Sequence record: MW812342.1
Direction: 5' to 3' (one strand)
DNA: 64,000 nt
Each line of letters starts with the position of its first letter. Within the stretch, counting starts at the first letter, position 1. Of the stretch, positions 1 through 64,000 are shown one piece after another. The translations under genes were made by a program, and so were the position numbers. Below the pieces are notes generated by a model. It did no database searches. It saw nothing but the letters and a program-made list of their open reading frames with translations, and was not told the DNA's origin.

Positions 1-1
1 G

Positions 2-586
2 TAAGTTGAAAGATTCCATCGCTTTTGCGACAACCGTTTTGACAGCTTGGAAAGTGTCAACCGGCATGATGGGCATCTGCACTTCAATTTCCCAGCCAAG
101 ATAGTCTTGATCAAAATCAGCGTCTGAGAACCAAACCATAATTTGGTTATCAACATCGGATGGACTTTCTACTTTGTCCGCCGTGGTTTCGAATTTCCAG
201 CTCACCCAGCGTGGGAACCAGTTACCGTTTGCCTGAATCATGGCACCCGTCTGCACATTGCTGATTGTGGTTTGGAATTGTCCCACTAACAAACGCTGAA
301 ACTCTGACTCGTCATTTTTCGTGTTGCCCAGAATCGCTTGGTTATAAATCCACTGGGTCAGTCCGAGGACGTGGTCAGTAAAGAGTGCCGGTACCTTTAT
401 CTTCGTCTCATCGCGAAGATACGTGAACGCCACTAATTCAACCTGAAGGTTAGCCTTAGCGAATTTTTGTTTGTTCTTCGCAAAAGACCAACTTTGATCG
501 GATAACTCACCTACTGGAGCAACTGCACCTTCAGGAGCGTTATCGATTAGTGCCGGTATTTCGATGAAGCCTTGTAAATTGAACAT
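2..586 (-). CDS. Conserved phiKZ-like virion structural protein, partial (runs off left edge)
   Basis: Not in ORF track. Manual minus-strand translation from ATG at 586 is stop-free to the window edge (MFNLQGFIEIPALIDNAPEGAVAPVGELSDQSWSFAK...). The N-terminal L-x-GF...DN...AP-x-GELS pattern recalls conserved phiKZ-like virion proteins. Confidence 0.75.
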   Translation of the reverse strand, partial: MFNLQGFIEIPALIDNAPEGAVAPVGELSDQSWSFAKNKQKFAKANLQVELVAFTYLRDETKIKVPALFTDHVLGLTQWIYNQAILGNTKNDESEFQRLLVGQFQTTISNVQTGAMIQANGNWFPRWVSWKFETTADKVESPSDVDNQIMVWFSDADFDQDYLGWEIEVQMPIMPVDTFQAVKTVVAKAMESFNL

Positions 587-608
587 AAAAATAAACTCCG
601 AGGTGAGC

Positions 609-1097
609 ATGATAGCTGCAATTATTAAACTGCTTCCTTTTCTCCAGTTGCTTTTAGAAGCATTCAAGCCGGGGGATGGAGAAAAGGTAACCCGAGCCAA
701 TAAAATCACAGCACTCGCAATCGTTTTACTTCTGACGTATTCACTCTTTGTGTCGTACGCCTACGTTGACCAGTTTCATAAATTGGTTCAGATTCGAGAA
801 CACGACCAGTACGTCGCTCGCCAGAACGAGGAGCGTGGAGAGACCATCAAAACGCAGGCGGATGAGTTACGGACGCTCTACAGCCGCATTTTCGAATGCT
901 TGAGCAATCGACCATATGATGGCGCGAAGGGCGCAGCAAGCGTCCCTCCACCTGCACCAGTAGCGGTACCTCAAACGCCGGTTCACACCGAAACCAAAAC
1001 CACCGACAACAAACGCGAAGCTGCGGCGAAGCCGGTAGGTGTAGTAGATATGAGTCAGTTCCGTCAAGAACTGCTCAGGAACCTAAACGAGGAGTGA
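609..1097 (+). CDS. Membrane protein, putative i-spanin-like
   Basis: RBS GAGGTG at 600-605 favours ATG 609 over the ORF-track start 564. One hydrophobic TM segment (ITALAIVLLLTYSLFVSYAYV), then a helical/coiled-coil region and a Pro-rich tail. Directly upstream of a lipoprotein gene. Confidence 0.5.
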   Translation: MIAAIIKLLPFLQLLLEAFKPGDGEKVTRANKITALAIVLLLTYSLFVSYAYVDQFHKLVQIREHDQYVARQNEERGETIKTQADELRTLYSRIFECLSNRPYDGAKGAASVPPPAPVAVPQTPVHTETKTTDNKREAAAKPVGVVDMSQFRQELLRNLNEE

Positions 1098-1099
1098 AA

Positions 1100-1564
1100 A
1101 TGAGGGTCATGCTAATTTGCTTATCGCTGTTGCTCGCAGCGTGTAGCAGCTGGGCACCCGTCAAACCGGCCACTGTCAATACGGAGTGGTCGGTGCGTGA
1201 ACTTGGACCGCCCCCTGTCTATCCGCAAGGGGTTGTAAGTCTGGAAGACCCGCGTTATCGGGCGTGGGTGGCAGACGTTAATGCGTATGCGTACTACGTG
1301 TTCGTGTACGCCCGTAATCTTAACGATTACGCCAGAGTTCACGGGTGGCGGCCACCGCAGGTTGCGCCCATTTGTGAGAAGTTTGATTTGTGGGTGGTTC
1401 ATCCCATACCACAACGCATTACCTTGGACGAACGTGCTCGCCGTCCTGAGGACATCTCACGCGATTTGGCAACGCAGCTCAAGCGCATCCTACTGAACTA
1501 CCGTGAAGATCGTAAGTCTTTCCAAAAAGCATACGAAGCCCACCTTAGCACATGCCTTAACTAA
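1100..1564 (+). CDS. Lipoprotein, putative o-spanin-like
   Basis: Signal peptide with lipobox LLLAAC (Cys15 from ATG 1100); RBS GAGGAG at 1089-1094; Pro-rich periplasmic part with further Cys residues. Confidence 0.55.
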   Translation: MRVMLICLSLLLAACSSWAPVKPATVNTEWSVRELGPPPVYPQGVVSLEDPRYRAWVADVNAYAYYVFVYARNLNDYARVHGWRPPQVAPICEKFDLWVVHPIPQRITLDERARRPEDISRDLATQLKRILLNYREDRKSFQKAYEAHLSTCLN

Positions 1565-1568
1565 ACAC

Positions 1569-1607
1569 GACACCTATTCCTTCGGGGGTAGGTGTCGCTT
1601 TATTTTT
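1569..1607 (+). terminator. Intrinsic terminator, UUCG loop
   Basis: Hairpin CGACACCTATTCC-TTCG-GGGGTAGGTGTCG followed by a T-rich tract after the lipoprotein stop. Confidence 0.8.
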
Positions 1608-1632
1608 ACACAACCAACCCATCTAATGTATA
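1603..1632 (+). promoter_or_regulatory. Putative middle-class phage promoter TTTTTACA-N14-AATGTATA
   Basis: Same bipartite motif and 14-nt spacing as at 9431 and 17948; the ATG-like core lies 27 nt upstream of the exonuclease start. Confidence 0.6.
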
Positions 1633-1651
1633 CCCACAGGAGAGTTTAATC

Positions 1652-2407
1652 ATGACCGAAGTCACCCCAACCAAACGCACGCCGAATATCTTCGATGCAC
1701 CCGATATCCATATCCCGACCATCGTTATCGGCATTGATGCCGAAACCAAGTCAACCCGTGCCGATGCGTATCCGGTTGCTATCGGGGCAGGGGCGTGGGA
1801 CATCGCCACTATGCGTCTTATCGCTACGCATTATCAAACCATCGACCCGAACGATGAGAAAGCCAAGGCCATCTTCCATGAAGATCCGTACACCATGGCA
1901 TGGTGGCGTGGCGAAGGGGATAACCCTGACTACGCACCGTCGCGTGAAGCGTACGCCGAAGCCTTCTCCGGCACGATGCCGATGCCCGAAGCGCTCTGGG
2001 GGATGTACAACTTCCTTGAGAAGTTCAAATCTCACAAGGTTGCACTGACTATGCGCGGCCCAGAGTTTGACCAACCGATTCTGATGAACGCGTTTGCCCA
2101 GTGTGATGTCCCAACGAGTCTCTTAAAACGTTTCTCAATGTTGGACTCTGACCGGACGGCCGAGCGTATTATGCACGCCTTCAACCTGACGCCGGACTAC
2201 CGTGCGGAGTCACACAACTGGACACGCGGGAAAGACGCTTATCTGCACCATGCCTGTTTTGATGCGGCGCGTGAAGGTTACATTACTGCTCGTATTTATC
2301 ACTTAGCGTTGATTGCACGTCTGCACGGCTTTGACCGTATGCTGGAAGCGCACAACCAACTGATGACCGGTGAATATACGGCTGTGGATTATCTGAGAGA
2401 GGAATAA
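1652..2407 (+). CDS. DEDDh 3'-5' exonuclease (DnaQ-like)
   Basis: ExoI IGIDAET, ExoII RGPEFDQPIL, ExoIII HHACFDA; RBS AGGAG supports ATG 1652. Confidence 0.85.
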   Translation: MTEVTPTKRTPNIFDAPDIHIPTIVIGIDAETKSTRADAYPVAIGAGAWDIATMRLIATHYQTIDPNDEKAKAIFHEDPYTMAWWRGEGDNPDYAPSREAYAEAFSGTMPMPEALWGMYNFLEKFKSHKVALTMRGPEFDQPILMNAFAQCDVPTSLLKRFSMLDSDRTAERIMHAFNLTPDYRAESHNWTRGKDAYLHHACFDAAREGYITARIYHLALIARLHGFDRMLEAHNQLMTGEYTAVDYLREE

Positions 2408-3927
2408 TGGACGTTAAAGAGTACGATCATGTCGTCGTCTATACGGACGGTAGTCGTGTGGGCCCTCCTAATGGTACGGGGGGCGGTATCCATGGATACG
2501 CTTTCAACAGTGGGGTGTTAAATGAAAACACCCCATACAGCCTGCCGGACGTAGAGGAGTGTGTCACGACCAACGGGTACAAGAAGTTCCCGAAGGACAT
2601 TAAGAAGCCCACGGTACCCGAAACAGTTGATTTCTTTGACTGTGTAATTCCCGTTCCGGCGGAGTTCTGGTCAGACGTGGCAGAACTGATGGCATTTATC
2701 AGTCTCTTTGAAAACTCACCCATTCTTGCCAAGAACTACACCATCTATATTGATGCGTCATACGTGGTCAACGCGTGGAATGATTGGATGGATGGCTGGC
2801 GTAAGCGCGGTTGGACGAAAGCAGACGGTACCCCGATTGCTAACGTGAATCTCATCAAGAAGATGGATGAGATTAAAGCCCGCTTGCGTCAAGAAGGCCG
2901 TTCTATCCGCGTGATCAAAATCAAAGGCCACGCAGGGTTCTACGGTAACGAGCGGGCGGACATGATGGCGCGTAAAGCCTCGTCAATGGTCGCGGCGGGG
3001 CAAGGGGTTGAGTACCGTCCGTTGTGGAGTGTCTCCGGCGAGCTGCCAGCAGAACCCGAAGCTGAGGTGATGGGTACTGACGGCAGTTTACTCAACATGC
3101 CGAAAATCACCAACACGAAGTTCTGTTATCCGTTGGTGAATGAAGAACACCCGACCATGACCATTAACGGCGAGAGCTGGAAATACATGTTCGGTGGGAA
3201 CCACGCAAAGAACAAGGAAGATATCGTGTTCATCGGGAAGATGATTCCCGATGCGCAGTTTGCGGTGTTCCTGAGCAAAGAGGGTTGGGATAACGTTTAC
3301 CAGTTGGTCAATAAGCACAACGAGCTGGCGTGGGATAATGTTCCACCAATGAAGCGTTACGACCCGATTGCCATTGTGTACAACACGATGATTAAGCGCA
3401 AGAAGTTCCAAGATGCCGCCAAAGAAGGGTTGCCGGTTAACCTGATGAAATTCAGTGAAGACGGTAACCTGTGGCTATATGAAGACCTTGCGATTACCCG
3501 TGTCGTGCGCCCTGCGCTGCTTTCTTACCGTGCGTTGGAAATCCGTGATGAACTGGCTGCCTTTTTGCGTGACGGCGTAGAAGACCGCCCAAGTGTTGTG
3601 CTGAACGATATCACTCATCTGCTGTTCGATGAGAAAGACAAACCGGTGAAGACCTTCTACCGTAATGTCGATGTCAGCTTCAACGTGAAGGTGAATTACC
3701 CCGAAAGTGACAAGCAGATTCCGATTATCCTGACTCGTAATATCGACATGCCGGATCGTACCGACATGAACCGTATCATGGAGCCTGGCGGTAAATGGTA
3801 CGTGGCTTGTCGTCGTCCCCAGAAACGTTGCGTGGAATTTGCTGTGGTCTATATCGGTAAGGAGTACCATGGACTGTGGTGTGGCTATTATGCCAACAAA
3901 CGCATCCTGAAAGAAGAGGAAGTGTAA
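2407..3927 (+). CDS. rnhA: Ribonuclease HI with long C-terminal extension (phiKZ gp155-like)
   Basis: RNase HI motifs VYTDGS, AELMAF, IYIDASYV, W..RGW.KADG.PI.N, IKGHAGFYGNERAD; TAATG coupling to the exonuclease. Confidence 0.92.
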   Translation: MDVKEYDHVVVYTDGSRVGPPNGTGGGIHGYAFNSGVLNENTPYSLPDVEECVTTNGYKKFPKDIKKPTVPETVDFFDCVIPVPAEFWSDVAELMAFISLFENSPILAKNYTIYIDASYVVNAWNDWMDGWRKRGWTKADGTPIANVNLIKKMDEIKARLRQEGRSIRVIKIKGHAGFYGNERADMMARKASSMVAAGQGVEYRPLWSVSGELPAEPEAEVMGTDGSLLNMPKITNTKFCYPLVNEEHPTMTINGESWKYMFGGNHAKNKEDIVFIGKMIPDAQFAVFLSKEGWDNVYQLVNKHNELAWDNVPPMKRYDPIAIVYNTMIKRKKFQDAAKEGLPVNLMKFSEDGNLWLYEDLAITRVVRPALLSYRALEIRDELAAFLRDGVEDRPSVVLNDITHLLFDEKDKPVKTFYRNVDVSFNVKVNYPESDKQIPIILTRNIDMPDRTDMNRIMEPGGKWYVACRRPQKRCVEFAVVYIGKEYHGLWCGYYANKRILKEEEV

Positions 3928-4682
3928 TGCGCAAGGTATTCAGTGAAGTCTTAACGATGCACACGGATAGCCTGATGAAGGGGTTGTGTGATTACGCATA
4001 CATGACCTACATCAAAGGGCGCGCCGAGGTGGGGATTGGCGACGCAATACCGAATTTCGATTGTGCGGCAATCAGTCGTAAAGCGATGGCAGAAGTGGTA
4101 GCCCAGTTATTGATAGATGCGATTGCTTCCATCAACGGCAACACTGGATACGATTTCCATCAACGTTTGATGATTCCTCGTGTTCCAACTGCCAAATACA
4201 AAGCGTGGCGGGAATCAGGGAACTGTGGGATGTTCACCATCGAAGAGATGTTTGACGCCCACTGTCGTGAACTCCCCGCATCCGAGCTAGTTATCGGCGC
4301 AATGAAATGGTACACCACCCGTTTCGTGGATGAGATTTACAATCTCTTCGGCAGTGATGACCAAATCGGTTGGGAAGGCGCGGCGGTTATCTTTACGCAA
4401 CGCGACATGTTGGTGCAGCAGATATTGGATGATCGCGTTTGTCTGGCGTTGCTGGAGCACGGCGACTACGAGTTTGCTGCCGAGGCGGAAGACATTGCAG
4501 ACTTGCGCGATGAACTGTTCCAGTGGCCATTCTCTTTTGTGATGCAGGACGACATTCGGGCGCTACAAGAAAGTATCCCGACGTATATCCTGCCCGCAGA
4601 AGACCAAGACTCTGAGGAAAAACTGGGGGTCGAACTCTACGTCTTAAAACCGGAGGTTATTGATAAAATCAAAAAACTCTGA
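3927..4682 (+). CDS. Hypothetical acidic protein
   Basis: 251-aa ORF, TAATG-coupled start at 3927 rather than 3876; no recognised motif. Confidence 0.75.
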   Translation: MRKVFSEVLTMHTDSLMKGLCDYAYMTYIKGRAEVGIGDAIPNFDCAAISRKAMAEVVAQLLIDAIASINGNTGYDFHQRLMIPRVPTAKYKAWRESGNCGMFTIEEMFDAHCRELPASELVIGAMKWYTTRFVDEIYNLFGSDDQIGWEGAAVIFTQRDMLVQQILDDRVCLALLEHGDYEFAAEAEDIADLRDELFQWPFSFVMQDDIRALQESIPTYILPAEDQDSEEKLGVELYVLKPEVIDKIKKL

Positions 4683-4685
4683 GAT

Positions 4686-4702
4686 AGATATTATCTTGGT
4701 GA
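4686..4702 (+). promoter_or_regulatory. Putative early (virion-RNAP) promoter AGATATTATC-N4-TGA
   Basis: One of five copies of A(G/T)ATATTA(C/T)C-N4-TGA; resembles the phiKZ early TATATTAC motif. Confidence 0.65.
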
Positions 4703-4724
4703 GTAGTCTATAAGGAGTATCAAC

Positions 4725-5459
4725 ATGCTTCGTGTCAACACCCCCGAACTCCTGCTCTTTAACCCCTCGCTCGTCGAGGGGTTGTTCGACAAGATGTGGG
4801 AGCGGTACTTTAGAGAGGAGATGAATTCTGACCCGTGGTGGGAACGCTATCGTGGTGACTTCTTTCTGGACTCTTCGCAGATTACGCTGGACGTGTTCAG
4901 CCGGTGTGTGGAGGAAGTAGTACAAGCTGCAAACTTGCGTCGTCCGATGGACTTCAATTACATCACGTTTGATTTTTCATGGTACATGGACAATTACAAC
5001 TACGAATGTGATTTGGGGATAGATGACCAAGAGAAGATTGAAAACAAAATGTTTGATTTCTTCCACTTTGCAATTAATCAATTGGTTTCGCAGGAGTTCT
5101 TAGATGCGGCATGCAAACGACTGACCCCCACATGGGAATCCTTAACGGAACTCGTGGGTCAACGTGGCATTGTGGGCTTCTGGTACGAACCCTGTCAAGG
5201 CCAGCTGCACATGGACTCAGGACGCGACCACGTCTGGGCAGTGCAAGAAGGGGATTACGACGCTGAGCTGTATGCCGAATGGCAAGGTGCGGTGGCAGGC
5301 ACACTCTTTTACCACGCCACCATTGGCGATGGTAATGAGTTTTATTTATTTAATGGGTCGCTTATCCAAGACGGACAAACACTTGACCACATCCCCCTTG
5401 GGGAGATGGTGACGCTGTGTCGTCTGACTGAACAAGCACAAACTACAATTGACCTTTAA
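4725..5459 (+). CDS. Hypothetical protein (likely early)
   Basis: 244-aa ORF, RBS TAAGGAG, downstream of early promoter motif. Confidence 0.8.
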   Translation: MLRVNTPELLLFNPSLVEGLFDKMWERYFREEMNSDPWWERYRGDFFLDSSQITLDVFSRCVEEVVQAANLRRPMDFNYITFDFSWYMDNYNYECDLGIDDQEKIENKMFDFFHFAINQLVSQEFLDAACKRLTPTWESLTELVGQRGIVGFWYEPCQGQLHMDSGRDHVWAVQEGDYDAELYAEWQGAVAGTLFYHATIGDGNEFYLFNGSLIQDGQTLDHIPLGEMVTLCRLTEQAQTTIDL

Positions 5460-5471
5460 GGAGTATCTACC

Positions 5472-5840
5472 ATGAAACTTGATCAAGCTATCCAACAGTA
5501 TGTTACCCAATTTGACCGCCATGGTCTGTTCCTGCTGCGCTTCACTAACGAAACTCAACTGCTGGAACACAACCCAAAAACGTTCGCAGTCGTGTATGAG
5601 AACGACGGTATCGGTGAGCCGGAGCGTATGACACTGCGTAAACTGCGTCAGGACGCCATCGAAGCCAAGGTCGTTCATGTACAGCCGGTTGTCTGTGCCC
5701 AAGGTTGGCCGGGTAAGCTCGATGTCGAAGCGGACGTGGTATTGAATGTCGTGCAAGACGGTGATGCTCGCCGACTGGTGCCGGTAAAATGGCGTACTCT
5801 CGATACCCTGCCAGACGCCGTTGAATTCACGGAGCTGTAA
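5472..5840 (+). CDS. Hypothetical protein
   Basis: 122-aa ORF with RBS TAAGGAG in a tight operon. Confidence 0.8.
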   Translation: MKLDQAIQQYVTQFDRHGLFLLRFTNETQLLEHNPKTFAVVYENDGIGEPERMTLRKLRQDAIEAKVVHVQPVVCAQGWPGKLDVEADVVLNVVQDGDARRLVPVKWRTLDTLPDAVEFTEL

Positions 5841-5842
5841 AT

Positions 5843-6583
5843 ATGGATATGCGTCCAGTCAGGTTATACCTGCTGACGGCGCTTCACGATCACTTGATGC
5901 GTCTCGGTGAGGCGCATCATATCGCGAAGACAGCATACCTGATGATTGCGCGAGAAATCGCGCGATCTGACTTACGCTGCCGTCACAAATGGTTGTTAAC
6001 GGATGTGTGTGAACGTTTGAAACAGCAAGTGGTCGGGGGCCAATCGCTCAACCATGCTCTATCCTACGTTTGGGTTTACGATGACATTCGGGACGAGATG
6101 TACGTAGATAATGCGCATCGTGTTGTGAAACTAATCGAACGGGTGACGAACGATTACTACGCAACCACCGGCGGGCTGACAACGGAGGTGAATATCCAAA
6201 GCACCATTTTGGATTCGCTTCGTGAAACGGCCAATCATCTCGATGCCCCCATTCTTTTTTCTACCGACTACGACCTGTTGCGTTTTCGTATCTGGTTTAC
6301 GGGGGAAATGGATGACGTCGATATGCACGAGTTGTGGTGTCATGACGTGCACAGCATGGACGAATGGACTGGCCTCCTTACGACCTACCCATCGGAGAAG
6401 TACCTGTGGCGGCAAGATCACGAGCCGTTAATTCCAGAACGTCTGAATGATGAAGGTTACGACGTCGAAGCATTCTGGAAAAATATCTCGATTCTCAGTT
6501 TGGACAAGCTCTACGTTATGGCGAAGGAGCGTCTGTGTTCCGAGGATGACGACCGATGCGAACTGTACACAGCTATGCACTGA
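5843..6583 (+). CDS. Hypothetical protein
   Basis: 246-aa ORF abutting its neighbours. Confidence 0.75.
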   Translation: MDMRPVRLYLLTALHDHLMRLGEAHHIAKTAYLMIAREIARSDLRCRHKWLLTDVCERLKQQVVGGQSLNHALSYVWVYDDIRDEMYVDNAHRVVKLIERVTNDYYATTGGLTTEVNIQSTILDSLRETANHLDAPILFSTDYDLLRFRIWFTGEMDDVDMHELWCHDVHSMDEWTGLLTTYPSEKYLWRQDHEPLIPERLNDEGYDVEAFWKNISILSLDKLYVMAKERLCSEDDDRCELYTAMH

Positions 6584-6972
6584 TGATGTTTCAGGCGTGG
6601 TGGCCCAAACTCACGGAAGGGATTGTCGGCGTTTCCGGGTGGGAATATGTGCTCGTGACCTCGTACCTGATAGAGTGTGCGAAGAACGGCCTTATTCTCC
6701 CCAGTGAGCGTCGACAAATGCTGCTCATGGAAAAGCTGGACTCCATGTACCCCGCAGCCATGTTCCAACATCGCAAGCATCTGTTTCATTCTGCGCTTGT
6801 TGAGTTGGGTGAAGAACGCACCGCGGTTATCGTAAAGAAAATACGCGATGAGATGGTTAATGTGTCACGCGAACTTAATCTGGTTTGGGTCGGTGTGTCT
6901 TATACGCCGTTAGATGTTGTTCGTTGTCGCTACCAAGTTAATTTCGCAGCCACAACCCGAGGTGTTGCATGA
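6583..6972 (+). CDS. Hypothetical protein
   Basis: TGATG coupling to the upstream stop gives start 6583. Confidence 0.7.
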   Translation: MMFQAWWPKLTEGIVGVSGWEYVLVTSYLIECAKNGLILPSERRQMLLMEKLDSMYPAAMFQHRKHLFHSALVELGEERTAVIVKKIRDEMVNVSRELNLVWVGVSYTPLDVVRCRYQVNFAATTRGVA

Positions 6973-7508
6973 AAGTGTTATTAGACTTCTCGTTATCCGA
7001 ATCTCGAGCCAAGCTCGATGCGGTTTTGCTAACGATGAAGAAGTCATTGGAGTTTGAAGTCCACAACGCACTCGCCGAATATGAGCGTTCGTTAAAAGTG
7101 GAAACGGGCGATACCTATTGTCTGGTCGATGCCGAGGGGATTGTCAAAACCACGGTCGACTCGATGATTGATAAAGTCCGTAACGTCCTCAGTACCCCGC
7201 TGCCGGTAATGGTAGCCCACTGGGACGATGGGGCCGATGTGCTTGACCTGATTCGTGATGCCTTTGAAAAAGGTGCGGCGAACATGGAAAGTATGGCGCT
7301 GGGTGATGCTACCGAGGTGTACGTGACTGTCCCCATGAAAGAGGGCGGGAACAACTTTGAGATGGTGTCGCTGCACGATGTGCTGAACACGGCCAATTCG
7401 CAGGCGATTGACAAGATACTGAATGATGCGTGCGTTAAAGTGCGCGACATCTGTATCAAGGAGATTGTCTACATTCAGGAAAAACTCTTAAAGGGAGCTA
7501 CCTGGTGA
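6969..7508 (+). CDS. Hypothetical helical protein (possible paralog array member)
   Basis: ATGA overlap, RBS GAGGTG; N-terminus similar to the next two ORFs. Confidence 0.8.
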   Translation: MKVLLDFSLSESRAKLDAVLLTMKKSLEFEVHNALAEYERSLKVETGDTYCLVDAEGIVKTTVDSMIDKVRNVLSTPLPVMVAHWDDGADVLDLIRDAFEKGAANMESMALGDATEVYVTVPMKEGGNNFEMVSLHDVLNTANSQAIDKILNDACVKVRDICIKEIVYIQEKLLKGATW

Positions 7509-8110
7509 AACTCCACATTAACCTGACCCCCGGTAACTTTGAAAAGCACTGGCCGGAAATGATGATGCAAATCCGTGAATCTATGGATGCGTTTCTTCAT
7601 GATCACAATGAGTTATCGGTTGAGGACAACAAACTCCTCACCATGTTACTCTGGTCAACGATGTTTCATCCTATATCACAACTGTCTAAATCCATGCTGA
7701 CGTTTGAATTTGACAATACCGATGTCAAAGACAAGCGTATCGAGAAGAACATCGAGATTATCACCCTCGATACCAAACTCGACAGCGTACTGGAAGACAT
7801 TCGTGACGAGCTGAATGTGGAGCTGTTGAAGTTCCACAAAGAAGCCATCACGGAAAATGAAACGCTCAACGCGTGGGTGCAGACATGGACGGACGAGGCC
7901 CGCAATAAACTGCGTGATGATCTGGTCGAGTTAGTTCATCGCCATATCTCGACACTGCTTGACGTGTTGTTCGCACAGCTGACGGTGGAAATCATCGAAA
8001 TCTCCTTCCGCTTCCGCCCGCGTCCGGTGTTAGTATCAACAGACGGTGGCGCGAAGATGGTCGGGCGTATGTCGGATATGATTCAGGACGTCCCTGACGA
8101 ACCGGCTTAG
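7505..8110 (+). CDS. Hypothetical helical protein (possible paralog array member)
   Basis: GTGA overlap, RBS GGGAG. Confidence 0.8.
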   Translation: MKLHINLTPGNFEKHWPEMMMQIRESMDAFLHDHNELSVEDNKLLTMLLWSTMFHPISQLSKSMLTFEFDNTDVKDKRIEKNIEIITLDTKLDSVLEDIRDELNVELLKFHKEAITENETLNAWVQTWTDEARNKLRDDLVELVHRHISTLLDVLFAQLTVEIIEISFRFRPRPVLVSTDGGAKMVGRMSDMIQDVPDEPA

Positions 8111-8112
8111 CC

Positions 8113-8595
8113 ATGAACGTTTATTTCGATTACGACGATTCGCACATCCGACAGATGTGGGTGGATGCATTTGACAGTATCCGCATTGAGCTACAGGAAT
8201 ACCTGCGGGAACAGATGCGTGGTGGCTGTTCACACACAGAGTCGGTGGTTTTGGCGCAAACGTTGTTACAACCCACCTATCAAGTGTTTTACAAGTTGCA
8301 CAATGGGGTATTTCGGACGATCGTCGAAAAGGAAGACTTGGATGCCGAAGAGTATTCTTTTGAGATTGACGACGAACCATACCGGAAACTGATCTGCGAG
8401 TGCATCGAGAAGTCGGTTGCCGATACAAAAACGGCGTGGAATGTCAGAACACTCCCCGTACTGTTTGATCGGGATACTGTCTGCCACAAAATCGGGGACA
8501 TCCTCACTGAGCATCTGGATGAGTTTATCATCGAGTTGATTGGGTACATGGAAGTCTTTGTCAATGAGCAGATAGAGCAACGTCGAAATAAATAA
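8113..8595 (+). CDS. Hypothetical helical protein (possible paralog array member)
   Basis: 160-aa ORF ending at a bidirectional terminator. Confidence 0.8.
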   Translation: MNVYFDYDDSHIRQMWVDAFDSIRIELQEYLREQMRGGCSHTESVVLAQTLLQPTYQVFYKLHNGVFRTIVEKEDLDAEEYSFEIDDEPYRKLICECIEKSVADTKTAWNVRTLPVLFDRDTVCHKIGDILTEHLDEFIIELIGYMEVFVNEQIEQRRNK

Positions 8596-8640
8596 AAAGC
8601 CTACCTACTCCCGAAGGAGTAGGTAGCTTTATTTTTTTTT
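8589..8640. terminator. Bidirectional intrinsic terminator
   Basis: A-tract, hairpin CTACCTACTCC-CGAA-GGAGTAGGTAG, T-tract, between convergent genes; identical to 25380-25430. Confidence 0.9.
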
Positions 8641-9394
8641 ATTTTGAATTGGCCTTTAAGGCTTTCAGTCTATCCCCGGTCTGGCTTAATGCTTGAATCA
8701 GCTCGTTGTTCTGTTTCATGAACAGACCAAACAGCTCAACCCAATCGGATGCCATATCCAGCATCTTGACGATTTCAGCAGCACACTGCGGGTGTACCGG
8801 TGTTTCTGCTAACTCATCTGTGCTGGCACCGATGCTGGCAATCAGCTTATCGATGTTACGCTTGAGCTTTTCGGTAATCTCTTTGCTCAGTGCTTTGCTG
8901 CGGTTGAACGCCACATCAATTTCACCGGCATTGTGGAAGACCTTCTCAATCGGACGTTGGTCGACCGACGTTGTGGTGTAAGACACGGCCAATTTCTTGA
9001 CGAGGTCTTTCGGGTCAACGTTTTTGAGGGGGTACTTCAAATCTTTGAAGCGGAACCCGACAGGAATGGTAAGCATCCCTTTGTCATGGGTAAATGCGGC
9101 CAGTTGGCGGTTCACCGGTTCCAGCACACCGTCAATCAGGTTGTCCAGTACCGACCAGACCGATTCCAGACGCTGGATATGGTCAATCATGTACACGTTC
9201 AGGCCCGGTGGTACGGTGACAAGCATCCCAGAGAAGTGCAGGAACTTCTCTTGCTGCATCCACTTGGACATTGCCGACATGTCATCGTAGTTTGCCGGTT
9301 TGATTTCTTGTTCGCTTCCGTTAAACGTTTTAGGAAGCACAGCCGACACTTTCGAGGCAAAAGTAGAAAGCGCGGCAATCGGGTTCAGGTTCAT
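8639..9394 (-). CDS. Conserved helical protein, probable virion/head component (phiKZ gp153-like position)
   Basis: About 250-aa helical ORF divergent from the uvsX operon. Assignment by recalled synteny between RNase H and UvsX. Confidence 0.55.
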   Translation of the reverse strand: MNLNPIAALSTFASKVSAVLPKTFNGSEQEIKPANYDDMSAMSKWMQQEKFLHFSGMLVTVPPGLNVYMIDHIQRLESVWSVLDNLIDGVLEPVNRQLAAFTHDKGMLTIPVGFRFKDLKYPLKNVDPKDLVKKLAVSYTTTSVDQRPIEKVFHNAGEIDVAFNRSKALSKEITEKLKRNIDKLIASIGASTDELAETPVHPQCAAEIVKMLDMASDWVELFGLFMKQNNELIQALSQTGDRLKALKANSK

Positions 9395-9430
9395 TTTCAC
9401 CTCGGTGGAAGGGTAGGCTACATACTAAGT

Positions 9431-9461
9431 CTTTTTACGGTTAAGCCCTGTGTTATGTAGA
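9431..9461 (+). promoter_or_regulatory. Putative middle-class phage promoter CTTTTTACG-N14-TATGTAGA
   Basis: Both boxes identical to, and spaced as, 17948-17978; upstream of the uvsX operon. Confidence 0.7.
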
Positions 9462-9486
9462 CGACTAACCCCCTGAGGAATTCAAG

Positions 9487-9762
9487 ATGCAAATCAAAAT
9501 GTTTACGCGTGCCTTGTCCGCGAAATTCGAACCTGAAATCTATTTTACCCCCCTGCGCAAAGACAATGAGGGTAACCGTCTGGTGGTTGGCCGCGTCCTT
9601 AAATCTGAAACGCTGGCTGACGGTAAGCGTCAGTTGACGATTGAAATCGACGATCGCAACAAAAACCGTTTCAAAGACGTTGGCGAAGAAGCCTGGGTCG
9701 AACAACACTTCGAAATCAATAACAAGCGTCGTCTGATGCTGCCTACCAAAAAACGCAGCTAA
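9487..9762 (+). CDS. Small hypothetical protein upstream of uvsX
   Basis: 91-aa ORF, RBS GAGGA, codon usage typical of highly expressed genes. Confidence 0.8.
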   Translation: MQIKMFTRALSAKFEPEIYFTPLRKDNEGNRLVVGRVLKSETLADGKRQLTIEIDDRNKNRFKDVGEEAWVEQHFEINNKRRLMLPTKKRS

Positions 9763-9774
9763 CGGAGCATCGAC

Positions 9775-11274
9775 ATGGCAGGTCCAGCAAAACAAGTTAT
9801 GGGCGAAGTGATTCGTCCACGCTTTAACGTCTACACCATTATGGATCACGCACTCGGTACGTACGTGAAAGGTGAAGACGGTCTCTACTACCTGAACGGT
9901 GGTTTTGCCCACATCATGGGCTTTGCGGGTCGCGGTAACACCTTTAAGTCGACGTTGATGGATTTCTGCATCTTCCAGATGCTGATTCGTTACCGTGCTG
10001 CATGGGGGTCGAAGTTTGATACCGAGGTCTCAGCAGCACTCGATCGTTTAGAGCAGGGTTACATCTCTGCGCAGAACGCCAACGGCATCCATGACGGGTC
10101 TTCTGTTCTGAGCCTCATTGAGGATCAGCGTTATAACCTCGTCGGCTCTGACGTGATGCCGGGTGAAGAATATTACGCCAACTACATCCGTGATGAAGTA
10201 GAAGGTCGTTTCAAAGCGTATATGGGTGGCAAGGGTGTGCGTGAGACGCCGTTCCCTGACCCGGTACGTAAACGCAATAAAACCATGAATGACCCGTGGT
10301 ATTATTCCATCGACTCCCTGTCTGAGTGGCACTCGTCTAAGATTGAAGACAAACACTCTGAAACCAAAGTCGGTGACTCTGAGCAGAACGCCCTGAACAT
10401 GCGTGACTCACTGGAGAAATCCAACATGATGTCTCGCTGGCCGTCTGCGCTGGCGCGTGGCGGTTTCTTCCTAGCCTTCGTTGCACAGCTTGCCGACGAT
10501 TCCGGTAAAGCAATGTCGCAGGGTGGCAGCAAAGCGAAACCGGCTAACGCCAAACTGCTCGATGATGCAGGCGATGATCTGAAATTCGCCGGTATCCCAC
10601 GTCGTCAGATTTCCTTCCTGACCAACTCCCTGCTGGTAGCAACCAAATCGGGCGAGCTGAAACACGAAGGTAGTTACGACGCGAAGACCGGTGTCAACGA
10701 AGAGTTGTACCCAACCAAGCGTTCGAAGGCAATGAATGCCTCGGTGAACGACCTGAAAGAAATCGTCTTCACGCAGTATCGTGCGAAGGGCGGACATACG
10801 GGTGTGAAATTCCGTATGGTGTTCTCTCAGGAGATGGGTCTGCTGTATCACCTGTCGCTGTGGCATTACCTCGATAAGGTACTGAAAACCGAATACGGTT
10901 ACACCAGTGCCGGTTCCGGTGGTGCGATTAAAGAGCTGGCGATTCTGCCGGGTCTCAAATTCGGTCGTACAACGATTCGCGATCTCTGCGATGAGAATGT
11001 CCGTCTGCGTCGTGCGCTGGAGATTACCGCAGCACTGGCGTACATGCAGAACAACTACCACCGTCTGGAAATGAAGTACCATATCTCTCCTCAGGAATTG
11101 TATGAGAAGATCAACGAGAAATGGGACTGGGATGAAATCCTGGATAACACCGTTGAGTATTGGATGTTCAAAGACCAGGAAGTCAAAGGTGGTAAACGCA
11201 CACTGACGGCGATGTCTCTGCTGGCAATGGCGGTGGATGGTCTGGAACCGAAGTTCTTAACCAAGAAAAAGTAA
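9775..11274 (+). CDS. uvsX: UvsX/RecA-like recombinase (phiKZ gp152-like)
   Basis: Walker A GFAGRGNTFKST, Walker B-like YYSIDSLS, 499 aa, conserved position near RNase H and vRNAP beta-C. Confidence 0.85.
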   Translation: MAGPAKQVMGEVIRPRFNVYTIMDHALGTYVKGEDGLYYLNGGFAHIMGFAGRGNTFKSTLMDFCIFQMLIRYRAAWGSKFDTEVSAALDRLEQGYISAQNANGIHDGSSVLSLIEDQRYNLVGSDVMPGEEYYANYIRDEVEGRFKAYMGGKGVRETPFPDPVRKRNKTMNDPWYYSIDSLSEWHSSKIEDKHSETKVGDSEQNALNMRDSLEKSNMMSRWPSALARGGFFLAFVAQLADDSGKAMSQGGSKAKPANAKLLDDAGDDLKFAGIPRRQISFLTNSLLVATKSGELKHEGSYDAKTGVNEELYPTKRSKAMNASVNDLKEIVFTQYRAKGGHTGVKFRMVFSQEMGLLYHLSLWHYLDKVLKTEYGYTSAGSGGAIKELAILPGLKFGRTTIRDLCDENVRLRRALEITAALAYMQNNYHRLEMKYHISPQELYEKINEKWDWDEILDNTVEYWMFKDQEVKGGKRTLTAMSLLAMAVDGLEPKFLTKKK

Positions 11275-11280
11275 TCTGTT

Positions 11281-11300
11281 GTGGCGGGGCAACCCGCCAC
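11281..11300 (+). promoter_or_regulatory. GNRA hairpin without U-tract
   Basis: GTGGCGGG-GCAA-CCCGCCAC, an 8-bp stem between the uvsX stop and the next RBS. Confidence 0.55.
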
Positions 11301-11314
11301 TTGAGGAGCAACCC

Positions 11315-11596
11315 ATGCGTTATCAAAATGATATTGTCGAGCGGTTGCGTCAAGGTATTGCAGCAGTAAATCGTGAGGTGAGTGATCAGCTGGTTGTTGA
11401 GCTGAGTAAACCCCACCACAACCTCTCCGATTTTGCACAGTGTACGAATCAGTTCTACACCAAGCTGCTCGGTACGAATGGCGCTAACCAACACGCGTTC
11501 AGTATTCCTGAGAATACGGACGCCATCCCGTTCTGGATTGAAGATCTGGAATCCGCAGTCTTGCCTGTCCTGCGTGTCGCGGGGGCAATGCAATGA
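11315..11596 (+). CDS. Small conserved hypothetical protein upstream of vRNAP beta-C
   Basis: RBS GAGGAG then ATG 11315; ATGA overlap with the next gene. Confidence 0.75.
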   Translation: MRYQNDIVERLRQGIAAVNREVSDQLVVELSKPHHNLSDFAQCTNQFYTKLLGTNGANQHAFSIPENTDAIPFWIEDLESAVLPVLRVAGAMQ

Positions 11597-12261
11597 AATT
11601 AGATCCTGCACGCCGTAAGAAGGCCGAAGCGTTTATCTATCAGCTGTTAACACTCATCGACCCGTCAGGGATTAACACCGAAGCCGCGAAAGCGTCGATT
11701 CCGGGGTTAAGCGACGAAGACTTTAACAAGCTACGCCACGGCATTCCGATTTATAACCCGGCGGGCAGTAAGGTGCAAATCGACCACATGCGCAACGTAG
11801 AAATTTGTCGTGCGCTGGGGTTAGAGTTGTGCCAGCGTCTGTACTTTACGGAACCGAAGACGGGGCTTGTGCACCGGACTCGTTGGCCGCATATTGTCGT
11901 GCCCTTACCGGTACGCCGACAGACGCAGATGCGAGAAAAGAAAATTGCTGTTGCGAAGAACGACCGTGTTCGCGACAAACTCTCTGGCCAAGTGGTCGGT
12001 CCATCCAAAGCGTCCGGGGTCTCCTTCCCTGAGTCGTACATTATGTTCTCGGATGGTCTGGACAACAGCTTGGAAGAGTTCTTGCATGCGCGTGGAGGTA
12101 ACGAAGCACTGCAACGTGCGTTCTACCAATCCATCCGACTAACTGGCCAAGGCCGTATCAAGATACCCGGTGCAGAGCGCACCTCCAGTAAAGCCACTCG
12201 TACGTGGAGTGCCTATTACAAAGCCATGGGTATCGGTAACAGCATAGGTTCCCCGCAATGA
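11593..12261 (+). CDS. rpoB: Virion RNA polymerase beta subunit, C-terminal fragment (phiKZ gp149 / SPN3US gp218-like)
   Basis: 222 aa with RpoB C-terminal-like segment R..QM..KK...DKLSGQVVG..KASGVSFPE...LEEFL.ARGG. Confidence 0.8.
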   Translation: MKLDPARRKKAEAFIYQLLTLIDPSGINTEAAKASIPGLSDEDFNKLRHGIPIYNPAGSKVQIDHMRNVEICRALGLELCQRLYFTEPKTGLVHRTRWPHIVVPLPVRRQTQMREKKIAVAKNDRVRDKLSGQVVGPSKASGVSFPESYIMFSDGLDNSLEEFLHARGGNEALQRAFYQSIRLTGQGRIKIPGAERTSSKATRTWSAYYKAMGIGNSIGSPQ

Positions 12262-12986
12262 GAACAGGACGTCGCTATCTGGTAGATATAGATACACTTT
12301 TCGACACCCGCTTAGGTTGGGCGAAGGTCATTGCACCTGAGGCGTTAGAGAAACTCGAGTTAGATGCTTTCCGTAAACGTCACACCGATATCTGGGCAGA
12401 AGCGATTGGTATCCAAAACTGGTCTGAACAACTCAAACAACGTGACAAACGCGCGTTGTTCATGTCAGACCCGACAGAGTTTCTGTTGGGTTTGAAGAAT
12501 CAGGTGCTCGTTGACTTGACCACATTAGTAATGTCGTCGCCGATTGACCGACCGACTGTTACGATTAACATGTGGCCTTACACCGACCTCACGGCTGAGC
12601 AATCGGACACGTTCTTACAGAACTTCCGTCAGCTGTACAACGAGGTTAAGGTGGACATGGTCTATATCGATCACAAAGATCTTTCTCCCGGACGTCTCGA
12701 CAGCATGTGGGACATCTGGTACATGTTCGACTGGTTTAATTGGGTCACTGTCCACGCGGGAAATTTTGCGAAAAAAATACCCCAGTTTAAAATCCACCCG
12801 CCAGCGTTGCTGACGGACGGACTTACGACTGAGGCGATTGAAGCGATAGAGCGCGATGGGGTGAACCCGTTTAGCGCATTGACACGGTTCATGGAAGAAC
12901 TGGTCACTATCGATCCGGTGGATGCCCGGCTGTATTCTATTCTTCGTCCGCTGAACCCCCAGGACGAGCAAACGCCACAGCCATAA
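12258..12986 (+). CDS. Conserved phiKZ-like protein with HAD-like N-terminal DxD motif
   Basis: YLVDIDTLFDTRLG at the N-terminus; ATGA-coupled to beta-C. Function uncertain. Confidence 0.6.
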   Translation: MRTGRRYLVDIDTLFDTRLGWAKVIAPEALEKLELDAFRKRHTDIWAEAIGIQNWSEQLKQRDKRALFMSDPTEFLLGLKNQVLVDLTTLVMSSPIDRPTVTINMWPYTDLTAEQSDTFLQNFRQLYNEVKVDMVYIDHKDLSPGRLDSMWDIWYMFDWFNWVTVHAGNFAKKIPQFKIHPPALLTDGLTTEAIEAIERDGVNPFSALTRFMEELVTIDPVDARLYSILRPLNPQDEQTPQP

Positions 12987-13401
12987 TGGCATTCACGTCA
13001 ATCTTTTCGCCAACGGGTGCCAGCTCGCCTTCTTTGTGTTCCTGTTTAGGGACGTTAGGAAGTGCGGGTTGGTACCCGGTGTTTTCTTCGTTGTTATCGT
13101 CGTGTCGTTGGATACGCACACCCGGACGGCCCAGCACGACGGAGTTCAGTGCATTGGCCACGTCTTGTGCAGCCCCGGCGGTTTTCTGTGCCGCTTCGGC
13201 ACGACGCTTACCGAGGATTTGCCTGTCGACACCCGACAGCATTTTCTCAAGGGAATTGACGAGGTCTTTGTCTTTATGGACGTTCTCGTCTTCCATAATG
13301 AGGTTAGCCACGCGAATACGGGCTTGGCGGGTTTGGCGGAGAAGCGACTCTTCGTCATCAACATCTCCGTCGAAGGCTTGGTACTTCACTTCTTCGCTCA
13401 T
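12937..13401 (-). CDS. Conserved hypothetical protein
   Basis: 154-aa ORF with an upstream GAGGA RBS on the minus strand; 3' end overlaps the convergent gene by 50 bp. Confidence 0.7.
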   Translation of the reverse strand: MSEEVKYQAFDGDVDDEESLLRQTRQARIRVANLIMEDENVHKDKDLVNSLEKMLSGVDRQILGKRRAEAAQKTAGAAQDVANALNSVVLGRPGVRIQRHDDNNEENTGYQPALPNVPKQEHKEGELAPVGEKIDVNAIMAVAFARPGGSADEE

Positions 13402-13433
13402 GGGTATTCCTCTTTTTAAAAAAGAACTCAGAC

Positions 13434-13450
13434 AGATATTATCTTGATGA
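13434..13450 (+). promoter_or_regulatory. Putative early promoter AGATATTATC-N4-TGA
   Basis: Motif copy 26 nt before ATG 13476. Confidence 0.65.
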
Positions 13451-13475
13451 GATTATCTCAACTAAGGATCAACTT

Positions 13476-14009
13476 ATGTTGTTCGAATGGCTCACGTTTC
13501 CTTTAAAGCGATACGCCCATAAGCGGCGTAGAAGCTATTTAGAGGCCGAGTTCCATAAGAATACCCAGAATACTTATCAGAGGGTCCTAATAGGCTTAGC
13601 GTTGCTTACAGAACCTCTGGAGTATAACGGTGCTACTTACCGTAGTATTGACCTGATGGGTAATCTGGAACTCCGGTGTAAAAGCTTCGATATCGTTCAT
13701 CAGCGGTTTGCATTTCTGCTGCGTGAATACGATCGGGTGCTGAACACCACTGGACGCAATCCAGACTGGAGTCCCTATCCTGCGGTGATTGACCCGCAGC
13801 AGGATAAACCGTTGTTGCGCTGGTTCGATGAGTATTTCGGCACAAGCAGCACGGATGTCGTACGGCAGAAGTTACGTCGAACGTACGAACTGTTAGAGAC
13901 TTATCGAGACGTGTATAGCAGTAAAACCAACCCGGAACAGGATGTGCTGTTTAACCTGACACGCCATCTCGTTCGTGAGTTAGAGACCATAGTGGAACAC
14001 TACCTCTGA
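13476..14009 (+). CDS. Conserved hypothetical protein
   Basis: 177-aa ORF, RBS TAAGGA. Confidence 0.8.
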   Translation: MLFEWLTFPLKRYAHKRRRSYLEAEFHKNTQNTYQRVLIGLALLTEPLEYNGATYRSIDLMGNLELRCKSFDIVHQRFAFLLREYDRVLNTTGRNPDWSPYPAVIDPQQDKPLLRWFDEYFGTSSTDVVRQKLRRTYELLETYRDVYSSKTNPEQDVLFNLTRHLVRELETIVEHYL

Positions 14010-14040
14010 CTCGTTCATCTCCTTGGAACAAGGGCGAACT

Positions 14041-14883
14041 ATGAGTAAGAAAAATAGCAAGTTGAAAAAGTTGCTGGCAGAAGGCGTCCCAGACGATACC
14101 CCGATTGGGATATACCTTCGTACAGCGTACTGGAATCTCGTGAAACACGAAATGCGTTTAGCTCCGGTGGACTGGATGGTGTTGTTGAAAGCGTACGTGG
14201 CGGATGAGCGCTTCGTGGGCCGTTCAACAGCAGAGCCAAAGGAGCGTGAAAGTCGACTGATTAACGCCTTAACCGGTGGTTCGGTAAGGGGCGTCAGTGT
14301 TGACTTCACTTGGGTGCGATTCATTGAAAGTTTGGTGATGTTGCGCATCGAAACGTTAACGTTAACTGCGAAAGCAACCCGTGGGAAATTTGGGGCAGAG
14401 AAAGTCGTGCACGGCTCATGCAGTCCCAAACAGGATTTACTGCGGATTGTCAACGGAGAGGCGGACGAAGACCTGAAAGGGTCAGCGAGTCAAACGTTAA
14501 ACGCGTTCTTCAAAGACCGGCAGCGTACGGCGTCGCAGGTCATGGAGCACATCTTACTCAAAGTCTTATGGGGTTTCTTTGTTGAATACAACATCGACTC
14601 TGAGATGTGGCGCAAACTGTCAACGGCTTATGTTAATAACCCGAAGAACTGTCCGGCTCTGTCTAACCGACGCAACGACAAGCGGCACAATTTGCAATCA
14701 GCGATTCGTTACACGAAGAAGATTTCGTGGAAGAAGTTCCTTGAGGCGCTGAAAGCGATTGATGTTCGTGAGTTCCGTTGTGCGTTCTTGTGTACCAACG
14801 ACAAGAACCAGTCCTTCGAGACAGAAATCGTCGTTGACCTAACCCAACTCGTTTTCTGGAGTAACCGCAATGAGTCTGAATAA
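14041..14883 (+). CDS. Conserved basic hypothetical protein (phiKZ gp147-like position)
   Basis: 280-aa K/R-rich ORF with two internally similar halves (LL.AYV.../W.KF.E.L); start 14041 preferred. Confidence 0.7.
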   Translation: MSKKNSKLKKLLAEGVPDDTPIGIYLRTAYWNLVKHEMRLAPVDWMVLLKAYVADERFVGRSTAEPKERESRLINALTGGSVRGVSVDFTWVRFIESLVMLRIETLTLTAKATRGKFGAEKVVHGSCSPKQDLLRIVNGEADEDLKGSASQTLNAFFKDRQRTASQVMEHILLKVLWGFFVEYNIDSEMWRKLSTAYVNNPKNCPALSNRRNDKRHNLQSAIRYTKKISWKKFLEALKAIDVREFRCAFLCTNDKNQSFETEIVVDLTQLVFWSNRNESE

Positions 14884-16198
14884 ACTGAGCGGGTTTTCTA
14901 GCTCGCTTGAAAGCAAAGCGAGTGGTGCGATCGACCGGGTCAACAATGTCCAAAATGCGGCGGTCAACACCGTCAATAATGTACAGAACGGGGTGAACAA
15001 CGCCGTTAACCGTGTGCAGGATACCGTGGATGGTGTAGAACGGGGCGTTCAAACCGCCCAGAACCTCTACAACGACACGGTGGACAAGGCCGGGAAAGCC
15101 TATGACAGCCTGACCAATGGGGCCAGCAGTATTAAGGATAAGCTCGGCAACCTGTTTGGGGGAAGCGATTTAGCCACCTCCAATGCGGTCAAGGCACCGG
15201 GGTCGGCGGAATCGGGTACCTCGCCCGGTAGCCGTATCGCGGGCTTCTCAACCGATCCGAAAGAAACGCTTCCGAGCATCAACCCGTTAAACCGTGAAGT
15301 AGCTGAGCCGTTCAAGCCCAAGAACGAAGCGGCCACTGGGGTGCTCGATTACCTGAAACCCGGTAAGGCAGGCAGTCTGCTGTCACAAGGGTTCAGCAAG
15401 CTTACCGCGTTGCGTGACAGTGCGCTGGGTGCGATTGGTACCGACTATGCTTCCGTCAAGAAGCGCATTGAGTCGACCATGCAAGTCGCAGGCCAGTTAG
15501 CCCGTCTGCCGGGTGAGGTGCAGCAAGAGATTAACTCGTATGTCTCTGCCGTTAACCAAGCCCGTAACGAAATCACCGCGGTGATTGATGGGGCAACCCA
15601 AACCTTCAAGTCCTTCAAAGACTTCGATGATTATCTGGCAATCGATAGTTTCATTGAAAGCTTCAAGGGCAGTAACAGTCTGGCCAATTTTGATATTGGT
15701 ACAACCTCTGGTCTCATCTACGGCTTATCCAGCAAACTGTCTGAGTACGGTCTGCCGGAGAAAACCGTGTCCATGGTCGATGCCATTACTGACCCGGTTG
15801 CCAAACGCGCCATGTATGGCGAGTTACTGGTACAGGCAGCCAGCGTTGGGAACATCGACACCGTGGAGTTCTATCTGACCAAACTCGAACCCGGTCAAGG
15901 GTTGGAGCTGGCCAACGATGTTATCCAGAAATTGTTCGGGAGCCTCCAAGTCGACACTGGCGTGGGATTAAAATCTTACGGCACACGCTTGCTGAGCATC
16001 TGTAATTCACTCGATCCGAAATGGGACAAGACAAAAGTCGCCCCGATACGTACCGAGTTGCTGAATTACACGTACTGCAATATCAACGCATTGCAGGCAC
16101 TGTTAACAACCGACAAACGCAAGTATGTGTGTGCGGCGGGTAGCCGTCGTCTGCAACGTGCGGATGTGTTAGTTAACCAGTTCTTCCCGGCAGCCTGA
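14870..16198 (+). CDS. Probable virion structural protein with N-terminal 11-aa repeats
   Basis: 442 aa with a low-complexity N/V/Q-rich N-terminus. Virion role by recalled synteny. Confidence 0.6.
   Translation: MSLNKLSGFSSSLESKASGAIDRVNNVQNAAVNTVNNVQNGVNNAVNRVQDTVDGVERGVQTAQNLYNDTVDKAGKAYDSLTNGASSIKDKLGNLFGGSDLATSNAVKAPGSAESGTSPGSRIAGFSTDPKETLPSINPLNREVAEPFKPKNEAATGVLDYLKPGKAGSLLSQGFSKLTALRDSALGAIGTDYASVKKRIESTMQVAGQLARLPGEVQQEINSYVSAVNQARNEITAVIDGATQTFKSFKDFDDYLAIDSFIESFKGSNSLANFDIGTTSGLIYGLSSKLSEYGLPEKTVSMVDAITDPVAKRAMYGELLVQAASVGNIDTVEFYLTKLEPGQGLELANDVIQKLFGSLQVDTGVGLKSYGTRLLSICNSLDPKWDKTKVAPIRTELLNYTYCNINALQALLTTDKRKYVCAAGSRRLQRADVLVNQFFPAA
14915..15112 (+). repeat. Coding tandem repeat, about six 33-nt (11-aa) units
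   Basis: KASGAIDRVNN / VQNAAVNTVNN / VQNGVNNAVNR / VQDTVDGVERG / VQTAQNLYNDT / VDKAGKAYDSL. Confidence 0.75.
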
Positions 16199-16210
16199 AG
16201 GTAAAAGATT

Positions 16211-17245
16211 ATGACAAACGTTGAAATGAGAGAACTGCGTGACCTGATTGCACTGGTACGCGGTTCGGACTGGGAACCCGAAGTACGCGATCGCATTGTG
16301 GCACGGTTAATACTGGCGCAGCTTCAAGGGCCAAACTGGACACATGCGTTCAACAAATCACTGCCACTCGAACAGCGGGTGATGGGGTTTGATTCAAGCG
16401 CAATGGATAGAACGTTAGCGAGTAGACTGGCGACATCGCTGGGCTTGTCGTTGGTCGAGAAAATCGGCCAGTTCGATCCGATTTGGTTTGATGGGGAACT
16501 CTCCTACCTGTCTGCGAATCCCCAGTTCCGTGAGAAGATTGTGCGTCGTTTACGCTCAGTCGGTTATCGGAGCTTGGCCACAGACGCGATACCGTCAACC
16601 GACGGTCTCAACCATTACAACATTTATTCGCAGTCTCGCAACCCGGTAGGTCAACTGGCAAGTAACTTTGCCTCCAGCCCTGATGGGTCGTACTTTGATA
16701 CCCCGCATGGCCCGTATCGTACGCTGGAAGGTTATTACCACGTCCTGCGTGTGCTGGATTACTTTCTGCACATTGATGCCGAGGAGGAAATCTCTGATTA
16801 CCCCCTCCATCAGTTCAATGGCGATCCTGTCGAGCGTGACCTGTTTATCCTTGAATGCTTCAGCATGAAGTTTCCTGAGATTGGCCGGATGCGTGAGGTA
16901 GATGGGGCAGAAGGGATACGGGCAGGTCGGCTGTTGAAGAAAGCGGTTTACGGTGGGTCACGTTACCGTCCGGGTGCATTCTCTGAGCATGTCGAGCGCT
17001 GTTTTATGAAGGCGGTCGTGCACAAGTTGCATAAACTTAAACTGGATGGCGTGTGTCTTGGGAATATCATGGCTGAGATTCATCAGCAAGGCATTCCGTT
17101 TGAGCACTACTACGTGATGAACGGGAAGATTCACATTCCAAACCATGCGGACTGGTTACCCGGTCTGTATACGCGGATTGTGGAAAACATCGACCCGTAT
17201 GCCGTGGACTTCGACCCAGAGGACGTCATCAAACAACTGGGGTAA
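16211..17245 (+). CDS. NADAR-like (T4 gp30.3-type) domain protein with N-terminal extension
   Basis: LASNFA...F.TPHG.Y.TLEGYY and later GAEGIRAGR parallel the recalled T4 gp30.3 pattern LSNFA..PF..DG..F..LEGF...GLAAQQAGR. Confidence 0.55.
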   Translation: MTNVEMRELRDLIALVRGSDWEPEVRDRIVARLILAQLQGPNWTHAFNKSLPLEQRVMGFDSSAMDRTLASRLATSLGLSLVEKIGQFDPIWFDGELSYLSANPQFREKIVRRLRSVGYRSLATDAIPSTDGLNHYNIYSQSRNPVGQLASNFASSPDGSYFDTPHGPYRTLEGYYHVLRVLDYFLHIDAEEEISDYPLHQFNGDPVERDLFILECFSMKFPEIGRMREVDGAEGIRAGRLLKKAVYGGSRYRPGAFSEHVERCFMKAVVHKLHKLKLDGVCLGNIMAEIHQQGIPFEHYYVMNGKIHIPNHADWLPGLYTRIVENIDPYAVDFDPEDVIKQLG

Positions 17246-17251
17246 ATCGAT

Positions 17252-17911
17252 ATGTCATTTCTTGACACCATTGATGAACTGGAACGGGGTGAAGAAGAAG
17301 GTGTCATGAAAGTGGCACGGGAATCTATCTCGACCGAAACTGAGAAAGAGTATTGTCTTTGGGTGAAGCCAACCGAAGAAGGCTGGAACTGGTTACGTGA
17401 GCAGCAGGGGTCGATGTATATTGATACCCTGATGCCCATTAACCGGGGCAAGCGTCGCGTGCGGTTAACCGAAGACCATAAAGCCGTGCTGACCGTGAAG
17501 CGTTTTGCCGATGAAGGGTGTATCGAAGAAAACTCCGATATTGGGTTTGACACGGCGCTCACCTTTTATCAGGACGACTTCGTGTCGCATTTGGTCAAAC
17601 GCATCCATTTACCTGCGGGTGAGTTAGAAGTCAAGGGTGGTAAGCACTGGGACATCGACGTGTTCTATCGCGCCGGTGGACATCCCCAATTGCTGAGCAC
17701 CGACGACTACGATGCGCTGCTTAACACCATGAAGCAAGGTAGCTCGTATGGCGAATGGGTGAAGGTCGAGTTGGAAGTTGAGCGGTTTGAAATGGAATCG
17801 ATTCGCGAACATATCCCGTTCGCGGTTGAGGACGTCATTCCCTCACGCCCAACGAAGCCGGAAGACCAGGAGTTCATTCGTAACTACTGGGACGTGGAAA
17901 CACGTCTGTAA
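17252..17911 (+). CDS. CYTH-domain (triphosphate tunnel metalloenzyme) protein
   Basis: N-terminal ExExEY (TETEKEY), RVR, LTVK, IEE, WDIDVF and C-terminal VELEV motifs. Confidence 0.8.
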   Translation: MSFLDTIDELERGEEEGVMKVARESISTETEKEYCLWVKPTEEGWNWLREQQGSMYIDTLMPINRGKRRVRLTEDHKAVLTVKRFADEGCIEENSDIGFDTALTFYQDDFVSHLVKRIHLPAGELEVKGGKHWDIDVFYRAGGHPQLLSTDDYDALLNTMKQGSSYGEWVKVELEVERFEMESIREHIPFAVEDVIPSRPTKPEDQEFIRNYWDVETRL

Positions 17912-17917
17912 TAGATG

Positions 17918-17950
17918 ACCACTCCTTCGGGAGTGGTTTTCTTTTTTCTT
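17918..17950 (+). terminator. Intrinsic terminator, UUCG loop
   Basis: ACCACTCC-TTCG-GGAGTGGT followed by a T-rich tract. Confidence 0.85.
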
Positions 17951-17978
17951 TTTACGCCATGATGGCTAACTATGTAGA
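17948..17978 (+). promoter_or_regulatory. Putative middle-class phage promoter CTTTTTACG-N14-TATGTAGA
   Basis: Identical boxes and spacing to 9431-9461; heads the thyA operon. Confidence 0.7.
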
Positions 17979-17998
17979 AATCCTAAGGAATAACTAAA

Positions 17999-18427
17999 AT
18001 GAATACACTGTCTTTCGAAGCGGGTAAAGGGTTAAGCGTTAACGGCCATCTGGTACCGGATACCAACAACCACCATTTTGAGAAGCTCTATCGCCGTATC
18101 GGCGTGGGGCGCAAGGTCAACCTGAAAGTCACCAACGAGATTGCCCTCAATGGCAACGTGGCGGACTTAGGGCCGATGTATGGCTTCCGCCCAAGCCAAG
18201 ATGCTGCGGCTGCGCTGTTGCAACACGGAGAGTTCAGCAGCGGCGTGTACGCGTTCCGTTTACTCGGTTCGCTGCGCCGTGTGTCGAACAAACACGTTGG
18301 TCAGGGCATGACACCCACCGTTTTACAATCCGGCGAAATTATCGTCCTCGTACATTCCAATCACGAACACGCTTCGGGCTTGGATTTCATGATTAGCTAT
18401 TCCGAAGTGGAGAGTGCAGATGTCTGA
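17999..18427 (+). CDS. Hypothetical protein
   Basis: 142-aa ORF, RBS TAAGGA. Confidence 0.8.
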   Translation: MNTLSFEAGKGLSVNGHLVPDTNNHHFEKLYRRIGVGRKVNLKVTNEIALNGNVADLGPMYGFRPSQDAAAALLQHGEFSSGVYAFRLLGSLRRVSNKHVGQGMTPTVLQSGEIIVLVHSNHEHASGLDFMISYSEVESADV

Positions 18428-19283
18428 TAGAACTTACCCTGTCTTAAACAACTTTGAACGTGTCGATGCATGGAACACCGAATCCGACATTTATCGCCAC
18501 GGTAATGTTCATCACCAATCTCTGAAAATGTACCGCCATCTCGGCGAACTGTGCGAAGGTGTCCAGAAGATGAAGCAGCTGGATGTGGCCTCAGCGATGG
18601 GCAAGTTTGTGGTAGCACTGGTCGGGGTTGCCTCCTTCGCAGGTATCGACGCACAGGAGCTAGATGAGCTTTACAGCTACGCGGGCAGAAAGGCTACCGC
18701 ATGTACCCCAGCACAGGCTGCGTGCAATCTGGTGCGTTCTACGACGTCTATGGTTAATGATATCAACCAGTGGCTGTCACCTGCCGGTACACAGATGGCG
18801 AGAGCCATTGCAACATCTTCCATTTGCGAAGTTTTCTGTCTGTTGAAGCAAAATGCTTCAATCAATGCGGTTGTTCTAGACCGCACCATTGAGAACGCCA
18901 CTAATACCCTTTGTGCAAAAAGGGGCAAGATGGATGAATTTGGCATTTTCCATCCCGAAGAAGCTAAGTTTGTGGGCCGGTCTTCCGGAGAGTGGGCTTA
19001 CCTTGCCATTTCCAAAGGGCTGGAATCACGCTTTGCTGAACTCAATGCGCGCTTTCAGTACGAAAACCTAACTGGCGACCTCACCGAAGTTATCGGCCAG
19101 GAAATGAATAACAAACTCAACGAGTTGTTAGAAAAACATGTTCGAATGAAGACCGAGTTAAAGCATCATCTCACTGGCCTCAATCCATCTATTGAGGTGA
19201 CTCGAAATGCCGGTGTGGTCAATATCGTAATGAACAGCGATCTGTACCAATTACTTGCTGTATTAGGAAAGGTAAAAGACTGA
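18420..19283 (+). CDS. MazG-like NTP-pyrophosphohydrolase paralog with degenerate active site plus C-terminal domain
   Basis: Aligns by eye to 22748-23581 (W..E..I...G....Q..K.Y...GE...GV.K...; R/KG.....G.F..E) but the metal-binding acidic residues are replaced. Confidence 0.6.
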
Positions 19284-20338
19284 TGAAACAGTATTTAGAG
19301 TTAATCCATACGGTGTTGAATGAAGGTCATGAGAAGGCTGACCGTACCGGCACGGGCACCATTTCTATCTTTGGCCACCAGATGCGTTTTGACCTGCGTA
19401 AGGGATTCCCGCTGGTCACGACCAAAAAGCTGCATCTGCGCTCTATCATCCACGAACTGTTGTGGTTCCTGAAAGGCGATACGAACATCCAGTATCTGAA
19501 GGACAACAACGTCAGTATCTGGGATGAGTGGGCCGACGAAAACGGTGATCTTGGTCCGGTCTATGGTAAGCAGTGGCGTGAATGGAACGCGGACAAAATG
19601 GTGTCGATTGACGACATTAATCTTCGCCAGCATCTGGAAGATGAAGGGTACGTTGAACGCGACATGATGTCTATCGAGGGTGAGCATTATTTCCTGTACA
19701 CCAAGGTCATTGACCAGATTCAAACCGTCATCGACCAACTGCGTAACGATCCCGACAGTCGCCGTATCATCGTCAGTGCGTGGAACGTGGGTGAGCTGGA
19801 CCAGATGGCTCTAGCGCCGTGTCATTCTTTCTTTCAGTTCTATTCTCGTCCAATGATGGGTAAAGAGCTGGATAGTTATTTGGCCAAATACCTTAAAACC
19901 GACGCTCGATTGGCTGCGAAACATGCCGAACAGGTTGCCCTTTGTGAAGCCGATCCAGAAGGGAGTCACGTCAGTGCTCACATGTTCTGCCTGACCAATG
20001 ATATCCCAACGCGGGTGCTGTCCTGCCAGCTCTATCAGCGCAGTGCAGATGTCTTCCTCGGCGTGCCGTTCAACATCGCTTCCTACGCACTGCTGGTTCA
20101 CATGGTGGCACAGCAAGTGGGCATGGTAGCGGGCGATTTCATCTGGACGGGTGGTGATACCCATCTGTACAAGAACCATCTGGAGCAGGCCACATTGCAG
20201 CTTTCCCGTGTGCCGCACGATCTGCCGAAGCTTGTCATCAAAAACAAACCCGACACTATCTTCGACTATAAGTTTGAAGATTTTGAAATCGTGGGTTATG
20301 AAAGTCACCCGGCGATTAAGGCACCCGTTGCCATCTAA
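19283..20338 (+). CDS. thyA: Thymidylate synthase
   Basis: DRTGTGT, PLVTTK, ALAPCH (catalytic Cys), [34 protein letters not shown]-terminus; two large insertions. Confidence 0.98.
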
Positions 20339-20347
20339 GGAGCACGT

Positions 20348-20848
20348 ATGACCGACAACGTACTGAAGTTTCCCGGCAAACCGAATGCTCACCCAGTCGT
20401 TGTCGCGCCTCGTGAGCATCGTGCCCATTTTCCCATTCAGGCCCGTAACGGGAATGTGGGTTCGTTTACAGTACCGGCGTGTGATATGTATTGGTGGGCA
20501 GCAATTTACGAACAGGTTGCTGCTACCAACCCGTATTTCGAAAACGTCTTTTACTTTTACTCCGAACCTTACGGCTGGCAAAATCAATCCTTTACGAAAC
20601 GTAAGACGTCGTGTGAGTTGACGATTGACCGCCGAACTTTGATAGAGATTCTGAAAGCGGTGGCGTACACGCACATTCTGTCTCTTGATAGTTACCTGAA
20701 CGATGACGATTACGAATTAGTTCACGACAATGCTTTGATGGTATTGGGTGACGATTTGGAAATCGATTATGCGATGGGGATATTCATGTCCCCCACAACG
20801 AACCCTGACCGGTTCATCATTAATTTCGTGGAATGCCATAATGACTGA
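20348..20848 (+). CDS. Hypothetical protein
   Basis: 166-aa ORF, RBS TAAGGAG. Confidence 0.8.
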   Translation: MTDNVLKFPGKPNAHPVVVAPREHRAHFPIQARNGNVGSFTVPACDMYWWAAIYEQVAATNPYFENVFYFYSEPYGWQNQSFTKRKTSCELTIDRRTLIEILKAVAYTHILSLDSYLNDDDYELVHDNALMVLGDDLEIDYAMGIFMSPTTNPDRFIINFVECHND

Positions 20849-21716
20849 CAAGCAAAACACCCTGTACTTCTTCTCTGACCGCTTCTACACCATGCCGGGC
20901 GACAGCTATAGCTTTGGTATCGTGGCAGCGAAAGACACCGCTGAAGCCAAACTGATGTTGGGCACCGAGCTGGTCGATGGTTTGCCGTTGGGTAAAACCG
21001 ACGTGAGTGGTCAGGTTCTGTGTGCTGAAGAAATTCGCCACATCGATCCGCGTACCGACAGCGTCGCGAAAACCGTCACCGCTGAGCTGTGGAAACTGAA
21101 TGACGGTGTGGACGTTTCCGAGCGGGTGAAATACCTGCGCGAAACCATTTCGAAAATGCAGGGTATTGATTGCAGCAATCTGGAAGTTGACTTCACGCGC
21201 TGTCTGCGTATTCCGGGCGGTTGCACCAGTACCGGCAGCGACCTGTGGCGTGTGATGGTGAAGCACCCAGACTTCCCGAACACCGTACCGATCATGTTGT
21301 CTGCACAAGGCGACGGTTCCATCACCGGTAACGACGACGTTAACTTCACCAAACTCGGTGAGAGCGAGGAATACACCTACCACGAAAACGTAGACCGTGT
21401 TCTGACGCCTGAGTGGCTGTTACTGGACTTGCTGGAACAACACGGCCTGACCCCAGAAGACTGGTACGTTATCGCCGGTACAGCGCGCGCAGCGGCGTAT
21501 AGTGCCACTCCTGTTGATGGCTGGGAAGAAGTGGACGAAGTGTACGGACAGAACGAAAGCGCGCACGTCATTCGCTTCTGGCTGAACCCAGACTGGCAGA
21601 ACCTGATTGTGGCTGCGGTGGCAAAAGTGGTTGAATCCATGCCAAAAGAACCGCTGCCAGAAAACCTCGCTGAAGAACTGGCGGGATCTGAATCTGCGGA
21701 CGAAGCCGCAGAGTAA
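20841..21716 (+). CDS. Hypothetical acidic protein
   Basis: Start 20841 overlaps the upstream stop; N-terminal segment shared with 23614. Confidence 0.75.
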   Translation: MTDKQNTLYFFSDRFYTMPGDSYSFGIVAAKDTAEAKLMLGTELVDGLPLGKTDVSGQVLCAEEIRHIDPRTDSVAKTVTAELWKLNDGVDVSERVKYLRETISKMQGIDCSNLEVDFTRCLRIPGGCTSTGSDLWRVMVKHPDFPNTVPIMLSAQGDGSITGNDDVNFTKLGESEEYTYHENVDRVLTPEWLLLDLLEQHGLTPEDWYVIAGTARAAAYSATPVDGWEEVDEVYGQNESAHVIRFWLNPDWQNLIVAAVAKVVESMPKEPLPENLAEELAGSESADEAAE

Positions 21717-21738
21717 CTTAACGATAAAGGTGAATAAA

Positions 21739-22191
21739 GTGTCTAAGACTCTAATCAACTATGATTTAGTAGTGCAAGAACTCTCCAAAGGACTGGTTGC
21801 GTTAGACAGCAGAACTGCTATTGATTGCCACATGTTACCCCATATCGCACTAAGCGAGTTCCGCACCATCCGTTATGGAGCGGGACGGCAAAAAGGTGTA
21901 ACGGAAACTGCCGCGCAGCTGGCAGGGAAGCATAACGGTCCTGCTTTGGTGCTCACACACGCAGTCGTGCTACGGGATAGCTTTGTTGTACGCTACGCAG
22001 AAAGGTTCCCTGGTAAGAGCAACGCAACCGTTCATTGTGGTTATTTGCCTGAGAACTGGCGAACTGAAAAGTTTAGTCTCGTCGTTATTGATGAAGCGGG
22101 TTTCTTTTTCAAGAAATTTGGATACGACAAAATCTATCGGTCTCTGGTACCAGTGGTGACTGACGATGTGGTAATTCACCTTATTAACTGA
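21739..22191 (+). CDS. Small P-loop/terminase-ATPase-like protein with degenerate Walker A
   Basis: GTG start after AAAGGTG; GAGRQKGVT (Walker A-like) and LVVIDEAG (Walker B). Confidence 0.55.
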   Translation: MSKTLINYDLVVQELSKGLVALDSRTAIDCHMLPHIALSEFRTIRYGAGRQKGVTETAAQLAGKHNGPALVLTHAVVLRDSFVVRYAERFPGKSNATVHCGYLPENWRTEKFSLVVIDEAGFFFKKFGYDKIYRSLVPVVTDDVVIHLIN

Positions 22192-22199
22192 GGTTGCTG

Positions 22200-22529
22200 A
22201 TGCGTCAAATTGAAAACTTTGGGCGCGGTGAACCCACGCCTGCGCCGTGGGACGGTGAGGGACTTCCACCAGTTAACGAAATGGTGATGGTTTCAGCCAA
22301 CCAAGGTTACACATGGTTCCCAATTTGCTTATTGTGGATTGGCGAGAAATCTTTTGTCTGGCGTAATATGCAGAGTGTGGCTCATGAGGGGAATGAAATC
22401 TTCCACCAAGCCCACTACTCATGTTGGCTGTATCGTCCGTTCGTGGACGGTATGGAACGCCGTTCGTATCACCGTATTGAGGAAACAGACGATGTCTGGA
22501 AAAGATTTAAGTTCACATCTGAAGCCTGA
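22200..22529 (+). CDS. Hypothetical protein
   Basis: RBS GAGGT, ATG 22200; W..EGLPP.G/N-type phage N-terminal motif. Confidence 0.7.
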   Translation: MRQIENFGRGEPTPAPWDGEGLPPVNEMVMVSANQGYTWFPICLLWIGEKSFVWRNMQSVAHEGNEIFHQAHYSCWLYRPFVDGMERRSYHRIEETDDVWKRFKFTSEA

Positions 22530-22692
22530 GGGCGCACTGTCAGAAACCATCGCAGAACATAACCGTCAGGTTGATGAGATGGATTTGTTTAACGGTGACG
22601 TGCCGGGCGTTGGCGATGATGTGTTTGTCGAAGGCGGCGCTGATGTAGGTGCCGAAGACGACAACTGTGCAGGCGGTGCCTGCAAAATTTAA
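22492..22692 (+). CDS. 66-aa acidic micro-protein ending in an NrdA-like redox tail (DDNCAGGACKI)
   Basis: RBS GAGGA at 22479-22483, ATG 22492 (in frame with track ORF 22339-22692), followed immediately by a terminator. Confidence 0.75.
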   Translation: MSGKDLSSHLKPEGALSETIAEHNRQVDEMDLFNGDVPGVGDDVFVEGGADVGAEDDNCAGGACKI

Positions 22693-22699
22693 CAAGAGC

Positions 22700-22733
22700 G
22701 GGTGTCCTTATGGACACCCCTATTTCATTTTTT
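22700..22733 (+). terminator. Intrinsic terminator ending the thyA operon
   Basis: GGGTGTCC-TTAT-GGACACCC followed by a T-rich tract. Confidence 0.8.
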
Positions 22734-22747
22734 AAGGACTATCAGAA

Positions 22748-23581
22748 ATGCAACAGACTTTTGAGTTACCGATTGAGCATAAATCCATTATCCTGAACGG
22801 CGCGGTCATCGACTTCGTCATGCCGCAGCTGGCAGTAATCGGTAAGCGCATGTCCCGCATCACTCGTCTGGCACTCAGCAGCGAGAGTCCATTGACACTG
22901 GTTAACGGCTTTACCTTCGAAGGTGAACCTGCTGAGTTCCATGCACCATTGCGTTACCACACCAGTCTGGATTTCCACAAAGAGCCCGTCTTCCATAACC
23001 GTACCGTGCCGCTCTATCGCGTGTCGCAGTGTGTGGCCAAAGTCATCGGTTGGTCAACTGACCGCGGTATTCTGGAAAACGGCCGTTGGGACTCGCAGGG
23101 TACCAAGCTGTATGAAGAAGACGGCGAAGCAGCCACCGGCGTGGGTAAAAACAAAAAGCGTCTGATAATCGACGGCATCGGTGATGCGCTGGTTGTGCTG
23201 GTCAACGTACTGGAATTGACCAGCATCGATGCGGCAGAAATTGCCCACATCTATCAGTTGGTGCGCGACACCAAAACTGTGGTGGACAACCCGCACTACC
23301 ATTTCCACAAAATGCGTAAGAACCTGACCGAAGTGGTGGATGTGGTTTACGAATGCGAAGCCATCGATTCACCGAAGAAAGTCGAAATCGGCCGCTTAAC
23401 GCACGACGAGCGTCAGCAGATGTTGGGTCATGCCCAGCAGGCGATTCACCACGCTAACCAACTGGCCCGCCATTACGATTACTCGCTCGACGAGTGCTTC
23501 TCTCTGGCGTGGGATGAAATCAAAGACCGTAAAGGTTTCCTGAACGCCGACGGCGTGTTCATCAAAGAAGCCGACGCTTAA
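22748..23581 (+). CDS. MazG-like nucleotide pyrophosphohydrolase
   Basis: KLYEEDGEA...IIDGIGDALVVL (EE..E / D..GD metal-binding motif) and C-terminal AWDEIKDRKG...DGVFIKE typical of phage MazG-like proteins. Confidence 0.85.
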   Translation: MQQTFELPIEHKSIILNGAVIDFVMPQLAVIGKRMSRITRLALSSESPLTLVNGFTFEGEPAEFHAPLRYHTSLDFHKEPVFHNRTVPLYRVSQCVAKVIGWSTDRGILENGRWDSQGTKLYEEDGEAATGVGKNKKRLIIDGIGDALVVLVNVLELTSIDAAEIAHIYQLVRDTKTVVDNPHYHFHKMRKNLTEVVDVVYECEAIDSPKKVEIGRLTHDERQQMLGHAQQAIHHANQLARHYDYSLDECFSLAWDEIKDRKGFLNADGVFIKEADA

Positions 23582-23613
23582 TTCTCGTCCACTAACAATG
23601 CAGGAGTAGGACA

Positions 23614-24468
23614 ATGGAATACCAATTATTTCTCATCACGAACGACTTCACCAAATCCTTTGTGGATGAATCGTTTCATGCCACGGTTGTCGCACCGACA
23701 GAAGCGGCAGCGCGTTGGATTGTTGCTCAACAGTGTACTGACCTTCCGATGGAAGAAGTGCGTACTGCGGCAGCTTTTGCAGTGGGTAGCATCGAAGCCC
23801 CTGCCGAGGGAATAATTTCGTTCGAGTTCGGTCGTCGTAACCGTTTCCCGGTCGTCAGTCTCGACCCGTATAAACGTCGGGAAGAGTTCGTCGAAGTTGA
23901 GCTGCACGGTGGGATACAACCGGCGCACGGCATCAACCCGCCCGTGCCGGGTGCAGTGGTCAAATGCTTCGCGAGTCGCGAACATCCGCGTGTCGTGCTG
24001 ATCCGTTCGACCCTCAAGACCGATGTCGAAACGGTGATTGAACACGTTGGGGTGACGCAGGAAGCAACGTCGATTCAGTTGTATTCGGTACATGCGCCGA
24101 CCGCGTACAAAGAGGTAGCGAAAGGTGAGGTCTTCACGACCGAATACGTCAACCTCTTTGGCGTAGACGATTTGCTGCTCGCCCGCTCACTGATTATCCG
24201 TAATACTGAACTGGCGTACCAGAACAAACGGACTGAGGACGTCTTGCTCGAACTCCAATCTTTCCTTACGGAAAAGGGTGATCACAACAGCGGCGACGCG
24301 GGAATCAGTTTCTACCCCGGTCAGAAGCTGTCGGTTCCCGATTACGGCAAGATGTCACTTTGGGTCATGTCGTTACCGCAGGTCGTTACGCTCGATCGTA
24401 CGATTACGCAAGAGAGCCTCAAACCGATTCCGAATACTAACTGCCAAACCCTGAACACAGGAGAGTAG
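23614..24468 (+). CDS. Hypothetical protein
   Basis: 284 aa, RBS AGGAG; N-terminal segment resembles that of 20841. Confidence 0.8.
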   Translation: MEYQLFLITNDFTKSFVDESFHATVVAPTEAAARWIVAQQCTDLPMEEVRTAAAFAVGSIEAPAEGIISFEFGRRNRFPVVSLDPYKRREEFVEVELHGGIQPAHGINPPVPGAVVKCFASREHPRVVLIRSTLKTDVETVIEHVGVTQEATSIQLYSVHAPTAYKEVAKGEVFTTEYVNLFGVDDLLLARSLIIRNTELAYQNKRTEDVLLELQSFLTEKGDHNSGDAGISFYPGQKLSVPDYGKMSLWVMSLPQVVTLDRTITQESLKPIPNTNCQTLNTGE

Positions 24469-24469
24469 T

Positions 24470-24970
24470 ATGTTTGATGTGAACGTCGTCCCCCATGGGG
24501 ACGAGTTCGCAGTACAGATAAACGGCGTCACCATCTGTGTCTGCGACGAACAACGGGCTAACTTCTGGCGTTGCTGCACGAGCCCGGATAAAGTCTTCGT
24601 CAGCTGTGACCTCGGTATCTCGTTTGGGGAAGAACCGCTGCGGTTGTGCAAGTTCCGTATTACCGAAACGGAGATGCGCACGTTCCTCGGTCAGGTGCTC
24701 TACACGTACGATCATCTCGACCATGAGAACCGTGTGGGCTGGGTGGAAATCGACCCGACCATCATGCGGACATTGCGACAGGGTGCTGACGAGATTGTCG
24801 AGTCACAAAGCATGTGGCTTGATGAAGATGATGTGTACCCGAAAGGGGTGCCGTTTATCCTCATCCACCCTGAACGCAACAGCCGTACCGGGGAAACCTT
24901 TATTGAGTTGATGTTCATCGAAATGCCGGAGGTTGATGATGTCGAAGAAAAAGAATCAGCTGACCTTTAA
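24470..24970 (+). CDS. Hypothetical protein
   Basis: 166 aa, RBS AGGAG. Confidence 0.8.
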   Translation: MFDVNVVPHGDEFAVQINGVTICVCDEQRANFWRCCTSPDKVFVSCDLGISFGEEPLRLCKFRITETEMRTFLGQVLYTYDHLDHENRVGWVEIDPTIMRTLRQGADEIVESQSMWLDEDDVYPKGVPFILIHPERNSRTGETFIELMFIEMPEVDDVEEKESADL

Positions 24971-25382
24971 CGCTGATAGTCAGACCATCAGTGTGAACGG
25001 CAAAAACTGGGGAAACCTCGGTTTGGCCGCATGGGTATTGGAGCGACTGGCTAACCGTTCTGCGCATTACGGTGGGTTGGATTTCGTTGTTATTGACACG
25101 CCCATCCAGTACGCGCCTTGGCAAAATTTCCATGCCATCGAAATGTACAGCGCGATTCCGAACATGATTGTGGCGAAAGTGTTGGCAGATGAGAACTACC
25201 GCGGTGGGTTTACGAACCACCACTTTGCGCTGACGTCCAGTCAGAAGTACGGCACGGCTGTCCCGCTGCTGAACAAAGTCCCGACGGACATCGGTGAGGA
25301 CGCTCTGGTCTTCTTCTTCTCGTATGACCATGCGGAACCGAACAGCGAGTTCCAGTGGACGATGCTGCATCAGATGCGTTAA
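24939..25382 (+). CDS. Hypothetical protein
   Basis: RBS GGAGG at 24928-24932; last gene before a bidirectional terminator. Confidence 0.75.
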   Translation: MSKKKNQLTFNADSQTISVNGKNWGNLGLAAWVLERLANRSAHYGGLDFVVIDTPIQYAPWQNFHAIEMYSAIPNMIVAKVLADENYRGGFTNHHFALTSSQKYGTAVPLLNKVPTDIGEDALVFFFSYDHAEPNSEFQWTMLHQMR

Positions 25383-25430
25383 ATAAAAAGCCTACCTACT
25401 CCCGAAGGAGTAGGTAGCTTTATTTTTTTT
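25380..25430. terminator. Bidirectional intrinsic terminator
   Basis: 51-bp exact copy of 8589-8639 between convergent genes. Confidence 0.9.
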
Positions 25431-25432
25431 GC

Positions 25433-27622
25433 TTACAGGTCACCACGGGCCGTACCGGTGAACGCCGTGAAGACGTTCGCCACCATACGGGCAGGAGGGA
25501 GGTCGAAGAACTTGTTCATGATTGCACCCTGCGAGAAGGCAGACTTCCATGACTGGAACTGCACATTCGCATTCTGCGTGGCTTTCGCCCAACCACTGGT
25601 ACGTTGGTGTAAGGTCGCAGAGCCCAACACTGCCATGAAGTCGGAGAACTTGTTATCGTCATCCCACACGCCGGTATCGGTTACGATAGGCATGTACATG
25701 GTACGCGACATGTCACGAATGGTAACACTGATGTCACACGACAGGGGTACGCCGTCAGTACGCCAACCCAGACCACCAACACCGAAATTCAGACTCACGT
25801 TCGTCACCATGGCGTTACGCATCGAGTAGCGACCTCGAGAGTAGGCTTCCAGATAGAACGGGTGTGTGAACGACTGCTTACCGGTGGCTAATGGGCAGAC
25901 TGCGGCCAGCCAGAAGGCCACAGGGAGAATCAGGTCTTGGAAGACGTCCAAATCTCCCCCCGACCAACAACGACACGGAATGGTGAAGGATATGTCATCA
26001 CCGGAGGTATCCGATGAATCCCACACTTCTGGGAAGTCAATCACCGACGAGTTGTACAGCGACATAATCCCTGACAAATGCAGGAAGTCCAACGCCCCGG
26101 CAAAGGCCGATTTCAACCCGGTGATTAAACCGTCCACACCGTCAATCCCGGTTTTCCCGCCTGCCAGACTCACTTCGAGTGAACGGGCTTTCTGCGTGGC
26201 GGAGTTAACCGTACCCGAAATCTCAGGCTCTTTGGTGGAGTTACTGAACGTACGGGTTGTGGTATCACGGCCGTTAATCTTCCATGTCACCCACTGGGAG
26301 CCGTTACTCAGTTCATCACCGGCCTGCTGCACGACACCGTCGGTAATCTTCGAGAACTCGCCGAACATGGTTCCGAAGGTACTCTTCTCCCCCTCGCGCA
26401 TCCAGTTCTCAATTTTCCCGGTGTCTTTCGCCAACGCTTCTCCATTGTCATCCGCTCCATTGTTGTTCGCCATGGTTTGGGCTTGGAGTTGCTGTTGGGC
26501 AACGTCTGCCGATTTTAAGAACTGTTGCTCACCACCCCCTGCACTGTCTGCGTCTGCAAACTTCGCGGTCATGTTATCCAACACTTGGTCTTCAGTCATG
26601 TCCGGGTTTTCAACCCCTTTATAACCCGCACTGGTACGCGCGAGTTGTTCAAGGGTTGACAGCGAGACTTCAAACGAGGCAGCTTTGTCCAGATACTGGC
26701 GGCTGTACGTCATGGTCTTGTAGAACGACTGAATCTTCGTGGCCATCTCGGCTTCGGTGTTCGAGGTGGCTTTGATTTCTGCAATCGTCTTCGCCTGGAA
26801 GTTCGCAAGGGTCTGGTAACGGTTAATCATTCGATAGATATCGAACTCGCCGTTAGACTTCCAGATATCCGGCAGACCGGCGTAGATGTCTTCCTTGTTC
26901 GCGTTGAAGTTCTTATTTTTGTCTTCGTCGTTTTTCGCTAAGCCAAACGACGCCAAGATATTGGTTGGCACCAGACGACGATAGAGCAGCTGCGTGTTGA
27001 CAATGTTCTGCACTGCACGTAGGTACAGGTGCATGGTCGGCTTCACGTAGTAATACTTCGAAGACTGCTTGTCGAGTACGGCTTTCATGATGCGTGGGGT
27101 AATCAGGATAAGCGCGAACGCGACCGTACCCACGGTGGCCCAGATAGCTGCCGCTGCGGTGTACGACGCCAGTGAACGAATGACGCCCGGATAATCACCC
27201 GTACGGGCAAGATACGCGAGCTTCGAGTCGTACATGTTGGCAAAGAAGGCCGCCACACCGAGGTAGCGTGGCTTACCAAAACGGCAATGCAGATAGAAGG
27301 CGTTCTGCTCAATGGATTCGTAATAGTACGCGCCTAAGCGATACGACCCTTGTGCGGAGAACGACTCAAACCACCGGCGATTACTCTGCGGGCCGGGGGC
27401 TTCTTTGGGAACCGCCAACGCACCGGTAATCGGTGGGTCAGCAAAGAACGTAAATTGGGGTGGTGCATTTAACGCGGCGTTACCGCCCACGGTGGTGTCA
27501 CTGAAGGACAGCAGCGCGTCGGAGTACGTGCGTGTGTTGTAGAAACGGGTATCCCGTGGCAACTTCATACTGCCAAACAATCCGTTCACCCACGTTGTGT
27601 CGTTGAGCGATCGTGTATCCAC
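25433..27622 (-). CDS. Baseplate/tail hub-type virion protein (phiKZ gp182 / SPN3US gp238-like)
   Basis: 729 aa directly downstream of the tape measure gene; N-terminal GGN.A.N.PPQFT.FADP and RFGKP motifs recalled for this family. Confidence 0.75.
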   Translation of the reverse strand: MDTRSLNDTTWVNGLFGSMKLPRDTRFYNTRTYSDALLSFSDTTVGGNAALNAPPQFTFFADPPITGALAVPKEAPGPQSNRRWFESFSAQGSYRLGAYYYESIEQNAFYLHCRFGKPRYLGVAAFFANMYDSKLAYLARTGDYPGVIRSLASYTAAAAIWATVGTVAFALILITPRIMKAVLDKQSSKYYYVKPTMHLYLRAVQNIVNTQLLYRRLVPTNILASFGLAKNDEDKNKNFNANKEDIYAGLPDIWKSNGEFDIYRMINRYQTLANFQAKTIAEIKATSNTEAEMATKIQSFYKTMTYSRQYLDKAASFEVSLSTLEQLARTSAGYKGVENPDMTEDQVLDNMTAKFADADSAGGGEQQFLKSADVAQQQLQAQTMANNNGADDNGEALAKDTGKIENWMREGEKSTFGTMFGEFSKITDGVVQQAGDELSNGSQWVTWKINGRDTTTRTFSNSTKEPEISGTVNSATQKARSLEVSLAGGKTGIDGVDGLITGLKSAFAGALDFLHLSGIMSLYNSSVIDFPEVWDSSDTSGDDISFTIPCRCWSGGDLDVFQDLILPVAFWLAAVCPLATGKQSFTHPFYLEAYSRGRYSMRNAMVTNVSLNFGVGGLGWRTDGVPLSCDISVTIRDMSRTMYMPIVTDTGVWDDDNKFSDFMAVLGSATLHQRTSGWAKATQNANVQFQSWKSAFSQGAIMNKFFDLPPARMVANVFTAFTGTARGDL

Positions 27623-27667
27623 GTTAACCTCACTTATGGAAATGGGGGAGGTTTCCCTCCCCCGTTG

Positions 27668-30600
27668 TTAGCCCGTCTTACGTGAGACGTTCAGACTTGG
27701 GGCCGGTTGTGGGTATGTCTGTGTTCCTTTCGGTGCAGGGCCACTCGGTGGGCTGGACGGCCCCAACGGTGCTCCTGTCTGCATCAGTTTCCGCATGTCC
27801 TCCAGAATCGCTTTGATGTCCTTCGTGACTTGCAGTTGCTGATCGGCAACCGTGGCGTTTGAGAATCCGCCAGCGGCTGGAGACATATCCGAAGACAACG
27901 GTGCTTGACCTCCGCCTCCGGTTTGTGCAGTGCGTTGTGCCGCGCCCGCTTTGACCTTCTCCACATCCTTCGGAGAGAGGCCATCTGCGGCCGCTTGCTT
28001 CGCAACCTCGTCGGCAACGTTTGACATATCGGAACTGCCTGACGCCGTACCACCCGGTAGTGCAGGGCCATTGGACATGGTGGCGACTGCATTGTCTGCG
28101 GCCATCGCCCCTTTTGTCTCTAATGCCCCGTCTCGGCGGTTTTCGTTATCGGAGGGCAGGTTTTGGCCTGCGCCCGCCGCGGTACCTTCCATGGACGGGT
28201 CGTTTGCAGCAGCACCCGAGGAAACCGCAGGACTCGATGACGTCGGTGCATTCGGAGACAACCCACTGATAGCTTGTTTTGTCTTCGACGGGTCAGCCGT
28301 CATTTCGCTCGCGGTTACCGAACCCATACGGCCATTCAGTTCACGAATGACCTCATCCAGCGTACGAAGTCTTCCTTGTTTGGTGTAGAACACACTCTGG
28401 TTCCCAGCCAGCACTTTCCGGGTAACCGGCGGTGCTGCGGTAGCAGGTGCGTTCGGGTTCTTCGCCCATGCTTGCATGAACTGACGTCCACCACCCGGAC
28501 CTAAGAAGTGGTAGAGGTAGGCCACCGCAGGCGGTGGTGCCTTACCACCCAAGTCTTTCTGGGCTTTCATGATGTTATCACGAATGAACTGCACACCCAG
28601 AATGGTGTTCGCGTGTGGGTCGAATTGCCCCCCGGAACTCGCCATCAGCTGTCCCGGAATACCGAACTGTCGTCCATATTGCCCCAGCTGGGAATCCCAA
28701 GTGGAGTTAATGAACTGGAAGAGACCAGCGGCAGACGCATACGGGTTTTTCGCCTTGTAGTTAAACTTCGACTCGGCGTACGCCATCCCCAATGCCACAC
28801 TCGGTGGTACCCCCATGGAACGCGCAACATCAGAAATCATCTGCTTGATGCGCTCCTCACTGTTCAGCGAGCCAATCGGATACTTCTCCGCCAACTGCTT
28901 ATAACTACCCGGTTCCACATCCCCGAGCTTGATACCGACACTGCCCGTGGAAATAGCCGCATAGTTCTTCGCACCCCCCATCGCATCCACAGCTTGGTTG
29001 ATGTCCGTTGGAGTACCGGTGAAGGTACCGCCCCCGAAGTTCCCCGCTGCTTTTGCGGCCTTCTGGTCTTCTGCCGTAAAGAACGTTGACTCACCATCGT
29101 CCTTGGTCTGGTAGAAGCTCGTGTTGGTGTTCTTGTCCGCCCACTTCGCACGTTTGCCCATCGGCTTTTTGTCGTTGAGTAAGTTGCGTACCGCAAGGTC
29201 AGCCTCTTTCGAGAGCACCTTCAAGGTTTCCAGTTCTTTCGAGACAGAACTCGGGTCCATGTTGGGGTCTTGACCAAACGGGTTAATCGCCACTTCCCAG
29301 ACGGACTGACGGATATCCGCTTTCATGTTGTAAGCACGGCTGGTCAGTAAGCCCAGCTCAAACAGATACCCACCGGTCAGTTTCACGTTCAACGGATCGC
29401 CCGTTGGGACGAACCGATGATAGCCACAGACGTAGAACATAAAGGTCGGTAGGAAACGACTGGTGAACCACAGGCGCAGCTTCTCGCTACGGTGTGGGTC
29501 TTTCCATCCCTGAGGTTCGATAACATCCATTGCCTCAGTCCATTTCCCTTTGTACGAAGCATTTTTAATGTCGATGTTCGGCAACACGAAACGTTCCAGC
29601 ATTTTCAGCTGGCCCACAATCGCGGGGTCGAGTTCCTTCAAACCGTACGTTTTGAAACGAATCGATTCGAGGGCATCCACATCTTTCTGATTCAAGACCG
29701 CAAACTGATCGACCTGAATCTGAATCTGCTCCGTACCGTCCTCCCACCCGTTTGGACGTGGGGCGTTCTCACGGGTCTCTTTGTCAGTGGCTGCAAGTGC
29801 GGTGAAGGCTTCTTTCACACCCGACTCTTCAATCCCACGGGCTTCCATTGCGCCTTTGTTGAACTTCCGGTTCTTCTTGTCTTCCATACGGCGGTTAATG
29901 CCACGGAGCACATCTTCCTGAATGTCCATGACATCGTCGGCGTCGAGTAAGTCAGGCGAGGTGAAAGTCACCGCGTCCTTGAACTTCTGCCACAAACTCC
30001 GGTCAATGTTACGAGGGTCGGTCAGCGCACGCAGATGTGGGGCATCTTTGGTGAGCTGGACTTTGTTGAAGATGGACTTCATCTCGTCTTTACTGACTTT
30101 GTTTGCGTTACCGACATCGGCTAACTGGATATCCCGCTCTTGACTGTAGAGCGCAGACAACCAACGCAGGTAAATCGGAATGAAACGCTGGAGCATCATC
30201 GCTTGGAAGGCGAGCATTCCGGACTTGTCGTCCTCAGCCACACCAAATCCAACGGCTAACTCCTGCACCTCTTTCCCGCCTAAACCGCGACAAGTGGCTT
30301 GTCCCGTTTCGTTGAAGCTCACGTACTGCTTCAATTGCTTCTCAAGGTAGCGTGCTTTGGCACCGTCATCCGACGACCACTTATCGTAGTCTTGGAAACC
30401 GTACTGCGCCAGACGTAAGGTGTCGAGGTATTCCGTGTAGGTTGTGGTGGCAATCTTAAAGGCAGCCCATGTCAGGCCGACTACTGCACCCACAGCCAGA
30501 ATCACTGGCCAACCCACCGCGGTGACCACCGCACCCGCTGCGGTTGCAACCGGCATGATAAGTCCACGCATTGCGGCACCCCCGAGCATACGGGCACCCC

Positions 30601-33600
30601 CTTTCGCTAACCACCACGCACCCTGACCCAACAGCTTCGCCGGTTTCATAATGCCCCATTTTGCAATGGTGCCCATGACCGATGCCACTGTCCCCAGAAT
30701 GCTCACCAATGGCCCAATGACCGGAATGGACTTGAACAGATCCATCACGCCTTTGACTTTTCCACCGGAGCGACCACCAGAAGACGCAGCGGCCCCTTCG
30801 TGGTCAGCACGTTTACGGCGGAACCATTGGAGGTAGTCGCGTTTCTCACCCCCCTCTTTGAACTTCATGCGACGCGAGAACTTGGCATACATGCCACGGA
30901 TGAACCCTTCTTGGGCCCCGCTCTCTTCCAGCGACGAACGCATGGTGTTGAACCAGCTTACTTCTTGCAGGTTCACCATCCGATTCATACGGTCTAAAAG
31001 CTTCGACCCGATAGACTGGGCTTTGCCTTTGGCCGCATTGAGCGCCTCTGAACCGGCTTCACCGGCTGCGGAGATATCGTCGTGGATCGCATCTTTGAAC
31101 TTGTTCCGGCTGAACTTGCCTTTACGGTGCAAACGACTGCGATAGAAGTCCGCAGTCTCATCATCACGTCCCGCTAAACGACGTTCAACTTCATAACGGG
31201 TGGCGAGGTCATGTTCAGACTCGCGCATGGAATCACTGAAATGGTTAAAGCGGTCACGTACCCCACCTGCCCAACCCAACAACCCATCGCGTTTACCCCG
31301 GAACCAATCGGACACACTGGCACGGCCGTTACGGAAACGGCGACCCCAACGACGGTTCAGGCGGGCTTTTACCCCACGACCGAAACGTTGTGCGGATTTG
31401 AATGCATCCTTCACACCCTTCCCGCCCCCGGTGCCCTTTTCCATTTCCTCTGTCCAGCCTTCATCCTCTGGTTCCCCCGGCATGCGGCGGTTCAAGAGTT
31501 TGTAGATACGGATAAGGATATGGTTGGTTTTCTTGCCGGTGGTGTTCAGTCCACCGAACAGGGAGTTGTTACTGAAGAAGTCGCCCCCTCCTTTCCCTTT
31601 AAACCAGTTGGCAATCGGGTTGTTGGTTGCCAGATGTTTGAGTCGCCCTGCCCCTTTACGGAGCATGTCCGGGATACCCATCACAAGGTCTTTGCCACGA
31701 GACAACAGACTGCCGACCCGCCCGATGATACGCTGGAGTGGTGATTTGATATCACGCCCCCATTTGTCCACCAGTTTAAAGTCCGGGTTCTGCATCTCTT
31801 GCGCGGTAATAATGTCGTTACCGGCATCGTCCACAATTGGCCCGGTGATATCCTTAACAGAGAAGACCGGGGTCTTTGTGGCTTTGAGCAGGTATTTGCC
31901 TTGGCGCATCAGCATGGACGTCATACGTGGGAAGGTTTCCCCTTTCACGTAGATGTCAGGTGCCGTGGTAAACCACTCTTTGATGCTCTTGGCTTTCGGG
32001 GACAGGCGGTCGAGTACCTTCTTCGGTGCCTCGATAACCTTGCGCAGGAAGCTGCCGGATTTGTGGGACATCGCTTTGAACAGCGACTGGAGTTTCCCGC
32101 CTTTGTAGTAACTGAGTTTCCCTGCTGCTGCTAAATCTGCCGCAGAGAGAATCACGTTACCGGCATTATCGAGAATGTCCATTCCCAACTGAATTTCATC
32201 CAGCGTTTTCGGGTTGTGCAGGTGGTTGCCGTCTTCGCTCAGTTGCCAGTATTCCCCGGCTTCTAAACGCTTCCCTTGCAAGACCACCTTGCCCCGCTCG
32301 TCGTACACATCACGTACGCCCAGCAACCCTTTCCCGAATTCCAGCGCCGAACCAAAGGCACCCGAGATACCGCCTGTCGCCAAACCTTTGAGTTTGGAGA
32401 AGATGCCGGGGCCGTCGCCCGCTGCAAACTTACCCTTCGCCCAACTGCCGAACTTCCCTAAGCGGTCTTTGGCACCCATGACGCCACGCTTGGCCAGATT
32501 GAACCCGCCACTGGCCGTATCGAACAGGATACCGCCCCAACGACGCAACAATCCTGATTCACCGAGGATGATACGACGGCGGCGTGGGCCACCCCCGCGG
32601 GGAGTCGGGCCATCACCATCCCCACCGCCAGTGCCGCCGCCCTCTGGGCCACTTCCCCCTTCCAACGACGCCAGCAGAACCCCTTCTTCATCCATGTTCT
32701 TCACATGTTTGAGGATTTCCTGGACGTAGGTGGTTACGTTCGTGGCACGGATGGCCTCTATAAGCCTGTCAGTCTCCCCTGACGCGTTTTTACGGTCTTG
32801 ACCACCTAACAGGTCGACTAAGTTCGTCTCGGTCTCTCCGTAGAGCACACGCGCCATTTGACGGGCTGTAATCCCGCCACCGTAACGACCTTTACCTCCG
32901 GCCACATCGTTCAGTGCAGAACCGGCAGAAAGTGTGTCTTCTATTCCAGCGTCTTCGCCGAACTTACGACGGATGTAGTCCGCCGTCGCCGAACCGTTTT
33001 GCAGTTTGCGTTGCAGCTCCTGCTCACGCGTCAACGCACGACCGGAACGGGTCTTGCCCATGCGGGTGTCATTGAACATCGTGTACGGGTCAACGAAGTC
33101 TTTATCCACGCCAAAGACATTGTTCTTCTTGTCGTAGTTAAAGATACCGGCATCACGAAGGATACGCTCCCCGTAGATGGTTGCAGCTTGGTCAACGGCT
33201 TCCTGACGGCGTTTGTAATGCACCTGCACCGACGAGATACGATCGTGTAACTCGTTCGACAGACCCCAGTTCTCACCCGCCGTTCCGGCTGCCACATGTT
33301 TCAGGGCATCGACAACCTTACGCGCCGTGGTACCTCCCATGTAACGGTGGAGTTGGGACTGGTCTTTGATAATGGCATCGACATCCATGGACTTGCCGGT
33401 CGCGGCACGCGACTCGATGTAGTCCGCCAGTTGTTGACGCTCTTTAGGTTCAAGCGTCTTCTGCTGGTCGATGTAATCCACAACACTGTTGATGGACTCC
33501 TGCGTTCTCTGACGGCCTTTATCGTCCGCCAATCCTTTACGGACACGGTCGGCTAAATCCCGACGGCTGGTAATGCCGCGGGTCGTCATGTCGTATTCAA

Positions 33601-35056
33601 CATCGGCGTGTTCGCCGTAACCACGACGAATAGATTTGTTGATTTCCGACAGCAAGGCAGGGAGTGATTCTACCACGGTGAGATAGAACTTGCGGTCAAA
33701 CTTCGCGGAGCGGTTCAGGTTCTCGACATTACGTTCGTCGAGAAACACGTTCTCACGTTTCAGCGGATCGACCACACCGAGGGTGTTCCCCATGCGGAAC
33801 AGGTTGGCTAGGAACCCTTCGCTTTCTCCGGCAATCGCAGAGTTCGCAATCGTACCGTCGGTGGCACCACGGGCAAGGAACTTCGCCCGCTCAATCGCGG
33901 ACATCGCCTGCGGATTATCTTCTAACCACGCTTTGGATTTCCCTTGGCCTTTTTCAACCAACGGCCCCAACAGCTTTTTGGCGAGGAACTTGGTTGCCCA
34001 CCCGGTGGCTTTGTCTCGACCGTTCTTCTTACGGGCATCCGGTGACAGGGAGGAACTGTCTTCCATCCCAAAGTCATCTTCAACACCCATCCCCATTATC
34101 GTCTCAAGAATCCCACGTCCGTCAGAGAAAGCACCCGATATTTTCTTCGTAGCTTTCTGACGAATGCTGTCCATGAACCCTTCGGCATATTTCAGGGGGT
34201 TCATCCACTCTGCTGCCTGACGACGAACATGTGCCCAACGAACTTCTGAGAAGTCCTCTTTGGCATAGTCCGGCAGCGCGGTGTTTTTGACGATGGCTTC
34301 AAGAGCCGGGGTATTACGGTCAAACTCGGTTTGTTTGAGTTTGGATAAATCTTGCAACGCAAACAGAGTACGATACTGGAGTTCCAGTTGCTTACGTTCA
34401 ACGTTGAGCAGCACCCCACGGGTTAACGCCGCCGTGGAGTTGGTATCGCGGGCAATACTCAATACCGCATTGAGCATCGCATCGGACTTCATGTCCTTCA
34501 CGCCATCGCGGATGCGATCTTCGGTCGCCTGTTGCTGCGCATCGCGTTGTTCTTGCGCGGTCATTGGGGATTCACCACCCCCACCTTGACCGTTAAAGAC
34601 CTCCGCCATCATGCGGTCTAGACCGGCCTGTTCAGGATCGTATTTACCGCCCTGAATCTCGTCACTGCGTGCCCACTTATCCACACGACGCGTAATGGCA
34701 TCGGGTAAATATTTCTTCATTGTTGGGCCAAGCTGACGGGCTTGGTTCTTAATTACACGCTCTGTCTTGACCAGCTCGTCTTTGGTATGAGCGTAAACAT
34801 CTTTTGCGACCGATTTGGCGTCTTGATAGCCCTTGTACGCATCGGTGGCAGAATCGGGCATACCTTTTAAAATGACCTGGTCGCGTTTGCCTTCTGGCCA
34901 AATAGCTGACAGCGCGGAACGCTTAATCGTGCGACCGGTCTCCAAGATTGGGTTACGTTTTTTGTCTTTGTTCCGAGGCGGCTCGTCAAAGTCATTCCAA
35001 TCAAGATCAAGGTTGTCGAAGTTAAAATCATCGACACCATTTTTCTTTTTTGCCAT
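27668..35056 (-). CDS. Tail tape-measure-like giant protein with lytic transglycosylase domain (phiKZ gp181 / SPN3US gp239-like)
   Basis: About 2460 aa; SLT/lysozyme-like motif ALGMAYAESKFN...SAAGLFQFINSTW near 28330-28860; start 35056 with GGAAGT RBS. Confidence 0.9.
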   Translation of the reverse strand: MAKKKNGVDDFNFDNLDLDWNDFDEPPRNKDKKRNPILETGRTIKRSALSAIWPEGKRDQVILKGMPDSATDAYKGYQDAKSVAKDVYAHTKDELVKTERVIKNQARQLGPTMKKYLPDAITRRVDKWARSDEIQGGKYDPEQAGLDRMMAEVFNGQGGGGESPMTAQEQRDAQQQATEDRIRDGVKDMKSDAMLNAVLSIARDTNSTAALTRGVLLNVERKQLELQYRTLFALQDLSKLKQTEFDRNTPALEAIVKNTALPDYAKEDFSEVRWAHVRRQAAEWMNPLKYAEGFMDSIRQKATKKISGAFSDGRGILETIMGMGVEDDFGMEDSSSLSPDARKKNGRDKATGWATKFLAKKLLGPLVEKGQGKSKAWLEDNPQAMSAIERAKFLARGATDGTIANSAIAGESEGFLANLFRMGNTLGVVDPLKRENVFLDERNVENLNRSAKFDRKFYLTVVESLPALLSEINKSIRRGYGEHADVEYDMTTRGITSRRDLADRVRKGLADDKGRQRTQESINSVVDYIDQQKTLEPKERQQLADYIESRAATGKSMDVDAIIKDQSQLHRYMGGTTARKVVDALKHVAAGTAGENWGLSNELHDRISSVQVHYKRRQEAVDQAATIYGERILRDAGIFNYDKKNNVFGVDKDFVDPYTMFNDTRMGKTRSGRALTREQELQRKLQNGSATADYIRRKFGEDAGIEDTLSAGSALNDVAGGKGRYGGGITARQMARVLYGETETNLVDLLGGQDRKNASGETDRLIEAIRATNVTTYVQEILKHVKNMDEEGVLLASLEGGSGPEGGGTGGGDGDGPTPRGGGPRRRRIILGESGLLRRWGGILFDTASGGFNLAKRGVMGAKDRLGKFGSWAKGKFAAGDGPGIFSKLKGLATGGISGAFGSALEFGKGLLGVRDVYDERGKVVLQGKRLEAGEYWQLSEDGNHLHNPKTLDEIQLGMDILDNAGNVILSAADLAAAGKLSYYKGGKLQSLFKAMSHKSGSFLRKVIEAPKKVLDRLSPKAKSIKEWFTTAPDIYVKGETFPRMTSMLMRQGKYLLKATKTPVFSVKDITGPIVDDAGNDIITAQEMQNPDFKLVDKWGRDIKSPLQRIIGRVGSLLSRGKDLVMGIPDMLRKGAGRLKHLATNNPIANWFKGKGGGDFFSNNSLFGGLNTTGKKTNHILIRIYKLLNRRMPGEPEDEGWTEEMEKGTGGGKGVKDAFKSAQRFGRGVKARLNRRWGRRFRNGRASVSDWFRGKRDGLLGWAGGVRDRFNHFSDSMRESEHDLATRYEVERRLAGRDDETADFYRSRLHRKGKFSRNKFKDAIHDDISAAGEAGSEALNAAKGKAQSIGSKLLDRMNRMVNLQEVSWFNTMRSSLEESGAQEGFIRGMYAKFSRRMKFKEGGEKRDYLQWFRRKRADHEGAAASSGGRSGGKVKGVMDLFKSIPVIGPLVSILGTVASVMGTIAKWGIMKPAKLLGQGAWWLAKGGARMLGGAAMRGLIMPVATAAGAVVTAVGWPVILAVGAVVGLTWAAFKIATTTYTEYLDTLRLAQYGFQDYDKWSSDDGAKARYLEKQLKQYVSFNETGQATCRGLGGKEVQELAVGFGVAEDDKSGMLAFQAMMLQRFIPIYLRWLSALYSQERDIQLADVGNANKVSKDEMKSIFNKVQLTKDAPHLRALTDPRNIDRSLWQKFKDAVTFTSPDLLDADDVMDIQEDVLRGINRRMEDKKNRKFNKGAMEARGIEESGVKEAFTALAATDKETRENAPRPNGWEDGTEQIQIQVDQFAVLNQKDVDALESIRFKTYGLKELDPAIVGQLKMLERFVLPNIDIKNASYKGKWTEAMDVIEPQGWKDPHRSEKLRLWFTSRFLPTFMFYVCGYHRFVPTGDPLNVKLTGGYLFELGLLTSRAYNMKADIRQSVWEVAINPFGQDPNMDPSSVSKELETLKVLSKEADLAVRNLLNDKKPMGKRAKWADKNTNTSFYQTKDDGESTFFTAEDQKAAKAAGNFGGGTFTGTPTDINQAVDAMGGAKNYAAISTGSVGIKLGDVEPGSYKQLAEKYPIGSLNSEERIKQMISDVARSMGVPPSVALGMAYAESKFNYKAKNPYASAAGLFQFINSTWDSQLGQYGRQFGIPGQLMASSGGQFDPHANTILGVQFIRDNIMKAQKDLGGKAPPPAVAYLYHFLGPGGGRQFMQAWAKNPNAPATAAPPVTRKVLAGNQSVFYTKQGRLRTLDEVIRELNGRMGSVTASEMTADPSKTKQAISGLSPNAPTSSSPAVSSGAAANDPSMEGTAAGAGQNLPSDNENRRDGALETKGAMAADNAVATMSNGPALPGGTASGSSDMSNVADEVAKQAAADGLSPKDVEKVKAGAAQRTAQTGGGGQAPLSSDMSPAAGGFSNATVADQQLQVTKDIKAILEDMRKLMQTGAPLGPSSPPSGPAPKGTQTYPQPAPSLNVSRKTG

Positions 35057-35085
35057 TGTATTTACTTCCAATTCAGGAGCTTAAC

Positions 35086-36699
35086 GTGAAGAAGCTAAAC
35101 TGGGTTGACATTTACTTGTTAAACGTCAACAAGTCCCTGGTGTCTCAGCTAAGACAAATTACTACTACCGACACGTTCCAGGGCATGACGAAAAACTTCC
35201 ACCCGGAAGGACTTTACTCAACCGAAATCTTCGGCCTGACAGGTAGCGAGCAACGTGACGCAAGCTGGGCATACATCGATGTTAAATTAGACATCATTTC
35301 TCCGACAGTTTGCTTAGGGCTGTTTGGCCTAAAGAAACTTTATGAGGATATTTGCGCAGGCAAACGCTTTGCGGTATGGAATGAGAAAGAAAAAGATTTT
35401 GAACCGGCCCTGCCCAGTGATAAAGGCGCAGACACCGGTTATAATTTCTTCTTGTCCCACTACAAGGAACTGGCCCCCGCCCGTAACGACTCGTTACGCC
35501 GTGACGACTCACTCGACTTCTTCTTCAAATTCCGCGACGTCAGCCTCAGCCGCTATGTGCTGGTTCTGCCCGCAGGTCTGCGTGACCTGATTGTGCGCGA
35601 AGACGGCCGTGACCAAGAAGAAGAAATTGGGGGGATGTATCGCCGACTCATTTCGTTGGCGCGTGCAGTGCCTGACCGCAACGTCCGTACCGAATTGACT
35701 GACCCGGTTCGCTGGAAACTCCAACAAGCGTACAACGACATCTGGATGTACTTCTTTAACATCCTCGATGGGAAAGGCGGCTTTGCGCGACGCAAGGTCA
35801 CCTCTCGTAAGTTGCAGAACGGCACACGTAACGTGTTGTCCTCGTTCTCGACCGGGTCGAAGGTCATGGGTCGTGAAGACCAAGTGCGTGCCACAGACAC
35901 CCGTATCGGTTTGTACCAAGGTTTGAAATCACTCTTGCCGGTGGCGCAGTATAACATTCGCGAACGTTATCTGTCCCAAATCCGTGCCGGTGATGGCAAC
36001 CTGTATGGCATCAACACCAAAACGCTCAAACGCGAACTCCTCGAAGTGCGCGGGAAGGTCTATGACCTGTTTACCACCGATGACGGTATTGAGCGATTGA
36101 TTAACCGACTGGAAGTGACTGAGGCGCGCCACCAACCGTTGATGATTGACAAAGACCACTACGTTGCGCTGATTTATCAGGACAACAAACACTTCAAAGT
36201 GTTCTTCGACATCAACGATTTGCCAGAAGCCTTCGACCGTAAAAACGTTCGGGGCATCAGTTTAGGTGAACTGCTATACCTGTCAGGGTATGACCTCTGG
36301 AATGACTACTTCATGTTCGTGACGCGCTACCCGATTATCGGGCGCGGTTCGACGTACTCCTCGACCATAAGATTGGAGACCACCATCTCTTCCCTCTATA
36401 TTCACGAGCTGGAAGACGACTGGTTAACGCCCAAGAAGAAAGGGGCAATCTCCTTCCCCGACAACCGCGTTGCGACGTGGGTCGAATCTATGGCACCACA
36501 CCCTTCACGACTGAAAGGGTTGAACGGGGACTACGACGGCGATATGGGTTCAGGCAACGTGCCGTTCTCAATTGAAGCATTAGAGGAAAACCGTCGTTGG
36601 GTAAACTCCAAGAACTACTGGTTCTCGACGGATGGCAGTTTTAAAGTGCAGCCTATAAATGACGTGATAGAACGGTCGATTAACGCGCTGTTATTGTAA
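35086..36699 (+). CDS. rpoC: Virion RNA polymerase beta-prime subunit, catalytic part (phiKZ gp180 / SPN3US gp240-like)
   Basis: Catalytic NGDYDGD at 36523-36543; FHPEGLYSTEIFG, VLPAGLRD, GKGGFAR, RNV, TRYP motifs; GTG 35086 after AGGAG. Confidence 0.92.
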   Translation: MKKLNWVDIYLLNVNKSLVSQLRQITTTDTFQGMTKNFHPEGLYSTEIFGLTGSEQRDASWAYIDVKLDIISPTVCLGLFGLKKLYEDICAGKRFAVWNEKEKDFEPALPSDKGADTGYNFFLSHYKELAPARNDSLRRDDSLDFFFKFRDVSLSRYVLVLPAGLRDLIVREDGRDQEEEIGGMYRRLISLARAVPDRNVRTELTDPVRWKLQQAYNDIWMYFFNILDGKGGFARRKVTSRKLQNGTRNVLSSFSTGSKVMGREDQVRATDTRIGLYQGLKSLLPVAQYNIRERYLSQIRAGDGNLYGINTKTLKRELLEVRGKVYDLFTTDDGIERLINRLEVTEARHQPLMIDKDHYVALIYQDNKHFKVFFDINDLPEAFDRKNVRGISLGELLYLSGYDLWNDYFMFVTRYPIIGRGSTYSSTIRLETTISSLYIHELEDDWLTPKKKGAISFPDNRVATWVESMAPHPSRLKGLNGDYDGDMGSGNVPFSIEALEENRRWVNSKNYWFSTDGSFKVQPINDVIERSINALLL

Positions 36700-36719
36700 C
36701 GTCTCTTTAAGGACTACCA

Positions 36720-39700
36720 ATGCTTCTCATCAAACAATTCAACCAGCGTTTCTCAGTGCGGCGCACCGACGAGTTCGGGAAACCGCGCATCATCCCGCTT
36801 GAGAAACTCCAGATCCCGCGTGGGTCTGTTTTCCACACGGTCGACCTTGACCAAGTGGTGCTGGCTCCGCCGGTGACCACGCCGTATTTTCAAGAGCTGG
36901 AGAAGCCTGCTCAGATTCGCCACCACTATCGTCTGCCGGAAGATGGGATTTCCGGTAAACCGATCCCGGTACCGGTACAGGGGCAAGAGCGTCAGATTCT
37001 GGCCTACCACCGCGCGAACCGCCGTTTCCGTCGTCTGACGGATGACACCTTAGTCCGCCGCGATCCAAAAGTGCTGCTCATCGAGAACTACACGCCGATG
37101 CTGCCGCACTACCGCTACCCTGACACCCTGCTGTCGTGGTACGATCGCCTGCGTAACATTCAGGTGTTGATTGCGAACCAGTTTAAGTACGACACCGCAG
37201 AGTATCTGCGTCAGAACTACATCATCGTTAACCTCGGTTCTACCTTGCCGTCGTTTGATAAGTTCAAAACCACGTACAACAACCGTATCAAGAACAAACT
37301 GGAGCACTTCCAGTCTATCGAGCTGCTGTGGCTGCTTGATCTGTTCGGTTGGGCACGCGGTGACCAGAAAGATACCCTGTTTGCAGGCATGGACATGACC
37401 CAACTGTCCCGCATGAACTTCATCTTCACCCACAACAGCGGCTTTACGTCGATGAACATGGGTGTGGTGGAACGTATGCGTAAGTCTGCCGGTGGCCGTT
37501 TAACCGATGATGTCATGTCACGTCACTTCTATCGCACGCTGATTCAAGTGATGACCACCCAACCGTCAGACAAGTTCGAAACCGAATTTGTGACGCCGGA
37601 AGGGGAAGAACAGACTGTCATGCACGATGTTGAAAACGACGACATTGTGGAAGGGTCTGACGACATCACCGACGAAGATATCGTCAACGATGAACCAGTT
37701 GTGAATGATGATGACGTGGACTTTGACACCAACGAAGACTTGGTGATTGAAGCGCCGAAAGAAGACATCAAGCCGACCACCATCGTCGTTGAGAAAACCA
37801 TTGATCACGCGGCAGTGATTAAGCAAGAAGTCGAGAAGTTAGCCGAGGCAGGACGTGTCACTGCGAAAGCGTACAAGTTCCTGAACGAATCTAACCAACG
37901 CTTCAACCAATTGCCGAACCCGTACAACCCGAAAGAGACGTACGAGCAAGCGTTAACGTATTCGGTGAAAGACATTGAAGTCAAGCCGAAGAAAACGCTG
38001 GTTAAACCACTGGTAACGACCGAAGACTGGACGCAGTCAACTGTTGATGCCATCGACAAGCAGTACAACAGCGTCGTGTTGCCGAAAGACATCCTGTCTG
38101 CTGTTGCGTCTTCCCAGCGTTTAGGGATGGCGATTCATGACCACAAAGTGGAGAAAGAAGTTTCCGTTACCGGGAATATCGAACACCACACGGTTCGTCT
38201 TCAACCAATCGGCGGGGAGCCAGTAACGGTCCGTTTCCAGACTCCTGCATTGACCGAAGATGGAACGTGGATTGCGAATGGTACTGAATACACCATGCGC
38301 CGTCAACGTGTTGATTTACCGATTCGTAAAATTGATTTCGACACGGTCGCTTTAACCACTGCCTACGGTAAAAACTTTGTAAGGCGTAGCGATAAGGTTG
38401 CAAACGACTACGGTCGTTGGTTGACCAACGCGATTATCGTGCAGGCGGTTGACCCGAAAAACACCAGCGTCACCGATGCTAAATTGGCAAACGTGTTCGA
38501 CCCGCTCAATACCCTACCGCGACAATACACCATGGTTGCGCGTCGTGTGTCGAGTTTCAACGCCATGGGTTATCAGTGGAACTTCGATTCGAAGAAACTC
38601 AATGAGTTCTTCGGCGAAGAGGGCGTGAAGAATCTGGAAGCGAAAGAACTGTTGCCGGTTGCGAAGATGCGTGGGAATAAGTTTATCGGGATGGATGAGA
38701 ACTCGCAACTCTATAAAGTCGACGGCGACAAGATGGAACCGCAGGGTGACCTGGCCGACTTCTTAGGGGTGGATGCGTCGAAGTCTCCACGCGAGATGAC
38801 CGAGTTGTCATTGATGGGTACATCGTTGACACTGGGCTTTATCTTCTCCTACTACCTCGGCCTTACCGGGATGCTCAAACACTTCGGGATTCGTTACGAG
38901 GTGTTGCCGCCGGGTAACCGCATCGATAAAACGCTGTACGATTCTGTTATTCGTTTAGCAGACTCGAAAATTGTAGTGATTTGTGACAATGACAAACAAC
39001 GGATGATTGTCAATGGTCTGGATAAGTATCTGAAACTCCTGACCACCTACACGGAATCGGAAGTCGATCGTGAAGACATTTACCTGAACTTGATTCGGGA
39101 TGCAGATGGCCTGACACCACGGTACATCAATGAGCTTCGATTAATGCGGACCGCGTTCGTCGATGACATGCACGCTCGTATCCTCAGGAAGATGGGGGAA
39201 CCGGAAACCTTTATCGGGTTGTTAGAACGCGCGAACGAAATGCTGCTGACTGACTACACGAAACCGGAAATCAACGGCGATGAAATGATGTTCGTCGGCA
39301 ACCAACGTATTGCGTATCATGTCTACACGGCAATGGTGCGGGCAATGCGTAACTATCAAAACGCACCGGGCAGTAACCGTCGCTTTGAATTGAGTCAGGA
39401 TATGGTGTGGGGCGCTATTAACTCTGACCCAAGTGTGTTGTTGGCACCGGGCGCAAACCCGGTTCAGTGCACCAAAGAAAAAGACGTTGTTACCATGGGC
39501 GGGACGGGCGGTCGTAACCGTAAGACGATGGTGTATCATACGCGTGAGTTCCAAGAATCTGACTTGGGCATCGTGTCGGGTAACACAGTCGATAACGGGG
39601 ACGTTGGTATTACTGCCTTCCTGACCAACAACCCGCGCTTTGATACGGTTGACGGCACCACCTTCATTCGCAGTAAAGAGGGTGAAGATCACAAACCGGG

Positions 39701-40907
39701 TGAGGTGCTGTCATTTATCGATGGTCTCGTACCGGACACGCTGATGGATGATGCGAAGCGTCAAAACTTCGTGGGTATCCAATACGGTTCGACCACAACG
39801 GTCGTGGGGGCAATGGTACCACCTTATCGAACTGAACAGGAGAAAGCGGCTGCGCATCGTACGTCTGTGAAGCACGCCCGTGGTATCGATAAGCCGGGTA
39901 AAATTGTGATGAAGACGGATGAGTTTATCCGTATCAAATACGACGATGGTGAAGAGGAAACCTTCCAACTGGGTCGCTGGTATGGGGCGCATGAAGGTAC
40001 CTATTACCCGCACACGGTTATCAGTAAATGGAAGCAGGGAGACAAACTGCCTGCGGGGTCTATCATCACCTTTAATGGTGATCACTTCGAACCGGATCTC
40101 TACGATCCAACTCAGGTTTGCTTGAAAGAATCTATTCTGGCTAATGTCGCGTTGATTGAAGCGGAAGAGGTTATTGAAGACTCGAATGCGATTAGTGAGC
40201 GGTTCGCTGCGAAAGCACAGTCTGATGTGACCAAAATCAAAGAAGTCACGATTGGCTTTAACCAGAACATGATGGAAATGGTGAAAGAAGGCGACCATGT
40301 AGATGTGGAGTCAATTCTATGCACCTTCAGCGACAACCTGAACGACGATATGAGCGGCTTCAGTAAAGAAGCAGCCCAAACCCTGTACGAACTCAGTTCG
40401 TTCTCACCGCAAGCCGGTGTGCGGGGACACGTCGATAAAATCGAAGTGGTTTACCATGGTGACCCAGAAGACCTGACTCCATCGCTGAAAACGTTGGTGA
40501 ATGGGAAAGACCGTCAACGTCGTAAACTGGCAAACGCACTGGGCAAGGACATTCCAACGTCCGGTAGCGTGAATGGGGATTACCGTGTCGACGGTGTGCC
40601 GCTGGCGTACAACACGTTGTGTGTGAAGTTCTATATCACACACCGAGTGGGTATGGCGGCTGCTGACAAAATGGTTATCGCTAACCAGTTGAAAACAACG
40701 GTACAAGAATTGATGCGCGGTGAAAACTACACTGAACGTGGAGAGGAACTGGACATCATCTTTGGCCGTAACTCGGTGGATGCCCGTATCGTAGGTTCAC
40801 TGATGCGTATCGGAACATGTAACGCCGCTGGTTTCCATGGCGGTCTTTGTGTCGGGAAGATTTTAGACGGTGAGGCCGTTCCTGAACTCCCTGCTAAAAT
40901 CAAATAA
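36720..40907 (+). CDS. rpoB: Virion RNA polymerase beta subunit, N-terminal part (phiKZ gp178 / SPN3US gp241-like)
   Basis: 1395 aa; WIANGTEY..RRQR, GGTGGR, DDAKRQNF, EDS..ISE, DKMVIANQLKTTV, DIIFG..SVDARIV RpoB-like motifs. Confidence 0.92.
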   Translation: MLLIKQFNQRFSVRRTDEFGKPRIIPLEKLQIPRGSVFHTVDLDQVVLAPPVTTPYFQELEKPAQIRHHYRLPEDGISGKPIPVPVQGQERQILAYHRANRRFRRLTDDTLVRRDPKVLLIENYTPMLPHYRYPDTLLSWYDRLRNIQVLIANQFKYDTAEYLRQNYIIVNLGSTLPSFDKFKTTYNNRIKNKLEHFQSIELLWLLDLFGWARGDQKDTLFAGMDMTQLSRMNFIFTHNSGFTSMNMGVVERMRKSAGGRLTDDVMSRHFYRTLIQVMTTQPSDKFETEFVTPEGEEQTVMHDVENDDIVEGSDDITDEDIVNDEPVVNDDDVDFDTNEDLVIEAPKEDIKPTTIVVEKTIDHAAVIKQEVEKLAEAGRVTAKAYKFLNESNQRFNQLPNPYNPKETYEQALTYSVKDIEVKPKKTLVKPLVTTEDWTQSTVDAIDKQYNSVVLPKDILSAVASSQRLGMAIHDHKVEKEVSVTGNIEHHTVRLQPIGGEPVTVRFQTPALTEDGTWIANGTEYTMRRQRVDLPIRKIDFDTVALTTAYGKNFVRRSDKVANDYGRWLTNAIIVQAVDPKNTSVTDAKLANVFDPLNTLPRQYTMVARRVSSFNAMGYQWNFDSKKLNEFFGEEGVKNLEAKELLPVAKMRGNKFIGMDENSQLYKVDGDKMEPQGDLADFLGVDASKSPREMTELSLMGTSLTLGFIFSYYLGLTGMLKHFGIRYEVLPPGNRIDKTLYDSVIRLADSKIVVICDNDKQRMIVNGLDKYLKLLTTYTESEVDREDIYLNLIRDADGLTPRYINELRLMRTAFVDDMHARILRKMGEPETFIGLLERANEMLLTDYTKPEINGDEMMFVGNQRIAYHVYTAMVRAMRNYQNAPGSNRRFELSQDMVWGAINSDPSVLLAPGANPVQCTKEKDVVTMGGTGGRNRKTMVYHTREFQESDLGIVSGNTVDNGDVGITAFLTNNPRFDTVDGTTFIRSKEGEDHKPGEVLSFIDGLVPDTLMDDAKRQNFVGIQYGSTTTVVGAMVPPYRTEQEKAAAHRTSVKHARGIDKPGKIVMKTDEFIRIKYDDGEEETFQLGRWYGAHEGTYYPHTVISKWKQGDKLPAGSIITFNGDHFEPDLYDPTQVCLKESILANVALIEAEEVIEDSNAISERFAAKAQSDVTKIKEVTIGFNQNMMEMVKEGDHVDVESILCTFSDNLNDDMSGFSKEAAQTLYELSSFSPQAGVRGHVDKIEVVYHGDPEDLTPSLKTLVNGKDRQRRKLANALGKDIPTSGSVNGDYRVDGVPLAYNTLCVKFYITHRVGMAAADKMVIANQLKTTVQELMRGENYTERGEELDIIFGRNSVDARIVGSLMRIGTCNAAGFHGGLCVGKILDGEAVPELPAKIK

Positions 40908-40953
40908 CACTCTGGGCGGGTCGCTACCGCCCAGTCAAACTCCGGAGTAAGGT

Positions 40954-41247
40954 ATGTCAATTTTAGAACAAATCCGTATGCGCCACAATTTGCCGGTCAC
41001 CGACAATGTGCAGTCGCAAGAGACGGACAGCTTTTCACCGGTGCAACGCATGAATGCGATTACACTGGCCAATGCCGTGGAACTGACCACGGAAGTTATC
41101 CACGGGTTAATGCGTGGGAATAACGGCCTCGATGGTCACATGGGCGAGCAGCGTTTGCTCAAGCGTGATATTGCCGACATGGTCGGTGGTCGTCTGGCAG
41201 GTCGTGTGCAGGATGTTATCAGCACCGTGAAGGGGAACAACCAATGA
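40954..41247 (+). CDS. Small conserved virion-operon protein (SPN3US gp242-like)
   Basis: 97 aa between the RNAP beta and head protein genes; RBS GGAG. Confidence 0.75.
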   Translation: MSILEQIRMRHNLPVTDNVQSQETDSFSPVQRMNAITLANAVELTTEVIHGLMRGNNGLDGHMGEQRLLKRDIADMVGGRLAGRVQDVISTVKGNNQ

Positions 41248-42707
41248 TCAATCTGTACTCTGTTAACGCCACTACCAACGCCATGCGTTTGCTGAAACAG
41301 GCAAGCCTGCGTTTAAGTGCGGATGAAGGTTCTCCGATCGCGCTGCTGAACAAAGCCACGAATCAAGGGTCGGTGTTTGACTCTGCCATCACTGATGAGC
41401 AGTTCTTCCAAACCCTGCCGCAAATCACGGCGCTGCGTCAGCCTGCGCACGGCACAGGCGAAGACAACGTTGTCGTTGATACAGCTGCCGGTGCAGAATC
41501 TATTCGTGTGGAAGACCACGAACCGACCCTGTACGAACTGAAGCGCATGATCAGTCAGCGTTGTGCGGGGATGCTGGACTTCTCCCGTAACGTGATTCAG
41601 CCGTTTGTGCAGGATGTGTTGAAGAACAACCAGATTGCGCCGGTGCAGGAAGTAAAAGAAGATTGGCAGCTGGTTCCGGTGGATACCGATCCGTGCATCA
41701 ACGAACCTATCGTGCAAGCGCTGATTAACAAACTGGACAACCCGACCGGTCTGGGCTTCTCGCACGAAGCACTGGATGTGAGCGTGCCGGATGTGATTGA
41801 CCTGCCTGAAACGGGTCGTAAGACCTTTGACCAGTTGGTGAGCAAACTGCTGACCGAACTGGGGCTGTCCATGTCCGAAGCGATGCGTACGCTGTGTGCA
41901 GGTAATGCGGTTGTACCGAACTCGGCACAGGCTCCGCATTACATGAAGCAGAACGTGCTGTTCCTGCTGCTCAGCGCGTACTTCCTGGAGAACCCGTGGG
42001 CAAACTCCGGCGTCAGCGTTGACCGCTGGAAAGCCCAGTTCACCAAAGCACACTACAGCTATTGCGGTTGGGTGTACCTGTACGCCGAAGCCGTTGTGGT
42101 GCGCACCAAACTCGGTAACATCGTTTACTCTTACGATGCCAACGACAAGAAAGTGTACATCTGTCAGGAAGCGCTGGATAGCTACCTGAACGAAAACGGC
42201 ACAGTTGAAGCGCTGTTGGGTGCACTCTATCTGCTGGATGATGGGGACACTTCGGCATCAACCAACAAGCAGTCGCTGTTGGAGAAGCAGGATGCGTATG
42301 TGGCCGCGTGGGATCGTCGCAGCTCCATTCGTCGTATGGCTGCCGATACCGATTGGTTGACCACTAACCGTCAGGCGCTGAAGACAGCGTTTAATCTGTC
42401 CATCGATACCCTCGATCCGGATTACCTGTCCTCTATCGGCGAAAACAAAAAGCTGACCCCGGCGGAAGCGAAGCTGGCGTGTGCGTCGTCTATCGACCAC
42501 CTGTTCAATCGCAGCACCACCGACATCACCGCATTCATTATTCGTACTGCGTGCTGTGAAGTGTTTGGTGAGTATGAACTTTCCAATCTGATGCTCTCTA
42601 TCCACGAAGGCATGATTGAAGGTCAGAAACCGGACGCGGTTGCCTCAACGTGGATTACCAACTACGTTCTGGATTGGCTGTTACAGGGTGTGCTGATCGA
42701 AGAATAA
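41244..42707 (+). CDS. Virion head/ejection protein (phiKZ gp177 / SPN3US gp243-like)
   Basis: 487 aa; assigned by recalled synteny in the RNAP-protease operon. Confidence 0.65.
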   Translation: MINLYSVNATTNAMRLLKQASLRLSADEGSPIALLNKATNQGSVFDSAITDEQFFQTLPQITALRQPAHGTGEDNVVVDTAAGAESIRVEDHEPTLYELKRMISQRCAGMLDFSRNVIQPFVQDVLKNNQIAPVQEVKEDWQLVPVDTDPCINEPIVQALINKLDNPTGLGFSHEALDVSVPDVIDLPETGRKTFDQLVSKLLTELGLSMSEAMRTLCAGNAVVPNSAQAPHYMKQNVLFLLLSAYFLENPWANSGVSVDRWKAQFTKAHYSYCGWVYLYAEAVVVRTKLGNIVYSYDANDKKVYICQEALDSYLNENGTVEALLGALYLLDDGDTSASTNKQSLLEKQDAYVAAWDRRSSIRRMAADTDWLTTNRQALKTAFNLSIDTLDPDYLSSIGENKKLTPAEAKLACASSIDHLFNRSTTDITAFIIRTACCEVFGEYELSNLMLSIHEGMIEGQKPDAVASTWITNYVLDWLLQGVLIEE

Positions 42708-42720
42708 CGGAGGGTGTGGC

Positions 42721-43443
42721 ATGAGTGCCATTGAAACCGCACGCCGCGATCCGCGAAAGATCCATGCTGACTTGGTCGACGAGGGCACCGCCACAATTAC
42801 CAAAGGGGGATGTTATCTTTACATCCCTGTTGGGTACACCTCGAAAGAACTGGCGTTCATTTCTTCAACGATTGAAATCGTGGGGATGTTCGCCATTTCG
42901 ACTGACCGTAAAACGTACGGTGTCTCGAACGTCACGACGTTTATTGAGATTACACCGTCTTCGTTTGAAGAAGTGGATGTTGCAGGCGAGCCTTACTACG
43001 AGTTCCGCTTTGACCCCGGTACGGTTGTGTTCCCGAACCGTATGTTACAAGTGGTTTCCAACCCGGTGTATAACATCGCCTCCTACGTATACGACTTTGG
43101 TAACCGTCCGTTTTGGTTTACCATCGTAGACGATGCTGAGCTGTTGTCCGATGCACCGCTGTGGAATGGTTTTCGGGTCTTTGCTGACCAGATAACCGCA
43201 GACTGTTACGCGGCACACACCCAACGCAAGAAAGGTGACCCCCGTACATTCTTCCGTTATACGCTGAAAAAAGACAGCGATATGTTTGGTCCCGTCCAGT
43301 ACATCCCTCTTCGAGATGGTTCGCTTAACAAAACCTCTCGACTGGCGAAGCTCGCTGACGTAGAGCTGAAACGCGGGATTCGTTCTGCGCTCAGTGTCGA
43401 TCCGATTCGTGCTGAACCGCTTGAGGATCTCTTCATGAGATAA
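42721..43443 (+). CDS. Virion RNAP-associated subunit (phiKZ gp176 / SPN3US gp244-like)
   Basis: 240 aa immediately upstream of the protease; RD..KI...L, I.IP..Y..K.LA and E.LL-type end are recalled family features. Confidence 0.65.
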   Translation: MSAIETARRDPRKIHADLVDEGTATITKGGCYLYIPVGYTSKELAFISSTIEIVGMFAISTDRKTYGVSNVTTFIEITPSSFEEVDVAGEPYYEFRFDPGTVVFPNRMLQVVSNPVYNIASYVYDFGNRPFWFTIVDDAELLSDAPLWNGFRVFADQITADCYAAHTQRKKGDPRTFFRYTLKKDSDMFGPVQYIPLRDGSLNKTSRLAKLADVELKRGIRSALSVDPIRAEPLEDLFMR

Positions 43444-43499
43444 TGGGTAACGGCACTTTGCCGGTGCCGTTATTCACCGACAATTAACTGGGGTAAAAA

Positions 43500-44306
43500 A
43501 TGGATTCGAATTTAACCATGCGTTACAACTGCGTAGCGCTTGCGGGGGTAAACAAAGGGCAGACGCTCCAGAAGGACGCGGACGGGTATTACTACGTTCT
43601 GCTGGGTGCGTTGAACATTTTCAACTCGGAAGGTATCTTCTACGCGTTTAACGAATCGAAGCACGTCTTCGACCGCTCAAGCGTGTTCATGCGCAAGGTA
43701 CAAGCCGGTAACCTGTTTGGTGAAGAAGACCACCCGCCATTTGAGCCGGGGATGTCGGAAGCCCAATGGATTGAACGCAACGAATGGATTGAAACCAAAA
43801 ACGTTGCCATGCACATTCGTGAAGTCGAGTTAAAACCGACCGACCAGGTGTGTAACGGCATGCCGGTGGTGGAAATCTGGGGCTGGATTAAACCGAACCG
43901 CGATCGTGGTCCGTATCTGGCTGAGGCATTGGAGAACCCACACCAGAACGTGTGCTTCTCTCTGCGTGCCATCGTTCGTGAAGGGCGTATTGGTGGTACC
44001 CTGTGTCGTCGTATTGACCGTATGGTCACCTTCGACTGGGTTATCGAAGACGGCCTGCAAATCTGCAACAAATACTCGGCGATAGAGCGCGGCAGTAAAG
44101 TTGCCCGTGAAAGTACCCGTACGTTTGTTGACCGTCCTATCCATCGTCGTACGTTGGAAGAGATGGCCTTCAACCCGCATGCGACGTCTAAGATTGCGAC
44201 AGAGTCCCGTCGTGGTGCAGCACGTCAAATCGCACGCGAGTACCTGAACTATTCCGAGGCCCGTCCACATACGCGTGTTGTGGGGTTAGGGAAGGGGAGC
44301 TGGTAA
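43500..44306 (+). CDS. Prohead protease (phiKZ gp175 / SPN3US gp245-like)
   Basis: GYYYVLLGALNIFNS.G..Y, LFGEEDHP (catalytic His), FSLR (catalytic Ser), VTFDWV. Confidence 0.88.
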   Translation: MDSNLTMRYNCVALAGVNKGQTLQKDADGYYYVLLGALNIFNSEGIFYAFNESKHVFDRSSVFMRKVQAGNLFGEEDHPPFEPGMSEAQWIERNEWIETKNVAMHIREVELKPTDQVCNGMPVVEIWGWIKPNRDRGPYLAEALENPHQNVCFSLRAIVREGRIGGTLCRRIDRMVTFDWVIEDGLQICNKYSAIERGSKVARESTRTFVDRPIHRRTLEEMAFNPHATSKIATESRRGAARQIAREYLNYSEARPHTRVVGLGKGSW

Positions 44307-44921
44307 ATGGCTGAACATGATGCTTCCTTAGATAAGTGGTTTGAAAACCAGCTACCTCGTGTCGCGAAGAAACTCACGATAAAAGGGATAGAGACCCCAC
44401 CTTTACACATCGGCGGTAAGGTGCGTGTCTTTACACCGCGGTTGCCCAACAACCCGGCACCTGGGGAAGATCAGACCATTCCACGCGTTTGTTGTTCATT
44501 GACAATCATGAACTGTTGTGTGGGCGCTCGCCACAACTTTCAGTTCGCAAACGAAAACCCCCGGTTGTTCATCTATGCGTTCGATGAACGTAGCATTGTT
44601 CAGCCGTCCGTTGAGGTCACAAAGGAACCGAATCGGGCAGGGGAAGTTTGGATTGTTCCACACCGTATGGCTAACTGGGAAATCAAGCCTCGTGTGATTG
44701 GTGAGATGCGCCTGGCCAATATGGCGAAGGACTACACTGAATTGGACTATGTCCTGATGGTGTCCGAACCCACGGTATGGGAAAATGGCACGACATTGAA
44801 ACCCGACACGGCTTATCACTTCAAAGTGACATGGTCGCCAGAGTTTCGTTTTACGGAACCTAAAGCGGTGCCTGTGGATGTTTATCACGATGCCCTGAAT
44901 GCGTATACCGTCACCCGTTAA
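44307..44921 (+). CDS. Conserved phiKZ-like protein (gp174-like)
   Basis: FTPRLP, ED.TIPRVC, P.VE...E....GE.WIV motifs; adjacent to the protease. Confidence 0.65.
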   Translation: MAEHDASLDKWFENQLPRVAKKLTIKGIETPPLHIGGKVRVFTPRLPNNPAPGEDQTIPRVCCSLTIMNCCVGARHNFQFANENPRLFIYAFDERSIVQPSVEVTKEPNRAGEVWIVPHRMANWEIKPRVIGEMRLANMAKDYTELDYVLMVSEPTVWENGTTLKPDTAYHFKVTWSPEFRFTEPKAVPVDVYHDALNAYTVTR

Positions 44922-44969
44922 GTAAGTTCGTGGTCTGCAAATCACACTTACTACACTGGAGGCAGTAAC

Positions 44970-45266
44970 ATGAAAGCGGTAAACATTGTGATACCTCCTA
45001 GCCTTAACATGTTTTCCCCGGAAGAGTTGAGGGCAGTCGCCCTTCATGCGATTCAGGGAAGAGTGGGTAAAAACGTCTTAGCCGAAGTGTTGTCTGTACG
45101 GTTGGATACGAAGCGGAAGATCAATAATGTCATCGCATCGATCCCCCAGCAAGACCTCACGAATTTCTATCTCGACCTGCAAACAGCCGGTGCGACGATT
45201 GACTATAGCCGGACGTTCTTCTTACACACCGAGCTATACCGCCGTATTGTTACTGTGAAGCAGTAA
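44970..45266 (+). CDS. Hypothetical protein
   Basis: 98 aa, RBS GGAGG. Confidence 0.7.
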   Translation: MKAVNIVIPPSLNMFSPEELRAVALHAIQGRVGKNVLAEVLSVRLDTKRKINNVIASIPQQDLTNFYLDLQTAGATIDYSRTFFLHTELYRRIVTVKQ

Positions 45267-45269
45267 TAA

Positions 45270-45296
45270 AAAAATACAGCACTACATGTTTTTGTG
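45270..45296 (+). promoter_or_regulatory. Possible middle-class promoter variant AAAAATACA-N14-TGTG
   Basis: Same TAC-to-core spacing as the other copies; core 30 nt upstream of the nucleotidase. Confidence 0.4.
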
Positions 45297-45322
45297 CGGG
45301 GACTTTTTAAGGATAACAAGAA

Positions 45323-45880
45323 ATGATTTATTTGGATAGCGACGGCGTGTTCGCCGGTTGGCGCTTGTACGCACTGCCCAAATACTTTCCGACGATGACT
45401 TCACACGAGTTTAACAAACTGCCAGAACTGAAGCGCCGGGGGTTGATGCGAGACATGTATCAACAGGAGCCTAACCTCTTCTATAACCTGCCACCCAATA
45501 AAGCAATGATTCAAGTTCTTGAATTCATTGAGAAAGAATGCTTACCGTGGTCTATTCTAACCTCCGGGTCAGAAGATCACTTTGATCATGATTTGGTGGT
45601 AGATTGCAAAGAGCGCTGGTTTGATAAACACTTTGGTGTTCCAGCCGACAAAATCATCGTAACTGAAAACTCAGGAGCGAAGGCGGCGTTTGCGGGACGA
45701 GGGAAACTGCTTGTTGACGATTTCGGTCGCAATTGTCGCGAGTGGGCACTCAATGGTGGGACTGCATACTGGGTTCACACAGATGAACCGAACGTGCGGG
45801 ATCTTGTTCGCCACATTGGTGCTTTTGCAGAAGATCCTAACATGCTCTGTGGGTCTATCCTACAGATACAAGCCGGTTAG
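45323..45880 (+). CDS. HAD-superfamily 5'(3')-deoxyribonucleotidase (NT5C-like)
   Basis: MIYLDSDGV (motif I), ILTS (II), K..WF..HFG and K..FA (III), LLVDDFGRN..EW...GG (IV). Confidence 0.88.
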   Translation: MIYLDSDGVFAGWRLYALPKYFPTMTSHEFNKLPELKRRGLMRDMYQQEPNLFYNLPPNKAMIQVLEFIEKECLPWSILTSGSEDHFDHDLVVDCKERWFDKHFGVPADKIIVTENSGAKAAFAGRGKLLVDDFGRNCREWALNGGTAYWVHTDEPNVRDLVRHIGAFAEDPNMLCGSILQIQAG

Positions 45881-45935
45881 GTGTTAAGGTGGCCATCCCT
45901 CAAAAGGTGGCCACGTATTCTATATTTTTTTGGAT

Positions 45936-45952
45936 ATATATTACCTAGGTGA
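45936..45952 (+). promoter_or_regulatory. Putative early promoter ATATATTACC-N4-TGA
   Basis: Contains TATATTAC; follows a hairpin and T-tract; upstream of 45997. Confidence 0.75.
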
Positions 45953-45996
45953 ACTTGCATCCGTAAGTTTTTCAATCGACTATCAAGGAGTACATC

Positions 45997-46188
45997 ATGA
46001 GCGAATTATTACGCAGCTTTCTAAGATTGCATGACGGTTCCAAAGACGCTTGCAAGGCTTTCGAATCACAGTCCGCTATGGACGAGCGTGCAGTTCTGGT
46101 CAGGAAACTGGCGATTGCCGTAAACGACAAAGACACTGTACGTGAAACTGAAATCCGCAAACAACTTTTTGGGACTGTAAACAAATGA
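45997..46188 (+). CDS. Small hypothetical early protein
   Basis: 63 aa, RBS AAGGAG, ATGA overlap with the HD gene. Confidence 0.75.
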   Translation: MSELLRSFLRLHDGSKDACKAFESQSAMDERAVLVRKLAIAVNDKDTVRETEIRKQLFGTVNK

Positions 46189-46862
46189 ATCCACAAGACG
46201 TACGTAAACTGACCGAACAAGTTATCCGCCACTTCTACGATTTCTACCGTTACACGGATAGCGCCCATCGCATCGACCATATCCGTTCGGTTATCAGCAA
46301 TGTGATTCGCATCTGCTACACCAACGGTTGGCAAGAGCATCTCAAGCTGGCTATCATCGCTGCCGGTGCGCATGACATCTTCTCTACCAAAGAGCTGCGT
46401 GCTGAACACCACATCAAAGGCTTCACTTGGGTGCTGGATAATAAGCCGCTGCTGATGCGGAAATATAAACTGACCTCGGATGAGTGTTACACTATCGCGT
46501 ATGCGGTGATGGAACACCGAGGGAGTTTCAAAGGGAACTACAACAGCATCGTCTCGGAGATTGTGGCGGCTGCTGACCGTGGGATTCCGTCTAAGGATGA
46601 TGTGACCAACTACATCAGTCGCAGCTACTTGTATGCGCGCGACAACTTAGAGAAAAGTGTTTCGAATGCGAAGTTCCACGCTGTGGCTCACATTCAGGAT
46701 AAGTTTGGACGCAACGCGTATGCGAAGGTTCCAGACTGGTACAACGATATGTTCGCCAGAGAGCTGGCTGAACGTCGTGACATTATCGACATGCTCGATA
46801 TCGACTTCTTTACACCAGACCTGGTGGAAGATTTAGAAAGTAAACTCAATAACAACCCGTAA
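46185..46862 (+). CDS. HD-domain phosphohydrolase
   Basis: DSAHRIDH, AAGAHDI, EHH, EHRGS, AAADRG (H...HD...D signature). Confidence 0.85.
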   Translation: MNPQDVRKLTEQVIRHFYDFYRYTDSAHRIDHIRSVISNVIRICYTNGWQEHLKLAIIAAGAHDIFSTKELRAEHHIKGFTWVLDNKPLLMRKYKLTSDECYTIAYAVMEHRGSFKGNYNSIVSEIVAAADRGIPSKDDVTNYISRSYLYARDNLEKSVSNAKFHAVAHIQDKFGRNAYAKVPDWYNDMFARELAERRDIIDMLDIDFFTPDLVEDLESKLNNNP

Positions 46863-46874
46863 GGATTATCAAAG

Positions 46875-47375
46875 ATGGCCAAAATGACTTCTGTTAAAGA
46901 CCTGATCGCAGACCTGAACGCTGGCGCTAAAACTGAGCTGGTAGAACGTCGCCTGACCGAAGAGTCCGTTACCAATCTGGTGCGTGGCTTCGAAGCGATG
47001 GCACCGTCTATCAAAGTCACCCCGAACGAAAAGGGTGAGCACAAACTGACTATCGCGGACATGGACACCATGGACCAGTACCGCGCCAACTTCCACGAAG
47101 CGTTCGGTAGCATCACCAAAGACCTGATCGGTGAAGAAGCGCGTAAAGACCCGGAACTGGGTGCGATGGAAGTGACGCTGGATATCGGTAAGACCACCTT
47201 CTCCACTGCGTTCGCCCGCCCCACCGGTGACAACCCTTCTCAGAAAGAGTGGGCTGCCGCTATCGGCTTCGGCTACAGCACCGTCAAGAACAAGTCTCTC
47301 GAAGGCGCGCTGCGTCGTGACTTCGCCAAGGGCTTCCTCGAGGTTGAAGAGGAAGAAGAGGAAGACGAAGAGTAA
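46875..47375 (+). CDS. Conserved, probably abundant protein with acidic C-terminal tail
   Basis: 166 aa with strong optimal-codon bias; ends EVEEEEEEDEE. Confidence 0.8.
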   Translation: MAKMTSVKDLIADLNAGAKTELVERRLTEESVTNLVRGFEAMAPSIKVTPNEKGEHKLTIADMDTMDQYRANFHEAFGSITKDLIGEEARKDPELGAMEVTLDIGKTTFSTAFARPTGDNPSQKEWAAAIGFGYSTVKNKSLEGALRRDFAKGFLEVEEEEEEDEE

Positions 47376-47548
47376 TGGTCAAGATAGTCATCGACCATCA
47401 CCCTGACGTTATTCCGTTCACGGCGTTTCGAAAGGACGGCACGATTGCACCACCCGAGCAGTTGGGTATGACAATCCGTGTTGTTCCTTCTCTAACGCCT
47501 AAACCTCTGGACGGGGTAGCAAAACTCTATCACCGGAAACGGCGATAG
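47375..47548 (+). CDS. 57-aa small protein (below ORF-track cutoff)
   Basis: TAATG coupling; MVKIVIDHHPDVIPF...YHRKRR; followed by a terminator. Confidence 0.55.
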   Translation: MVKIVIDHHPDVIPFTAFRKDGTIAPPEQLGMTIRVVPSLTPKPLDGVAKLYHRKRR

Positions 47549-47561
47549 GGTTACAGAAGAG

Positions 47562-47591
47562 AGCTGTCTTATGACAGCTTTCTTTTTTTTT
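47562..47591 (+). terminator. Intrinsic terminator
   Basis: AGCTGTC-TTAT-GACAGCT plus T-tract. Confidence 0.85.
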
Positions 47592-47608
47592 GATCTTGAG
47601 AGAACATT

Positions 47609-48145
47609 ATGAACGAAATGATGAGTCCAATTACCAATGGGGCGCTACCGTGTACGTTGTCCCGTGAAGAAATCATTGCCCGTGTTGGTTTGCTGGCAGA
47701 AATCCACATTCGTGGTTTGCTCTCTTCTTTGACCTTACCCGAATTCACGGAGATTGCTGAGTACCCGGTCGAGATCATGACCTGCACCGCTAACGGTTAC
47801 CAGCGCTTCTTATCTGAAACCACCGCGACCATCATTCAGAAAACCGCTGGGTTCATTCTGCGTTACAAATCCGCGCTGGTCTATGAGCTGGGTGAGAATG
47901 TGATGAATGTGCTGGAAAAAGAGCACATCAAGCTGAACGGTTCTGACTTAGCCAAACTCGAAGGCGGTGACAAACACCTGTTGACCCTCTGGACGGTTGC
48001 TAACCCGACCCTGTCTGACGTTGCCCCTTCTTCGCGTTACGATGTCTTTGCCACCTTCTTGTTTATCAGCCATGTCAAGTGGTTGGTTATCCGACTGGAA
48101 GCAGAAGGTGAGAAACCGGCTGCCGTACCAGAACAGAAAAAATAA
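47609..48145 (+). CDS. Hypothetical protein
   Basis: 178-aa ORF ending at a bidirectional terminator. Confidence 0.7.
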   Translation: MNEMMSPITNGALPCTLSREEIIARVGLLAEIHIRGLLSSLTLPEFTEIAEYPVEIMTCTANGYQRFLSETTATIIQKTAGFILRYKSALVYELGENVMNVLEKEHIKLNGSDLAKLEGGDKHLLTLWTVANPTLSDVAPSSRYDVFATFLFISHVKWLVIRLEAEGEKPAAVPEQKK

Positions 48146-48190
48146 AAAGCCACCCACTCCCGAAGGAGTGGGTAAGCTTATCTTTTTTTG
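48140..48190. terminator. Bidirectional intrinsic terminator
   Basis: Variant of the 8589/25380 element: ACCCACTCC-CGAA-GGAGTGGGT with a compensatory T-A to C-G change. Confidence 0.85.
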
Positions 48191-48192
48191 CC

Positions 48193-49068
48193 TTAGGCCA
48201 GCTGGTTCGCTTTCTGTTCTTCGGAAACAGAGTTGAAACCACCCGCAGTCGCTTGGACATCCGGGTTGATACCATCGTACTGCTGAGACGGAGTCAGCCA
48301 CAGCTTACGCGTCATCGGACGCAGGCCGTAGAGCTTCATACGTTCCAGTTCAGACTGAGCGGCCTGCATCGGACCCCAACCCGTCCATTGCTGGCTGGTG
48401 AAGGTGATGGACAGTTCGTTCGTCTGAGGACCGGCGTTCGGATCACGCTCACCGGTATCCTGACCCGCAGTTTCAGGAATCATGTTGGTCAACCACCAAG
48501 CGTTCTGCGCTTTACGCTGATAGGCATCCGGCTCAATGTACAGCACAGTGAGGCTATACATATCCGGCAGGTGGTCTGGTACGTTCGGGTTGATTGCCAC
48601 AATACCCGGATGACCGGTTTGTGGGTCACAGATCCCGTAGACCAGCCACGCCGCCAGCATGTTCTGGAACACTTTACCGTACTTATCAGGACTGGTGTGG
48701 GTCACAGAGGACTGTGCTTCCGTTACCAGACCGGCTTCGTACTGAATACGGTTGTTACGACCCTGTTGGGTCTGAACCGCTTCGTGGCTCAGTGTTTTAT
48801 CCAGACCGGTGATGGTGGTGTGGACTTCGATGAAGGACTTAATAGCCTGACGCCACAGGGACGGGTTCGGCATGTAGTCCACCCAGCGCGGGAATTCCAT
48901 GACGCGCGCGATAACATTACGACGCAGGCGGTGGGCGTTCGTGACGAACTTACCGACCTGTCCGACCGGGCCGTTCTGGCCCGATGCGAATGGGTTAACC
49001 ATGTCGTAAGTACCACCGTCAAAGTGGAACCCCTGGTTGGGTTGAATCAAACGATCTTTGATAGCCAT
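48193..49068 (-). CDS. Tail tube protein (phiKZ gp30 / SPN3US gp255-like)
   Basis: 291 aa directly downstream of the sheath; DKYG..F, LYIEPD...K...AW..TNM.P..AG, SITFT motifs. Confidence 0.85.
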   Translation of the reverse strand: MAIKDRLIQPNQGFHFDGGTYDMVNPFASGQNGPVGQVGKFVTNAHRLRRNVIARVMEFPRWVDYMPNPSLWRQAIKSFIEVHTTITGLDKTLSHEAVQTQQGRNNRIQYEAGLVTEAQSSVTHTSPDKYGKVFQNMLAAWLVYGICDPQTGHPGIVAINPNVPDHLPDMYSLTVLYIEPDAYQRKAQNAWWLTNMIPETAGQDTGERDPNAGPQTNELSITFTSQQWTGWGPMQAAQSELERMKLYGLRPMTRKLWLTPSQQYDGINPDVQATAGGFNSVSEEQKANQLA

Positions 49069-49071
49069 TTA

Positions 49072-51114
49072 TCAGCTCTCCCGACGGTAGACTTTGATAG
49101 TGGTGTTGACCTGAGTCAGCAGCACGCCACCGTAAGCGAGCAGATCCAGCGTTACAGAGTAACCGTTCGATTTGTCTTCTGCGGTGAAGTACGCTTTCGG
49201 TACAATATCCGCGATACCGTCCAGACGACCTTCCAGCGCTTCGATAATCTTATCTTCCAGCATCTTCGCGCGTTCCGCATCAGTCATGCGGTCTTCACCC
49301 GACATTGCCGCCCACACACGGTCAGAGACACGGTAGACGTATGCCATGATGAAGTTGAACATCGCGTTGTTCAGGACAGATCGTTCTTCGTTGTAGATGG
49401 ACTGAATCGCCGGGATGAAGTCACGGTAGTAGTCGTAGCTACGCGCAGTGATCAGGGACACGTCCCAGTCAGAAGCGTACACGTCCATACCTTTCCACGG
49501 CATACTCAGGTCAGTCAGGTCGGTGATAATGGTGAGTTCGCCGCGCCCGAAACGTTTCTCCGGTTTAGCGTAACCATTGCCTGCACCCAGATACTGCGAG
49601 AACATGTTCGCCAGGGTGTAGTTCATCGGCACCGGCTTCTTGTAAGAGGAGCCGCGGATGAATGCAGATTGACCGGTGACCATACCACGCGCTGCTGGGG
49701 TACCGTATTTCACGGACTCCGGCACGGAGGTGATCATCTCAATCAGGGCCACCTTCGCACTCTCCTCCGTTTGGAGGTCATTGCGGCCTTCGTTATAAAC
49801 GTGGGTCGCCAGAGTGAGGAAGGTATTGCGTGACTTACCGATAAAGTTCACACAAGCCGATTTGGTGTCGAAGCTGAAACCGGAGTCCCAGAAACAACCC
49901 AGTGAGTATTTCAGTTCGTTGTCGTAACGAACTTGGCCACGGTCGGGGAACAGCAGCATTTCGCGACGAACGAGTTCATCGAATGCGTCGTTACCCATCG
50001 TGCCATCGGAGCCGCCTTGCAGGAAGTGAATGTTGCTGCTGCCGAAGACCGCTTTACCGGTTTCCGTTGCAGGGTTCACTTGCAGACCGTCGTACGGCTG
50101 ACCGATCAGATCCAGACCACCGAAGATATCGATGAGATATTTGTCGGTAGGCGCGTTGATCATGCTACCCGCAGCCAGGTCGAGCACGGCTTCAAGTTGG
50201 TCATGATAAACGTGGAACGTTTTGAACGGACCGTAGTTTGGCAGCTCGCCAACATCCGGGCTAACCTTACGGTAAGCATCGGCAACAACCACTTCGAAGT
50301 CCAGCTGCGTTCTCATCGGCTGATAGTATGCGTCAGGTAAGAAACTGAAGTTCACACTTGACATACTGTTCAGGGTCTTCCAGATAACCGCAGACGAGAC
50401 ACCCGCCAGCGTTTCAAACCACTGGAGGTTGTAAACACGTCCACCGACTTTCGTCTGGTAGGCCGAACCCAGTGCCGGAGAGGATTTCTCACTCAACGGT
50501 ACCAGTTTGAAACCGAAGCCGTTCGCATCTGCACCCGCGTAAGGCGCTTCGATATCGAACAGTGGGTACATCTTCGACTTCGCGCCGCCGTCACCGGTCA
50601 GCGTACCGTCGATAGGTACCGCAGCGCCGATGGCTGGAGAGTTGCTGTCGATCACCACGCTGCGCAGCACGATGAGCAGGCCATCAACCTGTGTCTCGAT
50701 CTTCGCTTTGCCGGTGTTATCGTACTGGACGGTACCGCCAGCATCACGCACATACTTCGGCACTTTCGTGGCAAGTACGTCAGCGTAGAAGCGGATGGTC
50801 GCCGTCTTCGCGTCGTCAGGGATAAGACGCTGATACATCCCCTCGTTGGCGTTGGCATTGAACATCGCCTGGTACGGTGTATTGAACGTCGCGTATGGGC
50901 CGCGGAGATCGAAGATGCCTCGGCCCATTAAGTCGAGGGCGTTGTCGCCACTCAACGGGAACGCTTCGTCACCAACGCCGCGTGCGCCAAAGGTGAAGAT
51001 CAGCGGCTTATGAATCGGGTCACCCGTAGGTGCCCTCACAAGGGCGGGTACGGAATTGTCTTCCATCCCTTCCTTGTAGTTCACGGGCGCGCCGTTACGT
51101 GGAATATAGCTCAT
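49072..51114 (-). CDS. Tail sheath protein (phiKZ gp29 / SPN3US gp256-like)
   Basis: 680 aa; LQGGSDGTM, FWDSGFS..TK, PESVKYGTPAARG motifs; precedes the tube gene. Confidence 0.9.
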   Translation of the reverse strand: MSYIPRNGAPVNYKEGMEDNSVPALVRAPTGDPIHKPLIFTFGARGVGDEAFPLSGDNALDLMGRGIFDLRGPYATFNTPYQAMFNANANEGMYQRLIPDDAKTATIRFYADVLATKVPKYVRDAGGTVQYDNTGKAKIETQVDGLLIVLRSVVIDSNSPAIGAAVPIDGTLTGDGGAKSKMYPLFDIEAPYAGADANGFGFKLVPLSEKSSPALGSAYQTKVGGRVYNLQWFETLAGVSSAVIWKTLNSMSSVNFSFLPDAYYQPMRTQLDFEVVVADAYRKVSPDVGELPNYGPFKTFHVYHDQLEAVLDLAAGSMINAPTDKYLIDIFGGLDLIGQPYDGLQVNPATETGKAVFGSSNIHFLQGGSDGTMGNDAFDELVRREMLLFPDRGQVRYDNELKYSLGCFWDSGFSFDTKSACVNFIGKSRNTFLTLATHVYNEGRNDLQTEESAKVALIEMITSVPESVKYGTPAARGMVTGQSAFIRGSSYKKPVPMNYTLANMFSQYLGAGNGYAKPEKRFGRGELTIITDLTDLSMPWKGMDVYASDWDVSLITARSYDYYRDFIPAIQSIYNEERSVLNNAMFNFIMAYVYRVSDRVWAAMSGEDRMTDAERAKMLEDKIIEALEGRLDGIADIVPKAYFTAEDKSNGYSVTLDLLAYGGVLLTQVNTTIKVYRRES

Positions 51115-51172
51115 GGAACATCTCCATAAATTCGTCTTTTAAGACCAAACGGTCATACTAAGGTATCAACTC

Positions 51173-52081
51173 ATGGCACTTGAAAACGCTTACACAGGCA
51201 ACGTCTTCCGTAGCTTTGACCTGAATTCACTCGCGGCCAGCATTGAACTGGCACGTAAACTCAACCAAACTGTCGCGCAATCTGACGAGGTTCACTACGT
51301 TGTTGAGACAGCCGATGTAAAATCGTTTCCTTTACCGATTGTTATCGGCGACGACGTGTATGTAGATGCACGCACGTTTACCTCATTGGACAGAAACAAT
51401 GAGCTAAAAATTCGAAACCCAATCGAACACGCATTGCGTCTCGATCAGGCTCGTTGGGAATTAGTGTGGAAACGAAACAATAGTCGGCTCGGTGCTTTGA
51501 TGGCACAGCTTCCATACCACCATGAGATTTATAGCAAATGGGTAGGCGATGCGATTACACATGCTTACGCACTCACTCCATATCAAAGCGGGCAAATCCG
51601 TGCGGCCGCCGCTTTATTCTCCGTGGGTCAGTTCTACAACAACTTCGAAGACGAGATGAAGATGCTGCGTTTGCAGCAGGAATTGTCCCGTCAACTGGGT
51701 ACGCCATTCGAGATGTTCGAGGCCATCAGCGGTCACACTGACTACCTCTTCCCGCGCAATGTCGAAGAGTTCGTGGAGATGGTGAAGTTGGCTGATATCA
51801 CCCCACGTCTGAACGACTTTAGCGTGCTGGCATTACAGCAAATGCTGAACACCAGTTTCTTCGGGGTTAGCTATGAGAAGCAACTGTGTACCAGCGCGCT
51901 GGAATACCCGCCTTCTTTGCTGGTCATGATTCGCGCCTCACTCGAGAACAACATGTTTAACCGTTCACGTCTGGGTGGCACGATTAAGAAGTCGGACACC
52001 GCGAAGAAGAAAGACAAGTTCTTGTTCACGTACGAACTCATCATGAACCAGAACACCAAACCCACTAACATCAAAGGTTAA
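51173..52081 (+). CDS. Conserved virion protein (phiKZ gp28 / SPN3US gp257-like)
   Basis: 302 aa divergent from the sheath; ALEYPP...M motif; recalled synteny. Confidence 0.65.
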   Translation: MALENAYTGNVFRSFDLNSLAASIELARKLNQTVAQSDEVHYVVETADVKSFPLPIVIGDDVYVDARTFTSLDRNNELKIRNPIEHALRLDQARWELVWKRNNSRLGALMAQLPYHHEIYSKWVGDAITHAYALTPYQSGQIRAAAALFSVGQFYNNFEDEMKMLRLQQELSRQLGTPFEMFEAISGHTDYLFPRNVEEFVEMVKLADITPRLNDFSVLALQQMLNTSFFGVSYEKQLCTSALEYPPSLLVMIRASLENNMFNRSRLGGTIKKSDTAKKKDKFLFTYELIMNQNTKPTNIKG

Positions 52082-52092
52082 GAGGTTCCATT

Positions 52093-54618
52093 ATGGAGAA
52101 CTGGCTGGTCGCCCACGCGGTTGACAACGCTTGGCAGCGTCCGAACCTTGATCGGGCACTGATTATTGAACCGTATCGTATCACGCCAAAAACCGGCGCG
52201 ACCGGCTTTGTCCGTAACGGGCCTGTGTCTGTATCTTTACCTGACACAGGTTGGTGGCACGCATACGTGGTGGATAAACTCCACATGAACTGGGGGAACC
52301 TCAATATTCCCCCGAACCGTTGGAAACGGGTATCCGCTTGTGTGAATGCGTTCAGTACCTTCATGCAGCTGTACAACGAGAACGGCAGAACCTTCCCGGT
52401 GACCAACGCCTTTGTGATGCGTCGTGATACCGGGGAAATCCTGCTGGCGATTCCGCAGACCGAACGCTACAAGTGGTTGGACACCGACGACATCTACTGG
52501 CGCATCTTCCCCGGCTACACCGGGACGATTGTCGCGAATCAAGTACACCCGACATTTGTCGAGTTCTTTGAAACGCCGAATGCCAACAAAATCAAAGATG
52601 CGGTAGACCGCTATAACACACTGGTCGGGCAGAACAACGGCTATGTGAGTTTCTGGGTCAACGGTTCATTGGTTATCAATCCAACCCCGGCGGACATTTC
52701 GACTTGGGATGATGTTGAGATTGTGGTAGACGGTCGTGGGATTCGTGTGGTTGATTTCCGTTGTGGTGATTTGCCGACTTTCCAGTCAACGCTGGATGGG
52801 AAACGTAAATACCTGCTGCACTTCCCGAAAACGGCAGACATGGTGTGGATTTTCAACAATGACGTTGAGATTCAAATCCTGAATGGTCGTGAGGGTCGTT
52901 ACTACCATCGTCACCGTCATCTGGCAATTCGTCAGGTTACCTTCAACGACATTAGCATCCCGACGGATCGGTTAAGCCAACTGCGTAATGCGTTCAGTAA
53001 ACCGATTACCGATTTGGATGATGTGATTATCCGTGTGGTTATCCGCGAAGACTACCTTGCAATGGCTCCGTTGTTCAACGCCAGTCACATTCATGACCTG
53101 TACAAGATGCCTGACAGTGACATCATTGCTGCGATGGTGGGGGCAAACGCCACTGTGCCGGAGTGGACAGCGAAGGTGTTGGAAGATGCCGCCTTCAACA
53201 AGGTTGCTGCCGCGAAGATGTCCAACATCACCCGCGATTTGGCTACCGCAGCGTACGGGTATAATGCAGTAACGCGCTATGCTGCCGATACGCCGCAGAA
53301 GCTGGTGTTGGACAATGGGAAATGGACAACCACGTTACCCGACCTGTTGGCCACACGTTCAGCGGTGTACGAATACGACGCGACTGGACAACTGCTCGGT
53401 TGTTATCCGAACCGCAACACAGCTGTCTACACGGCGAAGAACGCCACCGCACGCTACATCGAGGGGATTGCCGGTGATGTCGATACGGCGATGAACATCA
53501 CGGACAACGCGCCCGATTTCTCAATTGCAGAAGGGGAGAACGTTGCACTGTGGATTCGTAAGGTGGTCAGTGGGGTCGGTACCAACGAATACGCCGAAGC
53601 CGTAGAAGGGACGGACTACAAACGGGAAGGCAACGCCATCCGTTGGAACGTTGACCGTACCCGACGTTGGCCAACCGTGGTGCGTGACGACCGCCACTTG
53701 TTCTTCAGCCAGACCGTGAAGGTCAAAGAAGGGCAACTGCGTATCCCGATTCTGGGGCGTTCAAACAGTGAGGCGATTCGCACGCTGTGGACACCGATGG
53801 AAACGGTGGAGGTTTGGTTAAACAAACGCCCACTGGTCTTTGGGATTGACTATGTCGTTGTCTGGCCAGAGATTGTGATTGTTTGTAAGGTCTGGGCCAG
53901 TGATACCGACGAAAACGTGGTCGATGTTCGTGCGCGTGGCGTGACCGGTAAACTGCATGTGCCGAAGACCGGGTTTGTCTCCAGCGGACTGCTGTCTAAC
54001 AACAGTCACTTCGACGTGCGTGATGACAAAGTCATTCGTATCGTGGCCGGGGGTCGCATCCTGACCCGCAACGAAGTGGTCTTCCGTGAAGACAACACGG
54101 TGGGTACCGATATCGTGCCGGATGGCTTCCCCTTCTCAGTGGATGACCCGACTGTACCGCTGCGGACACTCATCTCTGGGGACACGTACGCGCTACGTGA
54201 CGTAGCGCGCGACATTGATGCGCGTACAGAGGATTATCTGTCGGCTTGGTATCCAACCCCGCCACCGGTCAATCCGGTACCGTTGAAAAGCTGGTATCAT
54301 CTCTACAGTCCACTGTTGAACAAAGTGCTGTGGGATTACAAGCAAGGGTACCTCCATTTGGTAGAAGACGATCCTGAATATCGGATTTCGACTTCACAGC
54401 TGGACATCGTCATGGAGGGTTATCTTGACCTGCTGAACTTTGACCCGGCATTCATTGGCTACGATAAAGCCTTTGTGCGTGTGCATCCGCATTCGCAATA
54501 CCAGGTTGTAGAGGTTGATGAATTGGGCTTTGCTTTCATGGACCGTGTGAATCAACGGTATCTGAAAGGTGAGGTGCAACTTAACCAGTATCTGAAAATC
54601 AAAGGTTCTAAAGCATGA
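52093..54618 (+). CDS. Baseplate/tail virion protein (phiKZ gp27 / SPN3US gp258-like)
   Basis: 841 aa; N-terminal LV.HA..N.W..P..DR; recalled synteny. Confidence 0.7.
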   Translation: MENWLVAHAVDNAWQRPNLDRALIIEPYRITPKTGATGFVRNGPVSVSLPDTGWWHAYVVDKLHMNWGNLNIPPNRWKRVSACVNAFSTFMQLYNENGRTFPVTNAFVMRRDTGEILLAIPQTERYKWLDTDDIYWRIFPGYTGTIVANQVHPTFVEFFETPNANKIKDAVDRYNTLVGQNNGYVSFWVNGSLVINPTPADISTWDDVEIVVDGRGIRVVDFRCGDLPTFQSTLDGKRKYLLHFPKTADMVWIFNNDVEIQILNGREGRYYHRHRHLAIRQVTFNDISIPTDRLSQLRNAFSKPITDLDDVIIRVVIREDYLAMAPLFNASHIHDLYKMPDSDIIAAMVGANATVPEWTAKVLEDAAFNKVAAAKMSNITRDLATAAYGYNAVTRYAADTPQKLVLDNGKWTTTLPDLLATRSAVYEYDATGQLLGCYPNRNTAVYTAKNATARYIEGIAGDVDTAMNITDNAPDFSIAEGENVALWIRKVVSGVGTNEYAEAVEGTDYKREGNAIRWNVDRTRRWPTVVRDDRHLFFSQTVKVKEGQLRIPILGRSNSEAIRTLWTPMETVEVWLNKRPLVFGIDYVVVWPEIVIVCKVWASDTDENVVDVRARGVTGKLHVPKTGFVSSGLLSNNSHFDVRDDKVIRIVAGGRILTRNEVVFREDNTVGTDIVPDGFPFSVDDPTVPLRTLISGDTYALRDVARDIDARTEDYLSAWYPTPPPVNPVPLKSWYHLYSPLLNKVLWDYKQGYLHLVEDDPEYRISTSQLDIVMEGYLDLLNFDPAFIGYDKAFVRVHPHSQYQVVEVDELGFAFMDRVNQRYLKGEVQLNQYLKIKGSKA

Positions 54619-56255
54619 CCACTTTATTGACTGATCTTATCGACAAAGACCGCGGCTTTCGCGTCTGGGGGGAACACGACCTCTATGACGAGAAGACAGG
54701 CACCGGCTTTGTCCCCAATCCAAAAGACTGGATTGTTCACGACGACAACATTGTTGAACGTGTCTTAACGGTGAACTACGCGACCCCGTCTTGGACGGTG
54801 GAAGTGATAAACGCCATTCCGGTGAAGAACACGGACAAGATTAACGGTGGGCACTACCCCCTCCGTTCTGACAAGTACCGCATCTACTTTGACACCACGA
54901 AGAACCCTGCGACGATGGTGGTGGATAACAACATCACCTTCAACGGGCCGGATGTGGACGGGATTCGTATCTTCCGCGGGACGGACATTTCGGACAACGG
55001 GGAGATTTTGTCGGGCTTCTACAAAAACGGACGCCTTGACAAGAACTACCTGCCGATGCAGACCATCTCCAAAGACGGTGTCGATACCGTGGTCAAATCA
55101 CCACTGCCGGGGAGCCTGTTAGCGCCGGTGGAACACGGTGAGTCGTTTAGCTACGTCGTCTATGCTGACTCTGGGGATATCATCGAAATCGGTACCGGGT
55201 ACTTCATCAAGACTAATCTCGTCATGCCGCAAGACACGGCGAGTCGTCAGGTGCTCGATATCAAATTGGTGTCGCCTTTCATCGTGGATGACAACGGTAC
55301 GGTGCTGACGTTGCCGATTAACATCCCGCTGGATTCTATCCCGCTGTCGGTTGTGGTGAAATATTCCGACGGTGAGAAGAAGATGAACATCGACGGTTCG
55401 CGTGTCATTCTGAACGGGATTCGTAACGCCGGTTCCCACGACACGTATTACCTTTCCACCAACGCCGGTAATGAGCTGCCACTGACGCTCAGCTACCTGT
55501 TGGCCAAAGGAGAAACGTACCTTGGGGAAAACCTCATCAACGGGACAATCTTCAAAGATTACACCGCGGTGACGGAAACGGTGGATGGGGCGTACTCGAT
55601 GAAACTGTTTGTGGTGCCGAAGTGGCTCAACGCCAACCAAGGTTATCGCCTCCAGTATTACCTGTACAACCTGACCCGTGGTCAAGTTTACGACGCGACA
55701 GCAGCGTGTACGTTGACGGGCGGTCAAGCGTTTGACCCGATGCTGTACGGGGTTAAACAACGCCTGAATGTCCAATGTGATATTTCCAAAGTGGATGCGA
55801 AGTTCCGTGCGTTTATTCAGGCACAGTCCTTCTCCATCACGCTGGTCAATCCGGGTACAGAACTGAACACCAACTACTTCATCGAGTATCTGCCTGATGG
55901 GCTGAAATACGGTGAAGGGATTTGGGCTACGTTCAAATACTCGAACGTCAACTACTCGGAAATCGACGTGCGTTGTGGTAAAGCGACGAAGGCTGAATGG
56001 CTGGCTGCGCTCTACGACCCATCATACCCGCTGTACGATCGCCGTAACGAATCTGGCCCGCTGGAGCCGACCCACTTCGAAATCCACGTCGGTGGGCAGG
56101 TGGTGACCGCGGCGGTGGACGACTGGATGAGTGCCAAGGTGGTGAACTACAAAGTGGGACTCGACGATACACTGGTGATTCGCTGGTTACGTCGTACTCC
56201 GACGGACACCCTGCAACTCGCTTGCTCACCGATGTTGGCGCACAACATCAGCTAA
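54615..56255 (+). CDS. Baseplate/tail virion protein (phiKZ gp26 / SPN3US gp259-like)
   Basis: 546 aa beta-rich protein immediately upstream of terminase. Confidence 0.7.
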   Translation: MTTLLTDLIDKDRGFRVWGEHDLYDEKTGTGFVPNPKDWIVHDDNIVERVLTVNYATPSWTVEVINAIPVKNTDKINGGHYPLRSDKYRIYFDTTKNPATMVVDNNITFNGPDVDGIRIFRGTDISDNGEILSGFYKNGRLDKNYLPMQTISKDGVDTVVKSPLPGSLLAPVEHGESFSYVVYADSGDIIEIGTGYFIKTNLVMPQDTASRQVLDIKLVSPFIVDDNGTVLTLPINIPLDSIPLSVVVKYSDGEKKMNIDGSRVILNGIRNAGSHDTYYLSTNAGNELPLTLSYLLAKGETYLGENLINGTIFKDYTAVTETVDGAYSMKLFVVPKWLNANQGYRLQYYLYNLTRGQVYDATAACTLTGGQAFDPMLYGVKQRLNVQCDISKVDAKFRAFIQAQSFSITLVNPGTELNTNYFIEYLPDGLKYGEGIWATFKYSNVNYSEIDVRCGKATKAEWLAALYDPSYPLYDRRNESGPLEPTHFEIHVGGQVVTAAVDDWMSAKVVNYKVGLDDTLVIRWLRRTPTDTLQLACSPMLAHNIS

Positions 56256-56259
56256 CACC

Positions 56260-56295
56260 TTCCTCCTCCCCGGCCGGGGAGGAGGCTAGGAGGAA
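56260..56295 (+). promoter_or_regulatory. Hairpin with anti-SD and tandem AGGAGG boxes ahead of terminase
   Basis: CCTCCTCCCC-GGCC-GGGGAGGAGG 10-bp stem; second AGGAGGAA at 56288-56295 is complementary to TTCCTCCT at 56260-56267. Confidence 0.55.
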
Positions 56296-56297
56296 CC

Positions 56298-58409
56298 ATG
56301 ATATTACGTGAACGTGATTGGGGTTTTTATCCGGGCGCTTTGGCGGATGATACCACCAAGAACAAACACTTTATGTATTTCGCCGATACTTTAAAAGGAC
56401 TCGGTGTAAAGCACTGGTATTTGCATCTTGCACTTCTCGACCCGGAACTGCAAGGTGTTGATCCGCACGACCCACACCTGACTGTTGAACAACAGGCGCG
56501 TGTGATTGCAGAATGTGCACGTAACCCATGGTACTACATCCGTGAATGTCTGCGCGTTCCTGCGGATGGTACTGACGGTGTACCCTTTAAGATTGACCGC
56601 GGTAACTTTGCGATGTTTTGGATCTTCTTCAACAACATCGACGTGGCCATCGAATTCCTTCGTCAGCACGGTAAGACTGTCGGGATGTGTTCGCTCCTGA
56701 GCTGGCTGCTGCGTTTTCTTGAAAAGTCACGTACGATTCTGGTCACCAAAGGGCCGGTGCTGCGTGAGGAAACCATCACCAAACTGAAAGAGCTGCGGAA
56801 CTGCCTGCCGAAATACCTGTGGCCTATCCACCCGGATGACCCTGACAACAAGGAAGCCTTTGCGTGTATGGCGCAGGGCAACAAACTGATTACCGCGATT
56901 GGTCAGAACGATGAGCAATCTGCAAACGGTGTGGGCCGTGGTCTAACCGCCGGTCGTCTGTTCTCGGATGAGGGCCCCTTCACCAACAACATCCACATCA
57001 TTCTTCCGGCCGCACTGGCATCCGGTACGGCCGCCCGTAACATCAACGAAGAATCCGGTGTGCCTTACGGTAACGTGTTCGCAACAACGCCCGGCGATCT
57101 GGCAACCCCGGAAGGTCAGTACATGTACGACCTGATGACCTCGGGGATTAACTGGGATGAGCGTTACATTGATATCCCAACCCGTCAGCAGTTGATTGAC
57201 CTGATTCGACACAACTCCACGTCGAAGATGCCACGTATCATGTTTTACGCGAAGTTCAACCACCGACAACTGGGTACCTCCGATGCGAAGCTCGCAGACA
57301 TGATTGCGAACGCCACGGGTAGCCCAGACCAAATCCGCCGTGACTTCGGTGGTGAATGGACAACTGGTGGTTTCAACAAACCGTTCTCCGGTGACGATGC
57401 CCGTCGCATGAACGGCTCGCGTATGCGTGCCACGTACAAAGATATCAGTCCGGCCAACTACATCACCGATTGGTATTACAGCGAAATGGAGATGGCGACG
57501 AAACTCCACGACCGCCACATCATCGGACTGGATACGTCTGAGGCAGTAGGTCGAGATGCGATTGCGATGTCGATTGTCAACTCGGTCACAGCGGAGTATG
57601 CCGGGAAGATGACCGTGAACGAAACCAACGTTATCGGTTTTGCCATTCACTTGGCGGACTTCATGGAGCGCTTCCCGAATACGGTACTTATCCTCGAGCG
57701 TAAGTCGACCGGTTCGTCGGTTGCGGATGCTATCATCCTTCAATTGCAATCCCGTGTTCGTGACTTACACCGCCGTCTGTACGTCAGGATAACGGACACC
57801 AACAGCCGTAACGACGATTTGTATAAGGAGTATGCTCGCGGTCCGGCAGGTGGTAACGCTGAACGGTTCTGGGACAAATTCCGTAAATACATTGGCTTCA
57901 CTACGGACGGCGATAAACGTCGGAAATTATATGGTGAGGTCTTCACCATGGCTCTCCGTTTATCAGCCCACTTATTACGCAGTGGCGAACTCATCGACCA
58001 GATCCTTGGTTTGGTGGAGCGCAGCGGACGTATTGACCACCAGAAATCCGGTCACGATGACTTGGTCATTTCTTGGTTACTGGCAATGTGGCTGCTCTTG
58101 TTTGGTAAGAACCTGAACCACTATGGGATTACCAACAACCGGCTAATGATTCGAAATCGCAATATCCTTGTAGGTGGAGATGTTACTGGAGACGAGGACG
58201 CGATGGTTGAAGAGGAGGAGAAGCAACAGCAACTGATGGGTGAGATTGAAGAAGTGATGAAACAAAGTGTGGGCGTGACGTGTCCTGTTCGCCAAATGAC
58301 CTTGCGTAATCGCCTCCAGTCCCTTATCGCTCAACTTAACACTGATATGCGCAACGTCGCATCGATGGAAAGCTTGAAAGAGCTTATCCAACGCCAGAGG
58401 ATGAAGTAA
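56298..58409 (+). CDS. terL: Terminase large subunit (phiKZ gp25 / SPN3US gp260-like)
   Basis: NPWYYIRE, Walker A RQHGKT, Walker B FSDEG, ATTPG (motif C), nuclease GLDTSEAVGRD and HDDLVISWL. Confidence 0.95.
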   Translation: MILRERDWGFYPGALADDTTKNKHFMYFADTLKGLGVKHWYLHLALLDPELQGVDPHDPHLTVEQQARVIAECARNPWYYIRECLRVPADGTDGVPFKIDRGNFAMFWIFFNNIDVAIEFLRQHGKTVGMCSLLSWLLRFLEKSRTILVTKGPVLREETITKLKELRNCLPKYLWPIHPDDPDNKEAFACMAQGNKLITAIGQNDEQSANGVGRGLTAGRLFSDEGPFTNNIHIILPAALASGTAARNINEESGVPYGNVFATTPGDLATPEGQYMYDLMTSGINWDERYIDIPTRQQLIDLIRHNSTSKMPRIMFYAKFNHRQLGTSDAKLADMIANATGSPDQIRRDFGGEWTTGGFNKPFSGDDARRMNGSRMRATYKDISPANYITDWYYSEMEMATKLHDRHIIGLDTSEAVGRDAIAMSIVNSVTAEYAGKMTVNETNVIGFAIHLADFMERFPNTVLILERKSTGSSVADAIILQLQSRVRDLHRRLYVRITDTNSRNDDLYKEYARGPAGGNAERFWDKFRKYIGFTTDGDKRRKLYGEVFTMALRLSAHLLRSGELIDQILGLVERSGRIDHQKSGHDDLVISWLLAMWLLLFGKNLNHYGITNNRLMIRNRNILVGGDVTGDEDAMVEEEEKQQQLMGEIEEVMKQSVGVTCPVRQMTLRNRLQSLIAQLNTDMRNVASMESLKELIQRQRMK

Positions 58410-58636
58410 TGACTCAACTCTTTTATTTAGCGGTAGCAATCGTTTGGATCGCCATGTTTGTGTCCATACACCACATTCACGGCGTTGTTAAACAACATGC
58501 CATTCAGAACAATCTCTCTACGATGGTCTTGCTTCGATCGCAAGCCTTTGCGATTACCGGGATGATTGTACTGGGTGCCATCGCGACATCAGGGATGCAT
58601 TACGTTTACACATTACACCAACTCTCGGTTCTGTAA
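58409..58636 (+). CDS. Small two-TM membrane protein
   Basis: 75 aa, TAATG-coupled to terminase, two hydrophobic segments. Confidence 0.65.
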   Translation: MTQLFYLAVAIVWIAMFVSIHHIHGVVKQHAIQNNLSTMVLLRSQAFAITGMIVLGAIATSGMHYVYTLHQLSVL

Positions 58637-58655
58637 GTCCGGCTGCTGGCACGAT

Positions 58656-58711
58656 AAAAAAGAATAGGCACCTACCCCAAAAGGAGTAGGTGCCGTTCTT
58701 TTATTTTTTTT
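58656..58711. terminator. Bidirectional intrinsic terminator
   Basis: A-tract, GGCACCTAC...GTAGGTGCC stem, T-tract, between convergent genes. Confidence 0.85.
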
Positions 58712-60090
58712 TAGCTTGCAATCGCTCGCACGAGGAAGTAGAGCAACAAGGCATTACGCACCGCAGCGAGTGCCGCGGTATGCGTCAGGTGAGTTTCCTT
58801 CTTCACCAGTTTCTCTAAGCGGTCACGCAACGACAAGACATATTCGTTGGTGGACTTTGAGGACTGGTACAGCGCACGCATTCGGTTCAACAAGAACGCC
58901 ACGTCTTTGAAGTTGATGCGGTTGGTCACAATCAAATCAAAGGCATGGGCCAGCGCATCGTTCATGATGGCTTCAACTTCGCTGCGCTGCTTACCAAGCG
59001 GCAAGGAGGCGATGTAGAACAACACCGTCTTCATGGCCACCGGTGACGCCTTTGGCACCATCTCAAGTGCCACGCGCGCCAACTCTTCTTTGTAGAAGTT
59101 ATTGATGTCGTACGACGAATCAATCAGCGTTTGTTTCGCGGTGTTCAGTGCGGTGACTTTATCGCGGATAATCGACTCCCCGTCCAAATCGATACGGGAC
59201 GACTGACTCAACACACGGGCATTAGACCGGCGTACCGCATCCAGAACGGCGTAGTAGTCTTTCACCGTTTGTTTGGTACGGGTGTTCAAGTCCGTGATAA
59301 AGCGGATGAGCAGATCGGGGTGGTTGAACGCTTTCACCTCGTTGTAGTGCGGGCACTCTTTGGAGACGAAGTATTCCGCACGATCGGTCATGTGCAAGCC
59401 CCAATTCCCCATGCGACGAATATCGAACTTCAACGACAGCATGGAGTACGCCGCCTCAGCGGCCGGAAGGTCAACCGGTTTTGGGAAGAAGTGGTAATAG
59501 ATACTCGAGTAGAATTTAAACTGGAGTAGTTTCACCAAATCCACCGCGGCTCCGTAAATCTCTTTGTCGGAGAATTTCGGGTACATGCTGTGAATCATGA
59601 AGGCGATGGTCAGGTTGAACGTGTTACCTGCCACGGCCCAGTCCGCATTAATGGTTTTGGTTTGGGCAATCTCGGCTTCCAGCAAATCCTCGTCGATCTC
59701 GAGCACCTCATCGAACAATCGGTTACGGTCACTGTCGTAGAAGCGGATGGTGTGCACCCCCAAGAGGTTGGAGCCGAACCACTCGACATTCCCTTCGCGG
59801 TTAAACACGCCGGAAACGTACAAGCGAATTTTGGTGGCGAGACGTCGGTCGAACGTCACGTTCTTAAAGACGCCTTCGAACGCCTTGCGAAGGGCTTCGG
59901 TCTTGACCGCCTCGGAGGCGACAAGCTGACCGGCAGGGATATACCCGCCTAAACCGTAGTCGTAAATCAACCCGTTATCCAGAGGAATGTCCCACTCATC
60001 TGGAATGCGATTACGAGACGATTCGCCGACCGCTAACTCTTTTCCATCACGATAGCAACCCGTCGTGAAGTCAAAAACAAGCTCGGACAT
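58711..60090 (-). CDS. Conserved virion structural protein (SPN3US gp262-like)
   Basis: 459 aa; FGSNLLGV..IRF, SLKFDI...GNW motifs recalled for phiKZ-like virion proteins. Confidence 0.7.
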   Translation of the reverse strand: MSELVFDFTTGCYRDGKELAVGESSRNRIPDEWDIPLDNGLIYDYGLGGYIPAGQLVASEAVKTEALRKAFEGVFKNVTFDRRLATKIRLYVSGVFNREGNVEWFGSNLLGVHTIRFYDSDRNRLFDEVLEIDEDLLEAEIAQTKTINADWAVAGNTFNLTIAFMIHSMYPKFSDKEIYGAAVDLVKLLQFKFYSSIYYHFFPKPVDLPAAEAAYSMLSLKFDIRRMGNWGLHMTDRAEYFVSKECPHYNEVKAFNHPDLLIRFITDLNTRTKQTVKDYYAVLDAVRRSNARVLSQSSRIDLDGESIIRDKVTALNTAKQTLIDSSYDINNFYKEELARVALEMVPKASPVAMKTVLFYIASLPLGKQRSEVEAIMNDALAHAFDLIVTNRINFKDVAFLLNRMRALYQSSKSTNEYVLSLRDRLEKLVKKETHLTHTAALAAVRNALLLYFLVRAIAS

Positions 60091-60116
60091 AACGATTCCT
60101 CTAAATTTTTACGGAT

Positions 60117-60133
60117 AGATATTATCATTTTGA
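60117..60133 (+). promoter_or_regulatory. Putative early promoter AGATATTATC-N4-TGA
   Basis: Motif copy upstream of 60159. Confidence 0.6.
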
Positions 60134-60158
60134 TAATACCATAAGGAGTTTTTAAACC

Positions 60159-61289
60159 ATGAAGAAATTACTCAGAAAACAAGACTGGAATCAAAAGTAC
60201 CATTCCCCGGATTTCGACAAATCCACACCGGTGATTGTCTGGAAACTCGACCACGGCTGCTTGTGCACATTGCGTAACGTGGGTGGAATGGTCGTAATTG
60301 AAAATGGCACCTATTCTGCCGCCAACACCCTACTGGCTCGCTTGCTGTCCGAAGCGGGTATCACCGGCGACATCACTATTCATACCACAGCACTGATTCC
60401 ACAGAACGTGTCTCGTTGGTTGACATGGTGGTTGTCAACAGAGCCGGAAGAGGATGACCCGCATCTGCGGACACTCACCGTTTCAACAATGGGGCAGATT
60501 CCGACAAAGAAACTGCCTTTCCAAGTAAACGTCATTAAACCTGCGACAATGGAAGCCAACGGAGTCCTCGACTACGTACGCCAAAGTTCTCGCAACCCCT
60601 CTGTCTCACAATTCCTTGTGGAGCACGGGGGACAGGTATATCGTCTGGAACCAGAACGTCGGACGGAGGCAAAGATTGTAGACTGTACGTCACGCGGATA
60701 TGTTTTACGTACCCAGTCCAATCACGTCTTCTTAACGAATATGGTCTCGAGACGGATACAGGCGCAACTCAAGGCTAAGAACTTGAGGCCCGAAAACCTC
60801 ATCGGTGCCACCGTGAGGGTAGAGTACACAATGTTTACTGACGGGAACCGTCTGTGTAACTATAAGTCACCCATTGTGTATCGCTGTACCGATTTGGACA
60901 CATTGTGTCCAGATGCCATCCCCCCATACGATGGTCCCTTCATGTTCATTAGTAACCAGCCATCCAACAACGCGCTGTTGACAGCCACTCGATGTGGACG
61001 GGCGAGGATTACGCAAAACGGGGATTCTATCATTGGGTGCGATGGGGAGTCCGATCTGCAACTGTTCCGCTTCACCAGGGGCGTTGAGGACGGCTGCTAT
61101 GCAGCTACCCTCGAACGACAAGGGCAGTCGGAGGATTGGCGTTTTGAATCTGATTTGGCCACGGACGCACTCGATCCTGATGCGTTTGTACGCTGTGTGG
61201 AAAACCACCTTTACCACACAACGGGGTATCGCCTACAGGGAATCAGACTCAAATACGTTGATAGGACAAACACCCCAACGATGACATAG
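60159..61289 (+). CDS. Protein with degenerate ATP-dependent DNA ligase-like (NTase + OB) architecture
   Basis: WKLDHG (motif I-like), ITGDI (motif III-like), EAKIVD and LIGATVRVEYTMFTDGNRL...SPIVYR (ligase OB-fold-like C-terminal pattern); extra C-terminal region. Confidence 0.45.
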   Translation: MKKLLRKQDWNQKYHSPDFDKSTPVIVWKLDHGCLCTLRNVGGMVVIENGTYSAANTLLARLLSEAGITGDITIHTTALIPQNVSRWLTWWLSTEPEEDDPHLRTLTVSTMGQIPTKKLPFQVNVIKPATMEANGVLDYVRQSSRNPSVSQFLVEHGGQVYRLEPERRTEAKIVDCTSRGYVLRTQSNHVFLTNMVSRRIQAQLKAKNLRPENLIGATVRVEYTMFTDGNRLCNYKSPIVYRCTDLDTLCPDAIPPYDGPFMFISNQPSNNALLTATRCGRARITQNGDSIIGCDGESDLQLFRFTRGVEDGCYAATLERQGQSEDWRFESDLATDALDPDAFVRCVENHLYHTTGYRLQGIRLKYVDRTNTPTMT

Positions 61290-61300
61290 GAGTAAACGCT

Positions 61301-61822
61301 ATGCTTGCTACACCTACCTGTACTGCCCAAAACGTAATCGGTCTGCGTGTAGTTTGTCAGGATAATAGACTGGCAAATCTGTGTGATGAAGGAATCATCA
61401 CCGCCATGATGAACTATAACCCATTGGGAGACTATGGTCGCCGCAACCCCACCGAACTGCTATCTATCGCAGCGGTAATCAAGCGCATCTTTGGGAGCCT
61501 CACGGTTGCCGAATTTAGTCGCTTCATCGACAGCCGAGAAGACATCTCGGTCGGTTTCTTAGCCCTGCTGCAAGACGGTGCAGCCTCGTTCGAAATGGGC
61601 TTGGGTAACTTCCTTGACTTTGAGTCAGGATTCGAAAATGGGGTCTTCTTTGTAAGTCGCGACCGCTACAATGGGGTTTGGGATTATCTGGCTAGATCAG
61701 GCGTCAACGTTCCGCCCAGTATCCGCAATATGCAGCTGTATGATGTCAACATCTTCGGGGAGCCGGGGCTGTGGATCAAACCTGTGTATCTAGGAACTGA
61801 CGGTTCTAGTATCCGTTCTTAA
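61301..61822 (+). CDS. Hypothetical protein
   Basis: 173 aa, RBS AGGAG. Confidence 0.75.
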   Translation: MLATPTCTAQNVIGLRVVCQDNRLANLCDEGIITAMMNYNPLGDYGRRNPTELLSIAAVIKRIFGSLTVAEFSRFIDSREDISVGFLALLQDGAASFEMGLGNFLDFESGFENGVFFVSRDRYNGVWDYLARSGVNVPPSIRNMQLYDVNIFGEPGLWIKPVYLGTDGSSIRS

Positions 61823-61827
61823 CGGCT

Positions 61828-61871
61828 GACTGTGCTGCCTTCGGGTGGCACAGTCTATTTTTTTGTTTGTT
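61828..61871 (+). terminator. Intrinsic terminator, UUCG loop
   Basis: GACTGTGCTGCC-TTCG-GGTGGCACAGTC plus T-tract. Confidence 0.9.
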
Positions 61872-61892
61872 TGAATAAAAAAGATTTCAGAT

Positions 61893-61909
61893 ATATATTA
61901 CCTTAGTGA
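61893..61909 (+). promoter_or_regulatory. Putative early promoter ATATATTACC-N4-TGA
   Basis: Contains TATATTAC, preceded by an A/T tract. Confidence 0.75.
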
Positions 61910-61959
61910 GATTGGCCTATCAATCTTAACTCAACCTATTGACTATCGAGGAAAACTTC

Positions 61960-62604
61960 ATGACTAACTTCACCCGCGTTGAATCCCTGAAAGCTGTACT
62001 TCCATCCGATTTCGAGTCAGCGTTCTTGGAGGCCATTGACCGTGTCGAAAACGTGGCCAGTGATTCGGCCATTCTCACCCGTTGGGTATTGATGAACGAA
62101 GGGCGTCCTGAGAAGGTCGCTATGGCCCTTCAGGAAGGCAACAACGTGACGTTCCCCTTCTTCCTAGGGGTTACCCTTCCTGAGATGGAAGACATCGCCA
62201 AAGCGGCTTACAGCGACGTTAAGCATGTGGTCGTCTTTACCAAAGACCAACTGCCGAATGCGGAAGGCTGGCGGATGCTCACCTGTAACTACACCCCGCT
62301 GAAGAAATTCACCACCGACCAACCGTACACTGTCACGAAGAAAGAGGGTGGCGTGCTGGCTGAGGTTACTACCGTAGTAGGTGGTGCACTGATGGTAATG
62401 GCACCGGGATGTAGTGCGCTGGTGTTGGGCGACGAACAGCCGACTGACCAAGTCTGGGCATTGGTTGAAGAACTTGCAGCCGTCTCAAATGCGGAGGGTC
62501 TGGAGTTCTCAGTACAAGCCATGAATCCACAGTGGTCAATGCTGTTGGATGAGCATCCTGACTACGACCTGAACAATGTCACCTTGGCAAAAACCATCCA
62601 CTAA
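61960..62604 (+). CDS. Hypothetical early protein (monocistronic)
   Basis: RBS GAGGA at 61948-61952, ATG 61960; own promoter and terminator. Confidence 0.8.
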   Translation: MTNFTRVESLKAVLPSDFESAFLEAIDRVENVASDSAILTRWVLMNEGRPEKVAMALQEGNNVTFPFFLGVTLPEMEDIAKAAYSDVKHVVVFTKDQLPNAEGWRMLTCNYTPLKKFTTDQPYTVTKKEGGVLAEVTTVVGGALMVMAPGCSALVLGDEQPTDQVWALVEELAAVSNAEGLEFSVQAMNPQWSMLLDEHPDYDLNNVTLAKTIH

Positions 62605-62610
62605 AAAACG

Positions 62611-62637
62611 GGGAGCTTCGGCTCCCTATTTTTTTTT
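62611..62637 (+). terminator. Intrinsic terminator, UUCG loop
   Basis: GGGAGC-TTCG-GCTCCC plus long T-tract. Confidence 0.9.
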
Positions 62638-62734
62638 GTTTTTTGTTGTCCGGCGGTGATGTCCCGCCTGAAATTGTACACTTTTTAACCATGGGGCAAA
62701 TTCGCTCTAAAACGGTTTCTGAGGTGCCTCATTA

Positions 62735-62929
62735 ATGACCCAGTACACTTGGGTTCCCACTACCCCATTCGTGCAGCAGGGAATCGTACAGCGCGAAATT
62801 GGACGGGTTGCAAATCGGTTTCCGGGTGCAGGGCCGACGGCGCGACCGCCGATGCCGATCAAACGTTGGGGTGCGCTTGCGCGTTTTCAGGATCAAATAC
62901 GGGAATTCAGGGCAAACGAATCTTCGTGA
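62735..62929 (+). CDS. Possible 64-aa small protein
   Basis: GAGGTG about 9 nt upstream of the ATG; no homology cue, may be spurious. Confidence 0.3.
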   Translation: MTQYTWVPTTPFVQQGIVQREIGRVANRFPGAGPTARPPMPIKRWGALARFQDQIREFRANESS

Positions 62930-62959
62930 GTTTGGCTGAATTTGGTTGTTTTTTAACCA

Positions 62960-63280
62960 CTCACTCTCCCCGGCTCCTAGCCGGGATCGAGATCGACTTA
63001 ATTTAAAAATTTTTATTTTAAAAACAATCACTTAAACCAGATCCTGCCCCCGATCCTGAACCCCCTCTGGGGTTCAGTTAAAAAGTCCTTTCATTATACG
63101 CGTGCACGCGCACGCCATTTCCTACAGGATCTTTTAAAAGAATTAATAATATTATTAAATATATATATCCCGTAGGGATAATATTAATAATTAAATATAT
63201 ATAAACCCTACGGGTTTTAAATAACTAACGCGCGTGATCCTTATTACGAGATCTGATCCGGGAACCGGGGATCGGGGGTA
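62960..63280. other. Origin-like non-coding locus: AT-rich core, nested inverted repeats, GATC cluster
   Basis: AT-rich 63132-63230 core; CCCGTAGGG (63169-63177) and its reverse complement CCCTACGGG (63206-63214); CCCCCGATCC (63047-63056) / GGATCGGGGG (63269-63278); nine GATC in 62985-63273. Confidence 0.55.
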
Positions 63281-63284
63281 AGTC

Positions 63285-63310
63285 GAATTACAAGTTTTCC
63301 CAGTTCTATG
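63285..63310 (+). promoter_or_regulatory. Putative middle-class promoter GAATTACA-N14-TATG
   Basis: Same TAC-N-N14-TATG geometry as 1603, 9431 and 17948, but no gene start within about 30 nt. Confidence 0.45.
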
Positions 63311-63722
63311 CACGACGAACCAAACGCTTGCCCGAATCATCCTCGGGCCTTTTTCGAGAATCCACGATGCGGGTTCTGGACAAAGCCAGCGGGACAGCCT
63401 AACACTTCCCAACGCGTTTCAGGTTTCGGTCAGCGACTCGGACTTCGCATTCCGACGAGACCGGTACCGTGGTAGCCTCACGGGAGACTCACCGCTTTCG
63501 GGCCGTCACCCGATACGACGCCATGGAACTTACCCGTGGCCTGCGTGTGAACTCTCCCTGGGGTGTGACCAAATTCGAATTCGGCTTGCGGCCGATACCC
63601 GTACACGGTTTAGCCCCGTGTACACCGGAGTAATCTCCAACGGGAGGTTGATCCACATCTTGGCGGCTCGGAAAGACGAGAGGGGGATGTCCCCACGCTG
63701 TGAAGCGCTGGGATGTCGCTGA
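63310..63722 (+). ncRNA. Candidate structured ncRNA or long 5' leader
   Basis: Series of short stable hairpins (63330-63348, 63521-63539, 63601-63623, 63632-63649, 63692-63712 with GTGA GNRA loop) between a promoter motif and the RBS of 63749. Confidence 0.35.
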
Positions 63723-63748
63723 ATTAAATTCTAACCAGGAGTGTGACC

Positions 63749-64000
63749 ATGTCTGCCATGACGCTTGAAGAACTCATGCCTACCCGTATGCCCGACCCAG
63801 TGACTTTCCCACGCAACGGTGAACCGGTGCCTGTGGCCGACGTGGTTGCTTGGTTACGCACCGGTTGCCCGAATATCCACCACCTGACCGCCGCAGTCCT
63901 CGAAAAACATTTCGAGACGGTTGCCTTCCAGCCATTCCCCAACGAACTGGCTATGGCCGCTGTGGGTAAACTCAAACCCGAATGTGGGAATTACCACATC
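63749..64000 (+). CDS. Hypothetical protein, partial (runs off right edge)
   Basis: Not in ORF track. RBS AGGAG, ATG 63749, stop-free to the window end (MSAMTLEELMPTRMPDPVTFP...). Confidence 0.75.
   Translation, partial: MSAMTLEELMPTRMPDPVTFPRNGEPVPVADVVAWLRTGCPNIHHLTAAVLEKHFETVAFQPFPNELAMAAVGKLKPECGNYHI

Follow-up and report, generated by a model that had tools for sequence, protein, structure and literature searches.

A putative gene for a large, conserved structured RNA downstream of a phage-type promoter in SPN3US-like jumbo phages

Introduction

Phages encode several stable RNAs that fall outside the usual classes, among them RNAs C and D of T4, which are co-transcribed with tRNAs and processed, and the pRNA of phi29, whose packaging role is tied to the phi29-type motor. 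Much larger, ornate RNAs of phages and prophages, GOLLD and ROOL, constitute Rfam families and are the subject of a cryo-EM preprint (10.1101/2024.12.08.627333). The small RNAs of phiKZ and 201phi2-1, located upstream of a tail gene, are <250 nt long and in most cases arise when transcription of a 5' UTR ends prematurely (PMC11512511). The middle and late promoters of phiKZ carry TATG, with the G as +1, and an AAanTTACc box centered near -24 (PMC4666361), and group I introns carrying HNH genes occur in related jumbo phages (PMC13282480). SPN3US-like jumbo phages are models of giant-phage assembly and candidates for the control of Salmonella and fire blight. In our literature search we found neither transcript data for SPN3US-like phages nor any description of the RNA or of the noncoding block presented here.

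The DNA that we analyzed (the window) is the final 64 kb (64,000 nt) of the genome of the Erwinia jumbo phage pEa_SNUABM_10 (MW812342.1; Machinavirus, SPN3US-like), and it matches the end of that record with 100% identity. A reading of the sequence alone had proposed, as the first of three options, that the interval 63285-63748 contains an undescribed large phage noncoding RNA (ncRNA) behind an orphan phage promoter, and the comparative evidence reported here supports that proposal, although transcription has not been shown.

Results

Promoter-like motif and extent of the RNA

Upstream of the RNA, on the + strand, there is a promoter-like motif, GAATTACAAG-N13-TATG (63283-63310), with the geometry of phiKZ middle promoters and a predicted, not demonstrated, +1 at G 63310. 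Its TAC (63289-63291) and TATG (63307-63310), 15 nt apart, had been picked out by the sequence-only reading as a motif at 63289-63310, together with the unusual distance to the next ribosome-binding site and start codon, which do lie at 63737-63741 (AGGAG) and 63749 (ATG). At the level of sequence, both phiKZ-type features are met, the TATG with G as +1 at 63307-63310 and the box by GAATTACAA at 63284-63292, centered at about -22 from G 63310. TATG or TGTG occupies the equivalent place in relatives, where the upstream box is kept as (A/T)(A/T)TTAC. A homologous motif precedes the RNA in five of six clades, the upstream copy being absent in an uncultured 222-kb clade. The window contains 10 exact instances of the pattern, versus 3.7 +/- 1.9 expected, and none of 100 shuffles reached 10. 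When TGTG was also allowed, copies at 9436, 17953, 45275, and 47552 were found 25 to 36 nt ahead of an ORF start, close to the 27 to 33 nt previously claimed for the other copies, but a fifth (47864) lies only 15 nt ahead of one. The remaining exact matches, located inside genes, are probably due to chance.

The RNA is predicted to cover ~414 nt of the + strand (63310-63723), beginning at the predicted +1 and ending with GCUGAA, where conservation stops. Its 5' end is inferred from the promoter and its 3' limit from the end of conservation and from a second promoter that, in other clades, begins within ~10 nt of GCUGA. No terminator was found 3' of the RNA in the window. In relatives, the RNA reaches ~490 to 530 nt, with extra upstream modules.

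Fold of the 5' domain

Five stems had been noticed from the sequence alone, i.e., the hairpin GCCCGA/TCGGGC at 63330-63348 followed by CTTTTT and, further downstream, CCATGG/CCGTGG, GTACACGG/CCGTGTAC, AATCTCC/GGAGGTT, and CGCT-GTGA-AGCG inside CCCA/TGGG. All of them exist, and each is maintained by compensatory changes in relatives. The 5' domain was folded clade by clade, because MAFFT plus RNAalifold aligned the hypervariable first helix poorly. This helix, H1 (63330-63348, + strand; GCCCGA/UCGGGC), is a GC-rich hairpin that abuts a U-run and shows two double compensatory changes among close relatives (GCCCAG/CUGGGC) plus a 1-nt loop indel. A hairpin of 6 to 10 bp, mostly of different sequence, occupies the same position in 11 of 12 folded representatives, the twelfth being cut by the extraction window. 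Helix H2 (63349-63385, + strand) pairs CUUU-U-UCGAGAAUCC with GGGUUCUGGA-C-AAAG, so that the U-run is its basal 5' strand. The segments CUUUUUCGA(G/A) and GACAAAG are retained in most clades, the upper H2 helix covaries, and in the 222-kb clade a longer U-run is paired with a longer A-run.

H1 and its U-run had been called attenuator-like, and a GC-rich hairpin followed by a U-run, as expected of an intrinsic terminator, is indeed present (stem 63330-63348, then CTTTTT). By this resemblance, most transcripts could stop ~45 nt past the start. However, the U-run pairs with the downstream A-run in H2, and hairpin plus U-run are therefore a conserved architectural element, present in every clade. 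No alternative (antiterminator) partner for H1 was seen in the per-clade folds. Apart from this site, the window contains TTTTTCGAR at a single place, on the opposite strand, and the sequence is thus not a general terminator motif. H1 and the U-run may still terminate some transcripts; there are no termination data.

Helix H3 (63389-63415, + strand) presents a conserved loop, CAGCCUAACACU, at 63395-63406, on a stem with compensatory changes between clades (GGGA/UCCC, ACGUU/AACGU, and CGCA/UGCG versions); the loop core CUAACAC is invariant except in the Wellington clade. H4 (63422-63468, + strand), with the base GGU/ACC and a variable inner stem-loop, comes from the per-clade folds and has compensatory changes in pEa43 and pEa6 (CGGUGG..CCACCG), while much larger insertions are found at its position in other clades. 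The register of its base helix is uncertain since it overlaps the long-range helix described below.

Fold of the 3' domain, junction core, and terminal helix

A long-range helix on the + strand, formed by CCGU (63467-63470) and GGCG (63662-63665), closes the 3' domain. In the alignment, 97% of the cells of this helix are paired, and the fourth pair is U-G, U-A, or C-G in 17, 9, and 5 cases, respectively. Inside, helix P(b) (63471-63570, + strand) is formed by GGUAGCCUCA (63471-63480) with UGGGGUGUGACC (63559-63570) and encloses H5 and smaller hairpins; four of its pairs have double changes (e.g., U-A to C-G in 11 sequences), and the sequences of the Wellington clade, when read directly, keep it with further double changes. 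H5 (63520-63540, + strand; GCCAUGG/CCGUGGC, loop AACUUAC) is supported by clade folds and by compensatory changes, three of them in pEa43, with five distinct well-paired versions of the stem across clades. In Seoulvirus and Erskinevirus the stem is weaker and has an internal mismatch. The loop with its flanks, GAACUUACC, is conserved in all clades but Wellington.

H6 (63581-63595, + strand; UCGGCU-UGC-GGCCGA) appears in the folds and has two pairs with double changes. The stem of H7 (63601-63623, + strand; GUACACGG/CCGUGUAC) is wholly different in sequence in other clades, where it reads CCCAGCG/CGCUGGG or GUCUGCG/CGCAGAC around a loop, GUGUAGAAC, conserved in those clades. H8 (63627-63654, + strand; GGA..AAUCUCC/GGAGGUU..UCC), whose 3' strand is Shine-Dalgarno-like, covaries between clades and is missing from the 222-kb clade. 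The best predicted site for pairing with the 3' tail of 16S rRNA falls at H8 in 15 of 17 sequences. We keep this pairing as a lead only, given energies just modestly better than those of shuffled sequences and the absence of the element in one clade.

Next comes a 28-nt junction core, UCUUGGCGGCUCGGAAAGACGAGAGGGG (63658-63685, + strand), which includes hairpin H9 (CUCG 63667-63670/CGAG 63677-63680). Its sequence is almost the same in Seoulvirus, Erskinevirus, Machinavirus, and Wellingtonvirus, the variation in these four genera being G, C, or A at one position, A or G in the loop of the hairpin, and a loop insertion of 1 nt; in the 222-kb clade three positions differ. We found no variation of the synonymous-site type in the core. 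A 20-codon ORF across it (UUG to the UGA of GCUGA) was discarded: a 1-nt insertion disrupts its frame in the SPN3US clade, in two clades it is cut short by a tetraloop stop codon, and it lacks synonymous variation. The terminal helix, H10 (63683-63720, + strand), carries the GNRA tetraloop GUGA (63700-63703) and has double changes in 8 of 13 pairs. Its loop is always GNGA (GUGA, GCGA, GGGA, or GAGA), and several G-U pairs in the stem fix the strand as +.

Statistical support and known RNA families

The folding energy of the interval gave z = -3.16 on the + strand and z = -1.06 on the - strand, and RNAalifold on 13 sequences found double changes in 21 of 54 pairs. A covariance model (R1) was built on the 3' domain. 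In 33 distinct sequences, its pairs are kept in 98.0% of cells, versus 86.6% in shuffled alignments, with double changes in 14 of 34 model pairs and a covariation score of 0.384, compared with 0.178 after shuffling (0 of 500 shuffles reached the observed value) and 0.05 to 0.07 when the structure was slid. H1 to H8, outside the model, likewise covary. The G-U pairs and GNRA loops place the RNA on the + strand. By this comparative evidence, the interval is a conserved multi-helix, covarying RNA on that strand.

Searches with R1 recovered one copy per genome, at 147 to 234 bits for uninterrupted full-length copies, and no extra copies in the window or in the loci. The Rfam check gave no family for the interval: with Rfam 15, which covers group I/II introns, RNase P, tmRNA, 6S, GOLLD, ROOL, HEARO, and OLE, among others, nothing inside 63285-63748 matched at E up to 10, and the homologous RNAs of five relatives gave nothing at E up to 1. 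ARAGORN detected no tRNA or tmRNA. The lack of a known RNA family, together with the conservation in SPN3US-like jumbo phages, points to an unknown RNA-based function.

Distribution, neighboring genes, and natural variants

The RNA was found in Seoulvirus, Erskinevirus, Machinavirus, Wellingtonvirus, and the uncultured clade of ~222 kb. No matches were found at the syntenic sites of Phobos, AH04, Ea35-70, and PhiEaH1, and bacterial genomes contained no true homologue, all five pattern matches being due to chance. Neither similarity nor antisense complementarity to E. coli sequences was detected, the single match being a mislabeled jumbo-phage genome. Incidentally, this core-bearing genome is found under an E. 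coli plasmid label.

In most clades a second promoter is located 61 to 78 nt past the point where the core begins. In Erskinevirus, most Seoulvirus genomes, Wellingtonvirus, the 222-kb clade, Caitlin, ChrisDB, and pEa43/pEa6, the RNA and the next gene have a promoter of this type between them, which suggests a separate gene rather than a leader. The window clade has no promoter at this place, and there a leader role remains possible. The gene next to the RNA is not identical in all clades. In relatives, a tRNA-Trp gene is found 0.9 to 1.2 kb downstream of the RNA; the MW812342.1 window ends 250 nt past the RNA.

Two natural variants affect the RNA itself. The viable isolate pEa_SNUABM_6 (pEa6) lacks 138 nt, including P(b) and H5-H6, and its copy scores 122 bits with R1. 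In Wellington and Kwan, an HNH gene (gp293 and gp291, respectively) sits inside the RNA, just 5' of the core, and splits it into two partial R1 matches of 104 and 35 bits; sister contigs do not have this gene. It matches HNH PHROGs down to 1e-29 and Pfam HNH_3 at 24.6 bits, just below the cut-off of 24.8. The gene has inserted into a joining strand, next to a degenerate duplicate of its target, as is typically seen where a free-standing homing gene has invaded a conserved site. Either the intact RNA is not strictly essential, or large changes in it are tolerated.

Discussion

We estimate a probability of about 80% that the locus is a conserved structured ncRNA gene with its own phage promoter; this covers no particular role, and there are no expression data. 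The putative stand-alone gene (63310-63723) would encode a large structured ncRNA of ~415 nt, and the phage's own multisubunit RNA polymerase is inferred to start at G 63310 from the phiKZ middle-type promoter at 63283-63310. Covariation shows a fold with a 5' domain of H1 to H4, in which the U-run after the first hairpin is the base of H2, and a 3' domain closed by 63467-63470 with 63662-63665 and containing P(b) and H5 to H8. The fold ends with the nearly invariant 28-nt junction core, followed by the hairpin with the GNRA loop. Since there is no terminator after the RNA and a new promoter follows in most relatives, the mature RNA is probably released from a read-through precursor, its 3' end and stability being inferred. 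As a stable folded RNA, it would probably work in trans, and the invariant core would be the functional center that binds a conserved partner or catalyzes a reaction, both again inferences.

The sequence-only reading had left room for a regulatory leader or attenuator, in which a 5' UTR fold, with H1 and the U-run as terminator, controls downstream read-through or translation. A hairpin plus U-run 20 nt past the predicted start would fit, as would the lack of a terminator after the RNA, the downstream genes on the same strand, and, in the window clade, the ribosome-binding site of the next gene within 20 nt of the RNA. However, the second promoter present in most clades would bypass such a leader, the next gene varies among clades, no conserved alternative pairing of H1 was seen (the A-run being the partner of the U-run instead), and an RNA of 400 to 530 nt that contains an invariant core greatly exceeds known attenuators in size. 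The option is weakened and seems improbable; an attenuator is also defined by an antiterminator pairing that is conserved and by a regulated gene immediately after it, and these criteria are not fulfilled. A protein gene is the least credible of all the alternatives. ORFs of 131 to 137 amino acids starting at the ATG of TATG are annotated as gp279 in Parshik and Machina, listed under the match in Huxley, and grouped as a PHROG family (phrog_27350); the interval in the window has a stop-free run of ~138 codons, and the deletion of 138 nt in pEa6 is a multiple of three. Against this, a 1-nt insertion in the H1 loop of the window, pEa43, and pEa6 (three of six close relatives) shifts the frame after 28 nt, and the ORFs from this ATG in the six close relatives have 55, 137, 131, 137, 113, and 91 amino acids. 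There are eight columns with indels of 1 to 2 nt, variable columns are spread flatly over codon positions (16/14/16), and in other clades the ORF is missing or another one is present, although the nucleotides are conserved and the pairs change in a compensatory way. Without a conserved intact frame and a codon-position bias, membership in phrog_27350 is not supported. The interval is not coding, and gp279 and phrog_27350 are most likely spurious annotations.

The third proposal of the sequence-only reading was a primer or activating transcript for an adjacent origin. Negative supercoiling in the wake of a polymerase that starts at 63310 would activate the AT-rich, GATC-rich element upstream of the promoter (63120-63230), or the RNA would prime or organize replication or packaging. 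An AT-rich palindromic element with flanking GC-rich boxes is found 50 to 100 bp upstream of the promoter in all RNA-bearing clades. It is unique in the window, with 9 GATC in 286 nt versus 2.2 per kb in the window, and Phobos, the nearest outgroup, has neither a noncoding block at the syntenic site nor an R1 copy in the flanks. Yet transcription runs away from the element, whereas in T7, T4, and ColE1 priming the unwinding or transition site is downstream; mere transcriptional activation needs no covarying 400-nt fold with an invariant core; the co-occurrence could reflect shared descent; and GC skew gives no origin signal at the locus. A primer of the ColE1 RNA II type does not fit the layout, with the AT-rich element upstream of the promoter and a 3' flank that is a ribosome-binding site or a promoter. 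In general, an origin-primer or activator function is neither shown nor excluded, and we regard it as unlikely without dismissing it. The same neighborhood, an AT-rich palindromic element rich in GATC, is what could make the stems DNA-level signals of an origin or packaging site, in the form of cruciforms or of hairpins in single-stranded DNA. This is hardly tenable, given the many conserved G-U pairs, which would be A-C mismatches on the opposite strand, the GNRA tetraloops, the strand-asymmetric significance of the fold, and a promoter directed into the interval. An intron-like or mobile ribozyme (a self-splicing intron or derivative) is suggested by the HNH gene that interrupts the RNA just 5' of the core in Wellington and Kwan, and is very unlikely. 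There is no group I/II match even at E up to 10, there are no exons, with a promoter upstream and a promoter or ribosome-binding site downstream, and the position of the insertion in a joining strand is typical of a free-standing homing gene. Membership in the group I introns was rejected: there was no Intron_gpI match, the flanks are not exons, and HNH is restricted to Wellington/Kwan.

If the ncRNA gene is real, we would give somewhat less than even odds to a role as a trans-acting ribonucleoprotein, architectural, or catalytic RNA. Some other role is possible but clearly less expected, action at the adjacent AT-rich, GATC-rich element (in replication or packaging) slightly less so, and a cis-acting leader would come as a surprise. 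More tentatively, it might be a large catalytic or ribonucleoprotein RNA of a new class, one confined to the nucleus-forming jumbo phages of the SPN3US-like group, with the core as active site or machine-binding platform. Candidate partners, no less speculative than this idea and part of it, are the replication or packaging apparatus at the AT-rich element or the ribosome, through the Shine-Dalgarno-like strand of H8. If this new-class reading is true, the RNA is important enough to have become the target of a homing endonuclease. As an RNA family it would be new, of 400 to 530 nt and ribozyme-grade conservation, hitherto unannotated or called small ORFs, and it would imply an RNA-based step in the life cycle of SPN3US-like jumbo phages that nobody has examined. 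The system is tractable, with clear transcript predictions, natural variants (the 138-nt deletion, the HNH insertion, and the clade without H8), and an invariant core that can be mutated, and the core sequence is a marker for SPN3US-like phages in metagenomes and bacterial assemblies.

Regarding known systems, the promoter shares with those of phiKZ the TATG at the start and an AAanTTACc-like box centered ~22 to 24 nt upstream. However, phiKZ promoters were defined in a Pseudomonas phage and drive mRNA, whereas the one described here would drive an RNA gene, and no start sites are known to have been mapped in any SPN3US-like phage. ColE1 RNA II and the T4/T7 origin transcripts also start from a phage or plasmid promoter beside an AT-rich element, and RNA II is likewise a long transcript whose folding matters for function, but in those systems the origin or unwinding element follows the promoter or is found at the RNA 3' end, and here it is upstream. 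T4 RNAs C and D and the phi29 pRNA are much smaller than the ~415-nt RNA, and no similarity is expected. The small RNAs of phiKZ and 201phi2-1 are also Chimalliviridae ncRNAs beside phage promoters but are unrelated in place or sequence to that of pEa_SNUABM_10. GOLLD and ROOL differ in that they give no sequence or structure match, and in hosts and phage type, here nucleus-forming jumbo phages of Enterobacterales. They are nonetheless similar in being >400 nt long, multi-junction, strongly covarying, phage-encoded, located upstream of tRNA genes (here in relatives), and of unknown function. By length, covarying helices, phage origin, and proximity to a tRNA gene, the last in relatives only, the RNA belongs to the GOLLD/ROOL-like kind, understood as a kind and not as one homologous family.

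A conserved structured RNA in an unannotated interval

The sequence comprises the final 64 kb of the 238,920-bp record MW812342.1, from the SPN3US-like Erwinia jumbo phage pEa_SNUABM_10 (Machinavirus). The window runs up to the end of this circular record, an arbitrary point, and its coordinates are those of the record minus 174,920. No feature is annotated at 63285-63748, and CDS 00001, whose ORF starts at 63749, is a join spanning the two record ends. Judged by sequence comparison, the interval 63310-63723 is a conserved structured RNA of the + strand. The sequence-only reading had proposed an undescribed large phage noncoding RNA here, and covariation supports such a structure, its transcription being inferred. 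We found no prior description in Rfam or in the searchable literature, which does not cover most subscription journals.

Folding gave z = -3.16 for the + strand versus -1.06 for the - strand, and the + strand was assigned because G-U pairs are frequent. Close relatives have double compensatory changes (GCCCGA/UCGGGC to GCCCAG/CUGGGC, CCAUGG/CCGUGG to UCGACG/CGUCGG, and CGGA..UCCG to CGGUGG..CCACCG). In Erskinevirus and Seoulvirus, the region was matched by blastn at 70-78% identity, each time within a large unannotated gap. In a 17-phage alignment, some hairpins have the stem wholly swapped and the loop unchanged; the H7 stem appears as GUACACGG/CCGUGUAC, CCCAGCG/CGCUGGG, or GUCUGCG/CGCAGAC, and the tetraloop of the terminal hairpin is GNGA throughout. 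For the 3' domain, RNAalifold (13 sequences) predicted 54 pairs, 21 of them with double changes, including two long-range helices. A covariance model restricted to this domain (257 positions) found exactly one copy per genome, with 147-234 bits for uninterrupted full-length copies, 122 bits for the deleted copy of the relative pEa_SNUABM_6 (pEa6), and two partial matches for the split Wellington/Kwan copy. Across 33 distinct sequences, the covariation score was 0.384, against 0.178 in shuffled controls (0 of 500 reached the observed value) and 0.05-0.07 in slid ones. Paired cells amounted to 98.0% (86.6% shuffled, 28-50% slid), and 14 of 34 pairs had changed on both sides (11.3 shuffled, 0-5 slid). 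The helices beyond the model (H5, H7, and H8, as well as H1-H4 of the 5' part) recur in every clade, built from different sequences.

From the predicted start at 63310 (+), the RNA has a 20-nt leader followed, all on the + strand, by H1 (63330-63348), H2 (63349-63385), H3 (63389-63415; the CUAACAC at the core of its loop varies only in the Wellington clade), and H4 (63422-63468). A long-range helix pairs 63467-63470 with 63662-63665, and P(b) pairs 63471-63480 with 63559-63570. The remaining helices are H5 (63520-63540, loop AACUUAC), H6 (63581-63595), H7 (63601-63623), H8 (63627-63654), hairpin H9, contained in the 28-nt junction core (63658-63685), and H10 (63683-63720, with GUGA at 63700-63703); the tail GCUGAA has 63723 as its last base. 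The core is near-identical in four genera whose head protein shares only 64-78% identity, and differs at three positions in a divergent ~222-kb clade. The strand GGAGGU-U-GAUCCA at 63643-63655, within H8, and its Asesino counterpart GGAGGUGAUCCAA are the reverse complement of the enterobacterial 16S rRNA 3' tail. This complementarity of the H8 3' strand to the tail is found in most clades, is weak compared with shuffles, and is absent in one clade. The strand resembles a very long Shine-Dalgarno sequence, yet it is paired inside H8.

Predicted promoter and gene boundaries

The motif TAC-N15-TATG is located at 63289-63310 and the next RBS/ATG at 63749, both as the sequence-only reading had placed them. 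Its claim that the other copies lie 27-33 nt from a start is roughly right: with TGTG allowed, four copies are 25-36 nt ahead of an ORF start, a fifth is at 15 nt, and the remaining exact matches are within genes. Exact matches to the pattern number 10 across the window, where 3.7 ± 1.9 would be expected; in 100 shuffles that count was never attained. The late promoter of phiKZ consists of TATG, whose G is +1; the middle promoter carries AAanTTACc centered near -24, in some cases together with TATG (PMC4666361). Since the window motif, GAATTACAAG-N13-TATG, matches this geometry, G 63310 is the predicted start. The motif precedes the homologous RNA in the window clade, the Caitlin/ChrisDB clade, Erskinevirus, Seoulvirus, and the Wellington clade (spacing longer by two bases); it was looked for upstream of the RNA in the uncultured ~222-kb clade and not found.

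An attenuator-like hairpin with a T-run had been suspected just after the start, and H1 plus CUUUUU does have a terminator-like score. The terminators of this phage usually have longer U-runs, and TTTTTCGAR was not borne out as a recurring terminator motif. In every clade a GC-rich hairpin adjoins a U-run that forms the base of H2 by pairing with an A-run farther downstream, so we read H1 and its U-run as part of the fold, partial termination not being excluded. The H1 stem sequence differs in most clades, and both runs are longer in the 222-kb clade. A regulatory leader was another option, and in the window clade cotranscription with the next gene seems likely, because the second promoter is degenerate there and an RBS directly follows the RNA. 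Against a leader, a second copy of this promoter type starts no more than ~10 nt from GCUGA, the usual 25-35 nt ahead of the next gene's start, in Erskinevirus, most Seoulvirus genomes, Wellingtonvirus, the 222-kb clade, Caitlin, ChrisDB, and the window phage's relatives pEa43 and pEa6, and the gene that follows is not the same across clades. We therefore interpret the RNA, from these sequence features, as the product of a separate gene and not as a leader. No terminator was found 3' of it, and its mature 3' end would be produced by processing (inferred).

Parshik and Machina have an annotated ORF of 131-137 aa, gp279 (phrog_27350 in PHROGs), that begins at the ATG of TATG, and a Huxley ORF falls under the same match. 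However, the ORF from this ATG measures 55, 137, 131, 137, 113, and 91 aa in six close relatives, in which 1-2 nt indels affect eight columns and variable columns are spread evenly over codon positions (16/14/16). A 1-nt indel in the H1 loop puts the window, pEa43, and pEa6 in a different frame, and in other clades the ORFs annotated over the RNA are different ones, on either strand, or none. We rejected the coding interpretation on these grounds; gp279 of Parshik (L003 3706-4101) and Machina (L004 2206-2619), overlapping the RNA, is most likely a spurious call.

Distribution and diversification of the locus

By exact-core scans and blastn, the RNA was found in Seoulvirus (SPN3US, SPFM phages, Proteus phage 7, and E. 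coli phages), Erskinevirus, Machinavirus, and Wellingtonvirus, in IMG/VR and metagenome contigs of these groups, and in the ~222-kb clade. The latter includes IMG/VR contigs (L063, L065, L066, and L068) and NZ_CP173450.1 (221,873 bp), a record labeled as a plasmid from a human urinary E. coli isolate that is syntenic with SPN3US-like jumbo phages (L062, 147801-155872), carries a divergent copy, and is most likely a jumbo-phage genome within a bacterial assembly. The five pattern matches in bacterial genome contigs were all due to chance. The 459-aa protein encoded upstream is a virion protein throughout Chimalliviridae. The RNA model found no copy in the flanks of the homologous gene in Phobos, AH04, Ea35-70, and PhiEaH1, and in Phobos, the closest outgroup (L069 and L073), the syntenic site has no noncoding block, only ~50 nt between gp247 and gp1.

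The locus is at its smallest in the window clade. Other clades have big H4 insertions and a conserved UGAUUUUGUUUUAGUAUGUUC element 3' of H3; Seoulvirus and Erskinevirus have an additional unit of ~230 nt upstream, equipped with a promoter and terminators of its own; in the Caitlin clade this unit is fused to the RNA. The SPN3US noncoding block reaches ~1.7 kb. Further structured modules lie upstream of the homologous RNA in SPN3US (L024, ~295-530), L010/L012, and L007 (~2200-2430). Each repeats the pattern of GC hairpin, U-run, and (C/G)GAG, which suggests, from sequence alone, that they arose by internal duplication. The cultured phage pEa_SNUABM_6 (L006) has a clean 138-nt deletion between two TAGCC repeats, equivalent to 63473-63610. 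The deletion takes P(b), H5, and H6 with it, along with half of H7, and may reflect either a naturally occurring mini-variant or an error in the assembly. In Wellington (gp293) and Kwan (gp291), an HNH endonuclease gene sits inside the RNA, immediately 5' of the core (1059-1568 in both L059 and L060); in L028 the insertion lies at 12363-13012, and the cassette start (12379-12444) gave a sub-threshold match to Rfam int-alpA (31 bits, gathering threshold 35.8). The gene adjoins a degenerate duplicate of the target, and sister contigs lack it. The arrangement resembles the invasion of a strongly conserved site by a free-standing homing gene and does not look like an intron.

Possible function

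An AT-rich palindromic element (62985-63285, core 63120-63230) with two direct repeats, TTAAATATATATA-N2-CC-N-TA-N-GG, precedes the promoter. It is flanked by GC-rich CGCGTGC boxes and, within 286 nt, by 9 GATC sites, whose mean over the window is 2.2 per kb, occurs once in the window, and is kept in all clades having the RNA. This element could be an origin or a P1-pac-like site. Being unique, GATC-flanked, and always present where the RNA is, it keeps a replication or packaging role for the latter possible, even though transcription runs away from it. Between a terminator (62610-62640) and the element, the block 62640-62990 keeps its nucleotide sequence conserved as far as distant clades (e.g., CCCAGTACACTTGGGTTC and CGATCAAACGTTGGGGTGCGCTTGCGCG). 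It contains an annotated 64-aa ORF (62735-62929, phrog_27207), at a place where several of these clades lack any annotated gene. This ORF could be genuine, or the block could be further noncoding sequence.

A folded RNA acting in trans, with a catalytic center or a conserved partner, would be in keeping with the size, long-range helices, GNRA loops, invariant junction core, and homing-endonuclease insertion; this function is inferred, without direct evidence. Although we found no homology to them, the closest known kind are GOLLD and ROOL, the orphan large phage RNAs.
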